Shown here: piece by piece, positions 1 through 20,000 of the stretch
How the letters are laid out: each line of letters begins with the position of its first letter
Numbering within the stretch: position 1 is the stretch's first letter
Source of the DNA: an uncultured virus (IMG/VR IMGVR_UViG_3300048890_000135)
Lineage: Duplodnaviria > Heunggongvirae > Uroviricota > Caudoviricetes
Reading direction: 5' to 3' (one strand)
DNA length: 20,000 nucleotides
Virus record (IMG/VR): IMGVR_UViG_3300048890_000135
Notes under the pieces: generated by a model
Databases searched by the model: none
What the model saw: only the letters and a program-made list of their open reading frames with translations
What the model was told of the DNA's origin: nothing
Position numbers and translations under genes: made by a program

Positions 1-1386
1 GGATCCGGAAGCGGATCCCCAGGGCCTCAGGGAAACCAGGGTCCTCAAGGTTTCCAAGGCGTCCAAGGTCCCCAGGGGTTCCAGGGCCTTCAAGGAAGCG
101 GCGTACAGGGACCTCAAGGAAATCAGGGAAACCAGGGAAATCAGGGCTTCCAGGGGGCGCTCAACCCTGACATCTTCGCCGCCACCCGCGTCGTCAGCCT
201 GATCGCAGGAGACGGGACCGATCTGACGATCGCCGCGGCGATCGCAGCCCTCCCTGCTGAGGGAGGCTACATCTATATCAAACAAGGAATCTACCCGCTC
301 GCCGCATCGCTGGTTCCCACGAACAAGCCGATCGTGTTCCTGGGGAGCGGAGACGGAACGATTCTCAGCCTGGGCGCGAATGTAATCTCCGCGTTCACGA
401 TCAACTTCAACCAGAGGTATACCTTTGGAAGAATGCGGATCTTGGGCGGCGGCGTTGCCGGGCAGGTCGCTTTCGAATTTAACATTGGCGGGTCGTCGAC
501 TGAATCGGTCACGATGTCGGACGTCACGGTCGACAACATGGAGAAGCCGTTCCTGGTCGCCGGGACCGACTTCCCGCTCGTCCACACGACGGACTGCTTC
601 TTCCGTGTGGCGAACCTTGCGACCTCGCGCCACTGGGATGGTCCGGGCGAGTGGCGCGCCAGCAACACGATCGCGTCGTTCACCGGAGTCGTTCCTCGTG
701 GCGGATTCGCAAACAACCCGGATCTGGCGTGGGTCAATTCCGAGGTGTGGATTCCGGGCGCGGGTGACGTCAACTACGTCCAGATGGATCGTTGTCGGAT
801 CCTGAACGGAACCCTGTCCGTGGGCGCTCAGGGAAGCATCATCGGAGATTCCGTCTTCGATACGAACGCGGTGATCACCCGGTTCATCGACATCCTGGCC
901 GCTGCGAATGCAGTTGTCCTTGAGGGGTGCTCCTTCGGATCCACGACCTCTCAGAGAGTCCGGATTGCCAGCCAGAACTGCATCGTCGACGGGAACAGCG
1001 GCCTTGACGTCGAGGAGATCGGAACGGCGGACTTCAACAGGTACGATGGGAACGATCCGTTCTTCCAGAACTCCGTGATCATCGGTGACAACAGCCTCGT
1101 CAACAACGAAGGAACCGCGACGGTCGCTGTCAACACGCTTCTCACCGGCTATTCCCGCACGATCGAGGTGGACGCAAGCGGCGGCGCGCGCACGATCACG
1201 CTGCCGCCGGCTGCCGGGGTCAACAAGATCGTCTACACGATCAAGAAGATCGACGCGAGCGCGAACAACGTGACGATCGACCCGGATGCCGCCGAACTCA
1301 TCGACGGCGTTGCGACCCAGCTTCTGACCACCCAGTGGCAGGCCCTGCGAATCCAGTCCAATGGAACAGGGTGGATCATTATTTAG
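1..1386 (+). CDS. 5'-truncated collagen-containing tail fibre/tailspike-like protein (G-X-Q collagen, beta-helix body, C-terminal fibre-type domain)
   Basis: Frame 1 is open from base 1, so the true start lies upstream of the window rather than at 334. It reads GSGSGSPGPQGNQGPQGFQ...DIFAATRVVSLIAGDGTDLTIAAAIAALPAEGGYIYIKQGIYPL, resembling a beta-helix cap. The C-terminus, ITLPPAAG...YTIKKIDASANNVTIDP...ELIDG...SNGTGWIII, is a module common in phage fibres. Confidence 0.75.
   Translation, partial: GSGSGSPGPQGNQGPQGFQGVQGPQGFQGLQGSGVQGPQGNQGNQGNQGFQGALNPDIFAATRVVSLIAGDGTDLTIAAAIAALPAEGGYIYIKQGIYPLAASLVPTNKPIVFLGSGDGTILSLGANVISAFTINFNQRYTFGRMRILGGGVAGQVAFEFNIGGSSTESVTMSDVTVDNMEKPFLVAGTDFPLVHTTDCFFRVANLATSRHWDGPGEWRASNTIASFTGVVPRGGFANNPDLAWVNSEVWIPGAGDVNYVQMDRCRILNGTLSVGAQGSIIGDSVFDTNAVITRFIDILAAANAVVLEGCSFGSTTSQRVRIASQNCIVDGNSGLDVEEIGTADFNRYDGNDPFFQNSVIIGDNSLVNNEGTATVAVNTLLTGYSRTIEVDASGGARTITLPPAAGVNKIVYTIKKIDASANNVTIDPDAAELIDGVATQLLTTQWQALRIQSNGTGWIII
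22..153 (+). repeat. Collagen-like (Gly-X-Gln)n coding repeat
   Basis: 14 G-X-Q triplets (GPQ, GNQ, GFQ, GVQ, GLQ) with a single GS interruption at 94-99. Confidence 0.95.
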
Positions 1387-1616
1387 CGGTGCATCATGAG
1401 CTTCCCGGAAACCCAGATTAAAGGATCAATCCTGGTCGGAAGCAGCGTGGCGGGTGCCGCCAGCATGACGCCGCTTCCAGTAGGCCCCGACGGCCAGGTC
1501 TTGACCGCGGATTCGACCCAGCCCACAGGATTGAAGTGGGCTCCAGCGGGTGCGGGATCGGATATCTACGCGGCCACCAGAGTTGTCAGCTTGATTGCCG
1601 GAGATGGGACCGACCT
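1386..1616 (+). repeat. Direct repeat copy 1 (231 bp; partner at 3502-3732)
   Basis: Base-by-base comparison gives 230/231 identity; the only difference is a synonymous T1455/C3571. Confidence 0.95.
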
Positions 1617-3228
1617 TACCATCGCTGCGGCGATCCTCGCATTGCCTGCCGAAGGTGGTTTGATCTATGTCAAGCAAGGTACATACCCCTTGGCCGCTAG
1701 CATTGCTCTACCTGCAGGGAAGCCTGTCACAATAAGGGGTTCTGGAAGCGGTACGATCATCAGCTTGGGCGCGAATGCCATCCCAGCCTTCACCATCCCA
1801 ACGGGCTACACCGCCAACACGCCTATCGTCTTGGACAACTTCCTTGTCACCGGCACCGAAGTGGCCGGCCAGACCGTCGTCCAGTACGGGGACAACAATG
1901 GCCTGGCCGAAGTCTACATGGAGAACATCGTCACGACGGGTGTGGAGCTGACCATCGACTCCGCAAGCACCTCTTCGGCATCATCCGCCCCTGGACAGGA
2001 CGATCCGCGTTTCCATCTCCTCCGGTGCCGTATCCGTCCCTGCTCGACCAACAACAGCGTCATCCTACACAACTCGAGCTTCGGTCTTCCTCGCGCTTGG
2101 CTCACCGAGGTCGAGTTCATCGGGGACTCGCTGTTCGCCATCCCCGCGCTCCGGACGGCCCCGCTCTTCGGAAGACTTGCTGACGACACTTGGTTCGGCG
2201 ACTGCTATCTCGACACTTGCGAGATGTCCATCGGGACGGGCGAAAGCGACTTCGCTACGTTCGAGTGCTTCAACAGCACCCTCTGGAACAACGACGACGT
2301 CAACTTGACGGTCACTTACTTCCTCTTCGGCAGTTTCGAGGGCCTCAACCCGGGTACCGTTCGGGACTCGTCGTGCCGTGGCATCTACTTCGAGGCCGAA
2401 GAGGCTGGATCGAACTTCTTCTCGAACTGGCTTCAGGACTGCCCCATCGGGATCTTCGGCGCTGGTGTCGTGGTCGGCGACAACCAGCTCATCGAAGTGC
2501 GGAATCCCTGGCCTGTCGCTCATCCCTTCGGTATTCAAATTCAGAATGAGCAGGCGGTGATCCGCAACAACCGGTTCCGGTTCCGGCAGACGACTCCCCC
2601 GCAGATCATTGATGTTGAGGTATCTACCAGAATTCTCGGAAACGATTTCTCCGAGTGCTTCCCCCCTGTGAACGGGACGATCCTGCTCAATAGCGGCGAG
2701 AACATCATCACCGACAACTATTTCACGTTCGCGCCGACCACAGGACCGAACGTCAACGAGACGGGCGGCGGTGGCGCGAGCTATTACGACAACAACAACC
2801 GTCTGTTCACGAACAAGACCGGCGGCGGCCCCATCGTGGATCCGATCCTCCCTCGTGGAAACGGATCGACCATTCAGGGGACGACCGGCGTTGCCGGGAG
2901 CGCCTCCGTCGGCGGGACGGCGACAAACAGCCTCATCGTCTGGTATCGGAATCCATACGGTCTGGCGATGGTGAAGGGTTACATCCAGAACAACGGTGTG
3001 AACAACATCACGGTCCAGGAGACCTTCCGCCTCGATACCCTGGGCACTTTCACGAAGTCCACGGTGGTAGTCCCTGGCGCTAAGCTGACGCTCGACCCGT
3101 ATGACTTCGCGGGAACAGCTATCCCGGCGGGATCCTTCCAGGTGTACGACTACCGAGTGGACGTTTCGGGTACCACGATTGCTTGGTATACATTCTTCCC
3201 GATGCCCGGCGGCGTGCTCGGAACCTAA
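1396..3228 (+). CDS. Tailspike/receptor-binding-like protein with right-handed beta-helix (610 aa)
   Basis: N-terminal LPVGPDGQVLTADSTQPTGLKW fibre motif, a cap reading AAILALPAEGGLIYVKQGTYPL, and Asn-ladder-like repeats (IRNNRF, ILGNDF, ITDNYF). Confidence 0.75.
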   Translation: MSFPETQIKGSILVGSSVAGAASMTPLPVGPDGQVLTADSTQPTGLKWAPAGAGSDIYAATRVVSLIAGDGTDLTIAAAILALPAEGGLIYVKQGTYPLAASIALPAGKPVTIRGSGSGTIISLGANAIPAFTIPTGYTANTPIVLDNFLVTGTEVAGQTVVQYGDNNGLAEVYMENIVTTGVELTIDSASTSSASSAPGQDDPRFHLLRCRIRPCSTNNSVILHNSSFGLPRAWLTEVEFIGDSLFAIPALRTAPLFGRLADDTWFGDCYLDTCEMSIGTGESDFATFECFNSTLWNNDDVNLTVTYFLFGSFEGLNPGTVRDSSCRGIYFEAEEAGSNFFSNWLQDCPIGIFGAGVVVGDNQLIEVRNPWPVAHPFGIQIQNEQAVIRNNRFRFRQTTPPQIIDVEVSTRILGNDFSECFPPVNGTILLNSGENIITDNYFTFAPTTGPNVNETGGGGASYYDNNNRLFTNKTGGGPIVDPILPRGNGSTIQGTTGVAGSASVGGTATNSLIVWYRNPYGLAMVKGYIQNNGVNNITVQETFRLDTLGTFTKSTVVVPGAKLTLDPYDFAGTAIPAGSFQVYDYRVDVSGTTIAWYTFFPMPGGVLGT

Positions 3229-3238
3229 GAGGGGAGCC

Positions 3239-3460
3239 ATGCTAGTTTCTTACTGTGTCGAGTGTCTTCCACAGAAGGTGGTCCTTGGATATAACGATCG
3301 GATCTGTGAGCTCCGGACTCCTCACAGAGCTCATCCGCAGACGAAGAAGCTCGGCTACTTTCCGATCTCCTACAAGGGATGGAGGCAGGTCTTCGTCGAG
3401 GGCGACGATGCTCAGACCAAGGAAAACATCATCGCTCAGTTCGGAAATGAATTTGTTTAA
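3239..3460 (+). CDS. Small hypothetical protein (73 aa, CxxC near N-terminus)
   Basis: GAGGGGAG RBS precedes ATG 3239, giving MLVSYCVECLPQ.... This is a better start than the track's 3101, which overlaps the upstream gene. Confidence 0.7.
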   Translation: MLVSYCVECLPQKVVLGYNDRICELRTPHRAHPQTKKLGYFPISYKGWRQVFVEGDDAQTKENIIAQFGNEFV

Positions 3461-3501
3461 ACTATGCCCAGTAGAGCTCGTCGGTAGAGCTCCTCAAGAC
3501 G

Positions 3502-3732
3502 GCGGTGCATCATGAGCTTCCCGGAAACCCAGATTAAAGGATCAATCCTGGTCGGAAGCAGCGTGGCGGGCGCCGCCAGCATGACGCCGCTTCCAGTAGG
3601 CCCCGACGGCCAGGTCTTGACCGCGGATTCGACCCAGCCCACAGGATTGAAGTGGGCTCCAGCGGGTGCGGGATCGGATATCTACGCGGCCACCAGAGTT
3701 GTCAGCTTGATTGCCGGAGATGGGACCGACCT
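3502..3732 (+). repeat. Direct repeat copy 2 (231 bp; partner at 1386-1616)
   Basis: Offset of 2116 bp from copy 1; includes 10 nt upstream of the ATG. Confidence 0.95.
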
Positions 3733-5326
3733 CACGGTCGCAGCCGCGATCCTGGCCCTTCCTGCGGAAGGCGGCCGGATCTACGTTAAGCAGGGCACTT
3801 ACCCGCTGACGCTCACGAACACTTTGCCGGACAAGCCGGTGGATATCATCGGCTCTGGTGATGGGACGATCTTCGACTTGGGCGCGAATGCGATCTCCGC
3901 CTTCACGATCCCCAACGGACTGACGGCGCAGAGAGCCTATAGCTTCCAGCATTTCAAGGTTATCGGGACATCGGTCGCCAACCAGCGATTCCTGAGTGTC
4001 GAGGACGCAAACGCCTTCGGACAACCCACGATCAAGAGTGTCCGGACGGAGGGGGTCCAGGTCCCGATCGACGTGGTTGATGCGGATGAAAACGTTCTGA
4101 ACGCTCTCTACATCAATGTCTACGATTCGTGGTTCGTCCCCATTGCGGATGGAAGCGGCGTCCTTTGTAGGGACAATACCGGCGGATTGCTCGTAAGCGC
4201 CTCGTTCTACGGCACGAGATTTATTGTTGACGAGTTCAGCGCCGTCGGAGGCACGATCGGCGGTGACACGTTCGGCGCACTCGACGCCAGCTTCTACGAT
4301 TGCAGCGTTTCCTACACGGGCGAAGACGGCCTGGGGACGATCCATGCTGAGCGGTCCCGCTTCTTTAACTTCAGCGGGACGCCCCAGATCATCTTCATGT
4401 TCGGCCAGTTCGCGGCCGGCGACGAATACACCACGACGACGCACTTCATAAACTGCGATGTGCTGGGACTATGGTTCATCGAAACCGCGGGCATGAACGT
4501 CACGGGTGGCTGGTGGGTAAATGATCGGATCGAAACGGGAGGAAACAACACCAGGTCCGCGTTCGTGGGCGTCGCGTTCCATGGGGAGGTCACTTCTCCT
4601 GCGGTTTTCCCGGTTTCTGGGGGCATCACCGCATTCTTCGGAACCGCTGGCGGAGACGTCAGCATTGAGGGCTGCACGTTCTCGGCCACCGGCGGTGGAA
4701 TCACGGCGTACATCTATACCAGCTCCGACTTCGTGATCAAGGGATGCGCCTTCCGTGGCCTCTCTGCGGCCTCGACGGCGGGCATCCGGTTCAACGGACC
4801 AAACAACTTCGTCCTCGGCTGCGACTTCGACACGGACAACTGGGGTTGTCCTCCAATTCTCGAAGTTGGAATCAATGCGGACCGGAACGTCTACAACGAC
4901 TGTCTCGGCCTCAACGGCAACCCCAATCCGCTTATCGGTGGTGCCGGAGTCGCTTCCGTCTTCGTCGGTGTCCGAAACACCTTTAACGGACTTTCGCAGT
5001 TCCGGACCACCGGAGCGACAGTAAACGCCTTCACTACGATCACTAATCAGCTCGCCACTAGCGGCGTTCAGGGAATCGGCACGATCAAGAATACCGGCGT
5101 AAACGGCATGAACGTTCGGGAGACGGGCGTCGACCAGTTCGGAGTGACGAGCACCGTGACCACCCTGGTGGCCGCGGGCGGCGACTTACGCCTCGATCCA
5201 ACGAACAACGTAGGTACCGCGCGGCCGCCCTACACCCGGTACTCAATTGAGGTCCAAAGCGCTACCGCCGGCCTTCCGACGACTTACGATCTGCGTCTCG
5301 GAATGAATGGCGAAGTGACCTGGTAA
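3512..5326 (+). CDS. Tailspike/receptor-binding-like beta-helix protein, paralog of 1396-3228 (604 aa)
   Basis: Identical first ~75 aa, divergent beta-helix middle (IEGCTF, IKGCAF, VLGCDF), and a homologous C-terminal domain (IKNTGVNGMNVRET...LRLDP vs IQNNGVNNITVQET...LTLDP). Confidence 0.75.
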   Translation: MSFPETQIKGSILVGSSVAGAASMTPLPVGPDGQVLTADSTQPTGLKWAPAGAGSDIYAATRVVSLIAGDGTDLTVAAAILALPAEGGRIYVKQGTYPLTLTNTLPDKPVDIIGSGDGTIFDLGANAISAFTIPNGLTAQRAYSFQHFKVIGTSVANQRFLSVEDANAFGQPTIKSVRTEGVQVPIDVVDADENVLNALYINVYDSWFVPIADGSGVLCRDNTGGLLVSASFYGTRFIVDEFSAVGGTIGGDTFGALDASFYDCSVSYTGEDGLGTIHAERSRFFNFSGTPQIIFMFGQFAAGDEYTTTTHFINCDVLGLWFIETAGMNVTGGWWVNDRIETGGNNTRSAFVGVAFHGEVTSPAVFPVSGGITAFFGTAGGDVSIEGCTFSATGGGITAYIYTSSDFVIKGCAFRGLSAASTAGIRFNGPNNFVLGCDFDTDNWGCPPILEVGINADRNVYNDCLGLNGNPNPLIGGAGVASVFVGVRNTFNGLSQFRTTGATVNAFTTITNQLATSGVQGIGTIKNTGVNGMNVRETGVDQFGVTSTVTTLVAAGGDLRLDPTNNVGTARPPYTRYSIEVQSATAGLPTTYDLRLGMNGEVTW

Positions 5327-5336
5327 AGGAGCGACG

Positions 5337-5540
5337 ATGCCCTACCCTCAAGTGATGTCTTTGCCCAGGCCGTGCCCGAAATGTGGGGGCAAGCTCCAGA
5401 GAAAAACGGTCAATCCGAATAAGCCACTGGGGCTGGTGGCTTGTTTGAACTGCCAGTACAAGAGCTCGATCGTCGTCTATATCAAGAACGTCCGGACGGA
5501 GCTTATGGCCAAAGCCAAAGCGCGAAAGGCACAGGGGTAA
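5337..5540 (+). CDS. Zn-ribbon protein (67 aa)
   Basis: CPKC...CLNC motif; AAGGAG RBS; basic C-terminal helix. Confidence 0.75.
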   Translation: MPYPQVMSLPRPCPKCGGKLQRKTVNPNKPLGLVACLNCQYKSSIVVYIKNVRTELMAKAKARKAQG

Positions 5541-5543
5541 TAG

Positions 5544-6365
5544 ATGGCCACACAGAGGACCGGAACCGGAGTCTCGGCCGAATTCGTCGACGGCCAGAAT
5601 GTGGGCCTCGTCGACGGAATCTATACCGGAGAGATCCTGGCCCAAGCTGTTCCGGCGTTGAGCGTTCGTTCCGTGAGCCTCACCGTCATCCGTAGCGGCA
5701 TGAAGGAAACCGTCCCGGACCAAAGCGTCGCGATCGGGGCCCCTCCAGGTGTCGGCCTTACCCGTTGCGATATGATCCAGTGGAATGGAACCACTCTCAA
5801 CGCGAAGGCTGGGACGGCCGCCGCGATTGGGACTGCCGATGCCCCGACCCCGGATGTAGGGTTCATCCCTCTGGCTCTCGTCATGGTCTTCAACGGTGAT
5901 ACCACCGTGAGAGATATGGGCAAGCTCGACAGTTCATCGGCGAGCAAGGGACGGATTTACGCATACTACTTCGCTCGGCGTGGAATCTACGCCGCGTCGC
6001 AGGCTGCTCAGGATTCGACTGCAACCTCTGGCGATGACCCTGAAGTCATCCTTCCCCTTTATCACCCCAGAAGCAGCGTGGTTAGAGTCAAGGCGGCAGG
6101 CTCCGCCCAGCAGCTCTCAAATCTCTCGGGCCTGCAAGGGACCTTGAGGCTGGACGGTACGCTCATCACTCGCTCTCAGGCGAAGAACCAGTGGAACAGC
6201 AATACGGGCTCCATTGGCGACACTGCGAACCAGGATACTCTTGAGACCGCGATGCCTCGCGCCGGCGTCCCCGCGGGAGCCCATCGGTGGTGGGTAAACT
6301 GGACCGTCCGAGCGGGCGGGCAAAATCTGACCTATCGGTTTATGGAGCTCGAAGAAATCCTCTAG
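5544..6365 (+). CDS. Putative minor tail/virion structural protein (273 aa)
   Basis: RCDMIQW...KAGTAAA...APTP...IPLALVMV resembles a motif of phage minor tail proteins; beta-rich C-terminal domain (VPAGAHRWWVNW). Confidence 0.55.
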   Translation: MATQRTGTGVSAEFVDGQNVGLVDGIYTGEILAQAVPALSVRSVSLTVIRSGMKETVPDQSVAIGAPPGVGLTRCDMIQWNGTTLNAKAGTAAAIGTADAPTPDVGFIPLALVMVFNGDTTVRDMGKLDSSSASKGRIYAYYFARRGIYAASQAAQDSTATSGDDPEVILPLYHPRSSVVRVKAAGSAQQLSNLSGLQGTLRLDGTLITRSQAKNQWNSNTGSIGDTANQDTLETAMPRAGVPAGAHRWWVNWTVRAGGQNLTYRFMELEEIL

Positions 6366-6374
6366 GAGGCCGAC

Positions 6375-6815
6375 ATGCAAAGCGTGACCGACGCAACCTT
6401 CGATCAGGCGGTCTCGAGCGCACCGCTTGCGATCGTCGAGTTCTGGAACGATCGCTGCCCCAACTGTCAGAGGTTCGGGCCGATCTTCGCGGACGTCGCC
6501 TCCCAGATGGGCGACAAGATCGCCATGATCCAGGCGAACACCGACCAGAACCAGCAGAAGGCCGCTCAGTACGGCCTCACCGGCGTCCCGACCACGGTCT
6601 TCTTCTCCAACGGAAAGGAAGTCCACCGGGCTGTCGGTGCCATGGAGAAGTCGGACTTCCTGAACGAGATCTCAAAGTACCTCTCGACTGCAGGAAGCGC
6701 GCCCGGCGTCGTGGCCCCGGCCAGCGGTGCCCCTCCGAATGACGACGTTGTGAACGTCCTGGTCGGCGGAGCGGTCCTCGCCGGCGTCGTCTACGGGATG
6801 ACCCAGCTGATCTGA
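6375..6815 (+). CDS. Thioredoxin-family protein with C-terminal hydrophobic anchor
   Basis: VTDATFDQAV...IVEFWNDRCPNC...GVPTTVFFSNGKEVHRAVGA (Trx fold with cis-Pro loop), then a Pro/Ala linker and VVNVLVGGAVLAGVVYGMTQLI. GGAGG RBS. Confidence 0.9.
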   Translation: MQSVTDATFDQAVSSAPLAIVEFWNDRCPNCQRFGPIFADVASQMGDKIAMIQANTDQNQQKAAQYGLTGVPTTVFFSNGKEVHRAVGAMEKSDFLNEISKYLSTAGSAPGVVAPASGAPPNDDVVNVLVGGAVLAGVVYGMTQLI

Positions 6816-6825
6816 CGTCCAGGTT

Positions 6826-7305
6826 ATGGACATCGCGTCCGGGGACGTCATCTGTATCTCTCCACAAGAGATACGTCCCGTCCATGAGCCGCGGGATCCT
6901 GAGCTCCTCTCCCAGCTAATTCGGTCCATGAAGAGGAGCGGCTGGCTCGGACGTCCGCTTCTTGTCCTCCAGGAAGAAAGCGGGGTCTACCAAGCTCTGA
7001 CGGGAAGCCATCGCCTTTCCGCAGCCATCCGGACGGAACTCGCCACGATCCCGGTGATCGTCGCTCCTCCGGCAGTCGCCGAGAAGATCCGATCGAGCCG
7101 CTACTTCCCGAAAGCCCCGCCATTCATCGCTCAGGATCTCTTCGATGCCGGGGAAGGCTGGGTCGGCCGATTCATCTTGATGGATCAGTGGCTCGCCGGC
7201 GTTAAGAAGCCCTGGTCGAAGGACGCCCTCGAGCATTTGCGGGCGCTCGGACACGGGGATATGATCGAGGTAATGTCCGTCAGGAAGTGGCCATGCGAGG
7301 ATTAG
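6826..7305 (+). CDS. ParB/Sulfiredoxin N-terminal domain protein
   Basis: LIRSMKRSGWLGRPLLV...YQALTGSHRLSAA...IPVIV matches the ParB/Srx GxxR motif pattern. Confidence 0.8.
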   Translation: MDIASGDVICISPQEIRPVHEPRDPELLSQLIRSMKRSGWLGRPLLVLQEESGVYQALTGSHRLSAAIRTELATIPVIVAPPAVAEKIRSSRYFPKAPPFIAQDLFDAGEGWVGRFILMDQWLAGVKKPWSKDALEHLRALGHGDMIEVMSVRKWPCED

Positions 7306-8339
7306 GGGCGTCCTGGCGCGAGGGCCTAAAGGATCCTTTGATCCGGGACATTCTCGAGTTCGCCAAGAAAGAGGGCCTTGACCTTTCGGTCGAGAAGGGC
7401 TTCATCAATCCATGGGAAATTCAGGTCGAGGAACTCGTCGATCCCAAGTACGTCAACAAGATCGCCCGGGTCTTGAGTGAGGAGGGCGGCTGGCCAGAGG
7501 ACATGCCATATCCGGTGGTTTCCAAAGGCGCGACCACGACCATGATGGACGGGTCGCACCGCACGACCGCCGCGCGCGTCGCAAAGCTGTCCGAGGTTCC
7601 GGTGCTTCTTTCGGACTTCAACGCTTATGCGGAAATCTCCCTGAAATTCGGTATCCCGATGTTCGACTATGTCCATTCGATCCTTCCGGTGGTCGATCCT
7701 CTCATGGCGGAAAACGAGAGGAAGGACGAAGAAGGCGGCCGCGCCAAGCGTCGCTCGGCCGAGGCCTGGGACATGGAGGCCTTTGAAAGCCCGGAAATGG
7801 GAACCATCCGCCGCGGCCCAAGAGGCCAACAGGGAGCTCCTCCGGGACACCTCTACCACTCGACGTTCGCCGATCGGATCTGGAACATCTCGCGTCTTGG
7901 CCTCCTTCCGAGCGAAAATCCTCGGTGGTCCGGGAAGCTGGGGAAGTGGTCGAAGGGGAAGGTATTCTTCAGCGACAACGTCTTGAGCACCGCGTTCTAT
8001 ACTGCCGTTCATTTCTCAAAGAATCTTGTGGAGCATGGACGGTCTCCTGATCCCATTCTTCTTCGCGTTGATTCAGAAAACCTGAAGGATGTAGAGCAGG
8101 ATACCTTCCAAGCGTCTGACTGGTTCATAGAACGAGCGATTCCTCCGGATCAAATCGAAGTCTGGCTTCCCTGGTCAAGAAAATGGGCTCCGATCCGAGA
8201 GGCTGAAAAGAAGGTTTCCAAAATGGAAACGGTCCACGGAGATCCGGGGAGTCTTGAGGTCGATCCAAAGGCAGATGTGCATTCCTACGTGGACGCTTAT
8301 TTCAGGGAGTTTTGGCCCATCGAGACGGCTTCTTCGTGA
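7293..8339 (+). CDS. ParB/Srx domain fused to putative ADP-ribosyltransferase-fold (Tpt1/KptA-like) domain
   Basis: N-terminal PVV...MMDGSHRTTAARVAKLSEVPV; C-terminal LYHST...I...GLLPS...VFFS...ILLRVD...W...IPPDQI. Start is ATG 7293 or GTG 7287. Confidence 0.7.
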   Translation: MRGLGASWREGLKDPLIRDILEFAKKEGLDLSVEKGFINPWEIQVEELVDPKYVNKIARVLSEEGGWPEDMPYPVVSKGATTTMMDGSHRTTAARVAKLSEVPVLLSDFNAYAEISLKFGIPMFDYVHSILPVVDPLMAENERKDEEGGRAKRRSAEAWDMEAFESPEMGTIRRGPRGQQGAPPGHLYHSTFADRIWNISRLGLLPSENPRWSGKLGKWSKGKVFFSDNVLSTAFYTAVHFSKNLVEHGRSPDPILLRVDSENLKDVEQDTFQASDWFIERAIPPDQIEVWLPWSRKWAPIREAEKKVSKMETVHGDPGSLEVDPKADVHSYVDAYFREFWPIETASS

Positions 8340-8348
8340 TGGATCTCG

Positions 8349-8377
8349 TTGAGATTGTGTCCGACTAAGGGCATAAT
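8349..8377 (+). promoter_or_regulatory. Sigma70-type promoter
   Basis: TTGAGA-17 bp-CATAAT in the gap before ORF 8389. Confidence 0.6.
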
Positions 8378-8388
8378 AGGGGTACCAC

Positions 8389-9156
8389 ATGTTCCAAAGA
8401 GCAGCCTTCCTGGGGCAAGTGAAGTTGGCCGCCCCTTTCCGCGGCCCTCTCCCAGCACGTCGTCTTGGCGGAATGCTCGAGGACTACAACAACGAAATCA
8501 ACGCTCTGAAGGACAAACTGAGCCGGCTTCGGCAGGAACAGAAGGAAAGGGAGGAGGCTCCTTTCAAAGGGCAGGAGGTTTATCATCCTCCACAGTATCC
8601 CCCAGCTCCTCCTCCGCCGCCTCCTCCGCCCCCTCCGCCCCCTCCGCCTGAGATTGTGAGCGGGGTTGACATGCCGGGGACCGGTATGCCTCCGATTTCA
8701 GTGGAGGCCGGGGATGAGATTCCGCCTCCAGTTCCAACGCTGCCGCCAGCATTCCCTGGAGGTCACGCTCCGGTTTCGACCGGAATTCCCTTTGGAGAAG
8801 AGGGGCATCCTCCGTATAGCTATCCGCCAGAGCCGACGCAAGAGCAGCTGGAAGATTGCCCCCGCGACACCGTGTGGGCCGCTCCAGGAGACTCCTGCCC
8901 AGAAGGGATGGAGAAGACGGTTCCCGGAAGCAACTGCTGTTACAAGTCGGTCGCATCCGTTCCCAAATCTCCCGCCTACGGTTCCTGGTACGGAGCTACC
9001 AGCTTCGGGACCACGCCGGTGGATTTGACCACCTCCGCTCAGAACTTCTCGAGCACCGCTTTTGGAGCGGAAGGCGCGATGACCGCACCCTCCTTCGCCA
9101 TGTCGGGCCAGCGTAGATATCCGGTGGTCAATCTCAGACATCTGAGGCGGATATGA
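8389..9156 (+). CDS. Pro-rich hypothetical protein with coiled coil, poly-Pro14 tract and small Cys-rich module
   Basis: Contains EINALKDKLSRLRQEQ, 14 consecutive Pro, and CPRD...CPEG...NCCY; its stop overlaps the next start (ATGA). Confidence 0.7.
   Translation: MFQRAAFLGQVKLAAPFRGPLPARRLGGMLEDYNNEINALKDKLSRLRQEQKEREEAPFKGQEVYHPPQYPPAPPPPPPPPPPPPPPEIVSGVDMPGTGMPPISVEAGDEIPPPVPTLPPAFPGGHAPVSTGIPFGEEGHPPYSYPPEPTQEQLEDCPRDTVWAAPGDSCPEGMEKTVPGSNCCYKSVASVPKSPAYGSWYGATSFGTTPVDLTTSAQNFSSTAFGAEGAMTAPSFAMSGQRRYPVVNLRHLRRI
8608..8649 (+). repeat. Poly-proline coding tract (14 CCN codons)
   Basis: CCT/CCG/CCC codons in frame with ORF 8389. Confidence 0.9.
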
Positions 9157-9464
9157 TCGGGCAAGCGGCGCGGTTTGGGCAGAATCCAGTCCTGTTCCAG
9201 CAGTGCATGGCTCTCTCGCAGGAGTGTAGAAGGATCTGCGATACCATCCCGCCGGCATCCATTGAGCCTAAGACGATCGACTCCCTTCAGGCGGCTTGCG
9301 ACCGATGCCTCGAGTACGGGATCTCCGAGAAGAGCGTCCAGGAGCTCGAGCAGGTCAAAGGGGAGCTCATTAATCTGACGGAGCCCACTGGAACGGACTG
9401 GGGGACGATTATCGGAGGCGGCGCAGTTGCCGGAGTCCTTGGGCTTCTCCTATTCGGGAAGTAA
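9153..9464 (+). CDS. Small Cys-containing protein with C-terminal transmembrane anchor (103 aa)
   Basis: Five Cys in a helical region; ends WGTIIGGGAVAGVLGLLLFGK; coupled to its neighbours. Confidence 0.7.
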   Translation: MIGQAARFGQNPVLFQQCMALSQECRRICDTIPPASIEPKTIDSLQAACDRCLEYGISEKSVQELEQVKGELINLTEPTGTDWGTIIGGGAVAGVLGLLLFGK

Positions 9465-10127
9465 GTGATCCCCGCCTACCACTGGGTTCCGAAAGAAGCA
9501 TTTCAAGAGATCTCGGACTCCGGAGAGATCATTCCGGCGATCGACCGACTCAACACGGAGATCTTTCACGAGAAGTGCTCGTCGGAGATGGAAAACCTTG
9601 CCCACCAGCTGAAAGGGAAGCTGGTCGATCCGATCGCCTGGAAAGGGCTCTTTCGGCTGATCGCCGATCGTATCGAGCATTTCGCGAGCGAGTCTCCCGG
9701 CTCCTTGCACACATTCACGCAGCTGGGCTGCATCGACCTTCTGGCGATGGACGCGGAGAACGTCTTCCTTCAGGTCGGACAATGGCCCGTGTGGGCCGGA
9801 AGGAATCCCACCGGATTTGTCTTCGACTCGGCGGATCTCATTCAGCGCGGAGCCTTCTTTAGGGAGAAGGATCTCGCGCCAGCCTACTGGGCGGGTCTCA
9901 AGAAGATCGTGATGAAGAAGTTCGAGACCGTCGACGCCGCGGAGGACGCCATCATTTCGATGTTTGGCGACATCCAAGAGAAGCACGACAAGACGGGAGC
10001 TGCGGCGGCGAAGGTGCTCAAGAAGCGCCACAGCAGATCGGAGCCGCCAGAGCTTCTCTGGCACGGTAGACTCCCCGTCTCCCTTGCGATAGACTGGATC
10101 TACGAGGGAGAAACCGCGAGGGTTTGA
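9465..10127 (+). CDS. Putative ADP-ribosyltransferase-fold protein (220 aa)
   Basis: AYHW...FQEISDSGEIIP (YH...I...G.I), then VFL, FVFD and a distal ELLWHGRLP, in the order expected for the ART-fold strands. GTG start directly follows the upstream TAA. Confidence 0.5.
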   Translation: MIPAYHWVPKEAFQEISDSGEIIPAIDRLNTEIFHEKCSSEMENLAHQLKGKLVDPIAWKGLFRLIADRIEHFASESPGSLHTFTQLGCIDLLAMDAENVFLQVGQWPVWAGRNPTGFVFDSADLIQRGAFFREKDLAPAYWAGLKKIVMKKFETVDAAEDAIISMFGDIQEKHDKTGAAAAKVLKKRHSRSEPPELLWHGRLPVSLAIDWIYEGETARV

Positions 10128-10669
10128 TGGCCGACGAAAAAGCCGCCCAGTGCTATAGCCTGGCCAAGCATGTCGAGCAGATCGACTGCGCCCTTCACGA
10201 TCTCAAGACAACCGTCCTGCCGAAGAAGGAGATGCGGCTCTTCAACGGTGTCGGAATGTCGCTCTACTCGCTTCAGGGGTCTGCAAAGAGCATCGGGAGC
10301 GCCCTTCCAGAGGTGAAGGCCGTCGCCGGAAAGCTTGCCCGACGCGCGAGGGATCTGGGGGAGATCGTTAAGCAGATCTCCACGGAGCCGGTCCCTCCGG
10401 TGATCGCGGAATTCATCAGGGACGATCTGGGGGCGCTCTGGGATCATCAGAGGATTCTTCTCCATGCCTCCGAGAAGGCCTGCCTTCGTCCTGGGGCTCC
10501 TGAGCCCGAAAAGATCACAGAGTCCTTCCGTCCGATTCCCCCTGACGTCAAGAAAGTCGCCGCCAAGATCCGTAAGGAGATCGACAGGAAGATCGCCAAG
10601 CGGAACCGGGAATATCAGCGGGAGATCAACCGTGCCATGAGGAAGTCCAGGAAGAAGAGAGGAAAGTGA
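10127..10669 (+). CDS. Hypothetical helical protein with very basic C-terminus
   Basis: TGATG coupling at 10125-10129; tail ...RAMRKSRKKRGK. Confidence 0.7.
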   Translation: MADEKAAQCYSLAKHVEQIDCALHDLKTTVLPKKEMRLFNGVGMSLYSLQGSAKSIGSALPEVKAVAGKLARRARDLGEIVKQISTEPVPPVIAEFIRDDLGALWDHQRILLHASEKACLRPGAPEPEKITESFRPIPPDVKKVAAKIRKEIDRKIAKRNREYQREINRAMRKSRKKRGK

Positions 10670-11487
10670 GATTTCCAGCAGGGGTACGGAAGGCGATCGA
10701 CCTCTATCGGGAGAAGATTGAAGCCGTCGCCGGGGGATGGGTGGATTGGCAGAATCCGTTCGGATGCGGAAGCTACGGATGCGTGTTTCCGCTCTGGACG
10801 AAGGATGTAGCTTACGACCAGCCCGGCGATCAAGCGCGGCCGTTGGATCGTGTCCTCAAGATCTCCACTGACCCCACCGAAGGGCCAGTTGTAAGTGCGA
10901 TCATGAAGACGAAGCTTGATAAGCGCCTCAACGGTCTTGCCCGTTGGTACGGGGTTTGGCGGATCCCGGAACCACTCCAAAAGGGCCCTCGAGGAACCGG
11001 ATGGGTGATCATCCGGGAAGAGGTTCGACCCTTCAGCTTCAGCGACTATTCGTTTGGAGGATTCTCAAGTCGTAGCACCTGGCTCGATGAGCTCCAGAAC
11101 TACAACAAGTACACGCGGCGGGGGCTCGAGGCAAAGACCGAGAGGGGAAGGGAAAGGAACTTCGACGAAGCTCAGCAGGCGATCGGGAAGCTTTATAACG
11201 ATCAGGGCACCTACTCTGTCGCCGAAGCCATTGAGTCTTTGAGGCGCGAGGACATCATCCTGGCTGACGTTCACCAGGGGAATCTCGGGACTCGGATCCA
11301 TCCGACCGAGGAGCAGCCGCTTCAGAAGGCCTGGTGGGAAGACCGGAAGGAGCGTCCGCCGCTTCTCATTTTTGACCCCGGCCATTCTTCGGCTCCGGAA
11401 GGAACCTCCGTGGAGGATCTCTGGGCGGTGACCGCCGCGGCAAATCCATGGATGGGCGGGGAGGCCCAGGGGATCGAGGTTCTATAG
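10666..11487 (+). CDS. Protein kinase-like (Ser/Thr kinase fold) protein
   Basis: GCGSYGCV Gly-loop, VLK Lys, helix-C Glu (TE), DVHQGN catalytic loop, and FDPG in place of DFG. GTGA overlap with the upstream gene. Confidence 0.8.
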   Translation: MRFPAGVRKAIDLYREKIEAVAGGWVDWQNPFGCGSYGCVFPLWTKDVAYDQPGDQARPLDRVLKISTDPTEGPVVSAIMKTKLDKRLNGLARWYGVWRIPEPLQKGPRGTGWVIIREEVRPFSFSDYSFGGFSSRSTWLDELQNYNKYTRRGLEAKTERGRERNFDEAQQAIGKLYNDQGTYSVAEAIESLRREDIILADVHQGNLGTRIHPTEEQPLQKAWWEDRKERPPLLIFDPGHSSAPEGTSVEDLWAVTAAANPWMGGEAQGIEVL

Positions 11488-11488
11488 C

Positions 11489-12145
11489 ATGTCCCCGATC
11501 GACACACCCGAATACAAGGCTGGATGGGCTTGGGCGACCGAGCACGGCCCGATGCTCGCCGAGCTCTTTTCGAACAAGGAAGTTTCGACGCCAGAGATCC
11601 GAGTCCGGCTCTTCCAGGAAGCTTCGCGCCGGTGGCCGTCGGATCCGGACGACCTTGCGAACGACCTCAAGCAGGTGTCCTTCGTCATGGGCGCCATGAA
11701 GGCCGCGATTAAAATGCTCGACGTCTCGCATGAGGCGCTCATCGCGGCGAATGAAGCAGGCCTCGAGATGTCCCAGCTATGGGTGACCGAGCGCGGGAAG
11801 GCTCAGGCGCTCGAGGCGATCAAGAAGAAGCCGGAGAGCTGGTGGCGGACGAAAATGGGCCACGCCACGCCCAACCAGGTGCTCGGGGCCCTTGCGTTCG
11901 CTTGGCGCGTCGACTGGGCGAAGGAGAAGAAACGGAAGAATCCGAGATCCCGCTGGGAAGTCCTGATCGACACGCTTGGCCCTCGGGAGCTCGAGATCTT
12001 GGCCGATGCAACCGCGATCCTAGAGAACCAGAACGGTCCCGAGCGTTTTGTTATCGACTCCCCGGACGATGCCTTTGAAATCATCTCGAAGCCTCAGTAT
12101 GAGGGAGGGCGGATGCTTCGCTATCCAGGAGAGATCGTCGGATGA
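11489..12145 (+). CDS. Hypothetical protein (218 aa)
   Basis: Tiles between its neighbours (1-nt gap upstream, ATGA overlap downstream); no motif recognised. Confidence 0.7.
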   Translation: MSPIDTPEYKAGWAWATEHGPMLAELFSNKEVSTPEIRVRLFQEASRRWPSDPDDLANDLKQVSFVMGAMKAAIKMLDVSHEALIAANEAGLEMSQLWVTERGKAQALEAIKKKPESWWRTKMGHATPNQVLGALAFAWRVDWAKEKKRKNPRSRWEVLIDTLGPRELEILADATAILENQNGPERFVIDSPDDAFEIISKPQYEGGRMLRYPGEIVG

Positions 12146-12528
12146 GTTTGCGGGTACTCGAGCCGGCAGGGCTTGTTCCGTGGGAAGATCTGGATAGTGA
12201 AGTCCAGGAAGACGTCCTAATCGGCATCAAGGCGAGAACCGGCATTCCAAAGGACTATACCCGGAAGAAATTCGACAGTGAACCCCCACTCCTTCAGCTC
12301 GTCAATGTCGATCCGTTAGAGATCGACGATCCGAATCAGAATCTCTCGGAAGGATTGATCGAAGACTACGCCAGCGCCATGAAGCGCCGCCGGAAGTTCC
12401 CGCCGATCGTCATCGACTCACGGCTTGGCCCCGTGGTCGCCCTCCTGGAAGGACGCCACAGGACGGCGGCGGCGATCATGGCTCGGAAGCCCAGGATCCT
12501 GGCGATCGACATCGCCCCGCTTATCTGA
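12142..12528 (+). CDS. ParB/Srx N-terminal domain protein
   Basis: IEDYASAMKRRRKFPPIVID...LLEGRHRTAAA. Confidence 0.8.
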   Translation: MSLRVLEPAGLVPWEDLDSEVQEDVLIGIKARTGIPKDYTRKKFDSEPPLLQLVNVDPLEIDDPNQNLSEGLIEDYASAMKRRRKFPPIVIDSRLGPVVALLEGRHRTAAAIMARKPRILAIDIAPLI

Positions 12529-12547
12529 GCCATTGTAAGATAGGAAT

Positions 12548-13099
12548 ATGCCGAAGAAGATCAGAAAGATCTGGGACTTTACAAACGAGGCTGGTCACTG
12601 CTTCGTCTTTGCAGAGATCGGCGCGAAGGGAAAATCCTACACGAGCACCCTCGGCATGTGCGACGATCCGGAGGTTAGAACGTTCGTCCGACTCTGGCGG
12701 GAAGGGTTCGTTAAGACGGATCAGGATATAGATTCCTATCTTCGGAAGCCGATCGAAGGCCTCCCGGGACCAGAAGGGGAGCAGGCCGCTCCAAGGCCCA
12801 TTGACATCGAAAGGGAACTCGAGCTCGCCAGAAATGTCTTCGGAAAGCTCAGGCCAGAATACAAGAGAGCTCTCCGCGCCGTTCTTTATCATCCGACCGA
12901 GGAGACTTGGGAGGAGGCCCATTCAATCATCGTCGGTGCCGACGGATGGATGACGCTCTGGCAGGCCGTGATTGCCGTCGATCCGACGTTCCCGAAAGTC
13001 GGCCCAAGAACAGATGCGCGCGGAAGGGTGGTGGAGCGTTGGCGTCGGATTCCAAGTCAGAACCTCCTTATGGCCGCGCTCCAATACGCAACCCATTAG
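12548..13099 (+). CDS. Hypothetical protein (Trp-rich C-terminal domain)
   Basis: PTEETWEEAHSIIV...TLWQAVIAVDPTFP resembles uncharacterised phage/plasmid proteins (recollection, unverified). Confidence 0.7.
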   Translation: MPKKIRKIWDFTNEAGHCFVFAEIGAKGKSYTSTLGMCDDPEVRTFVRLWREGFVKTDQDIDSYLRKPIEGLPGPEGEQAAPRPIDIERELELARNVFGKLRPEYKRALRAVLYHPTEETWEEAHSIIVGADGWMTLWQAVIAVDPTFPKVGPRTDARGRVVERWRRIPSQNLLMAALQYATH

Positions 13100-13109
13100 C
13101 ATCACGCTC

Positions 13110-13138
13110 TTGAAGTCTTGAAGTATACGGCGTATACT
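13110..13138 (+). promoter_or_regulatory. Sigma70-type promoter, probably giving a leaderless mRNA
   Basis: TTGAAG (13110-13115), 17 bp spacer, TATACT (13133-13138). The ATG lies 7 nt downstream with no SD. Confidence 0.75.
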
Positions 13139-13143
13139 TCAAG
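13117..13143. promoter_or_regulatory. 27-bp perfect palindrome, operator-like
   Basis: CTTGAAGTATACG-G-CGTATACTTCAAG, with an extra CTTGAAGT copy at 13109-13116. Confidence 0.8.
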
Positions 13144-13145
13144 CC

Positions 13146-13967
13146 ATGAAGTCCCTCCCGGAAAGCCAAAGGCCCCATAGAAGGTCGGATGGTACCCTCA
13201 TCTCGGACCCCTACGGCGCCGTCCGGATAGCCGCGACCAAGCGTTGCCGGAAGGATCCCATGCCGCTCGGGACGGTGGTGATTCGCTGCGAGATCGCCAA
13301 CGGGCGCCGGCGCTACACCCGTTTTATCAAGGTCAAGATGACTGGGCCGTACCAGAAGAAGTGGATTCAGTATTCGCGCTGGTGGTGGGAAAATAATCGG
13401 GGACCAATCCCTAAGGGCCAGCTCGTCCTTCGAAAGGACGGGCAGACATTGAACGACGCTCCCGACAACCTGATCCTGGGAACTCCAGGCATGAAGCTGG
13501 TACTCGCACATCAGAGGGATCAGGCCTGGTCGAGAGAGCAGCATGCGCGTGCTCGCGCTGGAACCGCCAAAGACAATCGTCGCAGAGGTCAAACCAACCG
13601 CTTCTGGAAATTCCTGACGAAATACTGGTATCCGGTGGTCGATTCGGTCAGTGTGATTCTGAACGTCCCATTCCGGAGGCGCAACAGGATCCTTCGGTGT
13701 TTCGGAGGGGATGTCTCGAGATATCCAAAGAACGGCCATGGCGAGGAGGTCGAGAGGGCCATCAAGTCTTCCAAGATCCGCCCCGTCAAGGGCTCCGAGC
13801 TTTCCATCATCCAATACGGCCACTATTGCGTGGTTGACCCGGAGACTAGGGAGTGTCGCGGGCCGATGTCGAGTACCTTGAAGCAGATAGTGGCTCAGCT
13901 TGAGAGGATGGGGATCTGGGAGACGGCCGAGAAGCAGGCGAAGAAACATTTCAGGGACAGAAAATGA
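13146..13967 (+). CDS. HNH endonuclease-like protein (degenerate motif)
   Basis: PLGTVVIR...IKV...KW...RWWWENNRGPIPKGQLVLRKDGQTLNDAPDNL resembles phage HNH_3-type proteins; very basic. Confidence 0.7.
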   Translation: MKSLPESQRPHRRSDGTLISDPYGAVRIAATKRCRKDPMPLGTVVIRCEIANGRRRYTRFIKVKMTGPYQKKWIQYSRWWWENNRGPIPKGQLVLRKDGQTLNDAPDNLILGTPGMKLVLAHQRDQAWSREQHARARAGTAKDNRRRGQTNRFWKFLTKYWYPVVDSVSVILNVPFRRRNRILRCFGGDVSRYPKNGHGEEVERAIKSSKIRPVKGSELSIIQYGHYCVVDPETRECRGPMSSTLKQIVAQLERMGIWETAEKQAKKHFRDRK

Positions 13968-14542
13968 AGCCCATCGCGAAGGAAGTCTGTTCGATCTGCA
14001 AGAAACCGTTTCGCGGCTGGGAACCTCTCTCGGATGGAAAGGGGAACCTTTTCCACAGGAAGTGCGCTCCAAAGCTCGATCATGAATCCTTGAAGGCCCA
14101 GACGGCGAGGTCGTTCGGCGAGCTGGGCCGGAAGAAGCTCAAGGTCGCGATCATTGTCGATTTCATGGGGACGAGCATCCAGTCCCCGGAAGAAGAGATC
14201 GAGGAGTACAAGAAGAAGTTCTCGGAGATTCTGAAGGACCACGCGCTAGAGTTCTCGACGCCCAGGTGCGTGCCACCGGACCTGTCGGCGGATCTTGTGA
14301 TCTATGACTTCGGCGGGATGATGCCGGGGACCTCCCTCATGGAGGACAACTCAAGAGCGGTTGTTCGGTGGGCGTCCGACCATCCCTCGGCGCTCGTCGT
14401 GGTCGTTTCGTCGCATACTTTCATGGCCTACGTGAAGCCTGAGATGGAGTCGCTCGGCCTGGACAAGGTGAAGAACGTCTGGGACTTCTATGACGGGGAC
14501 CAGGAAGAGAAGATCCCGGCGTGGTTCGCGGAGGCAAAATGA
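13964..14542 (+). CDS. Zn-finger (CxxC...HxxC) plus receiver-like domain protein
   Basis: CSIC...FHRKC, then KVAIIVD...ADLVIYDFGGMMPG...HPSALVVVVSSH. Confidence 0.6.
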   Translation: MKPIAKEVCSICKKPFRGWEPLSDGKGNLFHRKCAPKLDHESLKAQTARSFGELGRKKLKVAIIVDFMGTSIQSPEEEIEEYKKKFSEILKDHALEFSTPRCVPPDLSADLVIYDFGGMMPGTSLMEDNSRAVVRWASDHPSALVVVVSSHTFMAYVKPEMESLGLDKVKNVWDFYDGDQEEKIPAWFAEAK

Positions 14543-15027
14543 TCAGCATGAGACTCCAGGCGGCCTTGATGGGTCTCGGGAAGACCCTTCCGAAGCTCAA
14601 GTTCTTCGAACCTACCAAGAGGTTCCTGAAGTGGATGAAGGAGACCTACGGCGATCGCCTGATCTATGATGTCGGCGCCGGCTGCGGCCATGTCGCAAAA
14701 GCGCTCTCGGAGCTCGGGATGAAGGTCGTAGCGATCGACATCAATCGCAGGGAAGGTGGGGAAGAGTTCCCGGTCGAACTCTCCAATGCCGAGGCCTATA
14801 ACTACAAGGAAGAGTCCGTCGTCATGATCTGCAGACCCTGCCATGGGGAGTTCGCCGAGGAAGTGATCTTTCGGGCCGCCGAGTGCCACGCGAGATTCAT
14901 CATGTACGTCGGTCTCAAGAAAAACTTCAAGAACGATCTTGGGCCGCATTTTTCGAGCTTCAAGCCGGTCCTCAAAAATGCTGGCCTTGAAGGAGAGACC
15001 GTGCTCGTTTGGGAAAGGATCTTCTGA
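14539..15027 (+). CDS. Class I SAM-dependent methyltransferase
   Basis: Motif I IYDVGAGCGH and acidic motif II VVAIDI; ATGA overlap at 14539-14542. Confidence 0.8.
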   Translation: MISMRLQAALMGLGKTLPKLKFFEPTKRFLKWMKETYGDRLIYDVGAGCGHVAKALSELGMKVVAIDINRREGGEEFPVELSNAEAYNYKEESVVMICRPCHGEFAEEVIFRAAECHARFIMYVGLKKNFKNDLGPHFSSFKPVLKNAGLEGETVLVWERIF

Positions 15028-15287
15028 TGCCGAAAACCTTCGTGCTTACGGATTATTGGAACGAGAGACGGGACCATCGTCCATACAGGAATCATCTCCA
15101 CGATCCGAAGACCGACGAACTTATAAGCGACCAGAACGTTCTGGAGACGCTGATCAACGAGGCTGGCGCCGTTGACGGCGACGAGATTGAAATCGTCGTC
15201 CGGAAAACCGGGCGACGGCCTTTCGGAAATCGGAAGGTCCGTTTGGTCGAGCCCCACACCTATAAGAGAGAGCGCAGGTCGTCGTGA
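15027..15287 (+). CDS. Hypothetical protein (86 aa)
   Basis: TGATG coupling and GAAAGGA upstream; begins MPKTFVLTDYW. Confidence 0.65.
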   Translation: MPKTFVLTDYWNERRDHRPYRNHLHDPKTDELISDQNVLETLINEAGAVDGDEIEIVVRKTGRRPFGNRKVRLVEPHTYKRERRSS

Positions 15288-15538
15288 GAAATCTAGAGCA
15301 AGGCGAAGAGGTCATGCTTACCGGGCCCGCCGCGGCTTCGGCCCACAATGACGGCTTCAATCCTTACTACGGTCTCGTGGTGAAGGATCACGGCTGGAAC
15401 GTCGTCGACGCGGACCGCCAGGAGCTCGATATATGGGACGTGACCGTCCTATGGGAAGACGGGAAAGAGAGAACTCACCCGCGCAATACGCTTATGGCGT
15501 GGGCCGATGTTCCTGGTGCTCCGTCCAGAAGGTCGTGA
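15284..15538 (+). CDS. Small hypothetical protein, possibly an SH3-like beta-barrel
   Basis: GTGA overlap; pattern LEQGEEV...GLVV...VTVLWEDGKERTHP. Confidence 0.6.
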   Translation: MRNLEQGEEVMLTGPAAASAHNDGFNPYYGLVVKDHGWNVVDADRQELDIWDVTVLWEDGKERTHPRNTLMAWADVPGAPSRRS

Positions 15539-15563
15539 AACCGGCATCCGATCGGGGTACAAT
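15535..15563 (+). promoter_or_regulatory. Sigma70-type promoter
   Basis: GTGAAA-17 bp-TACAAT. Confidence 0.5.
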
Positions 15564-15586
15564 TCTATGGTCATCGCGAGGTGGCC

Positions 15587-15676
15587 ATGTTCAATCAGCG
15601 TACTACGAAGCCTCCGGTTAACGGCTTCATTCAGGTCAAGAATGCGATGGGGAGGACCGTAGGTCCGACCACTTAA
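15587..15676 (+). CDS. 29-aa micro-ORF not in the ORF track
   Basis: GAGGTGG SD-like sequence just before ATG 15587; MFNQRTTKPPVNGFIQVKNAMGRTVGPTT*. Its TAA abuts the in-frame ATG 15677. Confidence 0.5.
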   Translation: MFNQRTTKPPVNGFIQVKNAMGRTVGPTT

Positions 15677-17128
15677 ATGCCGAAGAAAATCCCTCCCCGC
15701 ACAACCGGAAAGTGCCGTCCTGGTCGTCCTCAGACGAGGAACTGTCCAAAAGGATGGACATCGGTTCCAGGGCAATACCGGCCGGGGATGGCGACTTTCC
15801 CGACGTCGGTTCTTTTCCCGTTCTCTAATTCTGCCGGACAACCTGCGTCGCCAGCGCCATCCCCAACACCGACCCCAGCGCCTCCCCCTCCTCCAGTTAC
15901 CTTCGAAGACACACTCACCCCAGTCGGCTTTACGATTCCAGAAGGTCCTGCAACATTTTTCGTTTCCGGCGGCGGTGCCGCGCTTGCGGCAGCCGTAGGT
16001 AGTGCGTCTCCGGGCGACACCATCGAAATCACGGACTCTCTCAACTACGACGCGATCACGATATTCAATCCCACGGACCTTACGATTCGCGCGGCGTCCG
16101 GGCAGACGCCCTCGATCACGGCGATGGCGGGAGGCTTCAACCACGCCGTGGACATCCAGGGTACCGTGAACGGCCTTCGGTTCCGAGGTATCACCTTCAT
16201 CGGGAACGGAAACAGCGGCTCGCATAACATCAGCGATCTGGGTCGCACCGGGATCGTGTTCTGGTCCCAACTTGCGGGTGGAGCCTCCTTGGACCGGATC
16301 ATCCTGGAAGATTGCACGTTCTCGGAACCCGCAGCGACGGCCGGCGACGGGTGCCCCGGACTTACGCTCTTCGGCGACGGCCTGACCGTGAACGACAACG
16401 TCTGGGTTCATCGCTGCTCGTTCCTGAACACATCCGCCGTGACCGGAGTCGGCGGTCTCCAGTGGGGCGCGATCACGATCGGCGGGTTCCAGAACGTCTG
16501 GATCCAGAATTGCAAGATCGTGCGCCAGGATGCGGTTTTGTCGAGCGTTCTCAGCAACATGAAGGGCGTGGTGGTCCAGAATGCAAACACGATCGTGGAA
16601 GACGTGCTCTGCGACCAGATCGGCACGAACGGGAACCCGCAGGCTTTCATGCATGACGGCCTGCCCGGTATCGCGATCGGCTTTGGCGGAACTACGAGCT
16701 GCCGTAATTGCGTGGCCTATAACTGCCGGATTGGGTACGAGCTCCGCCTTGCCGTCGGAAGCATGACGATCGAGAACTGCGTCTACGCCTCGCCCACCGT
16801 GGGCGGCGGCGGCGTGGTGATGCGACGCTCAAACGGAACGCCTTACGTGGTCCAGGATTCGGCGATGTCGTGCAACGGGACCGGGATCACGTTCAGCGCC
16901 ACGGGCGTCACCGAAGATCACAATGATGTCTTCAACTTCTCTGCTACAGGGAAGGTTCTGGATGCGACCGATCAGACCGTTGATCCACTCTACAAAGACA
17001 TCGCAAACCGCATCTTTACTGCAACGGCACCGTCCCTCCAGACCGGTGCTTCCGATGGCGGCCTGATCGGCGTGCGGTACACGGTCGGCGAGGAGATTTT
17101 CTGGGTCAATACTCTGCAGGGGACTTGA
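15677..17128 (+). CDS. Right-handed parallel beta-helix (pectin-lyase-like fold) protein with basic Pro/Cys leader
   Basis: LAAAVGSASPGDTIEI cap; repeats ILEDCTF, VHRCSF, IQNCKI, IENCVY; C-terminal VDPLY...SLQTGASDGGLIG. Confidence 0.8.
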   Translation: MPKKIPPRTTGKCRPGRPQTRNCPKGWTSVPGQYRPGMATFPTSVLFPFSNSAGQPASPAPSPTPTPAPPPPPVTFEDTLTPVGFTIPEGPATFFVSGGGAALAAAVGSASPGDTIEITDSLNYDAITIFNPTDLTIRAASGQTPSITAMAGGFNHAVDIQGTVNGLRFRGITFIGNGNSGSHNISDLGRTGIVFWSQLAGGASLDRIILEDCTFSEPAATAGDGCPGLTLFGDGLTVNDNVWVHRCSFLNTSAVTGVGGLQWGAITIGGFQNVWIQNCKIVRQDAVLSSVLSNMKGVVVQNANTIVEDVLCDQIGTNGNPQAFMHDGLPGIAIGFGGTTSCRNCVAYNCRIGYELRLAVGSMTIENCVYASPTVGGGGVVMRRSNGTPYVVQDSAMSCNGTGITFSATGVTEDHNDVFNFSATGKVLDATDQTVDPLYKDIANRIFTATAPSLQTGASDGGLIGVRYTVGEEIFWVNTLQGT

Positions 17129-17208
17129 TACAATCCATGGGAAGCTTGGTCATTCTTATGAGGTAAAGTAGGTCGGCTTCACGAAGAAATTTTGACAGGA
17201 GAGGTGAT

Positions 17209-18054
17209 ATGGCGCCAAGACAATTTCCCCCGAGACGTCGCTTCACCCCAGCGCCTTGCCCTCCCTGCAAACCCGGTACGTATCGAGGTGCGTTCGGAGG
17301 AGGACCCACGTCCACTCCGTGGAACAACGGCGGACGTTTCACGTCTCCGCTGGATGTCCCCGGTGTCGCCGCGGCGATCAACGCGAGGCTTGGCCCAGAC
17401 CCAGTACCTCTCCTGTCGGCCGCGTTCTTCAAGATTCTGACGAAGGCGGGAATCACCAACGTTCCCACCTCCCAGATCATCGGCAACATGGGCGTCAGTC
17501 CCATCACCTCTGCCGCGATCACAGGATTCGCTCTGGTGCTGGACGGCTCTGGACAGTTCTCGACCTCGTCCCAGGTGGACGGCAGGGTCTACGCCGCCGA
17601 CTACGCGCCGCCGACGCCTGCCATGCTCACGCAGGCGGTCCTCGATATGGAGGCCGCGTACACCGACGCCGCGAGCAGGGTCCCCGACGTCACAGGCCTC
17701 AACGCCGGCCTGATCGGCGGCCTCACGCTCGCGCCCGGCACGTATCGCTGGAATTCCAACGTCCTGATCGCATCCGACCTCATCCTGGCGGGAGGCCCCA
17801 ACGACACCTGGATCTTCCAGGTCAACGGGACTCTAGATCTGGCCGCCGCGATGAACATCATCATGATCGGCGGAGCGGTTCCCGCGAACGTGATCTGGCA
17901 GGTCACCGGCGCCGTCACAATCGGTCCTGGCGCGACGTTCAGGGGCAACATTCTGGCCCAGACGAGCGTTGCCGTGCAGACCGGCGCATCGGTGTTCGGA
18001 AAGCTGCTCGCGCAGACGGCGGTGACGCTGGACAACAACCTGGTGAACGGCTAG
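17209..18054 (+). CDS. Ice-binding-like protein (DUF3494 family)
   Basis: Family-typical FKILTKAGITNVPTSQIIGNMGVSP...VYAADYAPPTPAMLTQAVLDMEAAYTDAASR...LAPGTYRW...WIFQV...NVIWQVTGAVTIG...GNILAQT...GKLLAQTAVTLDNN; GGAGAGGTG RBS. Confidence 0.92.
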   Translation: MAPRQFPPRRRFTPAPCPPCKPGTYRGAFGGGPTSTPWNNGGRFTSPLDVPGVAAAINARLGPDPVPLLSAAFFKILTKAGITNVPTSQIIGNMGVSPITSAAITGFALVLDGSGQFSTSSQVDGRVYAADYAPPTPAMLTQAVLDMEAAYTDAASRVPDVTGLNAGLIGGLTLAPGTYRWNSNVLIASDLILAGGPNDTWIFQVNGTLDLAAAMNIIMIGGAVPANVIWQVTGAVTIGPGATFRGNILAQTSVAVQTGASVFGKLLAQTAVTLDNNLVNG

Positions 18055-18122
18055 GAAGGCTGCTACCAGCAAGTGAATTTGTCGTAGATAGCGTGGAAGC
18101 GTGTCCCGAGATGGACCGCCTG

Positions 18123-18151
18123 TTGACATCTTCGCGCGGGCGGGGCATGAT
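18123..18151 (+). promoter_or_regulatory. Sigma70-type promoter
   Basis: TTGACA-17 bp-CATGAT upstream of 18189. Confidence 0.65.
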
Positions 18152-18188
18152 TGATAAAGGGCAGCGCTAACTCGAACCGGAGAGAACC

Positions 18189-18551
18189 ATGTCCGAATCG
18201 TTTACCGCGGTCGAATACGCCATCCTGGTTCATCTGAAGACCCAGGGGCGTGCTACGGTCCCAGCGCTCGCCGCGGATCTTCTCCTGCGTCCGAGCGAAG
18301 TGGAGACGGCCCTTTCCGGTCTGGTCGCGAAGAACTTCTCGAAAAAAGAGGGGGACTTCTATCTGCCTGGAGACGTCTGCCTGGACGTTCCCGTTGCCCA
18401 GGAAAAGAAGGAGAAGAGCGGAACGTTCAAGATCATTCGACCCATGCCCATGCCTGCCGCAGCTCCCGCTGCAGCGATGCCGGAAGTCGCCAACGTCTTC
18501 AAACAGGCTCGCGATCGCGCCAGGCGCGAAAAAGCGGGCGGCGGCGTCTAG
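18189..18551 (+). CDS. Winged helix-turn-helix protein (TrmB/MarR-like)
   Basis: EYAILVHLKTQGRATVPALAADLLLRPSEVETALSGLVAKNF; GGAGAG RBS. Confidence 0.75.
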   Translation: MSESFTAVEYAILVHLKTQGRATVPALAADLLLRPSEVETALSGLVAKNFSKKEGDFYLPGDVCLDVPVAQEKKEKSGTFKIIRPMPMPAAAPAAAMPEVANVFKQARDRARREKAGGGV

Positions 18552-18575
18552 CACGTCCTAATTTGACGTTCACTT

Positions 18576-18584
18576 TGGTATAAT
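18576..18584 (+). promoter_or_regulatory. Extended -10 promoter element
   Basis: TGgTATAAT in the AT-richer gap before 18639. Confidence 0.55.
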
Positions 18585-18638
18585 CAAACCGTGATTTGAG
18601 TGACGTCCCCTAGTCCAAGTTAGGGCGCTCATTGAGTT

Positions 18639-19244
18639 ATGACGAGCGGGAATGACGTCTCCTTTTGGATGCCTTACGCCCTCGCCTCGGTCCTCGCCTT
18701 TCTCGGAACGACTCTCGATCTCATCGACCGCTGGAAAGGACGACCTTCGCGCACGTTTCTTCCTCAGGCGACGGCTTTTGGAATCCTCAACGCTGGCGGC
18801 GCGATGCTTCTTTACAACTTCGGGGGCCAGATCGACTCCTTGAAGGAAGTCCAGAGCGCCATGCTCCGCGCGCTCATCGTGGGGATCTCCTACCAGATCA
18901 TCATCCGCTCGAGACTGACGACGATCGGCAAGCAGCCGATCGGCGTCGAGTGGTTCTACGAGAAGGTGAAGAGCCTGTTCGATTGGTGGATCCGGGAGAG
19001 CGTCGGGAAGGCGAGGCTTAGGCGTCTCCCAGAGCTCCGCGCGCTCAGTCTCGACGCCACGATGACTCATTTCGACGACATCCTGGTCGCATCAGTTACG
19101 ATCCCAGCGGACGAGAAGGATCGCCTCCGGGTCTGGGCGGTCGGCGTCTATTCGGATTCCCACCCAGAAAACTGGAAGAAGGACAGCCTGATCCGCAGGA
19201 TTGTGGACATCGAGATCCCGGATGCCGTAGAATTGGTGAAGTGA
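18639..19244 (+). CDS. Putative membrane protein (about 3 hydrophobic segments plus soluble C-terminal domain)
   Basis: YALASVLAFLG, AFGILNAGGAMLLY, ALIVGISYQIII. The start may be the second Met (MPYAL). Confidence 0.65.
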   Translation: MTSGNDVSFWMPYALASVLAFLGTTLDLIDRWKGRPSRTFLPQATAFGILNAGGAMLLYNFGGQIDSLKEVQSAMLRALIVGISYQIIIRSRLTTIGKQPIGVEWFYEKVKSLFDWWIRESVGKARLRRLPELRALSLDATMTHFDDILVASVTIPADEKDRLRVWAVGVYSDSHPENWKKDSLIRRIVDIEIPDAVELVK

Positions 19245-19257
19245 TCTGGGGTCAAAA

Positions 19258-19725
19258 ATGCGATTGAATGAGTACGAGATCGACCGAGCGCTCGAGGTGG
19301 TCGGGCAATATACCCCGGTCTTCCTTCCCTACGTGAAGTTTCTGAGCGACTGGCGCGATATCGTCAATCAGAACTCCGACGGCTGGGCCTACTGGTCGGC
19401 TGGAACGCGTCCGGCGGCCAAGCTGGAAGACCTCGTCGCGCAGCTCATGAACAACATCACCGGTCGTGGAGTGGCGCCGTCGGCGAGAGAGTTCGAGCGG
19501 GCGCTTATTCCGATCAAGAGATTCGCCACGCTCAAGAAGCTGCCGGCGCCGGTCCTTGGCGGGGAGGCTGAAGAGCCCACCGGGCGCATGTCGAAGGACG
19601 ATGCGAAGTTCGTCCTCTGGATCGAGAACACGCTCGTCCCAGACCTCAAGGATTCCGGGACCGTCGAAACGGCGGCGGATTTCGAGCGGCTGATCCGGAT
19701 CATCAGAAATCTCGCCCGGGTCTAA
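19258..19725 (+). CDS. Hypothetical phage-type protein
   Basis: NQNSDGWAYW motif recalled from phage hypothetical proteins (unverified); clean ORF in series. Confidence 0.7.
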   Translation: MRLNEYEIDRALEVVGQYTPVFLPYVKFLSDWRDIVNQNSDGWAYWSAGTRPAAKLEDLVAQLMNNITGRGVAPSAREFERALIPIKRFATLKKLPAPVLGGEAEEPTGRMSKDDAKFVLWIENTLVPDLKDSGTVETAADFERLIRIIRNLARV

Positions 19726-19740
19726 AGAAAGGGAACACCT

Positions 19741-20000
19741 ATGCATGGACCGTTCCTCGGCCGGGTTCCCCTTCGCCGTCTCGGCCAATTCGATGTGCCG
19801 GTCGACTGCGGCTATTGGAAGAGGAAGATGGACGAGGCCGCGAAGGAAATCGCGTTTTCCCAACAGAGCATCCAGCGACGGGCCAACTCTCCGTATCGTG
19901 AGGATCTCGTCAACGATCCCTATACCCAGATGAAGTTCGAGGAGGCACGGAAGAAGTACGACGACGCGTATAGAATGTACAACGCGTGCCTCAAGTACGA
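19741..20000 (+). CDS. 3'-truncated hypothetical protein not in the ORF track
   Basis: AAAGGGA upstream; frame open to the window end, MHGPFLGRVPLRRLGQFDVPVDCGYWKRKMDEAAKEI...YNACLKY. Confidence 0.7.
   Translation, partial: MHGPFLGRVPLRRLGQFDVPVDCGYWKRKMDEAAKEIAFSQQSIQRRANSPYREDLVNDPYTQMKFEEARKKYDDAYRMYNACLKY

What the first reader, a model, noticed from the sequence alone, without database searches (positions are those of the whole stretch)
17209..18054. Intact DUF3494 ice-binding-family protein without a signal peptide in a phage-like genome
Seen: a complete DUF3494-type domain whose N-terminus is basic and Pro/Cys-rich with no hydrophobic core, set among virus-like genes. Established: DUF3494 proteins are mostly secreted or surface proteins of cellular microbes, spread by horizontal transfer, and many inhibit ice recrystallisation or mediate adhesion. 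Inference: this could be a virion-displayed ice-binding or adhesion protein giving freeze protection or surface attachment, or a protein released on lysis.
Basis: partly seen in the sequence, partly recalled or inferred. Interest (0 to 1): 0.8.

Follow-up and report, generated by a model that had tools for sequence, protein, structure and literature searches.

The report
Signal-less ice-binding-fold protein in soil phage
A large uncultured soil virus of bacteria carries a well-conserved copy of the microbial "ice-binding protein" fold whose usual export signal is replaced by a short cysteine- and proline-rich tether, so it probably works outside the cell without normal secretion, though what it binds is untested.

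Summary
ORF 17209-18054 (+) encodes a 281-aa protein with a full-length PF11999/DUF3494 domain (E 7.6e-72) and an IBP-1 fold (49-52% identical to solved ice-binding proteins). It has no signal peptide, and an in-frame TAA 15 codons upstream rules out a longer N-terminus.

It is not a stray cellular gene. It belongs to one well-supported clade (SH-like 99) that shares an N-terminal CxxC...FGGP...W module and a 39-67-aa Pro/Gly-rich linker. This form was absent from the 80 best relatives in 185,579 species genomes, most of which carry signal or lipoprotein leaders. It occurs only on contigs related to two 236-266 kb IMG/VR records that hold 43 tRNA genes.

The window also encodes three tailspike-like beta-helix proteins. 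Its DNA turns up in soil, root and rhizosphere metagenomes, not in icy habitats. dN/dS against a diverged relative is 0.04, and 0.05 for the N-terminal part.

My best reading (about 0.4) is a tethered, Sec-independent surface-binding module. Release at lysis is the main rival. Ice binding is plausible but untested. No capsid, portal or terminase gene was found in the relatives. I rate it a new variant of a known kind.

The parts
17209..18054 (+). Complete gene for the 281-aa signal-less DUF3494 protein (P0001), stop codon included
   Evidence: dN/dS 0.040 against the 98%-identical protein of L114
17209..17391 (+). N-terminal module, residues 1-61: basic prefix, CPPC at residues 17-20 (nt 17257-17268), FGGGP..PW motif, then a Pro/Gly/Ala-rich linker. 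Predicted disordered.
   Evidence: Alignment A1: C17, C20 and G32 invariant in 31 sequences. 30 of 31 have CxxC and 21 have CGPC; spacing from Cys2 to the domain is 39-67 aa. pLDDT is below 50 for residues 5-57. dN/dS 0.053.
17392..18051 (+). DUF3494 / IBP-1-fold beta-solenoid domain, residues 62-281 (Pfam envelope 76-279)
17164..17166 (+). In-frame TAA that closes the reading frame upstream of the start codon
17197..17204 (+). Shine-Dalgarno-like AGGAGAGG, ending 4 nt before the ATG
   Evidence: SD-like motifs before 14 of 27 window genes, against 0.24 at random positions
18189..19244 (+). Two downstream genes: a 120-aa winged-helix-like protein (18189-18551) and a 201-aa unknown protein (18639-19244). 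They follow the DUF3494 gene in the same order in the diverged relative L120.
   Evidence: Weak MarR match, E 0.0059. tblastn to L120: 44% and 69% identity, directly after its DUF3494 gene.
15677..17128 (+). Variable upstream neighbour, a 483-aa ORF with no family match. Absent from the syntenic 98-kb relative L114, so it is not a fixed partner.
1..5326 (+). Three paralogous tailspike-like genes, which are context for calling this a tailed phage: 1-1386 (5'-cut, collagen-like repeat plus beta-helix), 1396-3228 and 3512-5326
   Evidence: Collagen match and 'tail fiber' PHROGs hits that come through the collagen repeat. Of 30 relatives of 3512-5326, 6 match PF12708 and 5 match Beta_helix. AlphaFold2 pLDDT 84.6; the best Foldseek matches are phage tailspikes or depolymerases (E 4e-8, probability 1.0, but TM only 0.18-0.37).

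Best explanation
The gene encodes a real single-domain DUF3494 (IBP-1 fold) protein that a lineage of very large soil and rhizosphere phage-like elements has kept and passed on vertically. In this lineage the Sec or lipoprotein leader of cellular homologues has been replaced by a short conserved N-terminal module and a flexible Pro/Gly-rich linker of about 40-65 residues. The module runs Met-x(3-16)-Pro-Cys-x-x-Cys...Phe-Gly-Gly-Pro...Trp.

I think the N-terminal module most likely acts as a tether. It may work through its vicinal cysteine pair by disulfide or metal bridging, but that is inference. It would fix the protein to a phage-made structure, most plausibly the particle, while the linker holds the flat beta-solenoid face outward to bind an ordered surface. 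That surface could be ice during soil freeze-thaw or another regular surface such as polysaccharide or mineral.

Shown: the domain, the fold, the lack of a signal peptide, the conserved module, the single clade, its absence from the cellular genomes examined, purifying selection, and the phage-type context. Inferred: the tethering, the partner, the role of the cysteines, and the ligand.
For: Domain and fold.

No leader and no alternative start.

Conserved N-terminal module: C17, C20 and G32 are invariant, and P16, P19, G31 and P33 are at least 90% conserved in 31 sequences that are 57-98% identical. 30 of 31 have CxxC. The linker is 39-67 aa and 68% Pro/Gly/Ala/Ser/Thr. It is disordered in the model.

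The N-terminal part is translated and constrained: dN/dS is 0.053 for codons 1-61, with 20 synonymous against 4 non-synonymous differences from L114. The domain gives 0.028. A merely soluble protein would have little reason to conserve such a module.

One origin: 39 of 40 motif-bearing rows form one clade with SH-like support 99, together with one 5'-cut row and one short row. The fortieth row, L124, is a lipoprotein that my regular expression picked up falsely.

Not cellular: the best 80 of 137 relatives found in one genome each of 185,579 species match only residues 41 onward, at 59% identity or less. 0 of 80 have the module and 63 of 80 have a hydrophobic leader.

Always in the same kind of element: the contigs that carry the clade (L114, L115, L116, L117, L120) share other genes with the 266-kb IMG/VR record G001. 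G001 holds 43 tRNA genes, a release factor, RNA ligases, ribonucleotide reductase, HNH endonucleases and collagen-like tailspike paralogues up to 87% identical to those in the window.

Display of this domain on fibres occurs in near relatives. P0083, whose domain is 60% identical, has a collagen-like stalk before the DUF3494 domain, and L030 has the domain inside a protein of at least 1222 aa. Unchecked earlier notes of this scan report DUF3494 cassettes in phage sheath, baseplate, fibre and decoration proteins.
Against: No partner was identified. The module was not found on any other protein of the window, G001, G003 or L002, nor in a search with residues 1-61 alone, where 3 of 3 hits were DUF3494 clade members. 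That search was limited to proteins of 154-492 aa and to word matches.

The module shows no similarity to the N-termini of the collagen-like spike proteins (median z 0.02, maximum 2.4).

The gene is not inside a recognised structural block. Its neighbours are small unknown ORFs, an HNH endonuclease, a weak methyltransferase match and a winged-helix-like protein. It has its own intergenic spacers of 80 and 134 nt, like a self-standing cassette.

No capsid, portal or terminase gene was found in the 266-kb relative. So even the statement that a particle exists rests on tailspike-like genes and the IMG/VR classification.

The habitat is soil, root and rhizosphere rather than ice.

There are no expression or proteome data.
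Confidence: 0.4

Rival explanations
1. It is a free soluble protein released at lysis. The phage needs no signal peptide because host lysis spills the protein into the soil pore water. There it inhibits ice recrystallisation, or coats surfaces, around the progeny particles and neighbouring host cells.
For: There is no signal peptide. The domain is 44-52% identical to proteins with measured ice-binding activity. The positions equivalent to TisAFP7 T20 and A214, where Tyr substitutions cut activity by 60% and 50%, are small here: A80 and T273. The gene has its own spacers and sits outside any recognised structural block. PF11999 genes on Arctic viral contigs have been read as cryoprotective auxiliary genes (PMC11515562, passages read).
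Against: This does not explain why a Cys-x-x-Cys module and a long linker are conserved under purifying selection across a clade as low as 57% identical. Other IMG/VR forms (L026-L028) manage with the bare domain. The holders are soil and rhizosphere samples, with no sign of an icy habitat.
Confidence: 0.3
2. It is exported by a non-classical route. The N-terminal module would be a leader that a dedicated exporter or peptidase recognises and cleaves near the invariant Gly-Gly, in the manner of double-glycine leaders, so the mature domain is secreted during infection before lysis.
For: A short N-terminal module ends in a nearly invariant Gly-Gly (G31 at least 90% conserved, G32 invariant) about 15-30 residues from the start in most members. 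The comparison with double-glycine leaders is recalled, not tested.
Against: I saw no ABC transporter or C39 peptidase among the Pfam and PHROGs hits of G001 ORFs of 175 aa or more. The module lacks the amphipathic helix of such leaders and is Pro-rich. The linker after the Gly-Gly is also retained.
Confidence: 0.08
3. It has an intracellular role during infection. The beta-solenoid would bind a host structure or molecule in the cytoplasm, for example as a take-over or anti-defence factor, and would never leave the cell in functional form.
For: There is no export signal. The surrounding genes look like early or accessory genes (HNH, ParB-like, thioredoxin, methyltransferase, winged helix). A promoter-like TACAAT box upstream is shared with L114 (by eye, not scored by the scan).
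Against: Every characterised member of the family acts outside the cell, and most cellular relatives carry leaders (PMC11645318, passages read). Near relatives of the domain sit on fibre-like proteins. Domain conservation with extracellular ice-binding proteins is very high.
Confidence: 0.1
4. The element is not a phage. The window and its relatives would be parts of a large plasmid or other non-viral mobile element, or a mis-classified cellular region, and the protein is just an odd cellular DUF3494 protein.
For: No capsid, portal or terminase match in G001 or G002 (PHROGs; Pfam; six-frame PF03237 and PF05065 gave nothing, and PF17289 gave only 13.7 bits inside a helicase ORF). No similarity to 50,697 GenBank phage records. 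Most genes match nothing.
Against: Three tailspike-like proteins lie in the window. G001 and G002 are IMG/VR records with CheckV completeness of 92% and 90%. G001 has 43 tRNA genes, a release factor, RNA-repair genes and many HNH endonucleases, as huge phages do (the comparison with huge phages is from my own knowledge). Genes are tightly packed on one strand. The clade was absent from the best 80 hits in 185,579 species genomes.
Confidence: 0.07

Closest known systems
Single-domain microbial ice-binding proteins of the DUF3494 / IBP-1 fold: Candidatus Cryosericum odellii IBPs (PDB 9LHN, 9LHS, 9LI0), TisAFP6/7/8 (3VN3, 7DC5/7DDB, 5B5H), LeIBP (3UYU), FfIBP (4NU2), ColAFP (3WP9)
   Same: One complete PF11999 domain. 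Same fold: TM by target 0.89-0.94 and 44-52% identity. Residues are small at the positions matching TisAFP7 T20 and A214.
   Different: No signal peptide. It has a conserved CxxC/Pro-Gly N-terminal module and linker instead. It is encoded on a huge phage-like element from soil. Its activity is untested. It scores 204 bits against the NCBIfam ice-binding equivalog NF045625, below the 400-bit cut-off.
PF11999 'ice-binding-like' auxiliary genes reported on Arctic viral contigs (Microbiome 2024, PMC11515562; passages read)
   Same: A DUF3494 gene on a viral contig, read as an adaptation of the virus or a benefit to the host.
   Different: That paper reports three annotated hits in polar surface water. 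The passages I read give no analysis of architecture or leader (supplements not read). The present clade is terrestrial, has its own N-terminal module, and is inherited within one phage lineage rather than looking like a recent host gene.
DUF3494 domains built into phage virion proteins: here P0083 (collagen-like stalk plus DUF3494) and L030 (protein of at least 1222 aa), plus unchecked earlier notes of this scan (e1-5975563, e1-5979479, e1-5941982)
   Same: A signal-less DUF3494 domain carried by phages and attached to a non-secretory N-terminal part. The domain of P0083 is 60% identical to this one.
   Different: Here the N-terminal part is only about 61 residues, is disordered, and has no recognisable virion domain. 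The protein stands alone and forms its own clade.
Lipoprotein-type phage DUF3494, from the 84.5-kb IMG/VR record G003
   Same: A single phage-borne DUF3494 domain, 55% identical.
   Different: It has a classical lipoprotein leader with a lipobox Cys and lies in a different, AT-rich phage. It falls outside the CxxC clade.

Membership tests
DUF3494 / Pfam PF11999 (Ice_binding) | Full-length match to the family profile above the gathering score | tested here: met
   241.8 bits against 28.7; profile positions 1-207 of 208
DUF3494 / IBP-1 fold | Discontinuous beta-solenoid braced by one long alpha-helix | tested here: met
   AlphaFold2: helix at 138-155 and strands through 74-274, with pLDDT above 90 over most of 140-270. 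Foldseek TM by target 0.93 to 9LHS, and the top 30 hits are all IBP-1 structures.
Functional ice-binding proteins (antifreeze / recrystallisation inhibitors) | Measured thermal hysteresis, ice recrystallisation inhibition or ice-plane binding | not testable with these tools
   No conserved ice-binding-site motif exists in this family (PMC7966756), so sequence cannot decide.
Functional ice-binding proteins (antifreeze / recrystallisation inhibitors) | Unobstructed flat b-face: small residues at the positions where Tyr substitutions reduce TisAFP7 activity (T20, A214) | tested here: inconclusive
   Through the 3VN3 alignment they map to A80 and T273. T273 is at least 90% conserved in the clade. 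This is compatible with ice binding but is not proof.
NCBIfam NF045625 IBP_CFB (ice-binding protein, equivalog) | Score at or above the curated cut-off of 400 bits | tested here: not met
   204.2 bits
Secreted or lipoprotein cellular DUF3494 proteins | N-terminal Sec or lipoprotein signal peptide | tested here: not met
   Maximum 12-mer hydropathy 1.24, against at least 2.0 in 63 of 80 cellular relatives. No upstream start is possible. This is a heuristic; SignalP was not available.
Phage auxiliary gene copied from the host (AMG in the usual sense) | Close cellular counterpart of the same architecture, on a confirmed viral genome | tested here: not met
   The best cellular relatives are at most 59% identical, match the domain only, and 0 of 80 have the module. 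The viral status of the genome is supported but not proven.
Phage tail fibre / receptor-binding protein with a DUF3494 head | Recognisable virion-attachment or stalk region N-terminal to the domain | tested here: not met
   Residues 1-61 are disordered and match nothing. Relatives such as P0083 do have a collagen-like stalk.

The most novel reading that the evidence does not exclude
A lineage of huge soil phages decorates its particles with an ice-binding-fold protein. The protein would be attached by a new kind of N-terminal cysteine-pair tether on a flexible Pro/Gly leash. Virions would then carry their own surface-gripping or ice-recrystallisation-inhibiting coat, which would help them survive freeze-thaw cycles or stick to soil and root surfaces. 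The CxxC module would be a previously undescribed virion-attachment device.
Probability: 0.3. Interest if true: 0.75.

Novelty: new variant of a known kind. Interest (0 to 1): 0.55.

Why it matters
DUF3494 proteins are the commonest microbial ice-binding proteins, and they are thought of as secreted or surface proteins of cells. In the papers I could search, their presence in viruses is limited to a few annotation-level mentions as cryoprotective auxiliary genes (only open-access papers and bioRxiv were searched).

This case shows a phage-restricted form under strong selection whose export signal has been exchanged for a conserved cysteine-pair module. That raises a testable question: how does a virus place an extracellular binding domain without secretion, and does it protect or anchor virus particles in soils that freeze and thaw?

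The protein is small and should be easy to express. Ice-activity assays and tests of the N-terminal module are therefore direct experiments. If the protein proves active and particle-bound, it would be a new mechanism of virion persistence in soil and a new attachment motif.

Tried and rejected
1. Identifying the genome. No whole genome is held. An exact-match scan of viral contigs with the gene's first 39 bases found nothing. Metagenome records could not be opened further. Megablast and tblastn against 50,697 GenBank phage records found nothing for the window, P0001 (even at E up to 1), the 604-aa spike or the 483-aa ORF.

2. Looking for capsid, portal or terminase genes in the 266-kb relative. 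I ran PHROGs on 95 and then 110 ORFs, Pfam on 81 ORFs, and six-frame searches with PF03237, PF05065 and PF17289. I found no convincing hit. My ORF calling was home-made, and ORFs under 175 aa and a few that cross chunk borders were not scanned. Atlas look-ups of two large unknown G001 ORFs were uninformative, with all scores below 0.9.

3. The idea that the N-terminal module resembles the N-termini of the phage's collagen-like proteins is rejected (median z 0.02, maximum 2.4). The idea that it is a collagen-like Gly-X-Y stretch is also rejected: only two consecutive triplets fit, by eye, in A1.

4. The module on other proteins: not found.

5. Homotrimer prediction of the protein: no answer. 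The score was 0.01 against a mark of 0.42, and this is evidence neither for nor against.

6. Expression: no RNA holder was listed among 24 runs.

7. L124 looked like a motif-bearing outlier. It is a lipoprotein that my regular expression matched falsely.

8. A possible link between the phage thioredoxin and the CxxC pair could only be noted, not tested.

9. The earlier-findings look-ups by place and by sequence returned nothing.

10. No paper on the Cryosericum structures was found.
Full report
**Observation.** The window has an ATG-initiated ORF at 17209-18054 on the + strand, coding for 281 aa. Pfam places a complete PF11999 (Ice_binding, DUF3494) domain at residues 76-279. The match has E 7.6e-72 and 241.8 bits against a cut-off of 28.7, and covers profile positions 1-207 of 208. 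An AlphaFold2 model built on 31 relatives has mean pLDDT 77.6. The domain is mostly above 90, and residues 5-57 are below 50. Foldseek against the PDB returns only IBP-1-fold ice-binding proteins in the top 30. The best are the Candidatus Cryosericum odellii proteins 9LHS, 9LHN and 9LI0 (TM by target 0.93, 49-52% identity), followed by TisAFP, LeIBP, FfIBP and ColAFP. phmmer against PDB sequences gives 25 hits, best E 2.2e-62.

Its best 12-residue hydropathy is 1.24. An upstream start cannot supply a leader. An in-frame TAA lies at 17164-17166, and none of the 14 codons between it and the ATG is a start codon. A Shine-Dalgarno-like AGGAGAGG precedes the ATG.

**The N-terminus is a conserved module.** A search of 5.8 billion clustered proteins gave 4175 hits among 8000 scored candidates. 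I classified the 120 listed cluster representatives by their N-termini:
- 56 carry a Cys-x-x-Cys...[FLW]-G-G motif in the first 90 residues. One more, P0068, carries it by eye.
- 32 have a hydrophobic N-terminus.
- 32 have neither. These are fragments, bare domains, or proteins with other N-terminal parts.

In an alignment of 31 motif-bearing sequences, which are 57-98% identical to the query, C17, C20 and G32 are invariant. P16, P19, G31 and P33 are at least 90% conserved. Thirty of 31 have CxxC: 21 are CGPC, the window protein has CPPC, and one has CVC. The first Cys lies 3-39 residues from the annotated start (median 8). The stretch from the second Cys to the domain is 39-67 residues (median 44) and is 68% Pro, Gly, Ala, Ser and Thr.

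The window gene differs from its counterpart on a 98-kb metagenome contig (L114) at 54 synonymous and 7 non-synonymous sites. That gives dN/dS 0.040 overall, 0.053 for codons 1-61 and 0.028 for the domain. The N-terminal part is therefore translated and constrained.

**One clade, not seen in cellular genomes.** I built a FastTree of 199 domain sequences: clade members, 80 loci from species genomes, 80 metagenome loci and IMG/VR loci. It puts 39 of 40 motif-bearing rows in one clade with SH-like support 99. The clade also holds one row cut at its 5' end (L116) and one short protein (P0063). The fortieth row, L124, is a lipoprotein that my regular expression matched falsely. The sister relationships are poorly supported, so I name no donor.

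A scan of one genome for each of 185,579 prokaryotic species found 137 relatives. The best 80 match only from residue 41 or later, mostly 62-281, at 59% identity or less. None of the 80 has the module. Sixty-three of 80 have a hydrophobic or lipobox-type N-terminus, and seven of the rest are cut by a contig end. That scan works through conserved peptide patterns and keeps only the best 80, so absence is strong evidence but not absolute.

**What kind of element carries it.** No genome is held for the window. The window is 99% identical to a 10.5-kb metagenome contig. It is syntenic at 70-87% nucleotide identity with 15 kb of the 98-kb contig L114, which lacks the 483-aa ORF 15677-17128. Clade members at 59% identity lie on two IMG/VR records, G001 (266 kb, CheckV 92%) and G002 (236 kb, 90%). 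The window's collagen-like and spike-like proteins have paralogues in G001 at up to 87% identity. A 273-aa protein (10666-11487) has a 50% identical counterpart 2 kb upstream of G001's DUF3494 gene. Other clade-bearing contigs (L115, L116, L117, L120) also share genes with G001. L120 keeps the order DUF3494, winged-helix-like gene, 201-aa gene.

G001 has 43 tRNA genes between about 51.6 and 84 kb. It also has:
- a class-I release factor and Ro60/TROVE;
- RNA ligases and tRNA-His guanylyltransferase;
- ribonucleotide reductase, DNA ligase and a PolX thumb;
- a helicase and an integrase;
- several HNH endonucleases and methyltransferases;
- many glycosyltransferases.

From my own knowledge this repertoire is typical of huge phages. 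However, I found no capsid, portal or terminase match there. Nothing in the window or its spikes resembles any of 50,697 GenBank phage records.

The best direct evidence for a tailed virus comes from the window's first 5.3 kb. The 604-aa protein (3512-5326) has 1269 relatives in the representative library. Of 30 aligned relatives, 6 match PF12708 (pectate-lyase-like), 5 match Beta_helix and 3 match Collagen. Its model (pLDDT 84.6) finds phage tailspikes and depolymerases first, with E 4e-8 and probability 1.0, although TM-scores are low at 0.18-0.37. Shine-Dalgarno-like motifs precede 14 of 27 genes, against 24% at random positions, which points to a prokaryotic host.

I conclude that the setting is a large phage-like element of bacteria from a lineage with almost no annotated relatives. 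It is not an ordinary chromosome.

**Habitat.** The 6-kb stretch around the gene is held by 23 public runs from 20 studies. All are labelled soil, root or rhizosphere metagenome, and 6 hold half or more of its words. Contigs of four runs from four studies cover it with identical or near-identical pieces. No RNA holder was listed, which says nothing about expression. This is not an icy habitat, although such soils may freeze seasonally (my inference).

**Can it bind ice?** The domain is 44-52% identical to proteins with measured activity. The family has no conserved ice-binding-site motif (PMC7966756, passages read), so sequence cannot decide. In TisAFP7, T20Y and A214Y reduce thermal hysteresis by 60% and 50% (same passages). 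Through the TisAFP6 alignment these positions map to A80 and T273 here, both small. That is compatible with ice binding and no more. The protein scores below the cut-off of NCBI's ice-binding equivalog, 204 against 400 bits. Authors in the field note that DUF3494 proteins from non-freezing habitats may bind other surfaces (PMC11645318 and PMC12337378, passages read).

**How it most likely works.** The architecture is a short conserved N-terminal module, a long flexible linker and a globular binding domain, with no export signal. That is what one expects of a tethered, displayed domain. A soluble protein would not need the module, and other viral forms consist of the bare domain (L026-L028).

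The same domain subfamily occurs behind several other signal-less N-terminal parts. Examples are a collagen-like stalk with 'tail fiber' PHROGs hits (P0083, domain 60% identical) and a protein of at least 1222 aa on an IMG/VR contig (L030). Unchecked earlier notes of this scan describe DUF3494 cassettes in sheath, baseplate, fibre and decoration proteins of other soil phages.

I therefore favour, at about 0.4, a protein tethered by its N-terminal module to a phage-made structure, probably the particle, and presenting its flat face to ice or another ordered surface. The cysteine pair suggests a disulfide or metal bridge. CGPC is also the thioredoxin active-site tetrad (recalled). The phage encodes a thioredoxin with a CPNC site and a hydrophobic C-terminal tail (6375-6815). 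Any link between the two is speculation.

The main rival, at about 0.3, is simple release at lysis. Weaker rivals are non-classical export, an intracellular role, and a non-viral element.

Several points weigh against tethering:
- No partner was found.
- The gene lies among accessory-type genes with its own spacers.
- A TACAAT box about 75 nt upstream is shared with L114 (by eye).
- There are no proteome data.

**Comparison with what is known, and novelty.** The protein is a member of PF11999 with the IBP-1 fold. It is not shown to be a functional ice-binding protein. Full-text searches found no paper on DUF3494 in phage structural proteins or on a signal-less phage form: 'DUF3494' with 'phage' (1 unrelated paper), 'ice-binding' with 'bacteriophage' (51 papers, 20 listed), 'ice-binding' with 'tail fiber' and 'phage' (4), and 'PF11999' with 'viral' (15, 10 listed). 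The nearest is the report of three PF11999 auxiliary genes on Arctic viral contigs. Only open-access papers and bioRxiv were searched, and no supplements were read. I class the finding as a new variant of a known kind: a known domain, with a new N-terminal module, in a phage-restricted lineage.

**Verdict.** Interest is 0.55. The case is clean and experimentally tractable, but the function is still open and the general theme of phage-borne DUF3494 already recurs in this scan's notes.

Noticed in passing
window 1-5326: Three paralogous tailspike-like genes. One has a collagen-like Gly-X-Y stalk (1-1386, cut at the window edge). Two share a different 55-residue N-terminus (1396-3228, 3512-5326). 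G001 has at least six such paralogues in its first 20 kb.
   Followed up: partly
window 6375-6815: Thioredoxin-fold protein with a CPNC active site, a Pro/Ala-rich linker and a hydrophobic C-terminal tail, which looks tail-anchored. Homologues lie about 7 kb upstream of the DUF3494 gene in G001. A link to the CxxC pair of the DUF3494 protein was not tested.
   Followed up: partly
window 15272-17174 vs L114 9461-9966: The 483-aa ORF (15677-17128), and probably the 84-aa ORF before it, are missing from the otherwise syntenic 98-kb relative. This is an insertion or deletion right next to the DUF3494 gene. The 483-aa protein matches no family and no GenBank phage.
   Followed up: partly
G001 (L014-L016), about 51.6-84 kb: An array of 43 tRNA genes covering nearly all amino acids. 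The same 266-kb record has a release factor, Ro60/TROVE, RNA ligases and tRNA-His guanylyltransferase. No capsid, portal or terminase was detectable by PHROGs or Pfam.
   Followed up: partly
G003 (L011), 82792-83583 minus strand: A different phage (84.5 kb, AT-rich) carries a DUF3494 protein with a classical lipoprotein leader. By eye, the neighbouring gene looks like a papain-type cysteine peptidase and there are small membrane proteins nearby. The peptidase call was not tested.
   Followed up: no
P0083, P0082, P0086/P0088, P0090/P0111, P0078, P0081, P0114; L029, L030: Near relatives of the domain (53-60% identical) sit behind at least seven different signal-less N-terminal parts of 70-250 residues. 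One is a collagen-like stalk. L030 has the domain inside a protein of at least 1222 aa. This suggests a swappable cassette.
   Followed up: partly
L026, L027, L028: Three small IMG/VR contigs encode a bare DUF3494 domain that starts directly at the first beta-strand, with neither leader nor tether.
   Followed up: no
window 17120-17140, 15555-15572, 18575-18590: G(A/G)TACAAT or GGTATAAT boxes lie upstream of the DUF3494 gene, the 483-aa ORF and the 201-aa gene. The one before the DUF3494 gene is conserved in L114 although the upstream gene differs. They may be promoter -10 elements.
   Followed up: no
window 17417-18220 in run X4: Summed contig depth over the DUF3494 domain is 29-50, against about 12 on the flanks. 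Variant contigs are also present, so the same soil sample holds further related DUF3494 genes.
   Followed up: no
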